The notes under the pieces: model-generated | What the model was told of the DNA's origin: nothing | What the model saw: the letters and a program-made list of their open reading frames with translations, nothing else | The model's database searches: none | In this document: positions 1 through 64,000 of the stretch, in pieces | Layout: each line of letters opens with the position of its first letter | Numbering within the stretch: position 1 is the first letter of the stretch | Translations under genes and position numbers: made by a program | Origin: an uncultured Christensenellaceae bacterium | GTDB taxonomy: Bacteria > Bacillota > Clostridia > Christensenellales > SZUA-584 | Length of the DNA: 64,000 bases | Assembly: GCA_964441275.1 (NCBI GenBank) | Contig: CAYTUG010000001.1 | Location: forward strand, 80,532 to 144,531 | Reading direction: 5' to 3'

Positions 1-352
1 GCACGCTGCTAATGGCGCGAATACTACTTTTTTCTGTCGTCGTGTCTATTAGTTTTTTCGCTATCGCCTCTGCAAATTGAACCTCACCAATCGGCAATCC
101 CTCCGAATACTGACTGTCAATTACATGATAGTACATTTTTAAATCTACATCATCCTTAAAATTTTGGTTAAAATCCGAAGCCATTGTTACGTTGTTCAAT
201 ATAGCGTGATATTGTAAAGCATATAATATCCCAATTAGCGCAATTGCAACTATTACTATCATCAAAGGAAGCGCAACAATCAGCGTCATTTTCCAAAGAC
301 TACCCTGCAAAGTTTTTCTTATTCTTTTTTCTTTGCGAAAATTTATTTTCAC
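1..352 (-). CDS. Sensor histidine kinase, N-terminal fragment (YesM-like); gene runs off the window start
   Basis: The minus-strand frame is open from GTG 352-350 down to position 1. It has no stop in the window, so it is absent from the ORF track. A GTGA overlap with the stop (351-349) of the upstream response regulator suggests translational coupling. Hand translation: MKINFRKEKRIRKTLQGSLWKMTLIVALPLMIVIVAIALIGILYALQYHAILNNVTMASDFNQNFKDDVDLKMYYHV. That is a basic N-terminus plus a TM helix, the layout of YesM-type kinases. Confidence 0.55.
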   Translation of the reverse strand, partial: MKINFRKEKRIRKTLQGSLWKMTLIVALPLMIVIVAIALIGILYALQYHAILNNVTMASDFNQNFKDDVDLKMYYHVIDSQYSEGLPIGEVQFAEAIAKKLIDTTTEKSSIRAISSV

Positions 353-1965
353 TTTTTATTTTCTTTGCGGTATTCGCTTGGAGTGCAACCGGCAACCTTT
401 CTGAACACAAAGCTAAAATAATGCGGATCTTTGTACCCGACAGCAAACGCAATCTCGCTTGAACGCTTGCACGTTCGGCGCAACATACGTTTTGCTTCTC
501 CAATTCGCTTGTTTGTAAGATACCCCACAAAAGTATCGCCAATTTCCTGACTGAACATTGCCGAGAAATAGTTTGGGCTTATGTTTATTTTTCTTGCCAC
601 TTTATTGAGCGAAATAGTCTCATCCGGGTAATGTTCGTCAATAAATCTGATTGCTTGACTTATCAGATCCCGTCGCTGCTTTTTACTTTCAAGATCGCGC
701 AATTCAATCGCGCGCCATATTACTTGGCGCACATATTGACGTGTTTCTGTTGTCCCCGACACGCTATCCCTTGGCCTGAGCTCAAGCAATAGCAGGCTAT
801 CCTTATTAGAGCTAATAGTTTCAAGGTATTCTGTAACTGCAAGGTAAACTGACATAGTCAAATACCTGCAAAATAGTGGTTGTGAGACAACTTCCTTTCC
901 AGCATTCTGGAATAGCTGTTCAATAAAACGATCTGTTTCTTCTTTTGAACCGCCGCTTACGAAGTTTCGGATTCTTTCCCTGCATATTTCCTTATCGTAT
1001 GTATCTATTCTCGTAAAATCGTCTTTGCGAAAACGCCTAATGCTTTTTTCGGAAAGTATGTTTTCTTCAGGGCAAAGATACCGATAAGACAAAACACGGC
1101 TTGCCTCCGCAAAACAAGCTGGAATAGCGCTTAGGCGCGGCACAGGGGTGCTGCTTGCAATATGCCAATCTACGTCTTGCCCGGCTTTAACGCACCGTTT
1201 TTTAATGTTTTCAACACATTCGCTTGTTATTTCGCCAATATTGTTTTTTTCGCCTTTTATTAAAACAGCATAAGTTGTAACGTTCCATCTAAACAAAATC
1301 AATTCTGGCCGTCTTACAATATATAACATAACTTTATCAATTACAGCCGCAAGCGAATCTAAATAACTTTCCGGTGTGCTTCCATCATATCCCGCACTAC
1401 TTAATGAAAAAAGTACAATATTGTAGAGCGGAGCATTAATAGCAATACCCATCGTTTTCGCGGTTTCAGTGATTTCCAAAACACTCAAGCCGCCAGTAAC
1501 AATTTTTTCGAAAAATCTTCTGCGCGAATAAGTTTCATATTCCTGCGCTTCAAGCTGAAACCTTGCAAGGTATTCTTGTTGTTGCCTTTCCTCATCCATT
1601 TTCTTTTTCAAAGTAACCAAGGTCTCAACCATTTTCTCTTTAACTATCGGCTTTAAAAGGTATTGTTCCACCCCCATATTAATAGCTTGTTGTGCGTAGG
1701 AGAAATCATCGTAACCGCTAATAATAACAATTTTGGTCTTTGGCAACTCATGGCGAATAAGTTCTATTAAAGCCAACCCATTCATGAACGGCATCTTAAT
1801 ATCTGTAATGAGAAGATCCGGCTTGATCTGTCGAATCAAAGGTAATGCTATCTCTCCATCTGAAGCGTCACCGGTATATAAATAGCCATATTGTCCCCAG
1901 TTAATGTAATTTCGTATACCTTCACGCACAACTATTTCATCTTCAACAAGAAAGACCTTAAACAT
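349..1965 (-). CDS. Response regulator with AraC-type HTH output domain (YesN-like)
   Basis: The likely start is ATG 1965 (MFKVFLVEDE), with AAGGGAAG about 7 nt upstream. It has an N-terminal receiver domain (FLVEDE...DLLITDIKMPFMNG) and a C-terminal AraC/XylS HTH (ISLNKVARKINISPNYFSAMFSQE...AFAVGYKDPHYFSFVFRKVAGCTPSEYR). Confidence 0.88.
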   Translation of the reverse strand: MFKVFLVEDEIVVREGIRNYINWGQYGYLYTGDASDGEIALPLIRQIKPDLLITDIKMPFMNGLALIELIRHELPKTKIVIISGYDDFSYAQQAINMGVEQYLLKPIVKEKMVETLVTLKKKMDEERQQQEYLARFQLEAQEYETYSRRRFFEKIVTGGLSVLEITETAKTMGIAINAPLYNIVLFSLSSAGYDGSTPESYLDSLAAVIDKVMLYIVRRPELILFRWNVTTYAVLIKGEKNNIGEITSECVENIKKRCVKAGQDVDWHIASSTPVPRLSAIPACFAEASRVLSYRYLCPEENILSEKSIRRFRKDDFTRIDTYDKEICRERIRNFVSGGSKEETDRFIEQLFQNAGKEVVSQPLFCRYLTMSVYLAVTEYLETISSNKDSLLLLELRPRDSVSGTTETRQYVRQVIWRAIELRDLESKKQRRDLISQAIRFIDEHYPDETISLNKVARKINISPNYFSAMFSQEIGDTFVGYLTNKRIGEAKRMLRRTCKRSSEIAFAVGYKDPHYFSFVFRKVAGCTPSEYRKENKK

Positions 1966-2079
1966 TCTAAATCTTCCCTTCTGCGGCCTGGCTATCATTC
2001 AAAATGAAACTGTATAAAATCTTATTTATTATACATTATATAGTGATAATTAACAAGGTTGTGACTTTGTAGGTTTCTA

Positions 2080-2101
2080 CGTTGTTCAAATGATCTGTTA
2101 C
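2080..2101. repeat. Solo copy of the end sequence of the decayed IS at 54.4 kb
   Basis: cgttgttcaaatgatctgttac (2080-2101) matches cgttgtcaaatgatctgttac (54375-54395) with a single 1-nt indel. The 54.4-kb copy lies just 3' of the transposase pseudogene stop. Similarity decays outside this ~22-30 bp core. Confidence 0.45.
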
Positions 2102-2902
2102 GCTTTGGATGAAGATAGCTACAAAAGCATCAACGTTTGGGTATATTTATTTCTGTTTCAGTTATGAGACTCCTATAATGTTTAGTCAAATGTCGGGAAA
2201 AATATTAGATGACAAAGTGTAAAGAAAGCTTTAGCAAGCCGCTTAACTTATTATTTTTACCTGAACGACATTCATATGAACATTTTAATTGTTCCCATGT
2301 AAATAGATAAACTATATTAAAAAAGTTGGGATAAATACAATTACCAGTAATAACAAGAATAAAAAATCATATTTTAATATATTTTTTGTGTTTAGGCTTA
2401 TCGATTTATGGTGATAAAATAAACAACGACTTTTGATTATTCACTGTTTATATATTTTACGTCTTGTAGAGAGAATAAAACATATATACATGATGATGTA
2501 ATCATGGCTTAGTCATTGTAGTTACCCAACAAGGAATTATCCGCTCTATTTTACTAATAGGCATAGGTCAATAAGAAAAGTCAATACAAAAAAAACGGCA
2601 TGTTGGAAAATGGAGGTATATATAAAAAAGGTAATCGTTTAGCCTGCGTAATGTTGACAATTTAATTAAAAGTATCTTAAATGATATAATAAATTGGCAG
2701 TAAGGCCAAGTTAAAATTAACTCAGCGATTAATTTCTAGTTTGGTTATTGGAATATCTAGAAACAACGAATATGTTATTGTTATACTAATAATATGCGAT
2801 ACTGCGGCCTTTGACGATACTTCAATTGCAAAAACGTCGTCTCGTGGCTAATAATCCAAAATTCCAATTTGAAAAAGGTTACTTAATACACAGGAGGAAG
2901 AT

Positions 2903-5143
2903 ATGTCAATATTTAAGAAACTTAGTACCGGCAATAAAATCGTGTTAGCTTTTTTGCTGATAATTATACTTTTCACAATCGTCGGTTTTGTCGGCGTCGG
3001 CAGTATAAGAAGCATACAAGAAAAAGATAACGCACTGTTTAACAATAACACTCTCGGAATCTCATATTGTGCAGATGCTGCATTAGCATATGAACATATG
3101 CGCTTTAATTTTCTTAGGCTTGGAGCGTCCAAAGATAAAGACGATAAATCCGAGTGCATAAGCAATATTGATAAAAACTTAGAACTAGTGGATTCCTCGC
3201 TAACTAAATATGAGCAAACTATTACTACTGATGAAAACCAAACATTATTTAATGGTCTGATGGAAGACTGGGAACAATATAAAAGTGCAGTTAAAACTTC
3301 AATCGGATATGCCAAGGATAATCTTGGTATTGATTTATCAATGTATACTTCAAATTTTATTCTTATTGGGAAGCGCGTTTTAAGCGATTCTATATACAGC
3401 CAGTTTGAATCATTGTTTACCTACAATAAGACCATGGCGCAACAAGTTAATAATCAGAATAGTGAAGACGGAAAAAGTGCATCTTCATTAATGACTGTTT
3501 TATTAGTAATTGGTACATTAATAGCGCTAACTCTGAGTATATTTTTCAGCAAATCCATAGGTAAAATGGCAAAAAGAACGTCTGTCCAGCTTGACAGTAT
3601 GGCAATGGGCGAAAGTATCGATAATCTTGATATTAATAAATTCAGCGGAGAATTTGTTAGTATTGCCGAAAACGTCAATGCTATGAGCGAGTCTTTAAAG
3701 CACATGGTTAAGGACGCTGATGCTTTAATAAAAGCAGGGCTTTCGGGCGAATTGTCAACACGGACAGACATATCGAAACACAACGGTACTTTCCGTGACA
3801 TTATTAATGGATTTAATGAATCACTTGATGCTTTTATTGCTCCAATTAACGAAACTGTTGCGGTCATTATCAATGAATTTCAAAAAGGCAATCTAAAAGC
3901 ATCCATTAGCGGAGAATACTTTGGAGATCACGCTAGTATAAAAAATGCTCTTAATGATACCATTTCCACCATCAGTAATTATATTAGCGAAATATCCGAC
4001 GTACTGTCAAAAGTAGCGCAAGGAGATCTCACTATCAAGATTGCTTCCGATTATCGCGGAGATTTCATTATTCTCAAAAATTCTATTAATAGTATTATCG
4101 ATTCGTACAATTCGCTTGTTTCCGACATATTAATTGCAGCTAAACAAGTGGCCGCAAATGCTCTTCAAGTTTCCAAGACAAGTCAAATCATTTCCTATGG
4201 TGCTACCGAACAGGCCAGCTCTTTAGAACAGCTTATATCTTCAATGTCGCAAATTGCCTCGCAAACAAAACAAAATGCTGAAGATGCTGTTACAACTAGT
4301 GATTTATCAATTGATTTTAAAAACAGCGCATTAGACGGGAACAGCAAAATGACAGAAATGCAAGACGCAATGAACGATATACGTTCCTCCTCTGAGAACA
4401 TTTCTAAAATAATAAAAGTTATCGATGACATAGCATTTCAAACAAATATACTTGCTTTAAATGCTTCTGTAGAAGCTGCGCGCGCCGGTATCCATGGCAA
4501 AGGTTTCGCTGTGGTTGCGGAAGAAGTACGCAGTCTTGCAGAACGCAGTGCAACAGCTGCTGACAAAACAACCGAACTTATTAAAAGCTCCGTAAATAAA
4601 GTAAAAACCGGGAATACTATAGCAAATGAAACCGCAATCGCATTAAGTAAAATAGTCGAAGGTTCTGAGGCTGCCGTTACCCTTGTCAGCGGAATTGCGA
4701 CTGCCTCTAACCAACAGGCAACAGCAATTGCTCAAATTAACAATGGAATTGAACAGCTGTCTGGAATAATACAAAGCAACTCAGCTTCTGCTCAAGAAAC
4801 GGCTGCCGCAGCAGAAGAGCTTTCCAGCCAAGCGCAAATGCTGCAAAGCATGGTTTTGCGTTTTAAACTAAAAGAAGCAAATGATACTGATATTATTTAT
4901 AATCAGAATGAAATAGAAACGATAACCGAGGAAACAAGAGAAAATGAGCATACTTTAACGAAGGATGACGCGGCGGGTAGTGGACATATTTGTGAGACTA
5001 CGGATAAATTAGAAGAAGGTGAAATTAACGATTCTATACAAAAACCGGTGTCAGATGAAGTTATAATAGCTGCCAATGGTTTAACAGATGTCAAGCCAAA
5101 TAAAAAAACTAACAAACGAAAAAATATAAAACAGATAAAATAA
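2903..5143 (+). CDS. Methyl-accepting chemotaxis protein (N-terminal sensor + TM, HAMP repeats, MA signalling domain)
   Basis: SD caggaggaag lies before the ATG. There is an N-terminal TM ([20 protein letters not shown]) and a second TM. The conserved signalling hairpin is present: [40 protein letters not shown]. The C-terminal tail is acidic then Lys-rich. Confidence 0.92.
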
Positions 5144-5371
5144 AATATGTAATTTAAGGGATACCGCAAAGGCTGGGCATAGTCATAAAGAGAATCAAAA
5201 ACGGTTTCACTAAAAACGAGCCTTTTATTCATTGACGATTACAAGCAACAGCTTAATGCCTGCTGATACCGTACGATACCCATGCACCCAGGCAATTCAT
5301 TTTACAACTTACCGCCTATTGTATACATTCTAAAGCATGTTTGATGTTACAATGTTTTAATAATATTAGCT

Positions 5372-5401
5372 TTGGCAAGTAAGACGCATCAATCATATAA
5401 T
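5372..5401 (+). promoter_or_regulatory. Sigma-A-like promoter (TTGGCA - 18 nt - TATAAT)
   Basis: TTGGCA is at 5372-5377 and TATAAT at 5396-5401, about 30 nt upstream of the ORF starting at 5430. Confidence 0.5.
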
Positions 5402-5429
5402 ATACTAAAAGAGTTTTTGCGGTGAAATA

Positions 5430-5693
5430 ATGAAAAATGTGAAAATGCTGCCCGTGCCGTGTTTCGATTTTGACAACAAGTTTGAAGTAGCGCAACCCCA
5501 AAATATAAATCAGTTAGCTTTCAGCCACGACACGGCGGTTTATAACGCCGCGGGCATCGCCAACGTTACAGATTGCGCAACTGCAAGGGCAAATGCTCTG
5601 TTTTCAGGATGCGCCGCTTTGTTTGCAAAACTTGCAAGCAACAGACGCGCTCGATACTTAAAGCCAAGCGGCAAGCCAAACAAACGCGTTTAG
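5430..5693 (+). CDS. Hypothetical small protein (87 aa)
   Basis: ORF in an intergenic gap directly downstream of a near-consensus promoter, with a weak SD (GGTGA). I recognise no motif. The sequence is Ala/Asn-rich with a basic C-terminus. Confidence 0.35.
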   Translation: MKNVKMLPVPCFDFDNKFEVAQPQNINQLAFSHDTAVYNAAGIANVTDCATARANALFSGCAALFAKLASNRRARYLKPSGKPNKRV

Positions 5694-5738
5694 GCCTAAT
5701 AAAAACTTTTTCCGGTAATATCTAAAATCTATCGGTAT

Positions 5739-6578
5739 TCAAACAATTAACGCCTTGGCAAGCTTTAGAAGCCCGCCTTCGAATCTAAGCCCAAAACGCA
5801 AATCGGCACCTGCTTCATGCGTTCTCTGAATGCAGTTTGACGTAAACTCTACCGCAATTTTCAGCGCATTTGCAACGTCCAAACCTTTGAGCATGGCGGC
5901 AATCAATGCGCTCGAAAAAACATCGCCGGCTCCGTGGTAAATCCCCGGCAAGTGCTTGTAGAAAGAATATGTTACAATACCGCTTTTTTTGTCGTAAGCT
6001 GCGGCGCCGATACTGTCTTTGCTAAATCCAGTTCCCGTTATAACAACATAGCGCGGTCCTATTGCGGCTAAACGCACAAGCAACTCTTCAATATATTCTT
6101 TCGTATGCGGACGTTTGCAGTATGGCTCATTTAGCAAAAACGCCGCTTCGGTTATATTCGGAGTTATCAAATCCGCACCGGCACACAGATTTATCATTCC
6201 TTTAGGATAATCGTTGGGTATTGTCTGATACAGAGCGCCGTTATCCGCCATAACCGGGTCTACGGCTATAAACGTCTCTTTTGATCTAAGCTGTACGATC
6301 GCCCGCATGACTATATTTATCTGATCCAAAGCGCCTAAAAACCCAGTATATATTGCATCAAATTCTATTGAAAGTGAACGCCAATGGTTGACAATCGGCA
6401 TTATATCGGCCGTTAAGTCCCTATATGTAAACCCTTCGAACCCTCCGGTATGGGTTGATAACACTGCGGTTGGTATTACGCTGACCTCTATGCCCGCCGA
6501 TGAGATAATAGGCAACGCTGCAGTGAGCGAACATTTCCCAAAGCAGGATAAATCATGTATAGCGACTGCTCTAAGCAT
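5739..6578 (-). CDS. pdxK: Pyridoxal/pyridoxamine kinase (PdxK/PdxY, ribokinase-like fold)
   Basis: Start is ATG 6578 (MLRAVAIHDLSCFGKCSLTAALPIIS), with GGAAGGA 7 nt upstream. The family-typical N-terminus is followed by ...ITPNITEA...GAGDVFSSALIAA (the GxGD anion hole). Confidence 0.82.
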   Translation of the reverse strand: MLRAVAIHDLSCFGKCSLTAALPIISSAGIEVSVIPTAVLSTHTGGFEGFTYRDLTADIMPIVNHWRSLSIEFDAIYTGFLGALDQINIVMRAIVQLRSKETFIAVDPVMADNGALYQTIPNDYPKGMINLCAGADLITPNITEAAFLLNEPYCKRPHTKEYIEELLVRLAAIGPRYVVITGTGFSKDSIGAAAYDKKSGIVTYSFYKHLPGIYHGAGDVFSSALIAAMLKGLDVANALKIAVEFTSNCIQRTHEAGADLRFGLRFEGGLLKLAKALIV

Positions 6579-6797
6579 TGTATTTTCCTTCCGGTCGTAA
6601 TGATAATGCATCAATTATACATCAGAGCGATATAAATATACAAGCATTTGCCAGCCTAAAAAAGCCAATCAACAAATATTAAGTGTGATTTTAGAGTAGT
6701 AATAATCATAAAAATTATTGAGTGACAAAAGGAGGCAGCTAATATATAATCAACTACTGTACGGGTATTATTCTGCATACATTTCGGAGGTTACAGT

Positions 6798-8414
6798 ATG
6801 GATTTGGCGTCTGCATTAAAACTTTTGGGCGGGCTTGCAATGTTCATTTTCGGTATGAAGATGATGTCCGACGGGCTCGAACATGCAGCCGGGGACAGGT
6901 TGCGCCGTATACTTGAAGTTTTAACAGGCAACCGTTTCGCGGCGGTCGGGGTAGGCGCCGGCATGACGGCTTTGGTACAAAGCTCGTCTGCAACAACGGT
7001 AATGGTCGTCGGGTTTGTCAATGCAGGGCTTATGACGCTTTTGCAAGCTACCGGGGTAATAATAGGGGCTAATATAGGAAGCTGCATAACTGCGCAGCTT
7101 ATAGCATTCCAGCTTTCAGACATAGCTCCGCTGATATTGTTTATCGGCATGATACTGACTATTTTCGTTAAAAAGCGCATGGCGTCGCGCATTGGCGAAA
7201 TCGTGCTCGGGTTCGGTTTGCTGTTTGTCGGTATGGCAATTATGTCCGAAACTATGGTACCTCTCAAAAACGATGCTGCTTTCCAAAGCCTTCTGTTAAA
7301 CTTCAACAATCCAATATTCGGCATTTTGATAGGCGCTCTGTTCACCGCTATCATCCAAAGTTCCGCCGCCTCAATAGGAATACTGCAGGCATTCGGAGGG
7401 CTCGGCCTTATAAACCTTAACGCGGCCGCTTATGTTGTACTTGGAACGAACATAGGCACATGCATTACAGCTATACTTGCCGCAATAGGAACCAGCCAGA
7501 ACTCAAAGCGCGCTGCGGGAATACATTTGATGTTCAACATAATCGGCACATTGGTGTTTATGCTCGCATTGATCCTTATTCCCGGAATAATCGAATTTGT
7601 TAAATCGTTTTCCGTTACCGACACTAACAGGCAAATAGCAAACTTTCACCTTTTGTTTAATGTAAGCGTTGCCGTTTTGCTTTTCCCGTTCGCTTCGCTT
7701 ATGGTAAAGCTGGTAAAGCGCATTCTGCCCGATAAACGCACCGATGGCGAGATTGAAAAAAGGCTGGTTTACCTCGATGCGCGGATTGCGCAAACGCCGC
7801 CAATAATTTTAAGCCAGTCGATTAAAGAGCTTGTCCGCATGGGCAAAATTACCGTTGATAACCTTGTGCGCGCTACCGAAGCGTTTTTTGACCGCAGCGA
7901 ACAAAAAGCGCGCAAAGTGCTTGAGGTTGAAACAACAATAGATTACCTAACCCACCATATAACCGAATATCTAATAGAATTCCGCGGAGCAGATATTTCC
8001 GAACACGACCTTAAAGTGTTGGGCAGCCTGCATCATGTGGTAATAGATATGGAACGTATCGGGGATTTGGCTGAAAATATTTCCGAATTTGCGATGTCTT
8101 TAATCGAAAAGAAATCTAAATTCAGTGACGAGGCTTATGCCGAACTGCGTACCATGACGGATAAAACGCTTGAGACGTTGCAAAAAAGCTTAGACACCTT
8201 TACAGAGCGCGATATTTATCTTCTTAACGAAGTGGACAGGCTTGAGCAGGAAGTTGACGATATGAAAACGCAATACCTTGACAACCATATATCAAGGCTG
8301 CAAGGCAAATTCTGCGACCCGCAGACCGGGGTTATATTTACCAATATGGTTTCAACTTTAGAGCGAGTTGCCGACCACGCAACAAATATTGCATATTCAA
8401 TAACAAACAAATAG
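6798..8414 (+). CDS. Na/Pi cotransporter family protein with C-terminal PhoU-like repeats
   Basis: SD cggagg precedes the start. The protein is polytopic, with the duplicated motif QSSSATT / QSSAASIG. The C-terminal half has PhoU-like helices (ERIGDLAENI...ERVADHATNIA). Confidence 0.88.
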   Translation: MDLASALKLLGGLAMFIFGMKMMSDGLEHAAGDRLRRILEVLTGNRFAAVGVGAGMTALVQSSSATTVMVVGFVNAGLMTLLQATGVIIGANIGSCITAQLIAFQLSDIAPLILFIGMILTIFVKKRMASRIGEIVLGFGLLFVGMAIMSETMVPLKNDAAFQSLLLNFNNPIFGILIGALFTAIIQSSAASIGILQAFGGLGLINLNAAAYVVLGTNIGTCITAILAAIGTSQNSKRAAGIHLMFNIIGTLVFMLALILIPGIIEFVKSFSVTDTNRQIANFHLLFNVSVAVLLFPFASLMVKLVKRILPDKRTDGEIEKRLVYLDARIAQTPPIILSQSIKELVRMGKITVDNLVRATEAFFDRSEQKARKVLEVETTIDYLTHHITEYLIEFRGADISEHDLKVLGSLHHVVIDMERIGDLAENISEFAMSLIEKKSKFSDEAYAELRTMTDKTLETLQKSLDTFTERDIYLLNEVDRLEQEVDDMKTQYLDNHISRLQGKFCDPQTGVIFTNMVSTLERVADHATNIAYSITNK

Positions 8415-8452
8415 TTAAATTAAAGTTTGCCGATGCTGTTTTTCGCTTGGGT

Positions 8453-9532
8453 TTATTGTTCTTCGCTTATTGGTGATTCTTGCCTTATGGTCCGCAAACT
8501 TATCAGCGTATAGCCGACACAAACTATGCCAAAAACGCCTATTCCTATCCAACCGACAACAAAACTTTCCGTAACATAAATTATTATCCCTATAAAAGCC
8601 ATAATAAGCTGAAATGCCCCAAGCGCCAACACAACCATCCGCTTGTTTTTTAGCCGCTTTGTTAAATCATGATGCAGGTGATGCCTATCCGGCTGCATTA
8701 TAGACTTTCTTAACAATATGCGCCTCAAAACGGAAATCGTAAGGTCGGCAATAGGAACAATCATTATATATACGGGCACAACAACTTCAATTATGTTTTT
8801 TTGGGATAAGCTCATTATTGTAAGTATGCCAAGCATAAACCCGATAAACATGCTGCCCGCATCCCCCATAAATATTTTGGCGGGGCTGATATTAAAAACT
8901 AAAAAGCCGAGTATAGCACCAAATAATGCAACCGCCGTGGGCAAAGCTAACTGAGTGCGCCCCTGAAGATAGAATATCGCTATAAATGCGGCTACGGATA
9001 TAAGCGAAAGGCAGCTTGCCAGCCCGTCGAGTCCGTCTAAAAAATTTATCGCATTGGTTATCGCTACTATCCAAAATACCACGATGACTGAAATTAACAC
9101 CACAGTTAAAGCATCCGACTCCATCAATCGCGGCGGGAAATAAAATTGAAGGCACCCCACCAACACAATAAGCGCAAGTATAAAAAGCGTTGCAAGCCTG
9201 CGTTTGGGGCTTAACGAAAGTATATCGTCAATAATGCCCATAAGAGTAACGCCCGAAATCCCGATTATAAAGGCGCTGACTATATTTGTTTTAATGCCTT
9301 TAACAAAAAAGACTATGTAAATTACGGTAGCCGCAATTGTAGACAGGTATATTGCGGCACCACCCATTAGCGGTATCGGTGTGGTATGCATTTTACGATT
9401 ATTGGGATAATCAAGTATTTTTAATTTCCGCGAAATGATTATCATTACAGGCGTTAGAATAAGCGAAAGCGCCAATGATATTAACGCGACAAAAAAATAA
9501 TGTTCCATGCTGATTCGGGCACGTACGCCCAT
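8453..9532 (-). CDS. Glycosyltransferase family 4 (MraY/WecA/TagO-like polyprenyl-phosphate sugar-1-phosphate transferase)
   Basis: Multi-TM protein with IIDDILSLSP, NAINFLDGLDGLA and IFMGDAGSMFIGF motifs. AAGAGG lies just upstream of ATG 9532. Confidence 0.85.
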   Translation of the reverse strand: MGVRARISMEHYFFVALISLALSLILTPVMIIISRKLKILDYPNNRKMHTTPIPLMGGAAIYLSTIAATVIYIVFFVKGIKTNIVSAFIIGISGVTLMGIIDDILSLSPKRRLATLFILALIVLVGCLQFYFPPRLMESDALTVVLISVIVVFWIVAITNAINFLDGLDGLASCLSLISVAAFIAIFYLQGRTQLALPTAVALFGAILGFLVFNISPAKIFMGDAGSMFIGFMLGILTIMSLSQKNIIEVVVPVYIMIVPIADLTISVLRRILLRKSIMQPDRHHLHHDLTKRLKNKRMVVLALGAFQLIMAFIGIIIYVTESFVVGWIGIGVFGIVCVGYTLISLRTIRQESPISEEQ

Positions 9533-9623
9533 CGACCTCTTATTTTTCTTTATTATATTTTATCAAAATAATACTGTCAAACATGCGCCGAAAATTTAAT
9601 CCGTACCGCCGTGACTATGCGGT

Positions 9624-9980
9624 TTAAAATGTAATTATCTTATCGCTGTCAATTACCCACTCTGCCAGCGCAGCCATTGTAGATTTTTCAGCCCCCTCAA
9701 AATATGGGTGGTTCTTGTAAATCCCGCATCGCGCCATGCAAGTTCCGCATACCTTAACGCGCACCCCATCAACAATTAGCTCTTTTAGAATTTGCGATAG
9801 ATCCCAATCGTAGTTTTCCGGCGCTTTGCACACATCCCTTGCCATATCTACCGAATCATTCATAAGAAATATTCTAACTTCCTGCCCTTTTTTTCTCAAT
9901 GTTCCGGCAAGCCTTAATCCGTTCCAAGTGATGTCCGTATCATCGTATGGTTTGCGGTTAAATATTATTAAAATCTTCAC
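9624..9980 (-). CDS. DsrE/DsrF-like family protein
   Basis: 118 aa. MKILIIFNRKPYDDTDITWNGLRLAGTL...RIFLMNDSV...KVCGTCMARCGI is the typical DsrE-fold layout. Confidence 0.7.
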   Translation of the reverse strand: MKILIIFNRKPYDDTDITWNGLRLAGTLRKKGQEVRIFLMNDSVDMARDVCKAPENYDWDLSQILKELIVDGVRVKVCGTCMARCGIYKNHPYFEGAEKSTMAALAEWVIDSDKIITF

Positions 9981-10177
9981 TTCGCATTCGCCCCTTCCTT
10001 ACCTTTGCGCTTATTATATCTAACGACGGGCAGTTATACAATAATTGCGAAACAGGATTTATAGCTTGCCGGGGCTTAAAATTTAACGGAAGCTATCGCC
10101 CATATTTATTTTACAGCCCGCCTGTGCAATGCCCGGGCAACTATCTTTAAACAACCGCCAACCAATTTTTTTGGTTT

Positions 10178-11635
10178 TTAGTCAAAACCGCCCAACAAAT
10201 AGCTTTCCAGCTCGTCCTTTGGTTTTGCGTAATCAGCGAACGGCTCGGGCAGTTTTGTTTGTGCTGCGCAGGGAATAAGCGCCCTGCGCGAACACCAGTA
10301 CCGCAAAGCATCGGGGCTGTGCGTAATATCGTGAGGCTCATTTGCCACATCCCCCGCCCTGATTCTATCATGCTGTAAAAGCGGCAAGCAGCGCAAAAGC
10401 GGGGCACAGGTTGAAAAGATGACAAGCCTTGATTGGCCTTGCACAATCCTTAAGTATTCTTTAACATTTAACCACCCGTCAATTCGGTTGCTTCCCGCTT
10501 TTAGAAGAGGCACGCTGTTTTGCGCAAAAATTTCGGCCGCACTGCATCCGGTGTCCTGCCTTCTGCTCCATAAATCGGGCGGCGCTATAAATTGTTCAAC
10601 GGTCTCGTTTTGCGATTCTTTTATGGCTTGCGCCGCTTCGGAAACCGTAAGGTTTGATTGCTCAATGCTCCTGTAACAATACGCCCTTCCGTTTTCATCA
10701 ACTGCAAACCAAAGCACTGCAAGCATATCGAGCCCGTAATCAATCGCCGCGCTTTTATGCCAATTTTGAGGCAGCGCAAAAGGCTTGCATACATGTATTT
10801 TGTGGTTAAACTCGCAAAAGAACTGACCGGCAAACACATTCCAGTCACCTTCCAGCCATGCCCGCCTAAGCATGGGCGGCAGAGCCTGAAGCTGTCTTAT
10901 ATAATCGGCGCTTTGCATCGCCTGTTCATGCAACACTGTTTTCGCGGCTGCTCTGCCGTACTTCTTTTTAAGTTCCGCCAGCGCATCTCTATACCCCTTG
11001 TCCGAATTAAACAGAGGAGCATTATCGTATACCCGCGCCTGTATAAAAGTATAATCCCGCGCGTTTTCGCCGTATTTATAGTCCCTGTCGATAAAAAGCC
11101 TTTTTACCCACGCATGCCCTACGCCCCCCGGATTGCAGGTTATGTATGCACGTTTTGGATAATTGTTTGCCCCGCGGATACATGCGCACAGCCACGAGAA
11201 TTGATATTCCGTAAGCTGAGTAGCCTCGTCTATAAAAATTACATCGTACTCTTGCCCCTGATACTGGAGAACATCGTTTTCTTTGCTGCAATATCCAAGC
11301 TTGAGACGCGAACCGTGCGGGAAACTGAACGCTTTTTCACGTTCGCTGTATTCGGGCCTATAATGTGGCGGAATTGCGGCATAAGCCGCTTTAAGTCTTT
11401 TTGTGTGGTTTTCACGCAATTCCGGATATGTGCGCCGAACAATAAGCATCTGTATTCCGGGGTAATAATAAGCCAAAAAGGTTGCCTTCGCCCGTATAGC
11501 GTGAGATTTTCCTCCGCCTTTTGCGCCCCCGTATCCTATAAAACGTGTACGCGCTATAAGAAAAGCCTCTTGTTTTTTTGTCGGTTTGCCAAAAGCGCGC
11601 AACAACCCGTTTTCCAAACTGTCTTCTTTGTACAT
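10178..11635 (-). CDS. Phage terminase large subunit (TerL), apparently intact; start uncertain (ATG 11635 or GTG 11665)
   Basis: Walker A is YGGAKGGGKSHAIR and Walker B is DVIFIDEATQL. A C-terminal RNaseH-like nuclease region is present (AIDYGLDMLAVLW...HDITHSPDALRY). Neither candidate start has a usable SD. Confidence 0.85.
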   Translation of the reverse strand: MYKEDSLENGLLRAFGKPTKKQEAFLIARTRFIGYGGAKGGGKSHAIRAKATFLAYYYPGIQMLIVRRTYPELRENHTKRLKAAYAAIPPHYRPEYSEREKAFSFPHGSRLKLGYCSKENDVLQYQGQEYDVIFIDEATQLTEYQFSWLCACIRGANNYPKRAYITCNPGGVGHAWVKRLFIDRDYKYGENARDYTFIQARVYDNAPLFNSDKGYRDALAELKKKYGRAAAKTVLHEQAMQSADYIRQLQALPPMLRRAWLEGDWNVFAGQFFCEFNHKIHVCKPFALPQNWHKSAAIDYGLDMLAVLWFAVDENGRAYCYRSIEQSNLTVSEAAQAIKESQNETVEQFIAPPDLWSRRQDTGCSAAEIFAQNSVPLLKAGSNRIDGWLNVKEYLRIVQGQSRLVIFSTCAPLLRCLPLLQHDRIRAGDVANEPHDITHSPDALRYWCSRRALIPCAAQTKLPEPFADYAKPKDELESYLLGGFD

Positions 11636-11637
11636 AC

Positions 11638-11658
11638 AAAAAACGCCTGATACGGCGC
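11638..11658 (-). terminator. Weak hairpin + U6 between ferredoxin and terL
   Basis: The minus strand reads GCGCC-gtatca-GGCGT followed by TTTTTT, ending 3 nt before the terL ATG at 11635. The stem is only 5 bp, so function is uncertain. Confidence 0.3.
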
Positions 11659-11672
11659 TTTGCACTCCTTTC

Positions 11673-11864
11673 TTAATGTTCTATGCCGATAACTTCTACC
11701 GGACACTCCGCCGCCGCCTCGGCGGCCGCATCTTCGAGCTCTTTTGGTATCGTATCCACAACAGTTTCGGCTCGCCCGTCATCTCCTATCTGAAAAACCT
11801 CGGGGCACATCTCTGCGCACAGCCCGCACATTATGCACCCTTCTTTGTCTATTACCGCTTTCAT
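11673..11864 (-). CDS. Small [4Fe-4S] ferredoxin
   Basis: 63 aa. CIMCGLCAEMCP ... ECP is the pattern of single-cluster ferredoxins. Confidence 0.85.
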   Translation of the reverse strand: MKAVIDKEGCIMCGLCAEMCPEVFQIGDDGRAETVVDTIPKELEDAAAEAAAECPVEVIGIEH

Positions 11865-11919
11865 TTTCTCTCCCTTCCTTCCATTTAATTGGTATCATAA
11901 CCATTAATCGAGTTGCTAT

Positions 11920-12360
11920 TCAGCGCGCAAATTTTTTTAGCTTGCCAAGGTCAACACAAGGCAATTCTTCATATGCGCGGCAGCAATCCAAAGCGCCGGT
12001 TGCCTCGAGCTGTTTTATACGCAGCGCATTTGGCTTATCGCTCTCTTCCCAGTGACGCTGTATATGCAGCAAACCCATCCTTAAGCAAGAGGCGAGCCGC
12101 TCGTTGCGGGCGCAGCGTATATCGTCCCCGCTTTTGAAATAGCCCTTAAGCCACATGTTAAGCCTTTCTCTTGTAATGTCAAGAGCTATGCAAAGCCCCG
12201 ATATGCTGTACTTGCGCAGATTTTGAGCGCTTATTAAATAATCTTTTATCAGGGCGTTTATTTGCTCAATATCAACATCGCAGCTGCCATTTGAATATGT
12301 TGTAAAACGCTCTTGCTGTTTTAATCCAACGCCGCTTATACGTACATTTTTCTTTGCCAC
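11920..12360 (-). CDS. Terminase small subunit-like HTH protein (tentative)
   Basis: GTG start with a strong SD (AAGGGGGA + 4 nt). The central segment YSISGLCIALDITRERLNMWLKGY resembles the HTH core of Firmicute phage TerS proteins. It lies upstream of terL on the same strand. The assignment rests on motif and position only. Confidence 0.4.
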   Translation of the reverse strand: MAKKNVRISGVGLKQQERFTTYSNGSCDVDIEQINALIKDYLISAQNLRKYSISGLCIALDITRERLNMWLKGYFKSGDDIRCARNERLASCLRMGLLHIQRHWEESDKPNALRIKQLEATGALDCCRAYEELPCVDLGKLKKFAR

Positions 12361-12439
12361 TTAATCCCCCTTAAAGATTATTTGCTAATAAAAGCTTAAA
12401 CTAAAAATTAGCTCTGCATCGCTCAAAATATGTGGCATA

Positions 12440-12468
12440 TTCTCAGCTTTGAACTGTTATGATATAAT
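12440..12468 (+). promoter_or_regulatory. Extended -10 promoter (TTCTCA - 17 nt - TGaTATAAT)
   Basis: TTCTCA at 12440-12445, TG at 12460-12461, TATAAT at 12463-12468. It lies upstream of the gene starting at 12517. Confidence 0.45.
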
Positions 12469-12516
12469 AGTTACAGGCAGTAAACTGTCCGTTTAGGATT
12501 TTGAAAGGGTAAACAT

Positions 12517-13449
12517 TTGGCTGTTATTACAATATCCCGGCAACAATGCAGCTTTGGAAGCGAAATAGCTTCTGCCGTGGCGCAAAAACTTGGCTATACG
12601 CTTATTGCGCACGACACGTTGCTTTCTAAATTTTTTACTGAAGCCAGCGCGCACGAGCGCCACATGCTGACCGAAAGCGCAAAATTCTATCTGACACAAA
12701 ACAGTCAGTGTGAAACATATTTGAGTTTGCTTACAAGCAGATTATGCGAATACGCACAAAATAACGATTGTATTATGGTAGGCTTTGGCTCGCAGGCGAT
12801 ATTCAAAAATACAAAATCTGCGTTGCATATAAGGGTTTTTGCGCCTTTGAGCATAAGAATAGAGCGTTTGATGCGCCGATACCGTGTATCTGCAGAGCAA
12901 GCCGCCCGTATACTTGAAAAGGCGGATAAAAAGCAGAAAAAATTTGTGTCTGTGCTTTTTGGTATTTCGGTAGCCGATGTTGCCCATTATAACATGATAC
13001 TCAACACGCATTCGCTAACTGTGGATGAATGCGTTGCGGCAATTATTTCAATGCACGAGCAGCACGCCGTTATTGGGCGAATAGAACAAGAATCGCAAGA
13101 AAGCGCGGTTATGTGCAACCTTTCGGATATCGCATTGCTTAAAAATAAATCCGAAGCGGAATTTGCGCGGCTGCTCGATATGTATCATATAGATTGGGTT
13201 TACGAGCCCAAAACGTTTCCTGTAGAATGGGACGCCGCCGGAAACGTAACGTCTGCATTCAGTCCTGATTTTTATTTGCCTAAGTTCGACACATATATAG
13301 AGCTTACAACCATGAACCAAAAATACGTGACCGCAAAGAACAAAAAAATAAAAAAGCTTCGCGAGCTTTACCCCGGAATTAACATTAAAATAGTGTACAA
13401 GAAAGACTTTCATTCGTTGCTCGGGCGCTTTTTCCCGGATGGAGATTAG
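12517..13449 (+). CDS. Cytidylate kinase-like family protein fused to a C-terminal PD-(D/E)xK-like (nuclease-fold-like) domain
   Basis: TTG start. The N-terminal ~190 aa (AVITISRQQCSFGSEIASAVAQKLGYTLI...LHIRVFAPLSIRIERL) has the layout of the cytidylate-kinase-2-like family. The C-terminal ~110 aa reads DWVYEPKTFPVEWDAAGNVTSAFSPDFYLPKFDTYIELTT, a YEP...PDF...IEL pattern reminiscent of endonuclease-I/PD-(D/E)xK cores. Confidence 0.7.
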   Translation: MAVITISRQQCSFGSEIASAVAQKLGYTLIAHDTLLSKFFTEASAHERHMLTESAKFYLTQNSQCETYLSLLTSRLCEYAQNNDCIMVGFGSQAIFKNTKSALHIRVFAPLSIRIERLMRRYRVSAEQAARILEKADKKQKKFVSVLFGISVADVAHYNMILNTHSLTVDECVAAIISMHEQHAVIGRIEQESQESAVMCNLSDIALLKNKSEAEFARLLDMYHIDWVYEPKTFPVEWDAAGNVTSAFSPDFYLPKFDTYIELTTMNQKYVTAKNKKIKKLRELYPGINIKIVYKKDFHSLLGRFFPDGD

Positions 13450-13452
13450 TAT

Positions 13453-13983
13453 ATGCAAAACCCGCAGTACAAAAGAATCTTGTTTACAAAAGAGGATATC
13501 TTAAACCGCGTTTCTTCGTTGGGAGAAGCAATTTCTAAAGATTACGAAGGCAAAGAGCTTGTGCTGGTAGCTCTTTTAAAGGGTTCGCTTTATTTTTGCG
13601 CCGATTTAACCCGTGCCGTTACAATACCCGTCATGATTGATTTTATGTCAATCGGCGTGTACGCCTCGAACCAGTCGGGTATTGTGCGCATAACAAAAGA
13701 TCTTGACATAGACATAACCGCAAAACACGTTTTAATATTGGAAGACATCGTTCGTACCGGTTTAACATTGGGATACATAGTACAAACTTTAGAGGCGCGC
13801 CGCCCGGCCAGCGTAAAAATATGCTCTTTGTTTGTCAATCCCACCCAAAGGCTTATCGATGTCCCGTTAGCCTATACGGGTTTTACGGTTTCTAACGAGT
13901 GGCTGATGGGATACGGCATGGACATAGACGAAAAATGGCGCAACCTGCCTTATGTAGTCGAAATTGAAAAAGCCAACGGCTAA
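13453..13983 (+). CDS. hpt: Hypoxanthine phosphoribosyltransferase
   Basis: 176 aa. LVLVALLKGSLYFCADLTRA ... the PRPP-binding loop VLILEDIVRTGLTL ... a typical Hpt C-terminus. Confidence 0.92.
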   Translation: MQNPQYKRILFTKEDILNRVSSLGEAISKDYEGKELVLVALLKGSLYFCADLTRAVTIPVMIDFMSIGVYASNQSGIVRITKDLDIDITAKHVLILEDIVRTGLTLGYIVQTLEARRPASVKICSLFVNPTQRLIDVPLAYTGFTVSNEWLMGYGMDIDEKWRNLPYVVEIEKANG

Positions 13984-14097
13984 TTAATCTAATTATTCGG
14001 TTTTTCGGGCTTGTTTTGTATCATTTTGTGTTATTATGCCTTTACTCATGATATAATTATTTATGGTTTTGAAAAAAGTATTTAGGGAGTGTATATT

Positions 14098-15621
14098 ATG
14101 TTTTGTGCAAAATGTGGCTATAACAACCCCGATGATTCTTCCTTTTGTTTGCAGTGCGGCACTGCCGTAGCAACCCAAGCTGCGCCCGCTCAAACTGCCC
14201 AGCAGCCTCAATATCCGGCTACAGCGCCCAGACAATATCCAAAAAAGAAGACGGGGCTTATAGTTGGGATTATTATCGTTATTGTTTTGTTAGCAGCCGC
14301 GGCGGCGGTATATTTTTTCGTTTTAGATTCGCCTGCCGGCAATTGGTACTGCGCACAGCGTGCGGTTGCGCTTTATTTCGGCGACAACAATACCGCTACC
14401 CAATACACGCTTTCCGGCACAAACAGAATGAAATACGAATTTAACAAGCTGAGCGGCGCCGGTTATTTAATCTCCGAAGGCTCCCGGCTTTCTTTTAAGG
14501 TGTCCGGCAACACTTTGGAGCTTGATTCAAACAGAATTCTGTTCTTTGAAAGATTAGACAAACATTCCCATATTGGAGAAGTCATGCTTGGGGCGTTAAA
14601 CGGCGTCTGGACAAGCGACGGGGCTAAAAAGGCGTTAGAGATAAAAGACGGTAAAGCCGATGTGTATACCGCAAATGATAAACAGACGGGTATGTTGTTT
14701 TTTAACTTGAACAGCGGCGAATTCACACTTAACTTAGGCGAAGAAACCGTCGCTTTCAAAGTGGAAGATGATAAACTGAATTTCGAGTTTGAAACGTTTT
14801 CCAGGGCAGATAAAAATTTTAACATTGAAGAGTTTATTTCAACAGAATCTGCGATAACCGGCACGTGGTATGAAACGCAGGATAAAGGATTTATCACCTT
14901 TTTCCCCGATGGTACTTTAAGCTATCAACACAACAATTACGGCGGCATGGGAACGTACGTCTTCGATGAAAGCATAGGCGGCGGTTCCTTTCAATATCAC
15001 AAAGACCCGCTGGAGCAAAACCCGTTGGTTTTTACATACATATTTCATTTGGAAGGCGAAAGGCTGGTCGTGGGGGAGCAGGAATATACGCGCACTCGCG
15101 TTGAGCTGCCCAAAGCCGTACCGCCTGTTTTGGGCGCATGGTATGAAACTACGGGCATGCACGGAACGTTAGAGTTTTTCGAGGATAACACCGCCTCTAT
15201 GTCTATAAACAACAACATATATTACGGCTTTTACATATACTATGATTTAAGCGGCTTCGGACAGTTTACAGTAAATTACCCGGAGTTTGCCGTCACTTAT
15301 GACTTTTTGATTGCAGGTGAGACGTTAACGTTTGATGACTTTAGCTACACAAAAAATTATGTTGAGCAAAAAGGATCGCTGATTTTTGGAACATGGAGCA
15401 GCGTAACCGGGGTTAAAGGAACGTTCTTCTTTTCAGAGTATGGCAACGGAGTTTACTATGACATTGACGACAAATCATACAATGGCATATTTACTTTCGA
15501 TACTACTCTAAAAACGGGCATAATGACTTTTGAAGAGAACAGCTTATCAGCCGATTTCTATCTGCAAGATGGGGAGCTTATTGTTTGGAACGAAAGGTTT
15601 GCAAGAGACATTGCTAATTAA
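14098..15621 (+). CDS. Zinc-ribbon / single-TM protein with five extracytoplasmic ~75-aa repeats
   Basis: SD AGGGAG lies 8 nt before ATG 14098. The N-terminus is a zinc ribbon (FCAKCGYNNPDDSSFCLQCG), followed by a Pro/Gln linker and a TM helix (LIVGIIIVIVLLAAAAAVYFFVL). Repeats begin GNWY, GVWT, GTWY, GAWY and GTWS, each followed by beta-rich segments. Confidence 0.72.
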   Translation: MFCAKCGYNNPDDSSFCLQCGTAVATQAAPAQTAQQPQYPATAPRQYPKKKTGLIVGIIIVIVLLAAAAAVYFFVLDSPAGNWYCAQRAVALYFGDNNTATQYTLSGTNRMKYEFNKLSGAGYLISEGSRLSFKVSGNTLELDSNRILFFERLDKHSHIGEVMLGALNGVWTSDGAKKALEIKDGKADVYTANDKQTGMLFFNLNSGEFTLNLGEETVAFKVEDDKLNFEFETFSRADKNFNIEEFISTESAITGTWYETQDKGFITFFPDGTLSYQHNNYGGMGTYVFDESIGGGSFQYHKDPLEQNPLVFTYIFHLEGERLVVGEQEYTRTRVELPKAVPPVLGAWYETTGMHGTLEFFEDNTASMSINNNIYYGFYIYYDLSGFGQFTVNYPEFAVTYDFLIAGETLTFDDFSYTKNYVEQKGSLIFGTWSSVTGVKGTFFFSEYGNGVYYDIDDKSYNGIFTFDTTLKTGIMTFEENSLSADFYLQDGELIVWNERFARDIAN

Positions 15622-15690
15622 CTATTATACGGCCGCTTATAGTCGCTTTGATGCGGCGCAAATATCAATATGACTGATAAAAAACTAATG

Positions 15691-15717
15691 AAAGCCGGCG
15701 GCAAACCGGCTTTTGTT
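15691..15717. terminator. Intrinsic terminator hairpin between convergent genes
   Basis: AAAGCCGG-cggcaaa-CCGGCTTT followed by TGTT. It is A-rich on the other side, so it could act in both directions. Confidence 0.6.
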
Positions 15718-15798
15718 AATTCCTGAATGTGGCGCCTGCCGCGTACGAACAAAATAACCCGCAAAGCAAAATTTTTGACAGCACGGTGCAACAAGCCG

Positions 15799-16182
15799 TT
15801 AATCTTTGCTCAACATTTTATCCCGCAATAACTCGTAACCTTTTTTTTCGGATGTGCCGCGCTGCCGCGCAAAATTCTCTTTATTCTTCGCAATGTATCT
15901 GTTATAAAGCTCTTGTGCGTCCATACCGGTTTTTAAACACATGCTTATAAAAAAATGAAGTATGTCAACAAGCTCGTCTTTAACCTTGCCAACTTCCACC
16001 GGACTTTCATTCTTCCACCATTTAAAATTAACTTCGTCAATAAGTTCGGCAAGCTCGGATATCATGGCAAGCGTTTCCTTTTGTATCCACTGCTCCATTG
16101 TAATGTCCGTTAAACCGCGGCTTTGTATAAGTTCGGAATCAAACCGCTTCTGATACTCGAATATACTTTCCAGCTTGTCCAT
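15799..16182 (-). CDS. Dimeric-type dUTPase / all-alpha NTP pyrophosphohydrolase family protein
   Basis: Start is ATG 16182 (MDKLESIFEYQKRF), with GGAGGGG 4 nt upstream. The pattern is ...ETLAMISELAELIDEVNFKWWK...ELVDILHFFISM. It overlaps the 3' end of the M16 peptidase gene by 44 nt. Confidence 0.62.
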   Translation of the reverse strand: MDKLESIFEYQKRFDSELIQSRGLTDITMEQWIQKETLAMISELAELIDEVNFKWWKNESPVEVGKVKDELVDILHFFISMCLKTGMDAQELYNRYIAKNKENFARQRGTSEKKGYELLRDKMLSKD

Positions 16183-17443
16183 AAAACCCCTCCAAACAAT
16201 CATCAAGTTTCTCGCGGTTTTCGATTTTACCCGCAAAGACCGCGGACATCTTGTCAAAATCAAATACTTTATCTATTATGTCCGCCACACGGGAAGGCGT
16301 GACGGCGTTTATCTTTTCCAATATTTCCGCTTCGTCATATACTGTATCAAGAAGCAGCTGCGATTTGCCCATTGCGCTCATCTTGGCGTTAACGCTCTCC
16401 ATTGACAGCAGGTAATTGCCTCTTAATTGGTCTTTACCCTGCATAAAATCATCTTGACTGATTTTCTGTTCCTTTACCGCCGCAATCTCTTTCGCCATAA
16501 GCTTTAGAACAATATCGGCATTTGCAGCGCTCGTGCCCGCATAAAGTGAAAACATGCCCGAGTCTGTATATGAAGACGGGTATGAATATACCGAGTAAGC
16601 CAATCCCTTTTGCTCGCGTATAGACTGAAACAAGCGCGAGCTCATGCCGCCGCCCAAAACATTGTTAAGCACCGCTAACGCAAATCTGTCATCATCGCCA
16701 AAGGTACAGCCCGGAAAAGAAAGGCACAAATGAGTTTGCTCAACATCTCTCTCTATGTACATTACGCGCGCCCGGGGCAAAAATGGTTGAGTGCAGTCCG
16801 CCGGTTCTTTTTTGCTTCCCCTGTTGTATTCTCCTATTTTTGATTCGAGCGTCTCTATTAGCTGCTGCTGCCTGTAGCGCCCCGCCACAGAAACCACAAC
16901 GTTTGCGGGATAATAATGGTTTTGCAGGTAGTTCGCCAAATCCTCTCTGTTAAATGACGATACACTGCGGGCAGTGCCGAGTATAGGCTGTGCAAGAGTG
17001 CTCCCCGTAAAAAACAACTGAGAGTTTTTTTCGTGCGCAAGCTCTTCGACATTGTCCCCCACCATAGCAATCTCTTCCAGCACCACCCCTTTTTCTTTTT
17101 CAAGTTCCTTCGAATCAAGCGTCGGGTTGATAAAAAGATCGCACAGTACGTCTATTGCGACATCGAGCTTGTCAGGCACAACACGGGCGTGATAGCAGGT
17201 GCATTCCTTTGCCGTAAACGCATTCAGCTGCCCGCCGACCTTATCCATCTCCACCGCAATATCAAGCGCAGTCCTCTTTTGCGTGCCCTTAAACATCATG
17301 TGTTCAATCAAATGCGAAATACCGCTCTCCTCCGGGCTTTCGCATGTTGAACCGGTTTTTACCCAAATGCCAATAGCCACTGAATTATAATTATTTAGCT
17401 GCTCGGCAATTACTTTAATGCCGTTCCCAAGTTTTGTGAGCAT
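16139..17443 (-). CDS. M16 family zinc peptidase (pitrilysin/insulinase-like, MlpA/YmxG-type)
   Basis: The inverted zinc motif HLIEHMMFKGT is present. Two M16 halves; SD AAGGAG. Confidence 0.9.
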   Translation of the reverse strand: MLTKLGNGIKVIAEQLNNYNSVAIGIWVKTGSTCESPEESGISHLIEHMMFKGTQKRTALDIAVEMDKVGGQLNAFTAKECTCYHARVVPDKLDVAIDVLCDLFINPTLDSKELEKEKGVVLEEIAMVGDNVEELAHEKNSQLFFTGSTLAQPILGTARSVSSFNREDLANYLQNHYYPANVVVSVAGRYRQQQLIETLESKIGEYNRGSKKEPADCTQPFLPRARVMYIERDVEQTHLCLSFPGCTFGDDDRFALAVLNNVLGGGMSSRLFQSIREQKGLAYSVYSYPSSYTDSGMFSLYAGTSAANADIVLKLMAKEIAAVKEQKISQDDFMQGKDQLRGNYLLSMESVNAKMSAMGKSQLLLDTVYDEAEILEKINAVTPSRVADIIDKVFDFDKMSAVFAGKIENREKLDDCLEGFYGQAGKYIRVSEAV

Positions 17444-18078
17444 GTATTCTCCTTAAAAAGCATTTCATTTATCTTTAGAATAGTATAACCTTTATCGCTC
17501 ACAATTTGTACTGCTTTTTCAAATTCGCATATATTGTTTGCAAAAATGCCTACAAACATATCTTTGCGCAAACTTTGTTCAAACAATTTCGGCCAGTCCT
17601 TATTTCGTGTAAGCACCCTTAAATCTATCGAGGGCGCAACAAGGCGCACGTTTCCGCTCTCTTTGTACTGCATGACAGGAATGGTGTGCCCGCCTCCAAC
17701 GTACATCCCTTTATCGCTTTGTGCGTGCTTATCGCACACATAATACCCAACCCCATGCCCTTTTTTGCGCACCGCTTCTATAGCCATATCGTCTTGCTGG
17801 CACAGCGTACAAAAAAAGAACGTACCCTTTGCGTTTGCCCGCTCCAACACATCGATATAGGAATCTATATCGCTTTTGCTGTCGACCATTATTTGTAGCG
17901 CAACATTGTCTTCTCCTGTGCACCCTTTCATAACCGGCGCGTTTGCCGTATGCCAAAGCCCTCCGAAAGAAGCGAAATAAACAAACACAATTATTGCGCA
18001 TATACAGCAATTTATTACCGCAGTATGATTGCTCTTCAAATGTTTCACCACCGGTATATATTTATTCAAACAGCTCAC
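17410..18078 (-). CDS. Divergent polysaccharide deacetylase-like protein with N-terminal TM (YlxY-like position)
   Basis: TM helix AVINCCICAIIVFVYFASF, then VALQIMVDSKSD...KGTFFFC...GHGVGYY resembles the NodB fold. The canonical TFDDG/HxxH residues are not obvious. Its position upstream of the M16 peptidase matches the B. subtilis ylxY-mlpA arrangement. Confidence 0.45.
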   Translation of the reverse strand: MSCLNKYIPVVKHLKSNHTAVINCCICAIIVFVYFASFGGLWHTANAPVMKGCTGEDNVALQIMVDSKSDIDSYIDVLERANAKGTFFFCTLCQQDDMAIEAVRKKGHGVGYYVCDKHAQSDKGMYVGGGHTIPVMQYKESGNVRLVAPSIDLRVLTRNKDWPKLFEQSLRKDMFVGIFANNICEFEKAVQIVSDKGYTILKINEMLFKENTCSQNLGTALK

Positions 18079-18219
18079 CTCTTATGCTCAACCCCTTTTG
18101 TTGCCACAAATATAGCCAACCACAAAAAACGGCTAATGGGTGCTCAACAAACGGTTTGTCGGCCTAAAAGCTATCTGCATCAAAATTGCGTTTTTTTCAA
18201 AATATGATAGAATGTATGT

Positions 18220-18939
18220 ATGAAAAACGATATTGTTTGTTTGCAAAAGTCAATAGAACAAAGTAATAATATTGTGTTTTTAGGCGGTGCGGGCGTATCT
18301 ACCGAAAGCGGCATACCCGACTTTAGAAGCTCAGGCGGGCTTTACAACAAAGAAAATTCATATAAGCCCGAGACTATATTATCAAGCAGTTTCTTTTCCT
18401 CATACACCCTTGAATTTTTTACGTTTTATAAAAAGCACATGGTTTTCTTGGATGCGCAGCCAAGCGCCGCACACAAGAAATTAGCGGAGCTTGAAACCGC
18501 AGGCAAGTTAAAAGCGCTTATAACACAAAATATAGACGGACTGCATCAAAAGGCGGGAAGCAAAAAAGTGCTTGAGCTGCACGGCTCGGTATACAGAAAC
18601 ACATGTCTAAAATGTGGCAAACAATACGGCATATCTTATATAATGCAAAGTGATGGAATCCCAATATGTTCGTGCGGCGGCATTGTAAAGCCGGACGTAG
18701 TATTATATGAAGAACCTTTGAATATGGCGGTTTTTGACGAAGCTATCAGGTTTATCTCTCAGTCAGACCTGCTTATTGTGGGCGGCACATCTTTAGCTGT
18801 TTATCCTGCGGCAGGGCTTGTCAACTATTGCGCCGGCGAATTAGTTCTTATAAACAAACAGCAAACCCCTTACGATACGAAAGCAAATAATGTTTTCCGG
18901 CAGAGTATAGGCGAAGTGCTTGGCGCATTAAAAATTTAG
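18220..18939 (+). CDS. NAD-dependent protein deacylase (Sir2 family)
   Basis: GAGVSTESGIPDFRS, TQNIDGLH, the zinc ribbon CLKCG...CSCGG, and VGGTSLAVYPA. Confidence 0.92.
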   Translation: MKNDIVCLQKSIEQSNNIVFLGGAGVSTESGIPDFRSSGGLYNKENSYKPETILSSSFFSSYTLEFFTFYKKHMVFLDAQPSAAHKKLAELETAGKLKALITQNIDGLHQKAGSKKVLELHGSVYRNTCLKCGKQYGISYIMQSDGIPICSCGGIVKPDVVLYEEPLNMAVFDEAIRFISQSDLLIVGGTSLAVYPAAGLVNYCAGELVLINKQQTPYDTKANNVFRQSIGEVLGALKI

Positions 18940-19014
18940 CTTAAAACCCACGCTTTTTTTTATTTTTAAGTCGTGCTATAATCATAAACGTCAGACAGTT
19001 ATACGGAGGTTTTG

Positions 19015-20013
19015 ATGAAAAAAAGGACTGGCTTTTTAATATTATTATGCTTTCTTTTGCTTTTGTGCGCTTGCACAAACGAAAGCGAAGATAAACCGGC
19101 AGATGAAGACGATGATCCGGACGATGTGATTATTGATTCGCGCATTCAAATAGGGTTTAGCCTTTCGCAAGAGGGCGCTTTTTATGAGCAGTTTAAAATA
19201 GATGTTGAAAACATCTGCGGGCGGTTAAACTATAAACCAATCATCATGACTGCTAAAGACGTGCAACAACAACTGCGCGATATTAAATCTATGCTCTCGT
19301 CGGGTGCGCGGGTAATTGTTATTGACCCGGTAAACGGAGATAAGCTGGAAGAGGTGGTGGCCGAGTGCGAATCGTCCGATGTGCCTGTCGTTGGTATACT
19401 ACGGGATATAAACACTAATTACAGCACACTTATATCCATTGAATATAAAGCCGTGGGAGAGGCGATAGCCAACCATGCATCCGAACTGTTTTCGCAAAAC
19501 GACGAAGGCGGGCGGTGCGCAATATTAAGGCAGGATTTTAGCAGTTGCGCATCTCAACTTTTAACCGATGGTTTTATTAACATGCTAAATGCAAACGAAA
19601 AGCTGTCGCTGTTTTCTGAAATACCTTGCGAAACCGAAGAGCAGGCATATAACGAATGCAAAAAAATTATATCCGTTGAAGGCGTGAATTATATTTACGC
19701 ACACAATTCTAATCTTGCGCGCGGCGCAATGCGAGCGATTAAAGAAAGCCAAAAGAAAGCGTACCTTGCGTTCTTCGGAGCAGATATGGATTTAATAAAA
19801 TCCGTAGAATCTAAAGATATTGAAATGGCGGTATTTATAGGCTCGGAAGAATTAGCCGAGTATTCTATGGGAGTTGCCAACGAATTTATTAACAGCGCAA
19901 CATACGAGCCTATTTCCTACATACCGCTAACAATAAATATAGCGACGTCCGAAAGCGCTGCAAAATATGTCTCGGAGTCGCTTTCTGCACAAGTCGTCGA
20001 GGATCAGGAATAA
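19015..20013 (+). CDS. Lipoprotein with periplasmic-binding-protein (sugar/LacI-type) fold, orphan
   Basis: Lipobox LLLLCAC after a signal peptide, then an acidic linker. The alternating beta-alpha pattern (IGFSLS..., RVIVIDPV..., VPVVGILRD...) is typical of type I periplasmic binding proteins. No ABC permease or ATPase is adjacent. Confidence 0.6.
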   Translation: MKKRTGFLILLCFLLLLCACTNESEDKPADEDDDPDDVIIDSRIQIGFSLSQEGAFYEQFKIDVENICGRLNYKPIIMTAKDVQQQLRDIKSMLSSGARVIVIDPVNGDKLEEVVAECESSDVPVVGILRDINTNYSTLISIEYKAVGEAIANHASELFSQNDEGGRCAILRQDFSSCASQLLTDGFINMLNANEKLSLFSEIPCETEEQAYNECKKIISVEGVNYIYAHNSNLARGAMRAIKESQKKAYLAFFGADMDLIKSVESKDIEMAVFIGSEELAEYSMGVANEFINSATYEPISYIPLTINIATSESAAKYVSESLSAQVVEDQE

Positions 20014-20048
20014 TTTGCACAACGCAAAGGGGCCAAAAGCCGGAATAA

Positions 20049-20888
20049 TTATTCTTGTATATAGGATATCCCCACACAACCGGGCCCGGCATGTGTGCCT
20101 ATAACACCGCCGATCTCGCAAACATGATTACGGCCAATATCCAAATGCGAACTTAAAAAATTCGTAAATTCTTTTAACATTTCAGGCGCGTTTGAATGTC
20201 CTAAACATTTTATGTATTTTTCATCGGGCGGGCTCTCTTTTATCTGATTAAGCACCCAAAGATAAGCGGCTTTATGCCCTCTAACCCTGCCAACCGCTTT
20301 AACTTCGCCGTTTATCACGGACACTAACGGCTTAATATTTAGTATTTCCCCTATCAAAGCTGCCGATGAAGACAGTCTGCCCCCCATTTTTAAGTATTTT
20401 AGAGTATTGACAATCGCCAAGAACTTAATTCTGCCCGTAAGCCGCAAAAGCTGCCGGTGGATATCCTTTGCACATATTCCTTTATCCCTTAGCGCAATAG
20501 CCTCGTAAACTAAAATAGCAAGCCCCATAGTAGCGGATTTAGAATCAACAAGATAAATATCATCCGAACCTACCATATCCTTAGCTATGACGGCCGATTG
20601 ATATGTGCCGCTTAATTTGCTCGATATAACTATCAAAATAACTTCGTCTCCGGCATCGGTATATTTTTTAAACAGTTTGTGAAAATATTCAGGATTTACC
20701 TGGGAAGTAGAAGGAAGGACGGGGCTTTTACTTAACATTTCATAAAATTGTTCCTTTTTTAAGTCCACACCATCCAAATATTTTTTGTCGCCGAAAATTA
20801 CACTTAGCGAAGCTATTTCTATCCCCAATGTTTTTTGTTCTTCAAGCGGTATATCGCTAGTGCTGTCTGTGATAATTCTAATCGCCAA
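20049..20888 (-). CDS. DegV family fatty-acid-binding protein
   Basis: MAIRIITDSTSDIPLEE...IASLSVIFGDKKYLDGVDL... matches DegV over its full length. Confidence 0.9.
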   Translation of the reverse strand: MAIRIITDSTSDIPLEEQKTLGIEIASLSVIFGDKKYLDGVDLKKEQFYEMLSKSPVLPSTSQVNPEYFHKLFKKYTDAGDEVILIVISSKLSGTYQSAVIAKDMVGSDDIYLVDSKSATMGLAILVYEAIALRDKGICAKDIHRQLLRLTGRIKFLAIVNTLKYLKMGGRLSSSAALIGEILNIKPLVSVINGEVKAVGRVRGHKAAYLWVLNQIKESPPDEKYIKCLGHSNAPEMLKEFTNFLSSHLDIGRNHVCEIGGVIGTHAGPGCVGISYIQE

Positions 20889-20903
20889 AATGCGCCTCCA
20901 GTG

Positions 20904-21359
20904 TTATTTATTTTTTAGGAAAAACGATTCTAAACTCTTAAGTCCCCTTACTAAAACTTCAACTTCTTCTGAGGACAGCACTGCTAAAACATCATCGATC
21001 ATTTTTTCATGAAAAGCCTGATGCATCAAATCGGCACGCCCTCCTTTTTCAGTAAGATAAATCCGCACAATACGCTTATCGTGTGCGTCTTTTTTTCTTA
21101 AAATATAGCCTTTTCTGTCAAGAAGCTTTACTGCCGTAGTAAGGGTGCCTGCAGAAATATTAAGAGCTTGTGCGATATCGGAAGAGCGGTTGTTACCGCT
21201 TCTTTGAGCATCAGCAACAGCCTCAATAACGTGCGTTTCCCGAACTGAAAGATTTTTAAACTCTCCCGTTTTAAGACAGTCTTCCTCTATACACAATATT
21301 TGGTTGAATACTTTAACAAGAAAATAATTGAGTTCTTTACTTAAATCTATTGTAACCAC
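20904..21359 (-). CDS. MarR family transcriptional regulator
   Basis: 151 aa with a GTG start. Winged HTH: SSDIAQALNISAGTLTTAVKLLDRKGYILRKKDAHDKRIVRIYLTEKG. Confidence 0.85.
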   Translation of the reverse strand: MVTIDLSKELNYFLVKVFNQILCIEEDCLKTGEFKNLSVRETHVIEAVADAQRSGNNRSSDIAQALNISAGTLTTAVKLLDRKGYILRKKDAHDKRIVRIYLTEKGGRADLMHQAFHEKMIDDVLAVLSSEEVEVLVRGLKSLESFFLKNK

Positions 21360-21368
21360 CCCAAAAAG

Positions 21369-21383
21369 GTTTGATGTTCAAAC
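21369..21383. promoter_or_regulatory. Inverted repeat GTTTGA-tgt-TCAAAC, candidate operator
   Basis: A perfect 6-bp inverted repeat lies 10 nt upstream of the marR-family gene start, in the marR/rnfC divergent region. Confidence 0.25.
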
Positions 21384-21619
21384 AATTTATTATTATATAT
21401 AATTGGAGTTTCCATGTCAACATAAATCGTCAAATAATCTGTTATTGGCAAGTTGTAAAATGAATTATCCTTTTTTCTACAATTTGGGTTATCAAAAGCA
21501 CCGCTTTTTGCTCTTATATTTTTTTATTCAGTTACACAATTACATAATTATTTGTGCTATAATAACTGACTGAAACAATATACAAAAATTCAAAGGACTT
21601 TAAGGATTAAGGAGATATT

Positions 21620-22939
21620 ATGTCAGCTAAGTTATCTTTTAGCGGCGGCGTTCATCCTCTCTCGCGCACACACCATGGCAAAAAGCAAACAGAGAATTGC
21701 GCAATAGAGCCGTGCAGTGCTCCGGACGAAATTGTGCTGCCTCTGTCCCAGCACATCGGCGCACCGTCACAGCCAATAGTAAATGTTGGCGACAAAGTGG
21801 ATTTGGGTCAAAAAATTGCCGAAGCGTGCGGGTTTGTAAGCGTTCCGTGCTTCTCAAGCGTATCCGGCACAGTTAAGGCAATAGAACCAAGACCGCACAT
21901 TTGCGGCACTATGAAGCCTTGTATAGTAATAACCAACGATCATGAAGACAGGCTTTGCGAGCAAATAAAAAGCAAAGGCGAAGCGTTTACGCCTGAATTG
22001 GTAATAGAATCAATAAAGGCCGCGGGCATAGTGGGTATGGGAGGAGCTGCATTTCCCACCCACGTTAAGCTGTCTCCCCCGCCCGGGAAACCAATAGATA
22101 CAATAATAGTAAACGGTGCGGAATGCGAGCCGTATTTGACCGCCGATCATAGAATTATGCTCGAGCATCCAAAAGAGGTTGTTTTGGGCTTAAAGGCTGT
22201 TGTGAAAGCTCTGAACGCAAAAAATTGCTACATTGGCATTGAGGATAACAAACCCGATGCTATAAAAGCCATTTCTGAAGCTGCGAAGGAACCCCCCTTA
22301 GAAGTTAAGGTGCTAAGGGTTAAGTACCCGCAAGGCGCCGAAAAACAGCTTATATATTCAATCACGAAAAGGCAGGTGCCCTCGTGCGGGCTTCCTATGG
22401 ATGTGGGCGTAATAGTTATCAACGCCTCAACCGCATACCAGATTTATCTGTCGCTTTACAAGGGTTTGCCCCTTTATGAAAGGGTAGTCACCGTAACCGG
22501 AAGCGTTAAGCGGCCTTCCAACCTGCTTGTAAGGCTTGGAACGCCAATAAGACACGTTATTGACAGCGTTGGCGGATTTACCGGCAAAGTTGAAAAAGTT
22601 ATAGCCGGCGGGCCAATGATGGGTTTAACTCAACATAATCTTGATTCCGCCGTAACTAAAGGCACATCCGGAATACTTGTATTGGACGAACATATGGCGC
22701 ATATGAAGCAAGAATCCTTCTGTATACGTTGCGGCAGGTGCGTTAAGGCTTGCCCTATGGGGCTTTTGCCTTATCTTTTAAGCGATTTTACGGAGCATAA
22801 CAAAATTGACGATGCTAAAAAATATCACGCTATAGATTGTATTGAATGCGGATGCTGCTCTTATGCTTGCCCCTCAAGCCGCCATTTAGTCCAGCGTATC
22901 CGGCTTGCCAAAAATCAGATATTGAGCAAAAACTGCTGA
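21620..22939 (+). CDS. rnfC: Rnf electron transport complex subunit C
   Basis: SD AAGGAG. GIVGMGGAAFPTHVKL, two 4Fe-4S motifs (CIRCGRCVKACP, CIECGCCSYACP), and first position in the rnfCDGEAB order. Confidence 0.93.
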   Translation: MSAKLSFSGGVHPLSRTHHGKKQTENCAIEPCSAPDEIVLPLSQHIGAPSQPIVNVGDKVDLGQKIAEACGFVSVPCFSSVSGTVKAIEPRPHICGTMKPCIVITNDHEDRLCEQIKSKGEAFTPELVIESIKAAGIVGMGGAAFPTHVKLSPPPGKPIDTIIVNGAECEPYLTADHRIMLEHPKEVVLGLKAVVKALNAKNCYIGIEDNKPDAIKAISEAAKEPPLEVKVLRVKYPQGAEKQLIYSITKRQVPSCGLPMDVGVIVINASTAYQIYLSLYKGLPLYERVVTVTGSVKRPSNLLVRLGTPIRHVIDSVGGFTGKVEKVIAGGPMMGLTQHNLDSAVTKGTSGILVLDEHMAHMKQESFCIRCGRCVKACPMGLLPYLLSDFTEHNKIDDAKKYHAIDCIECGCCSYACPSSRHLVQRIRLAKNQILSKNC

Positions 22940-22971
22940 TCATAAGTTTTTAACATAAGTTGGAGGTGTTT

Positions 22972-23934
22972 ATGGATAAGTATGTTATGTCATCATCGCC
23001 GCATATACGTTCGGCCGTTACCACTGAAAAAATAATGCGCGATGTTTTAATTGCCCTGCTGCCGGCTTCCGCGGCCGGGATAATTATATTCGGATTAGGC
23101 TCGCTTTGGATAATGCTGATTTGCGTTGCATCATCAATGTTTTTCGAAGCGTTGCTGCAACTTATTATGCGCAAAAAGGTTACCGTTTTAGACGGCAGCG
23201 CTGCGGTAACGGGGCTTTTATTGGCGCTCAATTTGCCGCCTATGGATATTGCATACTGGTGGGTCCCGGTGATGGGCTCCCTTTTTGCGATAGGAATTGT
23301 AAAACAATGCTTTGGCGGGCTGGGACATAACTTTGTTAACCCCGCGCTTGCGGCGCGCGCGTTTCTTGTGATATCTTGGCCAAAAATTATGACCGCTTGG
23401 GCTTTACCCGCAAGCGCAACGGCAATTGCGCTTGCCGATGGGGTCTCAACTGCGACGCCTCTTGCCGCGCTTAAAACCGGCGAGTCATTATCTTCTTATA
23501 TTGATATGTTTCTCGGCAATGTTGGCGGATGTATAGGCGAGACAAGCGCGTTGGCTCTTTTGATTGGCGGAATATACTTAATAGCACGCAAAGTTATCGA
23601 TGCTACAATCCCGGTAATATACATCGGCACTGTGGCGGTTTTCACCTTCATCGCCGGGCCGGCAGGGTTTTTTACGGGCGATGCGCTCTATCATGTATTA
23701 GGCGGAGGCCTGATGCTCGGAGCCGTATTTATGGCGACGGATTACACCACCTCTCCCATGACAGGTAAAGGGAAAGCCGTATTTGCTTTAGGGTGCGGTG
23801 TTTTAACAAGCATATTTAGGCTTTGGGGAGGCAACCCCGAAGGCGTTTCATATTCTATACTTCTTATGAACCTTGTTGTACCTCTTATCAACAAGGCATT
23901 TGTTCCAAAGCTTTTCGGAGGTGCGGCCAAATGA
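22972..23934 (+). CDS. rnfD: Rnf complex subunit D
   Basis: GGAGG lies 5 nt before ATG 22972. Polytopic NqrB/RnfD-like protein with the FMN-attachment region GVSTATPL. Confidence 0.92.
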   Translation: MDKYVMSSSPHIRSAVTTEKIMRDVLIALLPASAAGIIIFGLGSLWIMLICVASSMFFEALLQLIMRKKVTVLDGSAAVTGLLLALNLPPMDIAYWWVPVMGSLFAIGIVKQCFGGLGHNFVNPALAARAFLVISWPKIMTAWALPASATAIALADGVSTATPLAALKTGESLSSYIDMFLGNVGGCIGETSALALLIGGIYLIARKVIDATIPVIYIGTVAVFTFIAGPAGFFTGDALYHVLGGGLMLGAVFMATDYTTSPMTGKGKAVFALGCGVLTSIFRLWGGNPEGVSYSILLMNLVVPLINKAFVPKLFGGAAK

Positions 23935-24506
23935 AACCAATATTCACAATAACTCTTAAATTGCTCGTTATAACAATTGTTGCGGCAGCGATGCTCGGGT
24001 ATGTTTACAGCATAACTTATGAGCCTATACAAGAACAAACGCAAAGGAAATCCGACGAGGCGCGGTTTAAAGCGTTCCCCCAAGCTGTCTCGTTCGAACA
24101 AATGCCTGAAGATATACCGGAACAATACAAGATAATTAGGTCTGTGCACACTGCGCTTGACAAAGACGGGAATGCAATGGGCATAACCGCATCCGTAAAA
24201 ACCAAGGGATACGGCTCGGATCTTAATTTAACCGTCGGTTTGGGGGCGGACGGAGTAATTAAAGGCGTTGTTTTAGGCGCCCATAACGAAACGCCCGGGC
24301 TGGGGGCAAAGGCTGCCGATGCCGATTTTATCGGCCAGTACACCGGAAAGCCTATGGATAAACCGCTTGACGTTGTTAAGAAGACGCCCTTAGAACAAAA
24401 CGAAATCCAGGCTATAGGCAGTGCGACTATAACAAGCAAGGGCATAACTTTAGCCGTAAACACGGTTATTGATTATTATCGGCAAGCTATGGGAGGCGCG
24501 CAATGA
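23931..24506 (+). CDS. rnfG: Rnf complex subunit G
   Basis: ATGA overlap with the rnfD stop. An N-terminal TM helix (MKPIFTITLKLLVITIVAAAML) is followed by an FMN-binding domain (GHNETPGLG...SGATITS-like GSATITSKG). Confidence 0.9.
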   Translation: MKPIFTITLKLLVITIVAAAMLGYVYSITYEPIQEQTQRKSDEARFKAFPQAVSFEQMPEDIPEQYKIIRSVHTALDKDGNAMGITASVKTKGYGSDLNLTVGLGADGVIKGVVLGAHNETPGLGAKAADADFIGQYTGKPMDKPLDVVKKTPLEQNEIQAIGSATITSKGITLAVNTVIDYYRQAMGGAQ

Positions 24507-25120
24507 AAACAAAACCTTTATCGATAATTAAAAACGGCCTTTTCAACGAGAATCCTACTTTTAGGCTTGTGCTTGGCATGTGCCCAACGCTTGCCATAAC
24601 GACAAACCTGTTTAACGGCATAGGGATGGGTTTAGCGGCCACTTTTGTTCTTATCGGCTCTAACTCGGTAATATCGCTGCTGCGCAATTTTATTCCCGAC
24701 AAGGTGCGCATACCGGCCTATGTTGTGGTTATCGCAGCGTTTGTTACAATAGTGCAGCTGTTGCTTAAAGCCTATTTGCCCGCGCTCGACGATTCTTTAG
24801 GGCTTTTTATTCCGCTTATAGTGGTCAACTGCATAATACTCGGGCGCGCCGAAGCTTTTGCAGGCAAAAACAGCGTAGGCGCATCTTTTCTTGACGGGGT
24901 TGGCATGGGACTTGGGTTTACGGGCGCGTTGCTTATTATATCGCTGTTTAGAGAAATTTTAGGCAACGGCACACTATTTGGCGCACAACTGTTTGGAGAG
25001 AACTTTTCTCCCATTCTTTTTATGATACAGCCCCCGGGCGGTTTTATAACGCTTGGGCTGTTGCTCGGGGCGTTAAACAAACTATCCATTATGCGTAAAC
25101 AAAGGAAGGGGGCACATTGA
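24503..25120 (+). CDS. rnfE: Rnf complex subunit E
   Basis: ATGA overlap with rnfG. The N-terminus (NPTFRLVLGMCPTLA) and overall sequence are NqrD/RnfE-like. Confidence 0.92.
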   Translation: MKTKPLSIIKNGLFNENPTFRLVLGMCPTLAITTNLFNGIGMGLAATFVLIGSNSVISLLRNFIPDKVRIPAYVVVIAAFVTIVQLLLKAYLPALDDSLGLFIPLIVVNCIILGRAEAFAGKNSVGASFLDGVGMGLGFTGALLIISLFREILGNGTLFGAQLFGENFSPILFMIQPPGGFITLGLLLGALNKLSIMRKQRKGAH

Positions 25121-25695
25121 TGGAAAAGCTGCTTATAATACTTTTAAGTACAATATTTATAAACAACTTTGTGCTTTCAAAGTTTCTCGGCATTTGTCCG
25201 TTCTTGGGAGTGTCAAAAAAGGTGGAAACCGCCATAGGCATGGGGTTTGCGGTAACATTCGTTATGGCATTGGCTTCAGTGATGTCTTACTTTGTTCATT
25301 ATTTCCTGCTTGTGCCGCTTAAAATCGAATACATGCAAACCATTGCTTTTATACTCGTTATAGCGGCGCTCGTTCAGCTTGTCGAAATGGTGTTGCAAAA
25401 GCTCGTACCCGCTTTATACCAAGCGCTCGGCGTATATCTGCCGCTGATTACTACCAACTGTGCGGTATTAGGCGTAGCAATAATAAACATCACTGAAGAG
25501 TATAACCTTATTGAAACGCTCGTAAACGGCATAGGCGGCGCAATTGGGTTTACGCTGTCAATAGTGCTTTTTGCCGGGATACGCGAAAGGCTTGAAACGG
25601 CGGCGATACCCGAACCACTAAAAGGGTTTCCGATAGCTCTTATTTCTGCAGGATTGATGGCGATAGCCTTTACGGGCTTCGCAGGCTTAATATAG
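25120..25695 (+). CDS. rnfA: Rnf complex subunit A
   Basis: The start overlaps the rnfE stop. NqrE/RnfA-like (FINNFVLSKFLGICPFLGVS...LPLITTNCAVLG). Confidence 0.92.
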   Translation: MEKLLIILLSTIFINNFVLSKFLGICPFLGVSKKVETAIGMGFAVTFVMALASVMSYFVHYFLLVPLKIEYMQTIAFILVIAALVQLVEMVLQKLVPALYQALGVYLPLITTNCAVLGVAIINITEEYNLIETLVNGIGGAIGFTLSIVLFAGIRERLETAAIPEPLKGFPIALISAGLMAIAFTGFAGLI

Positions 25696-25708
25696 CGGGA
25701 GGAATGCT

Positions 25709-26536
25709 ATGCTTTATGAAATAATTTGGCCTGTTGCTGCGCTCGGCGGCTTAGGTTTAGTTTTGGGGCTCGGGCTTGCCGTGGCATCAAAGCTGTTAGT
25801 GGTCAATACAGATCCAAATATAGAAAAGATAAGAGAGCTGCTCCCGGGCGCTAACTGCGGCGGCTGCGGTTTTCCCGGCTGCGACGGGTTCGCAAAAGCT
25901 TTAGCCTCCGGCGAGGCGGAAATATCTTCATGCTGCCCTCTCTCGTACGAAAACTTCAAAGCAATTGCGCAGATTTTAGGGGTGGATTCAAAACCGGGGG
26001 AAAAGATGGTGGCGCGTATATTATGCAGGGGTTGTGCGGATAATTGTACAAGCCAATATGATTACTTCGGAGTCAGCGACTGCCGTGCAGCCGCTATGTT
26101 AGCAGGCGGCCCTTCAGCTTGCGAATACGGTTGTGTGGGGCTTTTATCATGCGCTGATGCTTGCACTTTTGACGCCATCTATAAAGACGAAAAAGGAATT
26201 GTGCAAGTGGACGAAGATAAATGCACGGGATGCAACCGGTGCGTTGAAGTCTGCCCCAAAAACAGCATTGTGCTTATGCCTAAAAGCAGCGGCGTTTATG
26301 TAAGCTGCCATACAGCCAATAAGGGCAAAGCTGTGGCAACGGTGTGTAAGGCGGGTTGCATCGGTTGTTCTCTTTGCGCTAAAAAGTGCCCAGAAGGAGC
26401 AATAACAATGGTCAACAATCTGCCGGTTATAGATTACGATAAGTGCACAGGCTGCGGCATATGCGTAGAAGTCTGTCCCAAAGATACTATAGTCATGTCC
26501 AAACATGGAAATGCCCGCTCCTGCAGGGAAGATTAA
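25709..26536 (+). CDS. rnfB: Rnf complex subunit B (polyferredoxin)
   Basis: SD GGGAGG. An N-terminal TM helix, then the CGGCGFPGCDGFA motif, then several CxxCxxCxxxCP ferredoxin motifs. Confidence 0.92.
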   Translation: MLYEIIWPVAALGGLGLVLGLGLAVASKLLVVNTDPNIEKIRELLPGANCGGCGFPGCDGFAKALASGEAEISSCCPLSYENFKAIAQILGVDSKPGEKMVARILCRGCADNCTSQYDYFGVSDCRAAAMLAGGPSACEYGCVGLLSCADACTFDAIYKDEKGIVQVDEDKCTGCNRCVEVCPKNSIVLMPKSSGVYVSCHTANKGKAVATVCKAGCIGCSLCAKKCPEGAITMVNNLPVIDYDKCTGCGICVEVCPKDTIVMSKHGNARSCRED

Positions 26537-26537
26537 A

Positions 26538-27110
26538 ATGGAACATTTCAACGGACGGCGCGTAATACTTGCTTCCGAGTCTGCGCGCCGCCAAAAGCTT
26601 CTTTCGCTTTTGATACCTAAATTTGATATCATACCAAGCAGCGTTGCGGAAAATGCAAACGCAACGCCGATAAATCAAGTAAAAGCGTTAGCCTACAGCA
26701 AGGCGGCACAAATAGCTGCGCTTTTCCCCCATGCGCTTGTAATTGGTGCGGACACGCTTGTTTTTTTAGGCTCCAAAACGCTTGGCAAACCCAAAGATAA
26801 GGAAGAAGCAAGGCATATGCTGCGCTTGCTTTCGGGGCGAATGCACAAAGTTTCCACAGGCGTTTGCATTATTTGCGGGAAACAAAAACAAATATGCGCA
26901 ACATCAACCAAAGTTCGTTTTGCGGATATTTGTGATGACGAGATAGAATCATACTTAAATACTGGCGAATCAATGGATAAAGCGGGTGCTTATGGCATAC
27001 AAGGGCAATTTTCGAAACATATTAAGTATATACACGGATGTTACTTCAATGTGATGGGGCTTCCGCTTAACACCCTGTACAATATGTTAAAGCAATTCCC
27101 ACAAACATGA
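26538..27110 (+). CDS. maf: Maf-like nucleoside triphosphate pyrophosphatase
   Basis: The start, MEHFNGRRVILASESARRQKLL, lies 1 nt after the rnfB stop. GADTLV...GKP, AGAYGIQG. Confidence 0.88.
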   Translation: MEHFNGRRVILASESARRQKLLSLLIPKFDIIPSSVAENANATPINQVKALAYSKAAQIAALFPHALVIGADTLVFLGSKTLGKPKDKEEARHMLRLLSGRMHKVSTGVCIICGKQKQICATSTKVRFADICDDEIESYLNTGESMDKAGAYGIQGQFSKHIKYIHGCYFNVMGLPLNTLYNMLKQFPQT

Positions 27111-27434
27111 ACATTATATCACATTTCCAAACACCAGGTTAATTGTTCGCCTTTTTGGGGAGCATCACATCATAATCTTTTTAATCTTTATTGCGGCACA
27201 GAATAGAACGGCTGCTAAATATATGCTCTTGCTGTTCGTATAAACATAACATACCAGTTTTAAAACGCTTAAGCAACGCAATACCGGCTGAAAATAAACT
27301 TTTAGCCGGTATTGCATTTGCGCTAAAGCCACATGTCGCACAAAGAATAAACGTTAGCTTATGATACAATATGTGCTGTTATGTTCGGCAATTTATGTGC
27401 GTTATAAATTAATTGCGGACGCTCCTTAACGATA

Positions 27435-27707
27435 TTACTTTTTTATGTTTGCATATTCCCTTGCTCTGTTTGTAATCTCCAACCAAAACGGTATCCTGTT
27501 GTCGGTTTCCCTTTCCGTATGTTTCGCAAGAAATTCACATTCTATCAGTGAATATATTATTCCTAAAAACTCTTGCGATTCGCTTTCCTCCATAATCTCT
27601 ACCAGATTATCAACTGCAAATGTCAGCGAAACGCCGGGCGGCAGTTCCTTTTCAATCTCTAAAAGCTTTTTTAAAACCCTTTCTTGTTCTTTATTTAATG
27701 ATTTCAT
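27435..27707 (-). CDS. Hypothetical acidic helical protein (90 aa)
   Basis: Strong SD (AGGAGGT + 6 nt) before ATG 27707 (MKSLNKEQERVLKKLLEIEKEL). The flanks are AT-rich. I recognise no family. Confidence 0.6.
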   Translation of the reverse strand: MKSLNKEQERVLKKLLEIEKELPPGVSLTFAVDNLVEIMEESESQEFLGIIYSLIECEFLAKHTERETDNRIPFWLEITNRAREYANIKK

Positions 27708-27937
27708 GTGTGACCTCCTGTTGTGACCCAGTTGTATTTTGTTATTATACATCATTTTTTTAATAACACAATGATAATAAATGTATCTTAAAAGATTGTT
27801 TAAACAGAACGCATGATTTGAAATCTTATTATTGAACTGGTTTTATTAAACAAAACTATTATGACAATCGAGTTTTTATGTATAAAAACAAACACACATA
27901 GAAATAATTATACAATTAAGAAATCCGGAGGTTGTTG

Positions 27938-28969
27938 ATGTTTTCTTTTTATGCGCCTTGTCTTGGCATTGATCTTGGCACGGTTAATACTCTTGTTTTT
28001 CAAAAATCGCGCGGAATCATTTTGCGAGAACCATCAGTTGTTGCCATGCAAAAGGACAACCATGAAATAATTGCCGTTGGTGAAAAGGCGTGTAACATGA
28101 TTGGCCGCACGCCCGGCAACATTATTGCGGTAAAACCGCTAAGGGTTGGAGTAATAGCAAACATTACCGTTACGGAAGCTATGCTAAAATACTTTATTCG
28201 CAAAGCTATGCCGCAAAGTTTTTTTTCCCGTAGCCCCAATGTGGTTATCTGCGTTCCATGCGGAATAACCGAGGTGGAAAAACGCGCAGTTGAAGAGGCG
28301 GCAAAAGCGGCGGGCGCAAGAGGTGTTGTCTTGTTGGAAGAGCCAATGGCGGCCGCTATGGGCGCCGGCCTTGACACCCATTTAGCAAAGGGATGCATGA
28401 TAGTAGACATTGGCGGCGGCACAAGCGAGGTAGCAGTAATTTCGTTAGGCGGAATTGTAACGTCACGCTCTTTGCGTTTAGGCGGCAATCATATGGATGA
28501 TGCAATAATTAAGCATGTTAAAGCAAATTATAATTTAATAATAGGTGAAAGCACTGCCCAAAGCATAAAAATAAATATCGGCGGTGTTATTGATATGGGC
28601 AAAGAGCATACAATTGAGGTTCGCGGAAAAGATGTAACTTCAGGATTGCCAAAATCGATAACCGTCGGGGCGGCGGGAATTCGCGAATCCTTGCTTGAAA
28701 TATCCCAATCAATTTTGGGCGCAATAAGAAATGTACTCGAGCTAACGCCGCCCGAGCTTGCCGCGGATATAATAAATGAAGGGATCGTTCTCTCAGGCGG
28801 GGGATCGCTTTTGCAGGGGTTTAACCGCATAGTGGCAAAAGCAACCGGAATGCCTGTGCGGCATGCACAAAATCCGCTTGATTCCGTAGTCTTGGGTGCG
28901 GGAGCGGCAATGCAAAGCATGGATGCAGCGGTTAGCGAATGTGAGTTTGTCACGGAACCGACTCAATAG
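27938..28969 (+). CDS. mreB: Rod shape-determining protein MreB
   Basis: GGAGG lies 6 nt before ATG 27938. Actin-fold motifs are present: GIDLGTVNTLV, MIVDIGGGTSEVAVISLGG, VLSGGGSLL. Confidence 0.93.
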   Translation: MFSFYAPCLGIDLGTVNTLVFQKSRGIILREPSVVAMQKDNHEIIAVGEKACNMIGRTPGNIIAVKPLRVGVIANITVTEAMLKYFIRKAMPQSFFSRSPNVVICVPCGITEVEKRAVEEAAKAAGARGVVLLEEPMAAAMGAGLDTHLAKGCMIVDIGGGTSEVAVISLGGIVTSRSLRLGGNHMDDAIIKHVKANYNLIIGESTAQSIKINIGGVIDMGKEHTIEVRGKDVTSGLPKSITVGAAGIRESLLEISQSILGAIRNVLELTPPELAADIINEGIVLSGGGSLLQGFNRIVAKATGMPVRHAQNPLDSVVLGAGAAMQSMDAAVSECEFVTEPTQ

Positions 28970-29077
28970 TCTCTTTATTTCACAGATTCGTTGCCTTTGA
29001 TATCGGCACATCTTTGTAACGGCTCAAATAATTCAACAATTAAACTTGCCCCAAATCCCTTGCGCACATAATAATTC

Positions 29078-29106
29078 TTGACACATAAGAACAAAGTGGA
29101 TAGAAT
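29078..29106 (+). promoter_or_regulatory. Sigma-A promoter of rplM-rpsI (TTGACA - 17 nt - TAGAAT), followed by an ~80-nt structured leader
   Basis: TTGACA at 29078-29083 and TAGAAT at 29101-29106. The leader (29113-29195) contains GCATG...CATGC and GAACGT...ACGTTC pairings. It could be an L13-type ribosomal leader, but this was not verified. Confidence 0.55.
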
Positions 29107-29195
29107 ATATCCTGCATGTTTAGCAGTTCACTAGCCCCGAACGTAACGCATGCATAAATAACGTTCATGGTGTAAGCAATAGGAGGAAGGGCCTG

Positions 29196-29630
29196 ATGAA
29201 ATCATATATGGCAAAACCCGGCTCTGTTGAACGCGAATGGTATATCGTAGATGCAGACGGCAAGGTTTTCGGCCGTCTTGCAAGCCAGGTAGCGTCCATT
29301 TTAAGAGGGAAAAACAAACCGGAGTTTACGCCTCATGTAGATACCGGCGACTATGTGATAATAATAAATGCTGAAAAAGCCGTATTTACCGGCAACAAGT
29401 TATCTCAAAAACTGTACAGGCGGCATTCAGGTTACGTAGGAAGCCTAAAGGAAATAAAATACGAACGTATTATGGCAACAAAACCGGAGTTTGCGATGCA
29501 TGAAGCCATAAGACGGATGTTACCAAAAAATAAGCTTGGCAGGCAAATGCTTAAGAAACTGCGCGTGTATAAAGGCAGCGTGCACGAGCACACTGCACAA
29601 AAGCCAAAGCTCTTAGAGCTTGAAGGCTAA
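29196..29630 (+). CDS. rplM: 50S ribosomal protein L13
   Basis: [61 protein letters not shown]. Confidence 0.96.
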
Positions 29631-29646
29631 CGGGAGGAAATTAAAC

Positions 29647-30039
29647 GTGGCAAAGATACAATTTGCAGGTACAGGAAGAAGAAAAAGCTCTATCGCAAGA
29701 GTTATAATATCTCCGGGTACCGGGAAAATGCAGATTAACAAAAAAACTATTGAAGATTATTTTGGGTTTGAGACTTTGCGCATGCTTGTCATGTCTCCGT
29801 TAGTTTTAACCGAGACCCAAAATAAGTATGATGTTGTTGTAACAGCTAAAGGCGGCGGGTTTACCGGTCAGGCGGGAGCGATACGCCATGGCATATCGCG
29901 CGCGCTAATTAAATCCGAACCTGAGCTTAGGCCGTTGCTAAAAAAGGCTGGGTTTTTAACAAGAGACGCAAGAATGAAAGAAAGAAAGAAATACGGCCTT
30001 AAAGCCGCGCGGCGTGCGCCGCAGTTTTCCAAGAGATAA
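29647..30039 (+). CDS. rpsI: 30S ribosomal protein S9
   Basis: GTG start at 29647 ([19 protein letters not shown]), GGGAGG 9 nt upstream. The C-terminus is ...[17 protein letters not shown]. The product is 130 aa. Confidence 0.93.
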
Positions 30040-30054
30040 TAACAATATCGTCAA

Positions 30055-30100
30055 AAAGCCCGTATTCATGCGGTGTTCCGTGTGCGTTCGGGCTTTCTTT
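30055..30100 (+). terminator. Intrinsic terminator after rpsI
   Basis: AAAGCCCG ... CGGGCTTT stem with inner GCGG/CCGT pairing, followed by CTTT. Confidence 0.5.
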
Positions 30101-30353
30101 ATGCCCCGATGTAATCAAAAATCCGACAGACGGCGAAAAACGCTGCCTTTTGGTTGGTAAAAAAGTATGTGCCTGAACTCTGAAAAAGCGGTTGTTTTTT
30201 TGAATTCTTTTTTGTGGTGTGTATCTGATAGTCACGCTCAGTATACCCGCCCCGTCCTGCCTCATGCGCTCAATAAGGCCGCTCTTGATAGCTTATATGC
30301 TCCCGCAACGTGCATACCAGGGCACACGCCCTCGGTTCGGCGATTATTAGAGC

Positions 30354-30422
30354 TTAATTGCGTTTAGCAAGATAAGCTAAGATTAAAACCGGAAGAAATA
30401 GCAGAACAAGCAGAAACCACAT
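30354..30422 (-). CDS. 22-aa hydrophobic peptide MWFLLVLLFLPVLILAYLAKRN
   Basis: Too short for the ORF track. Consensus SD AGGAGGTGG with 7-nt spacing to ATG 30422, and a TAA stop at 30354-30356. The product is one TM helix plus a basic tail. It lies in a 680-bp gap with no other credible ORF. Confidence 0.45.
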   Translation of the reverse strand: MWFLLVLLFLPVLILAYLAKRN

Positions 30423-30719
30423 ACCACCACCTCCTACAGTTCTTCTGACAGTCTCAATATATTACAACAGATGTACGATAAAACGGACTATGCCTGTTTT
30501 CGGTAGAACACATCATTAAGTTATATGAACGCTAATAAAGCAGCTTGCCGCCGTGCTATCTGAACGATTTCTGTCACACAATAAAATGCACCAAGGGTTT
30601 ATTGGCCTGCTTTTCTGCTTGCAATTATAAATGTCTTTAAATGCATTGTAGCATCTGGTTTTATTTAATTCCATAAGAACTGATAAACAAATTCTTTTTG
30701 TCTAGTTTTGCGCGATAGC

Positions 30720-31892
30720 TTATTTTGCGCTGCGTTCACACAAAAGCATAGTAACATCGTCCGCACGCGTTTGGGTGAACTTTTTCTTAATTTCTTCCAA
30801 GAGCTGTTTTCCATGAAGCGATTCGCTCTGCAATATTTCGCTTAATATCCTGCTTGATGCCTGTTCCGTATGTATCCCATCGAGCCCATCGGTATAAAGA
30901 AACATTTTTTCACCCTTTTTCAGAACGCCGCTTATTTGGCTGCGCCTTGAATTGTCTGCCCAGCGGCATATAGGAGTGCCCGGAAGCAATATCTCTCTTA
31001 AACCGCCGTTGCCAGCAATAAGCGGTGGTACGCTATGCCCTGCGTTGGCGCATACATAAAAACCCGTTGCAGGGTCAAGCGACACTACAAATGTTGTAAT
31101 ATAAATGCTCTCCTCAGTGTTTAGTTCCTCAAACGAATCCTGAAGGTTATGCAGCACCTGTGCTGGCGAAACCCCCGAAATCTTACACTGCGCAAACATT
31201 TCTTGCCTTAAATACACAGTTAGCATGGCAGGCATAACGCCATGGCCCGAAACATCGGCAATATACATTATAACGCGCCCGTCTCTTGCCAAAAAGCAAT
31301 CGTACATATCTCCGCCCAACGCCTCGCAAGGCAAAAATTCAGCGGCAAAACGATAGCCTTTAATCTTGGGCAAATTGTGTCTTAAAATAGAAAGCTGAAG
31401 GCTCCGCGCTATTTCTAAATCCTTCATCATGCGCGAATTGTTAGCCATCAGCTTTTCCTTTAAATTTTGTTCCTTGGTTATATCGCTGTAAATCTCAAGA
31501 GCGTAATATTTGCCTTCAAACTCTACCGGCCCCGCGCTAACAGAATATATCCTACCGCGCGCTGCGGTTATTATATTATATCTTCGCTTATCCCGAATGC
31601 ATTTCTCGGCTATGCATTCTAAACAATCTTTAGACGCCCCCGGCAGCCTTTTACATCTTATACTATTTATACTATCTTTTTCACCGAATCTTTCCCGCAA
31701 GGCGGCGTTTGAATAAAGTATACTTCCGTTCCCGTCAAGCACGCGCACCATATCGGGTATTTCATCAAGCACCGCAACAGAAAAAATGCTTGAACAAAAC
31801 TCTGCGTTGCCCCGCATATCAATTACCCCACAAAAAATAATAATTAATATAATATTTATCCGCCGCTTTAACCCCACAAAACGACAGCACAA
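30720..31892 (-). CDS. PAS-domain PP2C-type (SpoIIE/RsbU-like) serine phosphatase
   Basis: The C-terminal PP2C core has GGDMYDCF...ADVSGHGVMPAM...ANAGH...LYTDGL...DDVTML. The N-terminal PAS-like region reads MVRVLDGNGSILYSNAAL...YSDITKEQ. The start is a TTG at 31892, or the internal ATG (MRGNAEF) at 31817. Confidence 0.85.
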   Translation of the reverse strand: MCCRFVGLKRRINIILIIIFCGVIDMRGNAEFCSSIFSVAVLDEIPDMVRVLDGNGSILYSNAALRERFGEKDSINSIRCKRLPGASKDCLECIAEKCIRDKRRYNIITAARGRIYSVSAGPVEFEGKYYALEIYSDITKEQNLKEKLMANNSRMMKDLEIARSLQLSILRHNLPKIKGYRFAAEFLPCEALGGDMYDCFLARDGRVIMYIADVSGHGVMPAMLTVYLRQEMFAQCKISGVSPAQVLHNLQDSFEELNTEESIYITTFVVSLDPATGFYVCANAGHSVPPLIAGNGGLREILLPGTPICRWADNSRRSQISGVLKKGEKMFLYTDGLDGIHTEQASSRILSEILQSESLHGKQLLEEIKKKFTQTRADDVTMLLCERSAK

Positions 31893-31903
31893 ATCAGATA
31901 AAG

Positions 31904-32170
31904 TCAGTCAACAAGTCCATCAAGTACGTACCGATCATAGATTTCATCTAATTTCATCTTATCAACTATAATTTTGTCTATAACGAAGCTTTGCTTAAGT
32001 ATCTTGATATCGGAACCAAGATTTTGGGATTTATCTCTTTTAAAGTGCGCAGCAACCATATCTTCTAGAATTTTTTGTTCCGCTTGAAACTGCTTGCGCA
32101 GCATATCCTTTTTTGCATTGTAATTCCCACGGTGCAAACGAATTGGTCTACACCGATCCGTATCCCTCAT
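31904..32170 (-). CDS. Hypothetical helical protein (88 aa), possibly Spo0E-like
   Basis: It ends 11 nt upstream of the phosphatase gene on the same strand. The segment KQSFVIDKIIV fits the S-x3-D-x-[LI]-I spacing of the Spo0E SQELDxLI motif after a preceding helix. This match is weak. Confidence 0.45.
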   Translation of the reverse strand: MRDTDRCRPIRLHRGNYNAKKDMLRKQFQAEQKILEDMVAAHFKRDKSQNLGSDIKILKQSFVIDKIIVDKMKLDEIYDRYVLDGLVD

Positions 32171-32437
32171 TTAAGTACCCCTAACCCTATCCGATAATAA
32201 TGTGCAACTCGACTAACCGCAAAGCCCTCTACGCCGGCTTGCGCTGTGCACAAACGCCATTAAAATATAACGTTTAACTGTAATTATGTTTATGCAATTT
32301 GCTATAGATTATACTATCACACATATTTAAGCAATTGTATAGTGTTTCGACAAAAATAGCTAAAATCCTTTTTTATATGATACAAAATTTACTATTTTAA
32401 ACTTGTCAGCGCTTAAAATAATTAATGATATTGCAAA

Positions 32438-33367
32438 TTAATCCGAAAAATCGAAAAGCCCTTGCTCAAAAGCGCTGATAGGAAAGCTTTCGGATAAAGA
32501 GCGAAAGCGCTTACCGTTTAAATAATCAAACCCGTGCCCGCTGCCCACCTCAAAAATCATTGTCTCTAACCACATGCAAATATAATCCGCACCAAAACAA
32601 TAATTAAACCGCTTATCCCCGTAAACATGATCTCCAAGTACAGGCAGCCCGCAAAAAGCAAGATGCGCGCGCACCTGATGAAAACCGTTTGTAACGGGCC
32701 GAACACGCAATAACGACATATCGTCTCCCTGCGAAAGTTTTAAATATCGTGTAACAATCGGTTTAAACCCTTTCTTAAATTCCAAAGATATATGAGCGCG
32801 CCTGCCCAATTTATCTTTCCTGTGATATCCAATCAATTCTTTCTGTCCGCCCGAATCGCCTTTTACAGGGCATATGTAATAACGTGAAATCCGCCGCTGC
32901 CCGAGAGCCTCGAGCAGGAAAAGGTAGGCGCTTTCATGTTTGGCTATTAACAAAAGACCGCTTACATATGTGTCTAACGGATAAATAAGATATGGCACCA
33001 TTAAAGCTTCAATACTAAATTCACCGCTTTGTTTCATTTGATTTTCAATAATACTTAATACGCTTTCTTCTTCCCCGTGCGAAATTGTGGGCAGCCCGGC
33101 CGGCTTATCAACCACAAACAAATTTTCGTCCTGATATATGATATTGGGAATCAAGTCAACGCCCAGCACATCGCCCGGCAAATAGATATGCACAGTATCG
33201 CCTTCGCACACCTTATTATCGGGCATCGCTTTGTGATTATTTATGGTTATATGTCCTTTTTTAAACGCAAACTTTATTTCCTTTACAGAAAAACGCGGGT
33301 ATGTTTCACAAAGCACATCATATAGCTTAATCCCTTCGTGCTCTTTTTCAGCCGTGAAAAAAAACAT
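32438..33367 (-). CDS. RluA-family pseudouridine synthase with N-terminal S4-like domain
   Basis: YQDENLFVVDKPAGLPT ... the catalytic region is divergent (PLDTYVSGLLLIAKH); ...HQVRAHLA. Confidence 0.8.
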   Translation of the reverse strand: MFFFTAEKEHEGIKLYDVLCETYPRFSVKEIKFAFKKGHITINNHKAMPDNKVCEGDTVHIYLPGDVLGVDLIPNIIYQDENLFVVDKPAGLPTISHGEEESVLSIIENQMKQSGEFSIEALMVPYLIYPLDTYVSGLLLIAKHESAYLFLLEALGQRRISRYYICPVKGDSGGQKELIGYHRKDKLGRRAHISLEFKKGFKPIVTRYLKLSQGDDMSLLRVRPVTNGFHQVRAHLAFCGLPVLGDHVYGDKRFNYCFGADYICMWLETMIFEVGSGHGFDYLNGKRFRSLSESFPISAFEQGLFDFSD

Positions 33368-33477
33368 CTGCCGTCACTCCTTGCTCCAAAGTTGTCGTAT
33401 ACACCGCTGTAACAAAAAAAATACTATATCAGCTATACTAATAAGTCAAGCGTTGCGCCGCCCGCTTTCAGTTTAAC

Positions 33478-33506
33478 TTGCATACGCGGGCTTCTTTTGA
33501 TATATT
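33478..33506 (+). promoter_or_regulatory. Promoter of the glyQS leader (TTGCAT - 17 nt - TATATT)
   Basis: TTGCAT at 33478-33483 and TATATT at 33501-33506. This leaves a ~200-nt leader before the glyQS ATG. Confidence 0.5.
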
Positions 33507-33654
33507 ATAAAAAATATCGTTACGGTCATGTTTTTGCTTTGCCACTAAAATTAAGATAATGCAAATCTAAAGCGGCACTATTAGCATGGGCGTTGCGTCT
33601 ATTACCTAAATAAGAGCGGATTGCAAAAAGTTTAATTAAGGTTAAACCGCAGGC

Positions 33655-33698
33655 GTCATTGTGTCCCTTGTGCTTTAAGGACAAAATGACTTTATTAT
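33655..33698 (+). terminator. Leader terminator/attenuator upstream of glyQS (possible degenerate glycine T-box)
   Basis: A 12-bp stem GTCATTGTGTCC / GGACAAAATGAC with 1 mismatch is followed by TTTATTAT, 15 nt before the glyQS SD. Just upstream, AATTAAGGTTAAACCGCAGG resembles the T-box consensus AATTAGGGTGGTACCGCGG but lacks the UGGN tRNA-acceptor pairing bases. A GGC-A candidate specifier sits at 33573-33576. Confidence 0.45.
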
Positions 33699-33712
33699 AT
33701 ACGGAGGCGTTT

Positions 33713-35098
33713 ATGAACAACAAAAAGATGGAGCGCGTTGTGGCTCTTTGCAAAAACAGAGGCTTTGTTTTTCCGGGTTCTGAAATATACGGAGGGCTTG
33801 CAAACACATGGGATTACGGCCCGCTTGGGGTTGAATTTAAAAATAATGTAAAACAAGCATGGTGGCAAAAATTTATCAAGGAAAGCGAATATAACGTAGG
33901 GCTTGATTCGGCAATACTTATGAACCCAAGCGTTTGGGTAGCGTCGGGCCATGTTAGCGGCTTTTCCGATCCTCTAATGGATTGTAAAGAATGTAAGGCG
34001 CGTTTTAGGGCGGATACCCTAATTGAAAACTACGCAAAAAGAAAATCGCTTTCAGTTTCTGTGGTTGCAATGCAATATGCCGATATGGAAGCTTTTATTG
34101 CGGAAAACAGCATAAACTGCCCCGTTTGCGGCAAACACAACTTTACGGGCATACGAAAGTTTAACCTTATGTTTAAAACATTTCAAGGCGTTACAGAAGA
34201 TTCTTCAAGCGAAATATTTTTAAGGCCTGAAACCGCCCAGGGCATATTCGTTAATTTTAAAAACGTCGCGCGGACAACCAGAAAGCGCATACCGTTTGGA
34301 ATAGGCCAAATAGGAAAATCGTTCAGAAATGAAATTACGCCGGGCAACTTTACGTTTCGCATACGCGAGTTCGAGCAAATGGAATTGGAGTTTTTCTGCG
34401 CACCCGGCGAAGGCGGAAAATGGTTTGTCTATTGGAAGGATTTCTGTTATAATTGGCTGCTTTCCCTCGGTCTTAACAAGGATAATATTCGCCTTAGAGA
34501 TCATGATCCAAAAGAGCTTTCTCACTACTCTAATGCAACTACAGACATAGAATATCTTTTTCCGTTCGGCTGGGGCGAACTTTGGGGAATAGCCGACCGG
34601 ACGGATTTTGACTTAAAACAGCATATGCAGCATTCGGGCGTAAATATGGAATATACAGATCCGGTAACTAACGAGAAATATCTGCCCCATTGTATAGAGC
34701 CCTCCCTCGGGGCGGACCGCGTTGCCTTAGCGCTGCTGTGCGATGCGTACGATGAAGAAAAACTTCAGACAGGCGATGTAAGAACGGTGCTTCGCCTTTC
34801 CCCCGCGCTGTCTCCGTTTAAGGCGGCGGTTTTGCCCATGCAGAAGCAGCTTGTCGATACGGCGGAACAAGTATACAAAAGGCTGCTTAACAATCATGCG
34901 GTGGATTTTGACGTCACCGGCAGCATTGGAAAGCGATACCGCAGGCAAGACGAGATTGGAACGCCCTTTTGCGTAACTATCGATTTTGACACGCTTGATG
35001 ATAATCGCGTAACGATACGGGATCGCGATACTATGCAGCAGATACGCATAGATATTGATAAGGTGAGCGCTTACCTGAAAGAAAAGACAGTATTTTAA
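33713..35098 (+). CDS. glyQS: Glycine--tRNA ligase (single-chain GlyQS type)
   Basis: GGAGG lies 6 nt before ATG 33713. [33 protein letters not shown] and [15 protein letters not shown] are class II motifs of GlyRS. Confidence 0.95.
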
Positions 35099-35291
35099 TA
35101 TATCTAATTAAATTATACCTTTACCGTTTTGTATATCTGATACCCGGATTGTTTGTTCCCGACGCGTTTAGCGCGGCATAACACGGTCGCTTTCGCCACT
35201 TGACAAAACAGCTACGCAAAACTATCCTAATAAACATAACAAAAAGTTTTAGGACATATGTTTGTGTGCCGTAAAACAACAGGAGATACAA

Positions 35292-37205
35292 ATGGAGAAG
35301 TTTTACATCACAACGCCTATTTATTATCCAAGCGATAAACTGCACATAGGCCACACCTATACCACGGTTGCGGCCGATGCCCTTGCGCGTTTTAAACGCC
35401 AGACAGGGTATGATGTCATGTTCTTAACAGGCACAGACGAACACGGCCAAAAAATAGAACGGGTGGCGGCGGCGGCGGGCAAACAGCCTAAAGAGTACGT
35501 TGATAAAATTGTTGCGGATATTAAAGAGCTGTGGAAACTTATGAACATATCCAATGACAGTTTTATAAGAACGACTGACGAGAACCATGTTAAAACCGTA
35601 CAAAAAGTATTTAAAAAACTTTACGACAACGGAGATATTTATAAAGGCTGTTACGAAGGTTGGTATTGCACCCCATGCGAGTCTTATTGGTTGCAGCGCC
35701 AGCTTACAGACGGCAAATGCCCTGATTGCGAGCGCAAGGTTGAGCTTGCCAAAGAGGAAGCATATTTCTTTAAACTAAGCAAATATGCCAAAAGGCTTAT
35801 AGAGCATATTGAAAAGCATCCCGAATTTATACAGCCCGAAAGCCGCAAAAACGAGATGCTCAACAACTTCTTGTTATGCGGACTCGAGGATTTGTGCGTA
35901 TCGCGCACATCGTTTAAATGGGGCATACCGGTCGATTTTGACTGCGGCCACGTCGTATATGTTTGGATTGACGCGCTGACCAATTATATATCGGCTTTGG
36001 GCTATCTTTCGGACGACGATTCCGCATTTAAAAAGTATTGGCCTGCCGACGTACATCTCATGGCAAAAGAAATCGTGCGGTTTCACACTATAATATGGCC
36101 TATTATGCTTATGGCGCTTGATTTGCCGCTTCCCGCGCGCATATTTGGGCATGGCTGGCTTTTACTCGAAGGCGGAAAGATGAGCAAATCAAAAGGCAAT
36201 GTGATTGACCCCATAAAGCTCGCCAAACGCTATGGCGTCGATGCGCTAAGATATTTCTTGCTGCGCGAAGTGCCGTTCGGCGCGGACGGAGTTTATACCA
36301 GCGAGGCGCTGCTTGGCCGCATAAACAGCGACTTGGCTAACGACCTGGGAAATCTTGTATCGCGCACAACCGCAATGATTGTCAAATATTTTGACGGGGT
36401 TGTTCCCTGCGATACTCAGTCTACGGAGTTTGATTCCGATATAGAAACATCGGGCGCACAGCTGCATCAAAAAGTTACGCATCATATGGATTCTTTGAGA
36501 CTGCCCGACGCTCTTGCAGAAATATTTAGCTACATAGGCTCTTTAAACAAATACATAGATTTAACCGCGCCATGGGTTCTTGCCAAAAACGAAAGCGACA
36601 AAGCAAAACTTGCAGGTGTTATGGTGCATTTGGCGGAAGGCCTGCGTATTGTATCCGTGCTTCTCTCTTCGTTTTTGCCCGACACCGCAAAACAAATTTG
36701 GAATGCACTCGGGATAAACAGCCGCAGCCTTAAAAGCTTTGAAAGTATATCAAGCTTTGGCAGCTGCGTTTGCTCCTTAACCGTTTCCCAGTGTGCGCCT
36801 TTATTTCCGCGGCTTGATATTAAGAAAGAACTCGAAGAGCTTGAAGCGCTCTCTCCCGAAAACAATTCTCCCCAAAGCGCATGCAATTTAGTTTCTTTTG
36901 ACGATTTTAAAAAACTTGAGCTTAAAGTTGGCGTGATCAAACAGGCCGAAGATATCAAAGGCAGCGACAAGCTTTTAAAACTGCAAGTGGACACCGGAGA
37001 GCCGAGGCAAATTGTTTCGGGCGTTAAAGAGTGGTATAGCGCATCGCAGTTGGTCGGCAAAACGATAGTCGTCGTCACTAACTTAAAACCCGCCAAACTG
37101 TTTGGCATAGAATCTTTTGGTATGCTGCTTGCCGCAAAAGCGCAGGGCTCATTGCGGCTTGTAACGATAGACGGCGCTTTGCCGCCAGGCACCCAAATCT
37201 CATGA
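35292..37205 (+). CDS. metG: Methionine--tRNA ligase with C-terminal tRNA-binding (EMAP/Trbp111-like) domain
   Basis: SD CAGGAG. The HIGH motif is YPSDKLHIGH and the KMSKS motif is GGKMSKSKG. A CPxC...CPDC zinc knuckle is present. The C-terminal domain reads LELKVGVIKQAEDIKGSDKLLKLQVD. Confidence 0.95.
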   Translation: MEKFYITTPIYYPSDKLHIGHTYTTVAADALARFKRQTGYDVMFLTGTDEHGQKIERVAAAAGKQPKEYVDKIVADIKELWKLMNISNDSFIRTTDENHVKTVQKVFKKLYDNGDIYKGCYEGWYCTPCESYWLQRQLTDGKCPDCERKVELAKEEAYFFKLSKYAKRLIEHIEKHPEFIQPESRKNEMLNNFLLCGLEDLCVSRTSFKWGIPVDFDCGHVVYVWIDALTNYISALGYLSDDDSAFKKYWPADVHLMAKEIVRFHTIIWPIMLMALDLPLPARIFGHGWLLLEGGKMSKSKGNVIDPIKLAKRYGVDALRYFLLREVPFGADGVYTSEALLGRINSDLANDLGNLVSRTTAMIVKYFDGVVPCDTQSTEFDSDIETSGAQLHQKVTHHMDSLRLPDALAEIFSYIGSLNKYIDLTAPWVLAKNESDKAKLAGVMVHLAEGLRIVSVLLSSFLPDTAKQIWNALGINSRSLKSFESISSFGSCVCSLTVSQCAPLFPRLDIKKELEELEALSPENNSPQSACNLVSFDDFKKLELKVGVIKQAEDIKGSDKLLKLQVDTGEPRQIVSGVKEWYSASQLVGKTIVVVTNLKPAKLFGIESFGMLLAAKAQGSLRLVTIDGALPPGTQIS

Positions 37206-37972
37206 CCGCTCTTTTTGACACGCATGCGCATATACTCGACAGCCGGTTTGATTGCGATCGTGAAAAACTGCTCGATAGCCTTCCAAAACTCGGTTTAATA
37301 GGTTTTATCGAGGCGGGCACAACCATTGAAGATTCCGAAAAGGCGGCGGAACTTTCTTCGCGCGTTGATTATGTGCATGCGGCGGTGGGCATACATCCGC
37401 ACGAAGTCAAAAATGCACCGAATGATTATCTGCAAAAATTATGTGCGTTAGCCCAAACCAAAAAGGTTGTCGCAATAGGCGAGATAGGGCTTGATTACCA
37501 TTACGACTTTTCTCCCCGCATACAGCAGCAGAAAGTGTTTTCGCAGCAGCTTGAATTAAGCGAAAAGCTCGGCCTTCCTGTAATAGTGCACATGCGGCAA
37601 GCCACTCAAGACACATTATCAATACTGAACGAACATAAAAAAGTGCGCGGGGTTATGCATTGCTATTCCGGTAGCGCACAAACTGCAAAATTGCTGCTTG
37701 AAATGGGATTTTACATTTCGTTTGCCGGCGCGGTTACATTCAAGAACGCAAAAAAATTAATCGAAGCCGCCGCCGCTGTTCCTCTTGATAGGCTTATGGC
37801 GGAGACGGATTGTCCGTATCTTGCGCCCGAACCTTTGCGCGGCCGGCGCAACAATCCTTATAACGTCCGCTATGTTCTGCAAAAGTTAGCGGAAATTAAG
37901 AATATCCCCTTCGAACAAATGTGCGAAATAAACATTAACAATGCCAAAGGACTGTTTAACTTAAATGACTGA
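37202..37972 (+). CDS. TatD family metal-dependent hydrolase
   Basis: ATGA overlap with the metG stop. FDTHAHI, IGEIGLDY, VIVHMR, HCYSG, ETDCPYL. Confidence 0.9.
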   Translation: MTALFDTHAHILDSRFDCDREKLLDSLPKLGLIGFIEAGTTIEDSEKAAELSSRVDYVHAAVGIHPHEVKNAPNDYLQKLCALAQTKKVVAIGEIGLDYHYDFSPRIQQQKVFSQQLELSEKLGLPVIVHMRQATQDTLSILNEHKKVRGVMHCYSGSAQTAKLLLEMGFYISFAGAVTFKNAKKLIEAAAAVPLDRLMAETDCPYLAPEPLRGRRNNPYNVRYVLQKLAEIKNIPFEQMCEININNAKGLFNLND

Positions 37973-38558
37973 CACTTATATCTATATGTTATCCGATGCA
38001 ATATACATCAATTTAACCAACAGGTGCACAAACGACTGTACGTTTTGCGTCAGAAACGAATATAACGGCGTTGGCGGGTATGATTTGCGGCTTAATAGAG
38101 AACCTGAGGCAATAGACATAATTAACGAGCTTGAGAAGCTGCCGAGCGTTGAAAAAGCGGTTTTTTGCGGGCTGGGGGAGCCTACAATGCGCATAAACGT
38201 ACTCATAGAGGTTGCAAAATATTTAAAATCCCGCGGGGCGCACATACGCCTTAACACCAACGGACAAGGCAGTGCCTGCGCAGGCGAAAATATCGTCCCT
38301 AAGCTTGCCGGCCTTATTGACGTGGTGTCGGTTAGCCTAAATGCATCGTGTGCGCAAAAATATCAGCTTATCTGCCGCAGTTCTTTTGGCGAGAAAGCTT
38401 ATTCGCATATGCTTGATTTTGCAAAGAGTTGTGTATTGCATGGCATTGAAACTGTTATGAGCGTGGTCGATATAATAGGCCGGGAAGACATAGAGAAATG
38501 CAGGCATATTGCGCAAGATATCGGCGCCCAGTTGCGCATCAGAAAATATATTAAATAA
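37965..38558 (+). CDS. Radical SAM protein (TatD-associated type)
   Basis: 8-nt overlap with tatD. The CX3CX2C motif is NRCTNDCTFCVR, followed by GLGEPT. The small size and position after tatD match the family I recall as TatD-associated radical SAM. Confidence 0.75.
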   Translation: MTDTYIYMLSDAIYINLTNRCTNDCTFCVRNEYNGVGGYDLRLNREPEAIDIINELEKLPSVEKAVFCGLGEPTMRINVLIEVAKYLKSRGAHIRLNTNGQGSACAGENIVPKLAGLIDVVSVSLNASCAQKYQLICRSSFGEKAYSHMLDFAKSCVLHGIETVMSVVDIIGREDIEKCRHIAQDIGAQLRIRKYIK

Positions 38559-38584
38559 ATCTCTCATATTACCTAAATTCTATC

Positions 38585-38635
38585 TTGACACTACATATTG
38601 TATTGCTTATAATTACTGTGTACAATAATTAGTGA
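38585..38635 (+). promoter_or_regulatory. nrdD promoter (TTGACA - 17 nt - TATAAT) overlapped by two NrdR boxes
   Basis: TTGACA at 38585-38590 and TATAAT at 38608-38613. Box 1, ACACTACATATTGTAT (38588-38603), matches the acaCwAtATaTwGtgt consensus at 14/16. Box 2, GTACAATAATTAGTGA (38620-38635), matches at 11/16. The boxes are 32 bp apart, which is the usual tandem spacing. Confidence 0.6.
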
Positions 38636-38713
38636 ATTTTAATTATTTAAGTTTTCCTTGTCGGAAACCCTTTTTTAATAAAGGAAGTTTATTTTAAGGT
38701 ATAGGGGGGCACC

Positions 38714-40801
38714 ATGTTTACTGTTATTCTCAAACGAAGCGGACAAAAAGAAACCTTTCAGCCTAAAAAAATTACCAACGCTATTTTTAAGGCGGCAATT
38801 GCCGTAGGAGGCGATGATTATCGTACTGCGGAGCTGTTAACCGATCAGGTTATCGATATAGCGCGCATAACTTATGGGGATCGTATACCCGAAGTTGAAG
38901 ACATCCAGGATATCGTAGAGCGCGTTCTTATTAAAAACGGGCATGCTAAAACGGCTAAGGCATACATCCTTTATCGCGAAAAGCGCAAAAGCGCGAGGGA
39001 ATCCAACGCGCTTATAGGCGCCACTATCGATATGTTTTCCAACTACCTTTCCGACAAAGACTGGAATATAAGAGAAAACGCAAACACTCAAAGGAGCGTT
39101 AACGGGTTAAACAACTATATCCGCGAAGCGTTTACAAAAAAATATTGGCTGCACGAGATATACCCTAAGGAAGTGCGGGATGCGCACACAAACGGCGATT
39201 GCCACATACATGACCTTGGTTTTTTCGGTCCGTACTGCGCCGGTTGGGATTTGCATCAGCTTTTGCTCCAGGGGTTTGGAGGAATTCCGGGCAAAGTTGA
39301 AAGCAAGCCTGCAAAACATCTGCGTTCGTTCTTAGGTCAAATTGTCAATTCAACATTTACAACCCAGGGCGAAACCGCAGGTGCGCAGGCATGGTCAAGT
39401 TTCGATACATATTGCGCGCCGTTTATAAGAAACGACAATATGACATTCGGACAAATAAAACAATGCCTGCAGGAGTTTATTTTTAACATAAACGTTCCTA
39501 CCCGCGTTGGTTTTCAGTGCCCTTTTTCCAACTTAACTTTTGATATAAAAGTGCCGAAGATGTTGCGTGACCGCCCCGTTATAATAGGGGGTGAAAGCCG
39601 GCAAACCACATATGGCGACTATCAGCACGAAATGGACATATTCAATCTTGCATTTTGTGAAGTGATGCTTGAAGGCGATGCAAAGGGGCGGGTTTTCACA
39701 TTTCCTATCCCCACCATCAACATCACAAAAGATTTTGATTGGGACAGCCCGGTTGTCGATAAATTTATGCAAATTACATGTAAATACGGCATACCGTATT
39801 TCGCTAACTACATAAACTCTGATCTTTCACCCGAAGATGCGGTTTCAATGTGCTGCCGTCTGCGCCTTGACGTTACGGAATTGCGAAAACGAGGCGGAGG
39901 GCTTTTCGGCTCTAACCCGCTTACCGGCTCAATCGGCGTGGTCACAATTAACCTGCCGCGCATCGGCTACCTGTCACGTACCCAAGACGAGTTCTTCTCG
40001 CGGCTTAAAACAATGGCGCATATAGGCAAAACATCGCTTGAAATAAAGCGCAAAATTATTGAACAGCAAACCGAAAAGGGCCTGTACCCTTATTCCGCCG
40101 TATACCTGAAAGACGTAAAAGCCCGCTCCGGTTCATACTGGTATAACCATTTTAACACTATTGGCATAATAGGGATGCACGAGGCGCTGCTTAACTTCCT
40201 CGGCAAAGGTGTGGAGACTGCCGAGGGCAATGCATTCGCGATACGCGTAATGAATTTTCTGCGCTCCCTTATGCAGGATTTTCAAAAAGAAACCGGGCAT
40301 TCATATAACCTTGAAGCTACCCCTGCCGAAGGTACAAGCTACCGTTTGGCAAAGCTTGATAAAGAGCGCTATCTCGACATAATTACATCCGGTCAGGACG
40401 TGCCTTACTACGTTAACTCTTCACAGCTTCCGGTCGGCTTTACCGATGATATAATTGAGATGATAGACCTTCAAGATAAACTACAGTCCCTCTATACAGG
40501 AGGCACCGTTCAGCACCTATATTTAGGAGAACGCATAGAAGATATACAAATTGCCAAACAGCTGATCCGGAAAATCTTTACAAACTACAACATGCCTTAC
40601 ATTTCATTAACGCCAACCTTTAGCGTATGTGAAACGCACGGGTATCTTGCAGGAGAACAGTTTGAATGCCCGTATTGCAAAAAAGTTACGGAAGTATGGA
40701 GCCGCGTTGTCGGCTACCTGCGGCCAATACAAAACTATAACGACGGCAAAAAAGAAGAATACAAAGAAAGAGTCAAATTTGTCGTCCCAACGGCCATGTG
40801 A
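38714..40801 (+). CDS. nrdD: Anaerobic ribonucleoside-triphosphate reductase (class III) with ATP-cone
   Basis: N-terminal ATP-cone (VILKRSGQKETFQPKKI). The C-terminal zinc site is CETHGY...CPYC. The glycyl-radical tail is RVVGYLRP. Confidence 0.93.
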   Translation: MFTVILKRSGQKETFQPKKITNAIFKAAIAVGGDDYRTAELLTDQVIDIARITYGDRIPEVEDIQDIVERVLIKNGHAKTAKAYILYREKRKSARESNALIGATIDMFSNYLSDKDWNIRENANTQRSVNGLNNYIREAFTKKYWLHEIYPKEVRDAHTNGDCHIHDLGFFGPYCAGWDLHQLLLQGFGGIPGKVESKPAKHLRSFLGQIVNSTFTTQGETAGAQAWSSFDTYCAPFIRNDNMTFGQIKQCLQEFIFNINVPTRVGFQCPFSNLTFDIKVPKMLRDRPVIIGGESRQTTYGDYQHEMDIFNLAFCEVMLEGDAKGRVFTFPIPTINITKDFDWDSPVVDKFMQITCKYGIPYFANYINSDLSPEDAVSMCCRLRLDVTELRKRGGGLFGSNPLTGSIGVVTINLPRIGYLSRTQDEFFSRLKTMAHIGKTSLEIKRKIIEQQTEKGLYPYSAVYLKDVKARSGSYWYNHFNTIGIIGMHEALLNFLGKGVETAEGNAFAIRVMNFLRSLMQDFQKETGHSYNLEATPAEGTSYRLAKLDKERYLDIITSGQDVPYYVNSSQLPVGFTDDIIEMIDLQDKLQSLYTGGTVQHLYLGERIEDIQIAKQLIRKIFTNYNMPYISLTPTFSVCETHGYLAGEQFECPYCKKVTEVWSRVVGYLRPIQNYNDGKKEEYKERVKFVVPTAM

Positions 40802-41475
40802 TAAAAATGCAGATTGCTGGTTTTGTTAAAAACTCATTTATCGACTATCCCGGCATTATTGCCGCCGTGGTGTTCGTGCCCGGATGCAATATGGACTGCT
40901 GGTATTGCCATAATAAGCATATCTGGGACGCAGCCAAGCTTCTCGATCAAAAAGAAATATTAAACTTTTTGCAAAAGAGAGCGGGCTTTATTGACGGTGT
41001 GGTAATATCGGGAGGCGAGCCTACCCTTCAGCCGAACCTTTTGCCTTTTATTAAAAACGTCAAGCAATACGGCTACCTTGTCAAACTGGACACGAACGGT
41101 TTGCTGCCGGAAATTGTAGAACAAGCTTTATCGTATATTGATTATATCTCTCTTGATATTAAAGCGCCGCCAAACTGCATATCCAAGGTGGTGTCTTTTG
41201 ATTTAGACGATTTCCCCATTTGGCAGACAGCCGATTTGTTGCTTTCGGGAGTAATCGATTACGAGTTTCGAACAACTTTTATGCCGCTTTTAGATGTTTC
41301 TGATATAAAATCGATAGCGCAGCGCTTGCAGGGTGCAAAAAAATATGTGCTGCAGCAATACCGCAAACCGGAGAGTATCAGCCTACAGCCCGAACCGCAT
41401 TCGGCTAACACAGTTAAAGAAGCAGGCAAAGCCGCCTCCGCGTACATAAAACAGGTTCAGATCAGGGGGCTTTAG
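40798..41475 (+). CDS. nrdG: Anaerobic RNR activating protein (radical SAM)
   Basis: It starts at GTG 40798, overlapping the nrdD stop, or at ATG 40807. The CX3CX2C motif is GCNMDCWYCHN, followed by VVISGGEPTL. Confidence 0.88.
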   Translation: MIKMQIAGFVKNSFIDYPGIIAAVVFVPGCNMDCWYCHNKHIWDAAKLLDQKEILNFLQKRAGFIDGVVISGGEPTLQPNLLPFIKNVKQYGYLVKLDTNGLLPEIVEQALSYIDYISLDIKAPPNCISKVVSFDLDDFPIWQTADLLLSGVIDYEFRTTFMPLLDVSDIKSIAQRLQGAKKYVLQQYRKPESISLQPEPHSANTVKEAGKAASAYIKQVQIRGL

Positions 41476-41809
41476 TCAATTGCTCTTGGGTAGCCGGCGT
41501 TAAAATAGTATCCCTTAATTCTTCCGCGCCTTTGTTTAGCCTTTCCGCCCATGGGCTTTCCCAAAGGCCGTATGCCGTGCCGGCTAATATAACTGCAAGC
41601 GCAATAATCGCCAAAATTTTTAGAAATCCGGGTACCAGTTTCCATATCAAGCCAAACCCCAAGAAAAAAAGCACAACCGCGCCTATAATTATTGCCCAGC
41701 CGGGCAATACGCCTGCGTATCCTTCAACTTTGTCCCACAACGGTGCACAGGCCGCCAACACCCCGGCACAAGCAATTGCGGCCAACAATACTAAAAATAA
41801 TTTTTTCAT
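41462..41809 (-). CDS. Hypothetical membrane protein / lipoprotein
   Basis: Signal peptide with Cys (LLAAIACAGVLAAC) and two further TM helices. Its 3' end overlaps convergent nrdG by 14 nt. Confidence 0.6.
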   Translation of the reverse strand: MKKLFLVLLAAIACAGVLAACAPLWDKVEGYAGVLPGWAIIIGAVVLFFLGFGLIWKLVPGFLKILAIIALAVILAGTAYGLWESPWAERLNKGAEELRDTILTPATQEQLTKAP

Positions 41810-41948
41810 GATAATATCCTTATTCTTTATTAATGGATATTATCACGAAATATGTAAACGGTAAAGAAAAAACAGCATATTTATCAGACTGTCTAAATTG
41901 CAAGTTTAAAATTTGGGTTGCAAGTGCTAAAATATATTGGGGGAAGAT

Positions 41949-42791
41949 ATGCTTATTGCAAAACATACATACGATTACAGCTTGTTAGATTCGGGCGGCG
42001 GCGAAAAACTTGAGAAAATTGGCGATATTACGCTTCAGCGGCCGGAGCCGCAGGCAATATGGGAACGCACAAACCCTCAGCTTTGGCACCCCCACGCTAT
42101 ATTCGACAAAGAAAAAAGCGGCGGTTGGCGGTTTGTAAAAAAGACGCCGCAGAGCTGGCCTGTCTCTTTCGGGTGCTTTAATATGATTATCCGCCCTACC
42201 GTTTCCAAACACATAGGCGTTTTTCCGGAACAAGCAGTTAACTGGGAATACATATCAAGCCAAATACGCAATTCTTCCCGCTCCATAAAAATGCTAAATC
42301 TTTTTGCCTATACCGGAGGCGCAACTTTAGCCGCGCTCTCTGCCGGCGCCTTTGTTGTACATGTGGACGCGGCTAAAAGCATAAACGGATGGGCGAAGGA
42401 AAACGCAAGCCTTTCTGGGCTGTCCGGCGCCCCTGTGCGCTTCATAGCGGACGATTGCAAAAAATTCGTCAGCCGTGAGCTGCGGCGGGGCAGCAAATAC
42501 GATGCAATAATTATTGACCCGCCTTCATACGGCAAAAGCGGAAACAGCGTCTGGAAAATCGAAGACGATCTGTTTTCGCTCGTTGGCAACTGCGCATCCC
42601 TGCTGTCGGGCAACCCTTTGTTTTTCATAATTAACTCTTACACAACAGGCTTATCAAGCGTTGTTTCCCGAAACATACTTTCGTTGTGTTTAGGCAAACA
42701 AGGCAGAATTATTGCCGATACTTTGGTCATTCCGCAGAAAGATTCCGATGTGTTCCTGCCTTGCGGCACAACTGCAAGGTGGCAGCCGTGA
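41949..42791 (+). CDS. Class I SAM-dependent methyltransferase (RlmI/YwbD-like core)
   Basis: LNLFAYTGGATLAAL (motif I) and IIIDPPSYG (motif IV). The upstream part is PUA-less. Confidence 0.75.
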   Translation: MLIAKHTYDYSLLDSGGGEKLEKIGDITLQRPEPQAIWERTNPQLWHPHAIFDKEKSGGWRFVKKTPQSWPVSFGCFNMIIRPTVSKHIGVFPEQAVNWEYISSQIRNSSRSIKMLNLFAYTGGATLAALSAGAFVVHVDAAKSINGWAKENASLSGLSGAPVRFIADDCKKFVSRELRRGSKYDAIIIDPPSYGKSGNSVWKIEDDLFSLVGNCASLLSGNPLFFIINSYTTGLSSVVSRNILSLCLGKQGRIIADTLVIPQKDSDVFLPCGTTARWQP

Positions 42792-43444
42792 ACGTTCTGT
42801 ATGAGGATAACCACCTGCTTGTGGTCGTAAAGCCTTATAACGTTCTCTCCCAGGCGGATGCGTCGGGCGATTGTGACATGCTCAGTATGTGCAAGCAATA
42901 TATAGCAAAAAAATATTCCAAGCCGGGCAACGTATATTTAGGGCTCGTGCACAGGCTTGATAGGCCGACGGGGGGCGTTATGTTGTTTGCGCGCACGTCA
43001 AAGGCCGCATCGCGCATAAGCGCGCAAATACGCCAAGGCAGCTTTGAAAAAACATACCTTTGCGTTTTAACGAGCCCTCCGCCGCAAAATTGCGGTACAT
43101 TGCGGCATCATCTTGTTAAAGACAAAAAAGCGCGTATCTCACGCGTATCAGATTCGAGCGACGCAAAAGAAAGCGAACTTTCATACACCGTGCTGTCTAA
43201 AAGCAAAGAATATTACCTTGTTCAAGTCTTTCTTAAAACCGGCCGTTTTCACCAAATACGTTCGCAGTTTGCGGCTGTTGGCGCACCGATTTATGGCGAC
43301 CAAAAGTATAACCGGGATGCGAAAATTTCTCCCCTTGCACTATACTCGCACAAGCTTTGTTTTTCCCACCCCACCACCAAAGACCGGCTTTGCTTTTCGT
43401 CAAATCCAACCTTATTTCCCTTTACGCTTTTTGACATCACATAA
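42788..43444 (+). CDS. RluA-family pseudouridine synthase (no S4 domain)
   Basis: GTG start in a GTGA overlap with the preceding stop. LYEDNHLLVVVKPYNVLSQ and the catalytic HRLDRPTGGVMLFART; ...HQIRSQFA. Confidence 0.82.
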   Translation: MNVLYEDNHLLVVVKPYNVLSQADASGDCDMLSMCKQYIAKKYSKPGNVYLGLVHRLDRPTGGVMLFARTSKAASRISAQIRQGSFEKTYLCVLTSPPPQNCGTLRHHLVKDKKARISRVSDSSDAKESELSYTVLSKSKEYYLVQVFLKTGRFHQIRSQFAAVGAPIYGDQKYNRDAKISPLALYSHKLCFSHPTTKDRLCFSSNPTLFPFTLFDIT

Positions 43445-43967
43445 AAAACAGCCGGCAAATCAGTACGCTTGCCAAAAGTCCGGATATTTCAGATAGTATC
43501 GCGGCCGGGATTACATACCGCGTTTTTTTTATGCCGATGCTTCCAAAATATAAAGTAGTGGTATAAAACAGCGTCTCAGACGAACCCATAAGAGTACTTG
43601 CGCTTCGCCCTATAAAGCTGTCGGGTCCGTAGCTTTCTAATATCGTGGTCAAAGCGGCGACCGATGCGCTTCCTGAAAACGGGCGCAGCAAAAACAGGGG
43701 CAATATCTCAGCGGGTATGCCTGCGGGTTTTAATATAAATGATAAAGCCGAAACCAAAAAGTCTAAACAACCCGATGCGGTAAAAATGCGAATCGCAAAA
43801 ACAAAACCTATTACAAATGGCAGAATACGCACTACGGTACCAAACCCTTGTTTAGCGCCTTTTACAAAGGCTTCGTATACGGCAACCTTTTTTGCAAGCC
43901 CTAATACAACTATTATGCTGATAAAAAGCGGAACAAAAAGAGATGATATTAACGTTACCGTTTTCAT
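43437..43967 (-). CDS. spmB: Spore maturation protein B (nucleoside-recognition/Gate domain)
   Basis: 176-aa polytopic protein directly downstream of spmA with a 4-nt overlap. The pair is typical of the spmA-spmB operon. Confidence 0.8.
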   Translation of the reverse strand: MKTVTLISSLFVPLFISIIVVLGLAKKVAVYEAFVKGAKQGFGTVVRILPFVIGFVFAIRIFTASGCLDFLVSALSFILKPAGIPAEILPLFLLRPFSGSASVAALTTILESYGPDSFIGRSASTLMGSSETLFYTTTLYFGSIGIKKTRYVIPAAILSEISGLLASVLICRLFFM

Positions 43968-44542
43968 TTGCCCATCCTTTTAAATGCTTTCGCCGCAAGT
44001 ATGCCTACCGTAGTTGTAACAGATGTTGCGATAAGCGTAGTTAGAACTATTTCCGCCGGCGCTAAAGAACCCGAGGCGCTTCTAAGCGCAATTACAGTTA
44101 GAGGCAAAAGCTGCACGGACGATGCGTTCACAATAAGCAGCATACACATAGCATCGGTGGCGCGATTTTTGTCTGCGTTTAGCGCCTGGAGCGCTTTCAT
44201 TGCCTTGAGCCCGAAAGGCGTTGCCGCATTTCCCATCCCCAACATATTTGCCACAATGTTTAACGTTATATAGCCGCAAGCTTCCCCGTCAGGCTGTATG
44301 TCGGAAAACAACAGCTTAACAATTCTGCGCATCTTTCGTGCGAGAGCATAAATTAACCCGGCTTGCTTAGCAATGTTGAGCAGCCCTAACCACAAAGCGT
44401 AAACCCCGACAAGGCTAATGCAAAGCAAAGCCGATTCTTTCGCGCCGTCTATTGCGGCGCTTTCGATTGCTTTAAAATTTCCTGTTGCAATTCCAAATAA
44501 AGTGCTCGCTATAATCAATGCCGCCCAAATATAATTTATCAT
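43964..44542 (-). CDS. spmA: Spore maturation protein A
   Basis: MINYIWAALIIAS... is a polytopic Gate-domain protein. Order and overlap are as in spmAB. Confidence 0.8.
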   Translation of the reverse strand: MINYIWAALIIASTLFGIATGNFKAIESAAIDGAKESALLCISLVGVYALWLGLLNIAKQAGLIYALARKMRRIVKLLFSDIQPDGEACGYITLNIVANMLGMGNAATPFGLKAMKALQALNADKNRATDAMCMLLIVNASSVQLLPLTVIALRSASGSLAPAEIVLTTLIATSVTTTVGILAAKAFKRMGK

Positions 44543-44709
44543 CGATTCTCCCGTCAGAATAATGTATATTATTATAATATATATTCAATTGTAAATAGTT
44601 TATTAATACATCTGGATTTAGTTATTTTTTAGTTGACACGGCAATGGTTTAATTGTTATATTTTGATATATAGTAAATAAAAATCTAATTTATGTAGGGA
44701 GATTAAAAA

Positions 44710-44949
44710 ATGAAATCTACAGGTATCGTTAGAAAAGTCGACTCGCTTGGGCGCATTGTTTTACCTATCGAGCTACGCAGGGTTATGGGAATTGATATCA
44801 AAGATCCAATCGAAATCTTTGTTGACGACAGTCATATTGTGTTGGGCAAATATCAGCCTGCCTGTATATTCTGCGAAAATGTCAGCGGAGTAACAGAATT
44901 TAAAGGCGCCAAAGTTTGCGCCGAATGTTTACGCAAATTAGGCATGTAG
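44710..44949 (+). CDS. abrB: AbrB-family transition state regulator (SpoVT/AbrB swapped-hairpin domain)
   Basis: MKSTGIVRKVDSLGRIVLPIELRRVMGI is nearly identical to the AbrB N-terminal DNA-binding domain. The C-terminal part carries CIFC...CAEC. SD GGGAG. Confidence 0.9.
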   Translation: MKSTGIVRKVDSLGRIVLPIELRRVMGIDIKDPIEIFVDDSHIVLGKYQPACIFCENVSGVTEFKGAKVCAECLRKLGM

Positions 44950-44951
44950 CC

Positions 44952-45758
44952 TTATTGCAGCATAAGGCGGTATGCCTTGTTCTTATTTATACCAAACTTG
45001 ACAGACGCCGCATATGCGGCGTCTTTTTTTGTCATTCCGGCTTCAAGCAACCTTTTAATCTCTTCGATTATTTGTTCGTCGGTGACAGTTTCAATCTTTT
45101 TATTTTTTTCTACTACAATAACGTACTCGCCCTTTATGTTTTCGACAAACGTTTGTCTCGCTTTTTCAAGATTGCCGTAAAACACATATTCATAAATTTT
45201 TGTAAGCTCTTTAGCTATCACAACCTGTCTTTGCGCCCCGGCACTTTCGTACAGCTCCGCTAACGTTTGAGCAAGCGCATAAGGGCTTACATAGATTACA
45301 CAAGCAACGTCACAGCCTGCTATCCTTTTTATCTGCTCAAGCCTTTCCGCTCGCCTTTTAGATAAAAACCCTATGAAACAAAAAGGCGCGGTCATTCCGC
45401 TTAAAACAAATGCGCTTACAGCCGCGCATGCGCCGGGAACTGATGTTATTGGTATGCCTTTGTTTATTGCATTTTTGACCAACCGTAAACCCGGGTCGGA
45501 AATTAGCGGTGTTCCCGCATCTGAAACAAGCGCAACATTTGCCCCGCTTAATAAAGATTCGATAACCCGCTCTGTTTTATAATTGTCGCTGTGTTCGTGA
45601 AAACTCACAAGTTTAGTTTTTATCCCGTAGTGCGATAAAAGCTTTCGCGTATGCCTTGTATCTTCGGCGGCAATATAATCCGCCTCACGCAAAACCCGCA
45701 AGGCGCGCAGCGTAATATCTTCAAGGTTTCCAATAGGCGTAGCAACAATATAGAGCAT
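44952..45758 (-). CDS. rsmI: 16S rRNA (cytidine1402-2'-O)-methyltransferase
   Basis: MLYIVATPIGNLEDITLRALRVLREADYIAAEDTRHTRKLL; tetrapyrrole-methylase fold. Confidence 0.92.
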   Translation of the reverse strand: MLYIVATPIGNLEDITLRALRVLREADYIAAEDTRHTRKLLSHYGIKTKLVSFHEHSDNYKTERVIESLLSGANVALVSDAGTPLISDPGLRLVKNAINKGIPITSVPGACAAVSAFVLSGMTAPFCFIGFLSKRRAERLEQIKRIAGCDVACVIYVSPYALAQTLAELYESAGAQRQVVIAKELTKIYEYVFYGNLEKARQTFVENIKGEYVIVVEKNKKIETVTDEQIIEEIKRLLEAGMTKKDAAYAASVKFGINKNKAYRLMLQ

Positions 45759-45769
45759 AAACGTTCCTC

Positions 45770-46504
45770 TTAACAGCCATAAATCTTTTTTAGCATTTTA
45801 GTGTATACCCCGGGGCTTTCATACACCTCTAACATGGGCAAGAACCGAACACCTTGACCTGCGCCTTTCCGCCCCTCGATAAGCACAAAATTAGGCGCCT
45901 TCCCATGAAAAGAGGTTACAAACTGCATAATCTTGGGCTCAATTTTTGCATCTTTCATATGTACAATAAGCTCTGCGATCCGCGTTGCTGTATAAACCAT
46001 GCATAATCTTCCGCCGCTTCGCAACAATTTTGCCGCCGCGCAAACAACGTCTTCAAGCGTGCACGCTATCTCGCGCTTAGCTATGTTATGGTATTTATTT
46101 TCGTTTAGCGCGCCCGCTTGCGTTTTGATGTAAGGCGGGTTGGCAACCACCAAATCAACACCCTTATCAACATAATTATCCGCAATTTTTAAATCGCCGC
46201 ATACTATGGCTATTTTGTGGCAAAGAGCATTTAATTCAACGCTTCTTTGAGCCATCTGCGCAAGTTCTTCAACAACTTCAATGCCTGTAATATGAATCAT
46301 ATCCTGCCGCGCGCACAACAGCACAGGTATTATTCCGCAACCTGTTCCAAGGTCAACGACACGATCGCCTGCCCGGGCAGCGGCAAAGTGCGCTAACAAA
46401 ACCGCATCGGTCCCGAATGAAAAAAACTTTTTATTTTGAATGATAAAGAATCCGTTTTGCAGATCCTCTATTGTCTCCCCTTCTTTAAGCTGCGCGCATC
46501 TCAT
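45770..46504 (-). CDS. tRNA (adenine-N6)-methyltransferase, TrmN6/YfiC-like
   Basis: VVDLGTGCGIIP (SAM motif I) and VVANPPY (the NPPY catalytic motif). Confidence 0.8.
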   Translation of the reverse strand: MRCAQLKEGETIEDLQNGFFIIQNKKFFSFGTDAVLLAHFAAARAGDRVVDLGTGCGIIPVLLCARQDMIHITGIEVVEELAQMAQRSVELNALCHKIAIVCGDLKIADNYVDKGVDLVVANPPYIKTQAGALNENKYHNIAKREIACTLEDVVCAAAKLLRSGGRLCMVYTATRIAELIVHMKDAKIEPKIMQFVTSFHGKAPNFVLIEGRKGAGQGVRFLPMLEVYESPGVYTKMLKKIYGC

Positions 46505-46595
46505 CGATTGCCTCCGTCACAAAGAAAAATCTTTTTAAAACTTGCCGGCATATGGCCGAATGATTTTTAAAAGATATCCGCCGGCAAAGCAACGT

Positions 46596-47756
46596 TCATT
46601 CGTAGCGCAACGCATCTATAGGGCGCAGGTTCGCCGCTTTGCCCGCAGGGTATATTCCGAACACTATCCCGACAACCGCAGAAAAACCAAGCGCCAAACC
46701 GACTGTCCCCGCAGACATCGCCATATCTATCTGCATTGCCATCCCTATAAGCTTAAGCCCCGCAAAACTAAGCCCAAGCCCGATAGCTCCCCCCGAAAGG
46801 GACAGCACAACCGCCTCGACTAAAAATTGTGAAAGTATATCGCTTTTTTGCGCGCCTATCGCTTTGCGGATACCTATTTCGCGCGTTCGCTCGGTAACGG
46901 AAACAAGCATAATGTTCATTATGCCGATTCCCCCCACAAGCAACGAAATTGCCGCAATTCCCGAAAGCAATATAGTCATAACTCCCATTACTTCGTTCAT
47001 AACGCTTATTATCGCAGACTGGTTGATTATAGTATAGCCCGAATCCTCGCCTATTTCACGTATTAAAAATTCTTCGGTCGCAGTCTGTGCGCTATCAACC
47101 AGCTCCGGCGACGCCGCGGATATGTAAAGCGAATCAAACTCCTTGTTCGAAAATAGTCTTTGCGCGTTGGTAAGCGGAATAAGCAACACCTTATCCTTAT
47201 TAGCAAGCATTGTTGCCGATTCTTTAAGCACGCCCACAACCGTATATCCGTACCCGTTGATGCCAAGCGCGTTGCCTACGCAGTTTTCAGTACCAAAAAG
47301 CTCTTTCGCCGCTTCTATGCCAATCACCGCGTTATAAGTATGTTCTTTGACGTCTATATCGCATATGAAACGGCCTTCTTTTATTTGCTGCCCGGTTATC
47401 TGCTGATAACTGCTGCTAACCCCTTCAACCTTATACGAATCGCTTTCAACCCCGGTTGATACGTTTGCCGTGCGCGATATAACGCCGGTTACGCCGTAAA
47501 CAGATTCGTGCTGCTCAAGTACGCTTAAATCGTCTATCGTCAAATAAGTATCGTTTGCAGGCAACTGGACATGAAGAAGGTTTGAACCAAGGCTTTGAAT
47601 CTGCCCGGTAATCTCGTCTGTAGCCCCTTCCACTACGGATATAAGCAAGGTTACCGCAATAACACCTATTATGATTCCAAGCATTGTTAGAAACGAACGT
47701 ATTTTATTGCCGCGCAATGCCATAAACGCCATCTTTAGCGCTTGCGAAAACTTCAT
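46596..47756 (-). CDS. ABC transporter permease (MacB/FtsX type)
   Basis: An N-terminal TM helix, then a large extracytoplasmic domain, then the C-terminal FtsX 3-TM bundle (ERTREIGIRKAIGA). Confidence 0.88.
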   Translation of the reverse strand: MKFSQALKMAFMALRGNKIRSFLTMLGIIIGVIAVTLLISVVEGATDEITGQIQSLGSNLLHVQLPANDTYLTIDDLSVLEQHESVYGVTGVISRTANVSTGVESDSYKVEGVSSSYQQITGQQIKEGRFICDIDVKEHTYNAVIGIEAAKELFGTENCVGNALGINGYGYTVVGVLKESATMLANKDKVLLIPLTNAQRLFSNKEFDSLYISAASPELVDSAQTATEEFLIREIGEDSGYTIINQSAIISVMNEVMGVMTILLSGIAAISLLVGGIGIMNIMLVSVTERTREIGIRKAIGAQKSDILSQFLVEAVVLSLSGGAIGLGLSFAGLKLIGMAMQIDMAMSAGTVGLALGFSAVVGIVFGIYPAGKAANLRPIDALRYE

Positions 47757-48439
47757 GCCTCTCCTCCTGCGGCGCTGTCTTTTTCGATCCTTCCGTCTTT
47801 TAAATAAATACGGCGCGAAGCCAAAGCGGCTATGTCCGAATCATGCGTTATTAAGATAACGCTTTTGCCGTCGTTGTTAAGCTCTATAAGCAAGCTCATA
47901 ATATCTTTGCCCGCCCGCGAATCTAAATTACCCGTAGGCTCATCCGCCAAAATAAGAGTCGGATGCGTTGAAAGCGCCCGGGCTATTGCCACTCGCTGCT
48001 GCTGCCCGCCTGAAAGTTCAGTCGGGCGATGCGATATCCTGTCCGATAAACCCACCTTGGCAAGCGAATCTTTAGTGCGTTCTTTTCTCTCCGCAAGTGA
48101 AAGCCCCTGATAAATAAGAGGCAGCTCAACATTTTCATAGGCTGTTAATTTGCTAAGCAGGTTGAACTGTTGGAATATAAACCCTATCTCTTTATTGCGG
48201 ATCTCGCTTAATTGTCTTTCCGAATAGTCTCCGATTAGGCGCCCGTTAAGCCTATATTCTCCTTTATCCGCTAAATCAAGGCATCCTATAATATTCATAA
48301 GAGTTGATTTGCCGCTCCCTGACGGGCCTACCACCGCAACAAACTCGCCATGTGCAATATTGACCGAAACACAATCAAGAGCGTTAAGTTCTATTTCGCC
48401 CATCCGGTAAGTCTTTGTGATTTCTCTAAGTTTAATCAT
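47753..48439 (-). CDS. ABC transporter ATP-binding protein (MacB/LolD-like)
   Basis: Walker A is GPSGSGKST, the signature is [15 protein letters not shown], and Walker B is [11 protein letters not shown]. Confidence 0.93.
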
Positions 48440-49986
48440 CTATCGCCCTCGATTGGTTCCAAACGCGGTTTGCTGCTGTGCCCAGTATCCCTTAAATTCC
48501 ACATCTGCTGCTGCAAACTTAAAGCCCTGACCTTAGGAACCGCCACCCTGTCGGTTTCATCAAGCCCTGCGAGTATTTCGATATTAACACCGTCCGTTAT
48601 TCCTGTCTCAACTTTGTGCGTAGCGGGGGTAAATGCCAAATCTTTGTCTATGTCTTCTTCAAAAACAACATACCTTCCTCCGTTTATAATTTGTACTGCC
48701 TCAATAGGTATCAATAAAACATTTTCTGCGCTTTGCGCCACTATTTCGACATCGGCGCTCATGCCTATCATCACGTCTGCAGCATCTTTTAACAAAAGAG
48801 TTACCGTGTAGCTTGTAACGTTATTTAGCGGCACCCCGATAGGATTAATCTTTGTGATATGTGCGGTATAAACTCTATCGGGCAAAGCGTCAAATTTAAC
48901 TTGAGCCTCTATCCCGATTTTAATGTTTGCAATATCAAGCTCGTCTATCTTAACGTCGATCTTAACCTGATCGTTGCTTTGCACGGAAAATAGCGCCGTG
49001 CCCTCTTGCACCGTTTTGTTCTCGTTTAACGACAGGTTTGACACCACACCATCACTGCCCGCACGAACAGACAAAGATCTCAAATCTTCGTTTACCCGGT
49101 TTAAATCTTCCAACATGCTTTTGCGCTGCTCAATAAGTGTATACATGGACGGCGGCAATACTTTTCCGCGCAGTTTAAAAAGCCTGCCCCCTCGCACAAC
49201 ATCATCACCAACTTTTTTGTATGTTTTAGCTATCTCTCCGCCTTTTGCGATCACATAAACCGGGTGCGCCACATTTACTGTACCCGAAGCCGTATATTTA
49301 CCGCCGTCCGTTGTTATAACGGCAATATCGCCAACTTCAAACCCGCCGTCTTTAAAGCGCACCACAGCCTTATCCTTTATGTCTCTATACACTTTCCCGT
49401 CTGTGCTTTTCCCTCCAACCGCTACGGTTACTTGGTCCCCGACCGCCAAACCGGAATCAGATTCAATTTCCGTCTCCATAATCCCATCCGGACATATCAA
49501 CGCCAACGCTCCGAAACGCTCCGTAACAATATCAACCATGTCTCCCTTCTTGCCGTATACCGCCTTTAATTTCCCCTTTATGGGCGAGTAAACCGTTTTG
49601 CTGCCCGAAGCTGTGCGCATCATCGCCAACGATTTGTCAGTTTCATCGATTTTCGCTTCTATTGAATCGCGTTTTTCCTCGAGCGCAGCGCTTTTTAATG
49701 TCACAATTATATCGTCCGATTTAACAATATCTCCGGCTTCTTTATAAACCTTTTTAACCGTACCCGAAAAACCGGAATAAACAGTGTTGTCCGCAAGAGG
49801 CTCAACTGTGCCTGCGCCTTTAACCTTAACAATAATATCGCCGCGCACAACGTCAACTATTTCATAAGCGGTTTTACCCAATTCATCTGCGTTTGAGCGC
49901 ATTTTCAAGTACCCTGAAACGCCCAAAACCAATATAACCCCCACTATAGACAAGATAATGATTTTTCTCTTTATATTTCTTTTCAT
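48436..49986 (-). CDS. Efflux transporter periplasmic adaptor (HlyD/MFP family)
   Basis: Start is ATG 49986 (MKRNIKRKIIILSIVGV), after GGAGG. A TM anchor is followed by a lipoyl/beta-barrel pattern. There is a 4-nt overlap with the ABC ATPase gene. Confidence 0.8.
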   Translation of the reverse strand: MKRNIKRKIIILSIVGVILVLGVSGYLKMRSNADELGKTAYEIVDVVRGDIIVKVKGAGTVEPLADNTVYSGFSGTVKKVYKEAGDIVKSDDIIVTLKSAALEEKRDSIEAKIDETDKSLAMMRTASGSKTVYSPIKGKLKAVYGKKGDMVDIVTERFGALALICPDGIMETEIESDSGLAVGDQVTVAVGGKSTDGKVYRDIKDKAVVRFKDGGFEVGDIAVITTDGGKYTASGTVNVAHPVYVIAKGGEIAKTYKKVGDDVVRGGRLFKLRGKVLPPSMYTLIEQRKSMLEDLNRVNEDLRSLSVRAGSDGVVSNLSLNENKTVQEGTALFSVQSNDQVKIDVKIDELDIANIKIGIEAQVKFDALPDRVYTAHITKINPIGVPLNNVTSYTVTLLLKDAADVMIGMSADVEIVAQSAENVLLIPIEAVQIINGGRYVVFEEDIDKDLAFTPATHKVETGITDGVNIEILAGLDETDRVAVPKVRALSLQQQMWNLRDTGHSSKPRLEPIEGDR

Positions 49987-50047
49987 GTAAACCTCCGGCT
50001 TAGTGCAAAAGCATTTAATGCTTAAACTGCGTTCGATATAATAATTT

Positions 50048-51400
50048 TTATTTTTCCAACAAAACCTCAATTGCGTCAAAAATGTGCCGCACGCCGTAAA
50101 CTTGGATTTCTTGATGGGTTTTAAGAGATTTAAGGTTCGATTTTGGGATTACCGCCTTTTTAAACCCCATTTTAGCGCATTCGGCCAACCGTTTCTCAAT
50201 CTGCCCGACTGCCCGCACTTCTCCGGTTAAGCCAACTTCCCCCACCGCAACAGCATCGCTTATGGCCGCATCTTTTATGCTTGAAACTATGCTTGCCGCC
50301 ATTGCAAGATCGGCAGCGGGTTGCGCCAAGCGAATCCCCCCCGCAACGTTCAAATACACGTCTTGTGAATAAAGTTTAAGACCCATACGTTTTTCTAAAA
50401 CCGCCACCATAAGCGACATCCGGTTATATTCAATACCCGCCGCCATACGCCTTGGCATCTGAAACGACGTTTGAGAAACAAGAGCTTGTATTTCAAGCAG
50501 CACCGGACGCGTCCCTTCAATTGCGGGATACACGCACGATCCGGAGGCGTCTTTTGTGCGCTCGCTCAGCAAAAGCCCGGAAGGGTTTTCCACTTCGTGC
50601 ATTCCGTCATCGCGCATATCAAAAACGCCAATCTCGTTCGTAGAGCCGAAACGGTTTTTTACCGCGCGCAAAATCCTAAATGTGCCCTGCCGCTCTCCTT
50701 CAAAATAAAGCACCGTGTCAACCATGTGCTCTACCGCGCGCGGGCCCGCTATCGCGCCTTCTTTTGTAACGTGCCCGATAATAAACACGGCCGCCCCGCT
50801 TGTTTTAGCCTCTCTTGTTATTTGCGCGGCGCATTCTCTTATCTGGCTTAAGCTGCCTGCGGCGGGCGCGATTTTTGATGAATACATTGTTTGGATTGAA
50901 TCAACCACCACAAAATCGGGTGCGTAGTTTTTAATCCGGTAAATACAGCTTTGTAATTCCGTCTCGGAAAGCAGCAAAATGTCTTGCTTGCAGTTTAGCC
51001 TTTGCGCCCGAAGTTTAATCTGCCTGGGCGACTCTTCCCCCGAAATGTAGAGCACGCGCTTTCCCGATTGCGATAACGCATCGGCAACCTGCAAGAATAG
51101 AGTTGATTTGCCAATACCCGGCTCACCGCCCGCCAACACGACAGAGCCTTGTACTACCCCCCCGCCCAATACTCTGTCTAATTCTGCAAACCCGGTTTCC
51201 CAACGCGCCGCGTCCGTCATCGACACATCTTTCAAATAAACGGGCTCTTGCCCCAGCGGTGCGGTTATTTGCGCTTGCCGTTCTTCTATCGTCTGCTCAA
51301 AAAGAGTATTCCAACCTTTGCATGAAGGGCACTGTCCTAACCATTTTACATTTGTATAACCGCATTCCGAGCATATAAAAGCGGTTTTATTCTTTGCCAA
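50048..51400 (-). CDS. radA: DNA repair protein RadA/Sms
   Basis: The zinc finger is CSECGYTNVKWLGQCPSC, Walker A is GEPGIGKST, the KNRFG motif is present, and there is a Lon-like C-terminal domain. Confidence 0.95.
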   Translation of the reverse strand: MAKNKTAFICSECGYTNVKWLGQCPSCKGWNTLFEQTIEERQAQITAPLGQEPVYLKDVSMTDAARWETGFAELDRVLGGGVVQGSVVLAGGEPGIGKSTLFLQVADALSQSGKRVLYISGEESPRQIKLRAQRLNCKQDILLLSETELQSCIYRIKNYAPDFVVVDSIQTMYSSKIAPAAGSLSQIRECAAQITREAKTSGAAVFIIGHVTKEGAIAGPRAVEHMVDTVLYFEGERQGTFRILRAVKNRFGSTNEIGVFDMRDDGMHEVENPSGLLLSERTKDASGSCVYPAIEGTRPVLLEIQALVSQTSFQMPRRMAAGIEYNRMSLMVAVLEKRMGLKLYSQDVYLNVAGGIRLAQPAADLAMAASIVSSIKDAAISDAVAVGEVGLTGEVRAVGQIEKRLAECAKMGFKKAVIPKSNLKSLKTHQEIQVYGVRHIFDAIEVLLEK

Positions 51401-51526
51401 CTTGGCGCCCCCTTGCCTTATTTTTTAAATCTATTATATATCTTTTTTGCTTTAAAGCAAAGCGCCATAAAAGCCCCACACGGGTGAGGCTTAATTAAAA
51501 AGTTAGCATATCAAAAAAATAATAGT

Positions 51527-52511
51527 TTAGATAGTCAGGTCAATATGATGTATCGCGCCTGCGCTGCCGTCTTCACGTATAAACACAGAGCTGCTTTTCA
51601 TTTCGCCGTATTCTGCAACATCATCTTTAAGCGAGAATTGCGTTGTGACATCGTTAAGATAAATTGCGCCAATCCCCACGTCGCTTAGTTTAAACAGCGT
51701 CTTTTCACCTTCATCGCTCATTGTGAGCAGCAACAGCTCTTTAAAAACCTCGTCATTCTCATCAATCCATCCGTTGCCATCGGTATCATATTGTTTAAGT
51801 TCAAGAAAACCGTTTTTCTTTTTAGGTCCGAATAATTCAGTGCCATCGTTAATAATCCCGTCACCATTTTTATCAATCGCTAAAAAACCGCTGTTTTTAG
51901 TTGCAAACGAGATGTTATCAACAACTCCATCGGCGTCCAAATCAAAAGCATATTTTTTTGAAGTTAGCGTGGGCGCACCGTTTCCAAAAACAACAACCAA
52001 CGGGTCAACCGCGTTAGCCGAATTTCCCAAGCGCAGCGTCAAATCAGTCCGGCTGTAAAACTCGCGCGACATTGAAAACTCAATATCAAACGAGACAGTT
52101 CGCCCGCCGGATAAAGTCAAATACCCCGCGGAATTAAACTTCACACTCTCTTGCTCGTTTATAACTTCCTGGTATTCATAAACCATGCCCACCCCGCTGT
52201 TGCCAACGCCTTTTAGCGCGACCAAATTTATGTCGGGCAGCGCGGCGGAAACCCGGCCAATCTTTGCGGTTTTAGGTTTAAATGTTACGCGTTTACCCGT
52301 AAGCAAATAAATTAACGATTCAATCAATTTAATGCGCGGGTCTTTTTCAATCTCGTCTTTGTCTAACAAGCTGTTATTATTCGTTTTTTATGTCTACAGA
52401 ATACGGCTTCTCTTCGGCTGAAGTCATAATTTGAATGTTTTCTGTTTCGGTTTTGCCGCTTTTAAGACTGTGCGAGCTGTTTTGAACAATACTATAACTA
52501 TCAATCTTCAT
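51527..52511 (-). pseudogene. Calcium-binding (DxDxDG repeat) protein gene split by a +1 frameshift at an A6 tract
   Basis: ATG 52511 has a strong SD (AAGGAGG + 6 nt) and opens a 44-codon ORF (MKIDSYSIVQNSSHSLKSGKTETENIQIMTSAEEKPYSVDIKNE) that stops at 52377. The 280-aa ORF (52369-51527) is in the +1 frame, with only a TTG start and no SD. Deleting one A from the A6 run (52384-52389) fuses the two ORFs. The downstream part has DLDADGVVD, DKNGDGIINDGTELFG and DTDGNGWIDENDEVF loops. Confidence 0.6.
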
Positions 52512-52620
52512 ATTCGGCCTCCTTGCCCATTACAAAGATTTAATCCCTTCATAGTATTATCGGTATTTTTGCTGCTGTACTTTAACCAAACGGCGCAGTT
52601 GCAAATTGTCTTATTAGCTG

Positions 52621-53796
52621 TTAAGTCAAAGCGCCAATAAAGCTTTTTATTCTATCGAGCGCTTCTTTTATCTTTTCTATCGATGTTGCATACGAACAGC
52701 GAATATAGTTATTCATCTGCTCGCTAAACGCCGTACCCGGCACACAGGCAACCTTTTTTTCGTACAGCAAACGCGTGCAAAATTCTTCCGCGGTCAACCC
52801 TGTCGAGCTTATGTTTGGAAATACATAAAACGCTCCAAGAGGTTCAAAACAACTAAGCCCCATCTCGTTAAACGCCTTGTGCATAAGCCTTCTGCGCCTG
52901 TTATATTCGGCCACCATTGATTTAACCTGGCTAAACTTGTGGCTATATTCGTAGCGCAAAGCCTCAACGCCCGCGTCCTGGCTTACGGACGGAGCGCAAA
53001 GCATAGAGTATTGATGTATCTTGACCATAGCGTCTACCAACGGTTTTGGGCCTGCGGCATAACCTAATCTGAACCCCGTCATGGCAAACGCCTTAGAAAA
53101 CCCGTTTATAACTATTGTTCTTTCTTTCATGCCGGGCAGCGACGCTATTGAAATATGATTGCGCCCATATGTGAGCTCTGCATATATTTCGTCTGAAATC
53201 ACCAGCAAATCGTTTTCTTCTATAATAGGCGCAATCTTTTCGTAATCTTGCCCGGTCATAATCGCGCCCGTGGGATTGTTGGGAAAGGCAACTATAATTG
53301 CCTTGGACTTTTTTGTTATGGCGGCCTTTAGGCGTTGCGGCGTAATGCGAAACTCGTCTTTCTCGCTAAGCATCATAGGAACGGGAACGCCGCCCGAAAA
53401 GCTGACGCCCGGCATATAAGCCACATACGAGGGCGAAGGCGTGATAACTTCGTCGCCCGGATTCATTATTGCACGAAATGCAAGATCAAGCGCCTCGCTT
53501 GCCCCCACCGTTACGAGCACCTGTTTTACATCGTAATTAAGCCCAAAGCGCACGTCAAGATAGCCGCTTATTGCTTTGCGCAGTTCGGTGCTCCCGTGAT
53601 TTGACGAATAATGCGTGCGGCCTGATTCAAGCGCATATATCGCACTTTCCCGGATATTCCAAGGAGTATCAAAATCCGGCTCTCCCACTCCAAGTGAAAT
53701 GCAATCTTTCATTTCGCTTGCAATATCAAAAAATTTGCGTATCCCGGAAGGCGGAACTTGTTTGACAACAGAAGAAACAAACCGTTGGGCGCTCAT
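52621..53796 (-). CDS. Pyridoxal-phosphate-dependent aminotransferase, class I (AlaT/AspC-like)
   Basis: The SKAFAMTGFRLGY PLP-lysine motif and the ...NPTG... motif are present. There is a 4-nt overlap with the upstream Lrp-family gene, an arrangement like B. subtilis alaR-alaT. Confidence 0.9.
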   Translation of the reverse strand: MSAQRFVSSVVKQVPPSGIRKFFDIASEMKDCISLGVGEPDFDTPWNIRESAIYALESGRTHYSSNHGSTELRKAISGYLDVRFGLNYDVKQVLVTVGASEALDLAFRAIMNPGDEVITPSPSYVAYMPGVSFSGGVPVPMMLSEKDEFRITPQRLKAAITKKSKAIIVAFPNNPTGAIMTGQDYEKIAPIIEENDLLVISDEIYAELTYGRNHISIASLPGMKERTIVINGFSKAFAMTGFRLGYAAGPKPLVDAMVKIHQYSMLCAPSVSQDAGVEALRYEYSHKFSQVKSMVAEYNRRRRLMHKAFNEMGLSCFEPLGAFYVFPNISSTGLTAEEFCTRLLYEKKVACVPGTAFSEQMNNYIRCSYATSIEKIKEALDRIKSFIGALT

Positions 53797-54287
53797 GGTG
53801 AGATTACCAGCCTTTCCTCTTGTTCGCGTGTTGTTAATACAACGCCCTGTTCTTTGTATTTTCTCATTATAAAATGCGTAACCGTGCTTGAAACGCCTTC
53901 TAAAACTGCAAGCTTTTCAAATACAAACTGCGATACCTGTTTCATGTTTCCCGCTTTTACTATAACCGAAAGATCGTATGTACCCGACATAAGATAAACC
54001 GACTTAACCTCGGAAAAGCCGTATATACGCTCTGCGAGATCATCATATCCAAGCCCCCGCTTAGGCACTACCTTAACTTCAATAAGCGCCTCCGCTTCGT
54101 CGGAGCCCATTTTCTCCCTGTTTGTGATAGCCATATATTTAACTATTATTTTTTCTTTTTCCATCTCTGCAATGGCTCGTTCTATCTTTTCGCTTGATTC
54201 CCCGGTAAACACCGCCATATCTTGTACGCTAATATTGGCGTCGTTTTCAAGCATATCAAGTATTTGTGCGCGCAAACCATTTTTCAT
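53793..54287 (-). CDS. Lrp/AsnC family transcriptional regulator
   Basis: N-terminal HTH (ILDMLENDANISVQDMAVFTGESSEKIERAI) plus a C-terminal RAM/AsnC domain. Confidence 0.88.
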   Translation of the reverse strand: MKNGLRAQILDMLENDANISVQDMAVFTGESSEKIERAIAEMEKEKIIVKYMAITNREKMGSDEAEALIEVKVVPKRGLGYDDLAERIYGFSEVKSVYLMSGTYDLSVIVKAGNMKQVSQFVFEKLAVLEGVSSTVTHFIMRKYKEQGVVLTTREQEERLVISP

Positions 54288-54374
54288 CTGATTATCCTCC
54301 GTCCCAAATATGTGCTTTTAGTATTTTACCACCGCTGTATACACAACGTCAAACGCCAATACACATGTGCTCTG

Positions 54375-55274
54375 CGTTGTCAAATGATCTGTTACACTTT
54401 TAGCAAAGTTTTCCCTCATAGTACTGGAGGGGCGATTTTTGCCCTAAAACCAGCAGCGGAAAGTTGTTGTCCCAGCTCTGGTAGCGCTGCAGCTGTTCGT
54501 TTGCATCTTCCACCGAATAAAACGTCCTGTTCAAATAAAACCTTTCGCCGTCCATGCGGTGTACCCGCTCTACCTTATCGTTATGCCTTGGCGTTGCAGG
54601 TTTTATCCGTTTGAGATTAATATTTTCCCGCAGAGCATATCGTTCAAAGACTGACCTTTTGTTGCTAAGAGCAGCGTTCGTGAATTCTATACCGTTGTCG
54701 GTCTGGACATACTATATTTCAAACGGAAACTTCTTTCTTGTATAGTGCAGAAACATTGCTGCATTTTCACTACTCAGTTCATCAAATGTCATTCGATATC
54801 GTATTCTTGTGCATTCATCAACTGCTGTAAACTGATATAGCTATCCCTTTGACCAAACATTTCTCCAGGTATTTTCAGGGTATAATATGGTTTAGGTATA
54901 TATTTCTTCTTCCGCTGTTTCTTCCTCCCGATCCCAAGCTTTCTCATCATCCTGTTGAGCGAACTGACGCTTCTTGCATATCCATGCTTATCTACCAGAA
55001 CCATGTGCAGGCAGACAAGCCCCAATTCTTTGTTATGACTCCATACCCGCCGGATCAACCGCAGCTCCTCGGCTGTATGCTGGTTTGGATGGTACTTTGG
55101 CCGATGGCTCCTTTCATACAACGATTCGACCGTTCCGTCATACCGTTTCAACCAGCGATAGATGCTGGTCCGGCATATCTGATAACGTATTGCCGTTGTC
55201 GCTACCGCTCCGCCTTTCTCTATTTCCCTTGTTACCCGTTGACGAAAGAATGCTTTCTGACGTATAGTTTTCAT
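54375..55274 (-). mobile_element. Decayed IS element: rve/DDE transposase pseudogene in at least 3 pieces plus one recognisable end
   Basis: The 161-aa ORF (55274-54789) is the HTH N-terminal part (CRTSIYRWLKRY...RSHRPKYHP) and stops where the catalytic core should begin. Downstream, in another frame, I read ...FPFEI*YVQTDNGIEFTNAALSNKRSVFERYALRENINLKRIKPATPRHNDKVERVHRMDGERFYLN... This is an integrase core with an in-frame TAG, and it ends at 54400. The end sequence is 54375-54395. I found no matching inverted repeat at the other side. Confidence 0.8.
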
Positions 55275-55402
55275 GCGAGGATTCCTTTCTCTCCGACAGT
55301 TGTTCTTTTTGCAATTACAACTTTATCAGATTGGAGGAATCCCTGCTTATTTTTTATACTCCACTGCTACACATCATTGTACAACCTACATGTTTGTTGC
55401 CG

Positions 55403-58400
55403 CTATATTTTATAAACGCTGAAAAATGCTTTTTCTCCGTTTATATCCCATTCTTTTTGGTAACCGCAAAGGGTATCGGACAATTCTTTTGCGAGCACTT
55501 CTTTTTTTATCGTATCCGCGTTGCGGTTTAGCACGCCGGTAAGCAAGCTGTTGCCGGAAACGCTAAGGCGTATATGATCGGTAACCTCAAAATCCGCCTC
55601 TTTGCGCATAGTTTGAATTTTAGAAATCATCTCGCGCACGTATCCTTCTTCTATTAAGTCCTCACTGAGCGCAGTGTCAAGCACCACGCTTAAACCGGCT
55701 TCGCTTTCCGTGATAAAACCGTGTTTTTGTACGGGCTCTATAAGCAAATCGTCTTTGGAAAGAGCAATGGAATTGCCGCCTGCAACAATGGTATAACTTC
55801 CTTCATTGTTTAGCCGTTCTACAACTTCGGTGCCGTCCGCTTGCGCAAGATGTGTGCGTATGGCTCCTAAAAGCTCGCCGTAACGAGGCCCCAACGTTTT
55901 AAGCTGCGGTTTTACGCTGTATGCAGTAAATGAAGATATATCCGCCCCAAGGTAAACATTTTTGACATTCAGCTCGCCGGCTATAAGCTCTTTATACATA
56001 TCGTCAAGTTTATCAACGCCGGCCACATACATGTTTGCGATAGGCTGTCTGTTTTTTATGCCTGCCGTATTGCGCGCGCTGCGGCCGAGCACAACAATTT
56101 TTAGCGCGGCGTCCATCCCTTGCTCTAAACTTTTGTCAATTAAGAATTCGTTAGCCTGTGGATATTCGCATAAATGCACGCTTTCGGGCGCGGTTTTGTC
56201 TATACTGCGCACTATGTTTTGATAAATGGATTCAGTCATAAAAGGTACAAAAGGAGCGGCAAGACAGCATAGGGTTTTAAGAACAGTGTAAAGAGTAACA
56301 AAAGCATCTGTTTTGTCTTTCCCCATGCCGGACGCCCAAAAGCGTTCGCGGCAACGCCTGACGTACCAGTTAGAAAGCTCGTCAACAAACTTATCAAGCT
56401 CTCTTGCAGGCTCGGTCAGCCTGTAGGCGTCAAGATTTTTGCATACGGATTTTATAAGAGTGTGCAGCTTGGACAATATCCATCTGTCCATTACATTTTC
56501 AGTTTCGATTTCGTATTTTGTGGGGCCAAAATCATCAATATTTGCATAAAGCACATAAAATGCGTATGTGTTCCACAACGTTCCCATAAACTTGCGCTGA
56601 GCTTCGGATACTGCGTCTTCGGAAAAGCGGCTGGGCAACCAAGGCATGCTGCCCACATAAAAATACCACCGCACCGCATCCGCGCCTTGTTTATCGAGCA
56701 CTTCCCAGGGGTCTACCACATTGCCTTTGTGTTTGCTCATCTTTTGGCCGTCTTTGTCTTGTACGTGGCCTAAAACAATACAGTTTTCAAACGGACTGCG
56801 CCCAAACACAAGCGTGCCTATTGCAAGCAAGGTGTAAAACCACCCTCGAGTTTGGTCTACGGCCTCGCTTATAAAATTTGCCGGAAAACGTTTTTTAAAT
56901 TCGCTTTTGTTTTCAAAAGGATAGTGCCACTGCGCGAAAGGCATAGAGCCCGAATCGTACCAGCAGTCAATAACCTCCGGCGCACGGTTCATCTTTTGCC
57001 CGCATACATCGCATTCAATCGTTACGCTGTCTATATAAGGTTTGTGCAATTCCAAATCGTCCGCAATTTCCGCGCCTTTTTGCTTTAGCTCATCTATCGA
57101 ACCGATTACGGTATAATTGCCGCAGCCGCATTCCCAAACGGGCAGGGGAGTGCCCCAATACCGCTCGCGCGATAACCCCCAATCGATTACGTTTTCAAGA
57201 AAGTTTCCCATTCGGCCTTCTTTGATGTTTTCAGGCAACCAGTTTACAGAACGGTTGTTCTTAATCAACAGATCTTTAAGCGCAGTCATTTTTATAAACC
57301 ATGTGCTGCGGGCATAGTAAAGAAGAGGCGTATCGCAGCGCCAACAGAAAGGATAGTTATGAACATAGTCTTTTTCAAAAAGCAGCAAATCGCGCGCTTT
57401 TAGATCCTGCGCTATTTTGGGATCCGCGTCTTTTACAAAAATGTCCGCCCAAGGGGTAGGCTGTATAAAGCGCCCTTGCTCATTTACCATTTGCACGAAA
57501 GGCAGGTTATATTCTCTTCCTATACGCGCGTCGTCTTCGCCAAAGGCAGGCGCTATATGCACAATTCCCGTTCCCTCGGATAATGTAACGTATTCATCGG
57601 CAGTTATAAACCAAGCATTCGTATCCACCCCGCCAAAATCGTATAATGGCTCGTAGGTTTTAAATTCCAACTCTTTTCCGGTATACGTTTCTATAGGCTC
57701 TAACTGTTTGCCAAGCACCGTTTCAACCAAGCCCTTAGCGAGTATCAAGTATTGGTTGTTATGATACACTTTAACGTATTCCTGATGCGGATTAACGCAC
57801 AGAGCAACATTAGACGGCAAAGTCCAAGGGGTTGTGGTCCATGCCAAGAAATAAGTATTTTCCTGAGCAGTTTTAAACTTAACAAATAGCGAAGTCTCCT
57901 CTACGTCTTTGTATCCTTGAGCAACCTCGTGGGAAGAGAGAGGAGTGCCGCAGCGCGGGCAGTAGGGTACAACCTTGTGACCTTTATACAAAAGCCCTTT
58001 GTCGGCAATCTGTTTTAAAGACCACCATACCGATTCAATATAGTTGTTTTCGTATGTTATATAAGGGTTTTCCATATCCGCCCAAAAACCGACTCGGGCG
58101 GACATTCTTTCCCATTCCGTTTTGTATTTCCAAACGCTTTTTTTGCATTCTTCAATAAACGGCTCAACTCCGTATTGCTCTATTTGTTCTTTGCCTTCAA
58201 GCCCAAGCTGCTTTTCAACTTCTAACTCAACGGGCAGCCCGTGTGTGTCCCACCCCGCTTTGCGCAAAACATCAAACCCTTGCATAGTTTTATAACGCGG
58301 TATTAAGTCTTTTATGCAGCGTGTGAGTATATGGCCTATATGCGGCTTACCGTTTGCGGTCGGCGGCCCGTCATAAAAAGTATATGGAGCGTTTCCGCTG

Positions 58401-58507
58401 TTTTTTTGTACGGTTTTATTAAAAATTTTATTATCGTTCCAAAGCTTTAAGACTTCCAATTCTCTGTCTTTAAAGTTTAGGTTTTTGTCTACAGGTGCGT
58501 AAAGCAT
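55403..58507 (-). CDS. ileS: Isoleucine--tRNA ligase (type 2, long form)
   Basis: 1034 aa with SD AAGGAG. The HIGH motif is PTANGKPHIGH and the KMSKS motif is QKMSKHKGN. Editing and anticodon-binding regions are present. Confidence 0.96.
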   Translation of the reverse strand: MLYAPVDKNLNFKDRELEVLKLWNDNKIFNKTVQKNSGNAPYTFYDGPPTANGKPHIGHILTRCIKDLIPRYKTMQGFDVLRKAGWDTHGLPVELEVEKQLGLEGKEQIEQYGVEPFIEECKKSVWKYKTEWERMSARVGFWADMENPYITYENNYIESVWWSLKQIADKGLLYKGHKVVPYCPRCGTPLSSHEVAQGYKDVEETSLFVKFKTAQENTYFLAWTTTPWTLPSNVALCVNPHQEYVKVYHNNQYLILAKGLVETVLGKQLEPIETYTGKELEFKTYEPLYDFGGVDTNAWFITADEYVTLSEGTGIVHIAPAFGEDDARIGREYNLPFVQMVNEQGRFIQPTPWADIFVKDADPKIAQDLKARDLLLFEKDYVHNYPFCWRCDTPLLYYARSTWFIKMTALKDLLIKNNRSVNWLPENIKEGRMGNFLENVIDWGLSRERYWGTPLPVWECGCGNYTVIGSIDELKQKGAEIADDLELHKPYIDSVTIECDVCGQKMNRAPEVIDCWYDSGSMPFAQWHYPFENKSEFKKRFPANFISEAVDQTRGWFYTLLAIGTLVFGRSPFENCIVLGHVQDKDGQKMSKHKGNVVDPWEVLDKQGADAVRWYFYVGSMPWLPSRFSEDAVSEAQRKFMGTLWNTYAFYVLYANIDDFGPTKYEIETENVMDRWILSKLHTLIKSVCKNLDAYRLTEPARELDKFVDELSNWYVRRCRERFWASGMGKDKTDAFVTLYTVLKTLCCLAAPFVPFMTESIYQNIVRSIDKTAPESVHLCEYPQANEFLIDKSLEQGMDAALKIVVLGRSARNTAGIKNRQPIANMYVAGVDKLDDMYKELIAGELNVKNVYLGADISSFTAYSVKPQLKTLGPRYGELLGAIRTHLAQADGTEVVERLNNEGSYTIVAGGNSIALSKDDLLIEPVQKHGFITESEAGLSVVLDTALSEDLIEEGYVREMISKIQTMRKEADFEVTDHIRLSVSGNSLLTGVLNRNADTIKKEVLAKELSDTLCGYQKEWDINGEKAFFSVYKI

Positions 58508-58536
58508 GCAAAGCTCCTTAATTAAATATATTCAAC

Positions 58537-58798
58537 AAATAAAAAACGCCCTGCCCTTGGGGCAAAAGACGCTGTCTTTCACGGTACCACCCAAATTAAT
58601 GCCAAGCTTTCGGCATCATCTTAAGCAGCACTGTAACGGGTGCAGTTCGTCTTCGCTTAAAAGCAAATATGCGTTGGGCGAAGAAGCGTTGGCAGGCGAT
58701 AGAGTAGCTGCAATATTGACAAGGCTTGCACCAAATCCCCGTTCGCTGTGCAGATAAATGCAGTATCCGTGTCCCGCGTTGTCGCTTGTTATTTACAT
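58537..58798 (-). ncRNA. T-box riboswitch leader of ileS
   Basis: The minus strand reads AATTTGGGTGGTACCGTG (58597-58580), the conserved T-box sequence. It is followed by a terminator, TGCCC-CAA-GGGCA extended by G-U pairs, plus UUUUUU (58571-58541). Upstream, the GGTGCAAGCC distal-loop-like element and a candidate AUC (Ile) specifier in CUCUAUCGCC (the 58695-58705 region) are present. Confidence 0.85.
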
Positions 58799-58804
58799 TT
58801 TCAT

Positions 58805-58833
58805 ATTATAATTGTAGAATGCGCGTTTGTAAA
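58805..58833 (-). promoter_or_regulatory. Promoter of the ileS T-box leader (TTTACA - 17 nt - TATAAT)
   Basis: On the minus strand, TTTACA is at 58833-58828 and TATAAT at 58810-58805. Confidence 0.6.
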
Positions 58834-58932
58834 GGGTAACAAAGCTGTTTTGCTTTTGATGGCGCGATAAAAATAGTTCTTTTATATTTAAAACCATTAC
58901 CCGGCGGTAAAAGTTATTTTGCAGTATTAAAT

Positions 58933-58948
58933 TATGAAAATTTTCATA
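58933..58948. promoter_or_regulatory. Perfect 16-bp palindrome TATGAAAATTTTCATA overlapping a TATAAT box
   Basis: The palindrome is at 58933-58948 and TATAAT at 58947-58952, about 35 nt upstream of the Cys-rich mini-ORF. It is a candidate operator. Confidence 0.4.
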
Positions 58949-58984
58949 TAATAATGTGCAATAAAACTAAAGGCGGATAAAGCA

Positions 58985-59140
58985 ATGTCTAAGATGAACT
59001 GCCAATGCTGCAACAAACCGATAGAGTCCCGGTCTATGCTGCATTGCAGGGCTTGCGATTCTCTAGTATGTCCTAAGTGCTACGATATGGGCAACGGTTA
59101 TTGCGACCAGTGTTATCAAAGCATGGATATTTACGAGTAA
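58985..59140 (+). CDS. Cys-rich mini-protein (51 aa, double zinc-ribbon-like)
   Basis: Too short for the ORF track. MSKMNCQCCNKPIESRSMLHCRACDSLVCPKCYDMGNGYCDQCYQSMDIYE contains 9 Cys, including CxxC three times. The SD-like AAAGGCGGA is 6 nt before the ATG. The gene is convergent with the DtxR-family gene, 9 nt apart. Confidence 0.45.
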   Translation: MSKMNCQCCNKPIESRSMLHCRACDSLVCPKCYDMGNGYCDQCYQSMDIYE

Positions 59141-59149
59141 TATTAGTGT

Positions 59150-59518
59150 TTAGTTGTTTTTGTTGTATGCTCTCATTGCGCTAAGCGTTTGAGCAGATAT
59201 AACATGCTCAATCCGGCAGGCGTCAGCCTCCGCTACTTTTGCGTCTATGCCTAACGACTTAATTAGAAAGTCGGTTATTGTATGGTGCATTTCGTGTATC
59301 CGGATTGCTTTTTCGCGCCCTTTTTGCGTGAAGGTTATGTCACCGTAAGGCTCTTTAAGAATGTAGCCTTCCTTTTTTAAGCTGTGCATGGCACGGTTTA
59401 CGCTTGGCTTGGTTACGCTTAAAAACCTTGCTATATCCACGCTTCGCACAGTTTTATTTTTTGATTCCAGTTCGAGAATGGCTTCAAGGTACATCTCGGC
59501 GGATTCGCTAAAATCCAT
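59150..59518 (-). CDS. DtxR/MntR family metal-dependent transcriptional regulator
   Basis: Start is ATG 59518 (MDFSESAEMYLEAILEL), with GAGGT 7 nt upstream. The HTH is VRSVDIARFLSVTKPSVNRAMHSLKKEGY, and the metal-site helix is HEMHHTITDFL...EADACRIEH. Confidence 0.88.
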   Translation of the reverse strand: MDFSESAEMYLEAILELESKNKTVRSVDIARFLSVTKPSVNRAMHSLKKEGYILKEPYGDITFTQKGREKAIRIHEMHHTITDFLIKSLGIDAKVAEADACRIEHVISAQTLSAMRAYNKNN

Positions 59519-59579
59519 AACAACTACCTCATACAGAATGATACAGTCAATTATAGTATATTTTGTATAATAAAACAAC

Positions 59580-59726
59580 TTATCGCATTGATGCCAAGAA
59601 AAATATTAAAGCCGCAATCAAAAACGGTGCGAAAATCAAAATACGCACAATAAATATATTTTGCGCATTCGGGCTGTTTTCCCGCGAATTATGGATTTTG
59701 TTTATAATACGCCGCAAACCGGTCAT
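59580..59726 (-). CDS. Possible small membrane protein (48 aa)
   Basis: ATG 59726 (MTGLRRIINKIHNSRENSPNAQNIFIVRILIFAPFLIAALIFFLASMR) has GAAAGGA 7 nt upstream. It has one C-terminal TM helix. The longer 91-aa ORF version overlaps the fumarate hydratase beta gene. Confidence 0.3.
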   Translation of the reverse strand: MTGLRRIINKIHNSRENSPNAQNIFIVRILIFAPFLIAALIFFLASMR

Positions 59727-59829
59727 TGTTTTTTCCTTTCGCATTAACTCATATTGCTCGTCTTTAGAACAGCTAAAATCACAAACAATTATATTATAAC
59801 TTATGTATTGCAACACCGATGTAAACTGT

Positions 59830-60381
59830 TCATAAAAATTTTGGCTGCAAAGCACAGTCTTTACGGTCGTAAACGCACTTTCCGTAGCAATCTATTGCAA
59901 CAATAAGAGGCAGTTTATCAAAGCGGATTAACCTTACCGACTCGCTGCCAAGATCTTTAAACGCTATGTCTTTCGCCTTCGTAACATGAGACGCTATAAG
60001 CGCGCCGGCGCCTCCTACGGCAACAAAATATACTGCTCCGTTGCGCACAATAGCCGAGCGCACTTTTTTTGACACCGGGCCTTTGCCTATTACAAAAGCG
60101 AGCCCTAAATCATAAAGGACCGGAGCAAAAGAATCCATCCGTGAAGAGGTTGTAGGGCCGCAAGAGTTTATCAACTGCCCCGGTTTTGAGGGGCACGGGC
60201 CCGTATAATATATGCCGTTGTTTTCTATTGGGAAAGGCAGCGGTTTACCGGAATCAATCAAAGCCATAAGCCTTGCATGTGCGGCGTCTCTTGCGGTATA
60301 AACCGAACCGGATAGAGTAACGCACATTCCGGCTAAAAGCTTTTGCTTATCTTCTTTTGTAAGCGGTAACATAAGCTGCAT
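59830..60381 (-). CDS. Fe-S hydro-lyase beta subunit (class I fumarate hydratase / tartrate dehydratase beta)
   Basis: SD AAGGGAGG. LSGSVYTARDAAHARL...GIYYTGPCPSKPG...GPTTSSRMD...IGKG. Confidence 0.88.
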   Translation of the reverse strand: MQLMLPLTKEDKQKLLAGMCVTLSGSVYTARDAAHARLMALIDSGKPLPFPIENNGIYYTGPCPSKPGQLINSCGPTTSSRMDSFAPVLYDLGLAFVIGKGPVSKKVRSAIVRNGAVYFVAVGGAGALIASHVTKAKDIAFKDLGSESVRLIRFDKLPLIVAIDCYGKCVYDRKDCALQPKFL

Positions 60382-60393
60382 TAATAGCCTCCC

Positions 60394-61230
60394 TTATAGC
60401 GTTTCGCTCGCGTGACGTGCCGCGTGGCATTGAAAATTTACCGCTACGGGCAACCCTGCAATATGGGTGGGGTATGTGCCGATATGGACGGCTAAACAAT
60501 AATTTTTGCCTCCGAAACCCATAGCGCCGATGCCAAGCGAATTAATTTTTGATTTAAGCCGTTGTTCGATATTCGCTAACCCTGGGTCTTGATTCTTGCT
60601 GCCAATATCGCGCAAAAGCTGTTTTTTAGCTATAAGCGCACATTTTTCAAACGTACCCCCAATGCCAATGCCCAATATTACGGGAGGACAAGGGCTGCCG
60701 TCCGCTTTTTTTACGCAGTCTAAGACAAAACGCTGTATGCCGCGTATGCCGTCGGAAGGTTTTAGCATAGCGATACGGCTTTGATTCTCGCTGCCAAACC
60801 CTTTAGGAGCAACCGTTATTTTAAGTTCTTCTCCGGCAACAAAATCGTAATGTATTACGGCCGGAGTGTTGTCTTTGGTGTTTTCGCCGCTAAGGGGGTT
60901 GCGTACCGATTTGCGCAGATAACCCTGCACGTATGCTTGGCGGACGCCTTCGTTGACCGAATCAGCAATAGAACCGTTTATATGCACATCCGTTCCAATG
61001 TCGAGGAACACAACCGCCATACCCGTGTCTTGGCAATAGGGCATTTTTGCGTCTTCAGCAATCTTTGCGTTTTCTTTAAGCTGGCGCAGGGCCTCTTTGG
61101 CGGGCGGGCAAGTTTCGTTTACATATGCACAATCAAGGGCATCAAGCAAATCGTCCCCCGGCATATTACATGCACGAAGGCAAAGCCGGCGTACCGCTTG
61201 CATAATATTATTGCTATCAATGATACGCAT
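60394..61230 (-). CDS. Fe-S hydro-lyase alpha subunit (class I fumarate hydratase / tartrate dehydratase alpha)
   Basis: Start is ATG 61230 (MRIIDSNNIMQAV), with GAGGG 7 nt upstream. PYCQDTGMAVVFLDIG...CPPVILGIGIGGTFE. Confidence 0.88.
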   Translation of the reverse strand: MRIIDSNNIMQAVRRLCLRACNMPGDDLLDALDCAYVNETCPPAKEALRQLKENAKIAEDAKMPYCQDTGMAVVFLDIGTDVHINGSIADSVNEGVRQAYVQGYLRKSVRNPLSGENTKDNTPAVIHYDFVAGEELKITVAPKGFGSENQSRIAMLKPSDGIRGIQRFVLDCVKKADGSPCPPVILGIGIGGTFEKCALIAKKQLLRDIGSKNQDPGLANIEQRLKSKINSLGIGAMGFGGKNYCLAVHIGTYPTHIAGLPVAVNFQCHAARHASETL

Positions 61231-61702
61231 ATATTTTCCCTCAATATCGTTTGTTTTGATTATAGCGTATTTGCAAATAAGAGTAAACGGCAATAACCGC
61301 TGATATAATGAAAACAGGATTTGAACACAACGATTAAACATTAAACATCGACTGTGTGAAAGCCGCTTTTAATCTTAAAAGAATTTTGAAGATAGGCAGA
61401 AAGATGATTGCTGGTTTATAAATAAAAACATAGAAAGTTACGTGCGCCGCAATGTCGGAAAAATAACATACGAGTTATTAAATCTTCAAAAGATGTTATC
61501 GTTTGGGCAAAACCGCAATAGTTATGACGATTTTGATGCTGGTTTCTTATTTAAACGAAATAAAGTGTTTTGTAGTTTATTCATAATCCGCATTGTTATA
61601 GCTCTTGCATTTAATATGGTATTGCAATTATAAATTTAATAATGATTGGATTAGTCAAAAGATTATTTAGGCCTGTTTTTATTTGATTGCAAAAACGTAT
61701 AC

Positions 61703-61740
61703 AAAAAAAGCCCCTTAAACACCTTTAAACTGGGCTTTTC
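61703..61740 (-). terminator. Intrinsic terminator after repeat copy A
   Basis: The minus strand reads AAAAGCCC(ag)TTTAAA-ggtg-TTTAAG-GGGC followed by TTTTTTT. Confidence 0.7.
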
Positions 61741-61743
61741 TTA

Positions 61744-61834
61744 TGGTCGGGGTGGTCGTAAAGGAACTACTAAGAAAACATGATTAAATAAAGGTTTTTT
61801 GATGGTCGATAGTAGCATTTAACTAAAAACAAAC
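61744..61834 (-). repeat. Copy A of a ~90-nt conserved element in the 3' UTR of an orphan gene
   Basis: By eye it is about 80 percent identical to 62761-62850. Shared blocks are tggtcggg(g)tggtcgtaaaggaac, aaaacatgattaaataaa, aatggtc(g)a(t)agtag(t/c)gcatttaac and aaaaca. It starts at the stop codon of the 61834-62586 gene and ends at a terminator. Confidence 0.8.
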
Positions 61835-62586
61835 TATCTAAACTCCCATTTCGATGCAAAATCCAAAACAACTCTTTTAGGTTCTTTCAGTAGTGTTTCT
61901 CTAATCGTTTTTATTTGAGTTTGGATTTCATTTTTCTTATTTTTTAGTATATCCATTTCGTGTAAGTCAGACATGCGTTTTGCATAATATTGTATGGATG
62001 GATTCACTGCATGACGATTTAATAAATGATAGTTCATATCTAGGAGCATTTTTATGTATATAAAATTGAGTTTGATTTCATTCTTGACCGTAATGTACGA
62101 TATATCTATTTGCTGCGAATAAATGGTTCCGTGTGTAAAACTGCACAAATCTCTCCATAGATTTTTCATTTCTTCTGAATTAGGTTTTCTTACTTCTCTA
62201 AATACTTCGGTGCGAAGACTTATGCTCTCCCCATTTTCCCATTTTCGTAACAAACCAATATCGTTTTTAATAGCTATGGTTTTTGAAATTATAAGAAATT
62301 CATATATATTCCTAAACAATATCCTGCCACCCCCGTAGAACCCTTGCAGAGTTAAATCTAGTGCTGAATACAGAGAAAGGAAGTTTTTAAATATTGCAGT
62401 GAATACCATAGAAGAATATTCGTCAGCGTCAACATAGGGATCGCTTTTTATAACTAATAAGTATAACTTCAGCAATTCCATCTGTGCGTTATAATTGTCC
62501 CTAATAATGATCAAATCTTCTGAATGCTTGGCTTCTATGATGCTTCGGTTTTCTTTTGCAGTATTATTGAATGTATCTGTAAACAT
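61834..62586 (-). CDS. Orphan protein, possibly AbiV/DUF5677-like (HEPN superfamily)
   Basis: AAAGGAG lies 5 nt before ATG 62586 (MFTDTFNNTAKEN). It is AT-rich. Motifs are GGGRILFRNIYEFLIISK and NLWRDLCSFTHGT (R-x6-H). The family assignment is from memory of the pattern, not from a search. Confidence 0.6.
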   Translation of the reverse strand: MFTDTFNNTAKENRSIIEAKHSEDLIIIRDNYNAQMELLKLYLLVIKSDPYVDADEYSSMVFTAIFKNFLSLYSALDLTLQGFYGGGRILFRNIYEFLIISKTIAIKNDIGLLRKWENGESISLRTEVFREVRKPNSEEMKNLWRDLCSFTHGTIYSQQIDISYITVKNEIKLNFIYIKMLLDMNYHLLNRHAVNPSIQYYAKRMSDLHEMDILKNKKNEIQTQIKTIRETLLKEPKRVVLDFASKWEFR

Positions 62587-62728
62587 AAAAACTCCTTTAT
62601 ATGGCGGTATATTCGACATAATCATAGCTCATATCATAATTATAGTACAAGTGAAAAAAAGTTCCTTTATGAACACCGCAACTCCGTTATTTAGCGTATA
62701 AAACCACTGCGAAAAACAGCTTAACAAA

Positions 62729-62757
62729 GCGAAAAAACGCACCTTAAGATGCGTTTT
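62729..62757 (-). terminator. Intrinsic terminator after repeat copy B
   Basis: The minus strand reads AAAACGCA-tcttaagg-TGCGTTTT followed by TTCG, giving a U-run of 6 including the stem end. Confidence 0.7.
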
Positions 62758-62760
62758 AGG

Positions 62761-62850
62761 TGGTCGGGTGGTCGTAAAGGAACATTAGCAAAAACATGAT
62801 TAAATAAATATTTTCTAATGGTCAGTAGTGGCATTTAACGGAAAACATAC
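62761..62850 (-). repeat. Copy B of the ~90-nt conserved 3' element
   Basis: See copy A. This copy lies 56 nt after the stop of the 62907-64000 gene and directly before a terminator. Confidence 0.8.
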
Positions 62851-62906
62851 CCTGTGAAATACATATTTCTCGCGCTAACAGCACAATTTACTGATTTTAT
62901 TACACC

Positions 62907-64000
62907 TTAAAAGTATAATGCATCGCATATCCGTTCAAACTGATTTCCAATCTTTTTTAATTCTTCGACACCAAAACGAACATCTGCATATACCGATGCA
63001 AATTTCGTTATCCCTTTCTCTCTTAATCCTTTTTCAAATAATCGTACCCAATTAACATTCTCAGATATTATATACTCATCGCCAAGAAAGATAATTGTTA
63101 AACCATCGTGTTTTAAGATTTTTGGGAACCCTTTTGATTTTTCTTGCTGCAGCACCCCTATTCCAGAAAAAACCTTAATAGACGCTTGTCCCAAAATAAA
63201 CCTTTTAAGCATGTCCTCGCAAAAGAATCTAGATATTTCTTGATGCTCCATTGTTGCACCTATTAAATCGTCAGCATCCTTTAATTCAATGGCCTTTCCT
63301 TCAGCATCAAAATATTCGATTATTGCAATAGACCCTTGTTCGACTTTGTATTTTTTATTTAGCTCAAGACCTTCAACGCACTTCATAATAAAGTTTTCAT
63401 CGAATCTATGTAACATAAGTTTTTGTTGTATTCTTTCTTGGGCTTGTTTGCCGCTCTCCAATATTGGAAGAATCTCAAAATATTTCTCTTGTTGCTTTAA
63501 AAAATCAATCTCGGCTTTTTTCCAACCACCAAAATCATCAAGAAGTATGTCTCGATTAACAAAAACTTTTACTTTTGCTTTTTCATCCTCAGTAATAGAG
63601 CCTATTATTCGAGATATTGGAATATCACAATGTTGAGCGTAATTTCTAAGACGATATGTTATTCTATAACCGATGCAATTATCAAATTCATATGCTGTTG
63701 CGTCCTTACACTTTTTAATATATGTCTCATCTAATTTCCAATCTCGTTTAATATGCGTTGCCCAATGATCCAAAAAAACGCGAAAGGAGAAAAGATAATT
63801 CATTACAAGCCTGTTTATTTCTCCTCGCATTGAATTTAGAACGGCAATATTTTCACTTGTTAGCACACACATCATTTCTTCGAATGATTTATTTATTATA
63901 TCTGTTCTACCCATATCATAAATAAATTTCCCAAAACAAGAAGACAGTTCATTGAACTTCTCTACGTGTGCTTCAGTTGGCTCTTCCTCTAATATTTTAA
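62907..64000 (-). CDS. Orphan protein with a HEPN-type R-N-x3-H motif; 5' end probably outside the window
   Basis: The ORF track starts it at Met 63914, but the frame stays open for 28 more codons up to position 64000 (KILEEEPTEAHVEKFNELSSCFGKFIYD-MGRTD) and no SD precedes that Met. It contains ITYRLRNYAQHCDIP. It is AT-rich. Confidence 0.6.
   Translation of the reverse strand, partial: KILEEEPTEAHVEKFNELSSCFGKFIYDMGRTDIINKSFEEMMCVLTSENIAVLNSMRGEINRLVMNYLFSFRVFLDHWATHIKRDWKLDETYIKKCKDATAYEFDNCIGYRITYRLRNYAQHCDIPISRIIGSITEDEKAKVKVFVNRDILLDDFGGWKKAEIDFLKQQEKYFEILPILESGKQAQERIQQKLMLHRFDENFIMKCVEGLELNKKYKVEQGSIAIIEYFDAEGKAIELKDADDLIGATMEHQEISRFFCEDMLKRFILGQASIKVFSGIGVLQQEKSKGFPKILKHDGLTIIFLGDEYIISENVNWVRLFEKGLREKGITKFASVYADVRFGVEELKKIGNQFERICDALYF

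Follow-up and report, generated by a model that had tools for sequence, protein, structure and literature searches.

CIMEs have lost, or never had, their integration genes and keep attL and attR (Pavlovic et al. 2004; PMC5704250), and the accretion of ICEs and IMEs gives rise to tandem arrays with direct att repeats between the elements, often at the 3' ends of tRNA genes (PMC5704250). In Prochlorococcus, islands of the Tycheposon type adjoin tRNA genes and their elements are flanked by partial tRNA repeats; newcomers push older elements inward, and degenerate remnants are scattered together with partial tRNAs (bioRxiv 10.1101/2020.12.28.424599). In Dehalococcoides, acquired DNA is found at the 3' end of ssrA, a single-copy tRNA-like gene, and direct repeats of the ssrA end mark the boundaries of the islands (PMC3146451).

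The 64-kb stretch of DNA from an uncultured Bacillota bacterium that was analysed here (hereafter the window) contains two related elements of ~90 nt, copies A and B. Most probably (about 0.8), these are attR-type junctions of integrated mobile DNA, with cassettes accreted downstream of tRNA-Pro. They are read as attR-type because the element is a conserved arm ending in the 3' end of tRNA-Pro, and because an empty site and a direct-repeat geometry accompany it.

Integration at a 3' end and direct repeats at the boundaries are common to this locus and to the ssrA-specific islands, although the latter target tmRNA and carry recombinase genes, whereas the target here is tRNA-Pro (PMC3146451). 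With CIMEs (PMC5704250), the locus shares integrase-less modules and a tandem array separated by direct att repeats. Unlike CIMEs, the modules are tiny, measuring 0.9-2.5 kb with one to three genes, and each comes with a promoter of its own; their conserved arm belongs to a new family, and neither a donor ICE/IME nor an integrase was found. As in Tycheposon islands, the locus lies beside a tRNA gene and displays partial tRNA repeats and remnants. However, Tycheposons measure 10-20 kb and are defined by integrase and replication modules, whereas only cargo and att junctions are visible here, the repeat consists largely of arm from the element with no more than 10-11 nt contributed by the tRNA, and the host is an uncultured member of the Bacillota (Eubacteriales/Christensenellales-like).

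In integron cassettes, attC is cut between the G and the TT of R', and the array is headed by attI/intI. The present modules resemble integron arrays in carrying one gene, in their single orientation and in a terminal recombination site of ~60-130 nt with imperfect inverted repeats. That the element is itself an integron-type attC site, in a CALIN-like array recombined by an IntI integrase, would account for the occurrence of a ~90-nt, >80% identical element after each arrayed ORF, like the VCR-type attC of chromosomal integrons, and for the GTT/AAC motifs of its imperfect inverted repeats. This is nevertheless extremely improbable, as both strands read 5'-GTTAAAT...ATTTAA(T)C-3' where attC has the opposite order, RYYYAAC...GTTRRRY, conservation is located 3' of GTT and not 5', the cassettes have their own promoters, and the array is anchored to a tRNA end and not to attI/intI. 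Moreover, the site is split, with arm and box on one side and an inverted box on the other. The sequence examined, outside which the head of the array lies, showed no intI gene.

Copies of the element and their homologues

Copies A (61744-61834) and B (62761-62850) are homologous, with 82-83% identity and one 1-nt indel, and their similarity drops away at both flanks (MAFFT and repeat finder); the initial annotation had put their identity at about 80% with small indels, in good agreement. Each copy lies 3' of an unrelated minus-strand ORF and 5' of a differing hairpin and T-run terminator, so that the unlikeness of the genes before and the terminators behind, already noticed from the letters, is borne out by the alignment of the flanks. 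Both copies contain the GGTC motifs and the catgattaaataaa core as described, but homologues in other genomes keep only parts of them (alignment). A profile built from all copies and searched with nhmmer recovers the two window copies at E = 5e-23 and 2e-23 and no further copy in the 64-kb window. A third, truncated copy (C) is found 2.5 kb beyond the window end. Copies within the genome are ~18% divergent from one another; in the alignment, the 5' edge of the element is fixed and its 3' extent varies (75, 90 or ~200 nt).

Homologues are found in four other Bacillota MAGs and two metagenomes, seven further copies in other genomes showing 77-90% identity. A pattern scan of genomes returned 31 matches, 27 of them chance matches, and one of metagenomes a single real match. 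Plasmids and phages gave no blastn match, and two pattern scans of IMG/VR yielded chance matches only. It had been proposed that the element could be left over, as a neutral relic, from the local duplication of a gene with its terminator, and the presence of only two copies in 64 kb, 1 kb apart and in direct orientation, would agree with this. The seven copies in other genomes already refute it, as does the junction with a tRNA described below; in addition, the flanking genes and terminators are unrelated, the copies within the genome differ by ~18%, and the boundary of the element coincides with a tRNA end. The case of two copies devoid of any homologue, against which the copies were to be counted, is thus not the one observed, and local duplication is left with hardly any probability.

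The tRNA-Pro end and the empty site

The last 10-11 nt of the element (CACCC(C)GACCA here, CACCCAGACCA elsewhere) are the 3' end of a tRNA-Pro gene, and this core varies with the tRNA of the host, the window species having CCCCGACCA and the MAGs CCCAGACCA. A contig from another sample of the species of the window, L053, starts with CGCAGGTTCAAATCCTGT-CACCCCGACCA-TAAGAAAAGCCC..., namely a tRNA T-arm (GCAGGTTCAAATCCTGT) followed by CACCCCGACCA and by the flank present behind copy A. Its nucleotides 19-700 are 99.85% identical over 682 nt to positions 7155-7836 of L001, the 13.6-kb sequence that extends the locus. The homology begins at the first base of CACCCCGACCA, the 18 nt upstream being tRNA T-arm in one and element in the other. 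Because the T-arm and acceptor abut the flank of copy A, with homology starting at the first base of the core, L053 is, on this alignment, an empty site with its breakpoint exactly at the repeat. Positions 1-29 of L053 match the 3' tRNA-like end of a model of Rfam clan CL00001 (E = 0.0011, cut at the contig start). This tRNA is cut, with its anticodon outside the contig, and is probably tRNA-Pro, judging from its C1:G72/A73 acceptor end and by analogy with L025. No tRNA was detected in the window or in L001, which reaches 7.1 kb upstream of copy A, the attL end expected for the window strain (tRNA-Pro with the left end of the array) not appearing in this sequence, and neither tRNA-Pro nor the element was found upstream of the fumarase homologues (79-81% identity) of related species.

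Two MAGs display the other side of this arrangement. In L025, a full tRNA-Pro(GGG) gene (5344-5420) ends in CACCCAGACCAG, and the same 12-mer closes an element located on that strand 1.2 kb further downstream. Between tRNA and element are an XRE-family gene and another copy, which is degenerate, and the sequence right after the intact tRNA is without the inverted box. In L028, a 48-nt 3' fragment of tRNA-Pro (2803-2850) has 48/48 identity to nt 30-77 of the tRNA-Pro of L025, an inverted box follows 7 nt past it, and an element ending in CACCCAGACCA 1.7 kb downstream bounds a one-gene insert, with an 11-nt repeat at both the fragment and the element. Since a same-strand tRNA-Pro or fragment thereof lies 1.2-1.7 kb upstream of the element in both MAGs, the core is directly repeated on either side of a one-gene insert. 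L025, L028 and L035/L043 have about 110 nt in common after the core and nothing before the arm, which would fit one tRNA flank with different inserts. Overall, the direct-repeat geometry is shown in three genomes, where copies bound single-gene inserts. With the tRNA-Pro end and the conspecific empty site, this makes one of the suggestions of the initial annotation, a protein-binding or recombination site allowing the exchange of cassettes, essentially right.

Parts of the element and readings as RNA or coding sequence

The core of copy A, CACCCCGACCA (61744..61754, minus strand), corresponds to the acceptor 3' strand, A73 and CCA of the host tRNA(Pro), and is the predicted attR crossover or identity segment. 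It is overlapped by a 17-nt box, GTTCCTTTACGACCACC (61751..61767, minus strand; box scan and alignment). The consensus of the box family, GTTCCTTTAYGAACACC, contains a GTGTTC-N6-GAACAC dyad, and the box is a candidate core-type recombinase-binding site. On direct reading, the box of copy A also resembles a tRNA T-arm (GTTC..TT) in the same register. The conserved arm, TTTGTTTTTAGTTAAATGC...TTATTTAATCATG... (61768..61833, minus strand; alignment and profile), begins immediately past the stop codon of a 250-aa ORF and harbors an imperfect 43-bp dyad, GTTAAATGC-N5-CTGAC-C-GTCAG-N5-GC-TT-ATTTAATC. The blocks GTTAAATGCYACTA, TTATTTAATCRTG and TTCCTTT are invariant, and the arm may be a P-arm-like segment. 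Copy B exhibits the same order on the minus strand, with a core, CACCCGACCA, equal to the tRNA 3' end minus 1 nt (62761..62770), a box, GTTCCTTTACGACCACC (62767..62783; box scan), and a conserved arm (62784..62850; alignment and profile).

Regarding the terminators, the hairpin and T-run behind copy A (61703..61739, minus strand) were read directly from the sequence. Because the same sequence stands directly 3' of the tRNA end in the empty-site contig L053, they are taken to be native to the tRNA gene, as its terminator and its flank on the downstream side (B'), and to lie outside the cassette. Both terminators had been ascribed to the orphan genes; the copies do sit between ORF and terminator, but that of copy A is the tRNA gene's own. 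The terminator hairpin behind copy B (62734..62757, minus strand; terminator scan) may represent the left end (P' side) of the cassette that comes next, or else a tRNA flank that was carried over.

An inverted 17-nt box, GTTCCTTTATGAACACC (62661..62677, plus strand), matches the family consensus at 17/17 positions, with a chance expectation of about 1e-4, and probably marks the left end of the cassette of the 250-aa ORF. The site is not uniform in its fine structure, since in the window 89 nt separate the inverted box from core B and in L028 the box follows the tRNA-Pro fragment after about 7 nt. Pairs of box and inverted box, with at most 2 mismatches to the consensus, bound both the 250-aa module (62661-62677 and 61751-61767) and the mini-insert of L028 (2858-2874 and 4562-4578), and it could be hypothesized that the cassettes are non-autonomous transposons, MITE-like or Tn-like, having 17-bp terminal inverted repeats and a transposase preferring a tRNA end. 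This is improbable: no target-site duplication can be read beside the inverted repeats, what is directly repeated is the 11-12-nt tRNA end, a pattern of site-specific integration; the ends are very asymmetric, the 65-nt conserved arm occurring on one side only; copies A, C, L025 and L031 have no clear partner; and no transposase is found nearby.

Xer/dif-type sites, as in IMEX and pdif modules, span 28 bp and consist of a XerC arm, a 6-bp spacer and a XerD arm. This identity was discarded for the element, where only the XerD-arm-like TTTTNGTTAAAT is conserved and the preceding 17 nt, where spacer and XerC arm would have to lie, are different in each copy. GC skew is uninformative in this respect. 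Resemblances to a Tn3-family inverted repeat, a hix half-site and the pMV158 nick site were also considered, none of them being consistent across copies.

In A, B and L025, the element is within the transcript, between stop codon and terminator, and the CTGAC/GTCAG stem displays a few G-U-compatible changes on the sense strand. Both would suit a 3'-UTR-derived or processed small RNA acting with the upstream protein, as an RNA antitoxin or a substrate mimic. This reading is very unlikely. For the window and six loci, cmscan returned no Rfam family for the element at gathering score or at E <= 1; the minimum-free-energy z-scores of the window copies are +1.07 and -0.09, and those of all copies range from -2.0 to +1.7, none being significant. 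The conserved-structure check with RNAalifold gave 12 pairs, -2.9 kcal/mol and 1 compensatory pair, i.e., no conserved structure, and alignment folding and z-scores agree with the earlier remark that the CTACTA/TAGTAG and CATTAG/CTAATG pairings are without clean covariation. Furthermore, the element is missing beside homologues that are 70% and 61% identical to the 250-aa gene, in L035 a terminator is located immediately upstream of the element, and a small RNA would leave unexplained that the edge of the element is both the tRNA 3' end and the breakpoint of the empty site. Type III toxin-antitoxin systems comprise tandem RNA repeats of ~36 nt just upstream of the toxin gene, with a terminator between. 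In this locus a single ~90-nt copy lies downstream of each ORF, tandem repeats are absent, and the neighbouring proteins have no match to ToxN/AbiEii-type families.

Two peptides, GLGVxKGTxAKTRLNKRFLTVSSGI* on the antisense strand and the 20-aa MPLLTVRKRLFNRVFANVPL on the sense strand, looked conserved. They were rejected as coding because codon periodicity and a ribosome-binding site are lacking and in-frame stops occur: in the first 57 nt, the three codon positions have minor-allele counts of 17/27/19, with no three-base periodicity, A, B and L019 are interrupted by an in-frame TGA when read antisense, and the sense ATG is without a Shine-Dalgarno sequence. When the antisense peptide was searched against a database, a single ORF was the sole match. 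A tRNA-like or tmRNA-like fold of the whole element was likewise set aside, its acceptor pairing not being kept in L028, L035 and L025; ARAGORN and the tRNA covariance model were negative for a tRNA-like fold.

Cassettes, cargo and a putative recombinase

The 250-aa orphan ORF (61834..62586, minus strand) is the cargo of the last cassette; its start is supported by an RBS and it likely has its own promoter, with TATAAT at 62639-62644. In Pfam it has a DUF5677 match below threshold and nothing else. Homologues of the protein (46-70% identity) are found in other contexts without the element; those of L046-L051 have no element beside them, and the idea that element and gene move together was rejected on this ground. 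The 380-aa orphan ORF (62907..64000, minus strand), the cargo of the preceding cassette, extends 49 nt past the window end (gene call at 4860-6002 of L001) and has no Pfam or PADLOC match and one PHROG of unassigned function. The description of the neighbouring proteins as putative RNases finds no backing in these searches, which gave only the sub-threshold DUF5677 in Pfam, nothing in PADLOC and unknown-function families in PHROGs. Among cargo and context, IetAS, Abi_2, Fic, an Eco57I-type methylase remnant and PHROG families can be found, a content typical of defence or accessory islands. The GC content of the island is 33%, vs about 44% in the rest of the window.

With Pfam, PADLOC and PHROGs, the ORFs between or beside the copies in L001, L025 and L028 showed no recombinase domain, and the modules are therefore classed as integrase-less (CIME-like) and not autonomous. 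A crude, non-rigorous motif screen of the window ORFs showed no tyrosine-recombinase signatures. The sole recombinase-like gene nearby encodes a large serine recombinase in L044; a link with this lone example was dismissed, the gene being a 5'-truncated remnant.

The proposed junction comprises, in order, a ~65-nt family-conserved arm, the 17-nt dyad box and a 10-11-nt core equal to the tRNA-Pro 3' end. In the window strain, at least 7 kb of AT-rich foreign DNA would be inserted at the 3' end of tRNA-Pro, as small integrase-less modules with their own promoters, each ending in one junction (order C, B, A) and presumably stacked by tandem site-specific integration (accretion). Copy A would be the outermost junction, so that the native tRNA terminator and then the fumarase operon come behind it; internal junctions would be followed by the left end of the next module, bearing a terminator and an inverted box. 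Box and arm would be bound by a site-specific recombinase, most probably a tyrosine integrase whose gene lies elsewhere, which could excise or insert modules by recombining the direct repeats; this recombinase is hypothetical because no integrase was found beside any copy. A more ambitious and rather doubtful proposal is that Bacillota possess an integron-like cassette platform, with arms, boxes and cores as its functional recombination sites, where a recombinase acting in trans would insert, excise and shuffle individual single-gene cassettes, self-promoted and often of defence type, at the 3' end of tRNA-Pro, each cassette then carrying a ~100-bp site and a terminator that would restore termination of the tRNA. 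The contrasting reading is that the arrays are merely decayed remnants of larger islands.

The junctions thus appear to be a new sequence family of a known kind of genomic-island architecture and not a new regulatory RNA, a speculative reading being replaced by a concrete and testable architecture. They would place an insertion hot spot at tRNA-Pro in an uncultured Bacillota lineage of gut or digester type and define the cassette boundaries to the base. They also provide a signature, the arm GTTAAATGCYACTA...TTATTTAATCRTG...GTTCCTTTAYGAACACC and then the tRNA end, with which more cassettes and the recombinase may be sought. To our knowledge, classical integrons are essentially absent from Bacillota; if the cassettes are individually mobile, they would represent a tRNA-anchored functional analogue of integrons there.

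Distribution of the element

The repeat of about 90 nt at 61744-61834 (copy A) and 62761-62850 (copy B), claimed in the initial annotation, is borne out by alignment. The two copies share 82-83% identity with one single-base indel, and neither the coding sequences before them nor the hairpins after them can be aligned. The neighboring genes, both on the minus strand, are a 250-aa ORF (61834-62586), whose start has ribosome-binding site (RBS) support, and a 380-aa ORF (62907 onward) beginning beyond the window end. When the 64 kb were searched with a profile of all copies, A and B each scored E ~ 1e-23 and no third copy was found in the window. An exact look-up of the 250-aa protein led to a Logan contig of 13.6 kb (L001) that matches the end of the window exactly and reaches 4.9 kb further (window coordinate = 68909 - L001 coordinate). 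It carries copy C (L001 3509-3589), cut off after about 75 nt and devoid of the GACCA tail. A fourth junction, now fully decayed, may be represented by CCATCAAATACTCTTTATCTAATAC at L001 4740-4790 (equivalent to ~64120-64170, beyond the window end), a short stretch between the 156-aa and 380-aa genes with similarity to the center of copy A (blastn E = 0.06).

Scanning one genome per species for the pattern returned 31 matches, four of which are true homologues, found in three 'Bacillota bacterium' MAGs (L031, L028, and L025) and one Christensenella MAG (L019); the others are chance matches. A JGI metagenome scan added one further homologue (L035), the same copy being present in two longer contigs (L043 and L044), and no element was found in plasmid, phage and viral collections. 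Each matching species-representative genome holds a single pattern match, which points to an element that is rare and low in copy number, yet conserved across species. Its conservation of 77-90% between different species refutes the earlier suggestion of a local duplication relic.

RNA and coding readings

It had also been proposed that the repeat is a small RNA acting with the adjacent protein. This is unsupported: the element matches no Rfam family at the gathering score or at E <= 1, which speaks against an RNA of any of these families, and its folding energies are not better than those of shuffled sequence (z of +1.07 for A and -0.09 for B; overall range -2.0 to +1.7, either strand). With RNAalifold, 12 pairs are predicted (-2.9 kcal/mol) and a single compensatory change is seen. 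A type III antitoxin is contradicted by the absence of tandem repeats upstream of a toxin gene. Other contigs, without the element, encode proteins homologous to the 250-aa protein (70%, 61%, and 46% identity), homology stopping at the stop codon, which argues that the element is not a functional appendage of this gene. Elsewhere in the window, a T-box leader-like match lies upstream of ileS (58562-58791, minus strand; L001 10118-10347; 39.9 bits, E = 1.7e-5); with a score well under the Rfam gathering score of 93, it may be a divergent T-box.

Regarding coding capacity, open frames exist on both strands. The sense frame, starting at the invariant ATG within AAATGC, would give a 20-48-aa peptide; the antisense frame, which shares its wobble positions with the sense frame, is open too and was annotated as a 51-aa protein (P0001) by one gene caller. 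A coding remnant is nevertheless rejected, as substitutions per codon position (17/27/19) lack three-base periodicity, a TGA falls within the antisense frame in A, B, and L019, and no RBS precedes the sense ATG.

The tRNA-Pro end and the empty site

In L025, a tRNA-Pro(GGG) gene (5344-5420) ends in ...CTCTCACCCAGACCAG. On the same strand, 1.2 kb further downstream, the element terminates in ...GAACACCCAGACCAG, forming a 12-nt direct repeat with the tRNA end. A degenerate second copy lies between them, as does one XRE-family gene that has a promoter of its own. The degenerate copy (5561-5632; nhmmer E = 0.0012) is missing ~9 nt at the CTGACCGTC center and ends in CATCCAGACC. It follows the intact tRNA-Pro, at a distance of 140 nt, and the tRNA's terminator (5437-5468), which is perfectly palindromic over 16 bp. 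L028 carries at 2803-2850 a fragment of 48 nt identical to nt 30-77 of the L025 tRNA-Pro; it lies 1.7 kb upstream of the element on the same strand, and seven nucleotides after it the element's 17-nt box recurs in inverted form, GGTGTTCGTAAAGGAA. Immediately upstream of this fragment, an IetA/IetS defence pair occupies L028 1-2450 (PADLOC; IetA 5e-69, IetS/subtilase). A repeat of 48 nt that spans the tRNA from anticodon stem to 3' end is the hallmark of an integrase class different from the first and using the same tRNA. The L028 tRNA-Pro locus is therefore a defence island made up of multiple elements. In the window, copy A finishes with CACCCCGACCA and copy B with CACCCGACCA; these read as the 3' strand of the acceptor stem followed by A73 and CCA, from a tRNA with an expected 5' end of CGGGGTG. 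A C1:G72 pair together with A73 is typical of tRNA-Pro in bacteria.

Contigs of other samples were matched via an identical fumarase alpha subunit. One of them, L053 (sample SRR8925810), starts with CGCAGGTTCAAATCCTGT-CACCCCGACCA-TAAGAAAAGCCCAGTTTAAAGGTGTTTAAGGGGCTTTTTTT... and, beginning at the first C of CACCCCGACCA, matches the window strain at 99.85% identity through the terminator, a 450-nt spacer and the fumarase gene. Upstream of this C, L053 has a tRNA T-arm and the window has GTTCCTTTACGAC of the element. Positions 1-29 of L053 match the 3' tRNA-like end of a clan CL00001 model, cut by the contig start (cmscan, E = 0.0011). Together, the T-arm and this match place a tRNA gene directly before the fumarase region in the L053 strain. 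The window strain has gained an insertion of at least 7.1 kb of 33%-GC DNA (background about 44% GC) at the tRNA 3' end. Copy A is the distal (attR) junction, and the terminator behind it, previously assigned to an orphan gene, is the tRNA's own, being present in L053 after the tRNA. A second strain-variable breakpoint lies at window ~61598 (L001 7311), within the AT-rich pre-fumarase spacer and about 155 nt past the attR core: L054 and L055 (ERR13731142 and ERR13731073) match the window exactly from L001 7311 on, and their nt 1-26, TTTTGCGAACTTTATTATACGTTATC, are unrelated. Another AT-rich stretch (2001-4000; 32% vs about 44% GC), overlapping a 756-aa ORF (2873-5140), may be another horizontally acquired segment.

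Modules and their proposed growth

Read on the minus strand, the element comprises an arm, a box, and a core. The arm (~65 nt, fixed 5' edge TTTGTTTTYGTTAAATGC) holds an imperfect 43-bp dyad, GTTAAATGC-N5-CTGAC-C-GTCAG-N5-GC-TT-ATTTAATC, plus invariant blocks; the box (17 nt, GTTCCTTTAYGAACACC) is a GTGTTC-N6-GAACAC dyad resembling a tRNA T-arm and is overlapped by the core (10-11 nt of the tRNA end). The sequence beyond the core varies with position, namely the native tRNA flank after A and a terminator followed by an inverted box after B and C. The inverted box after B (62661-62677; 17/17 to the consensus) closely precedes the region that holds the promoter of the 250-aa gene. The 250-aa module (62677 to 61744, 934 bp) runs from inverted box through gene to arm-box-core, and the L028 insert (2858-4585) has the same layout. 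Core and inverted box are 7, ~40, and 89 nt apart in different copies, and the tRNA-side junction (attL) of L025 has no inverted box. A tail of ~110 nt after the core is common to L025, L028, and L035/L043, with a GCAGGC-AGW-GCCTGC hairpin, then a terminator with compensatory stem substitutions, then TTTTTTGTCCGCGC...TRTCAAC. We infer that it is their common tRNA-Pro downstream flank, because in L025 a recombination event between the 12-nt repeats would bring the tail directly behind the tRNA.

Among known sites, attC is contradicted by the reversed motif order and Xer/dif by a non-conserved XerC arm. The recombination-site alternative of the initial annotation was right, given the tRNA-end repeat identity, the empty site with its base-exact breakpoint, and, in L025, a complete tRNA gene at the opposite end. 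Insertion took place at the tRNA 3' end, which was duplicated in the process, and each tandem module is ended by a related junction. No integrase or other recombinase gene is present in any module, and for this reason the modules are placed with CIME-like, non-autonomous elements. The sole recombinase-like gene near any copy is a 5'-truncated remnant (L044 2-496, minus strand; L043 2-163) with a large-serine-recombinase 'Recombinase' domain (PF07508, 1.4e-16) and no N-terminal catalytic domain. It starts about 100 nt past the conserved tail and probably stems from some other mobile element, unrelated to the one described here. As far as searched, the sequence family has no earlier description; elements of this kind are well known.

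It can be hypothesized that a site-specific recombinase, most likely a tyrosine integrase, is encoded elsewhere or by a lost parent element, with box and inverted box as candidate core-type sites and the arm as putative accessory sites. Successive integrations at the att site would push older modules away from the tRNA, the left-end module terminators replacing the tRNA terminator, and direct-repeat recombination would delete or excise one or several modules. The 80-90% arm similarity across species would stem from constraint acting on attP in active elements rather than from selection on scars. Such stacking would be the same accretion/CIME scenario as is known for ICEs and IMEs at tRNA genes (PMC5704250), and would resemble the island growth described for tycheposons (bioRxiv 10.1101/2020.12.28.424599). 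The element is an example of conserved non-coding DNA mimicking small ORFs, and the modules that it ends may still be individually mobile, as in an integron-like platform, or may be decayed remnants.
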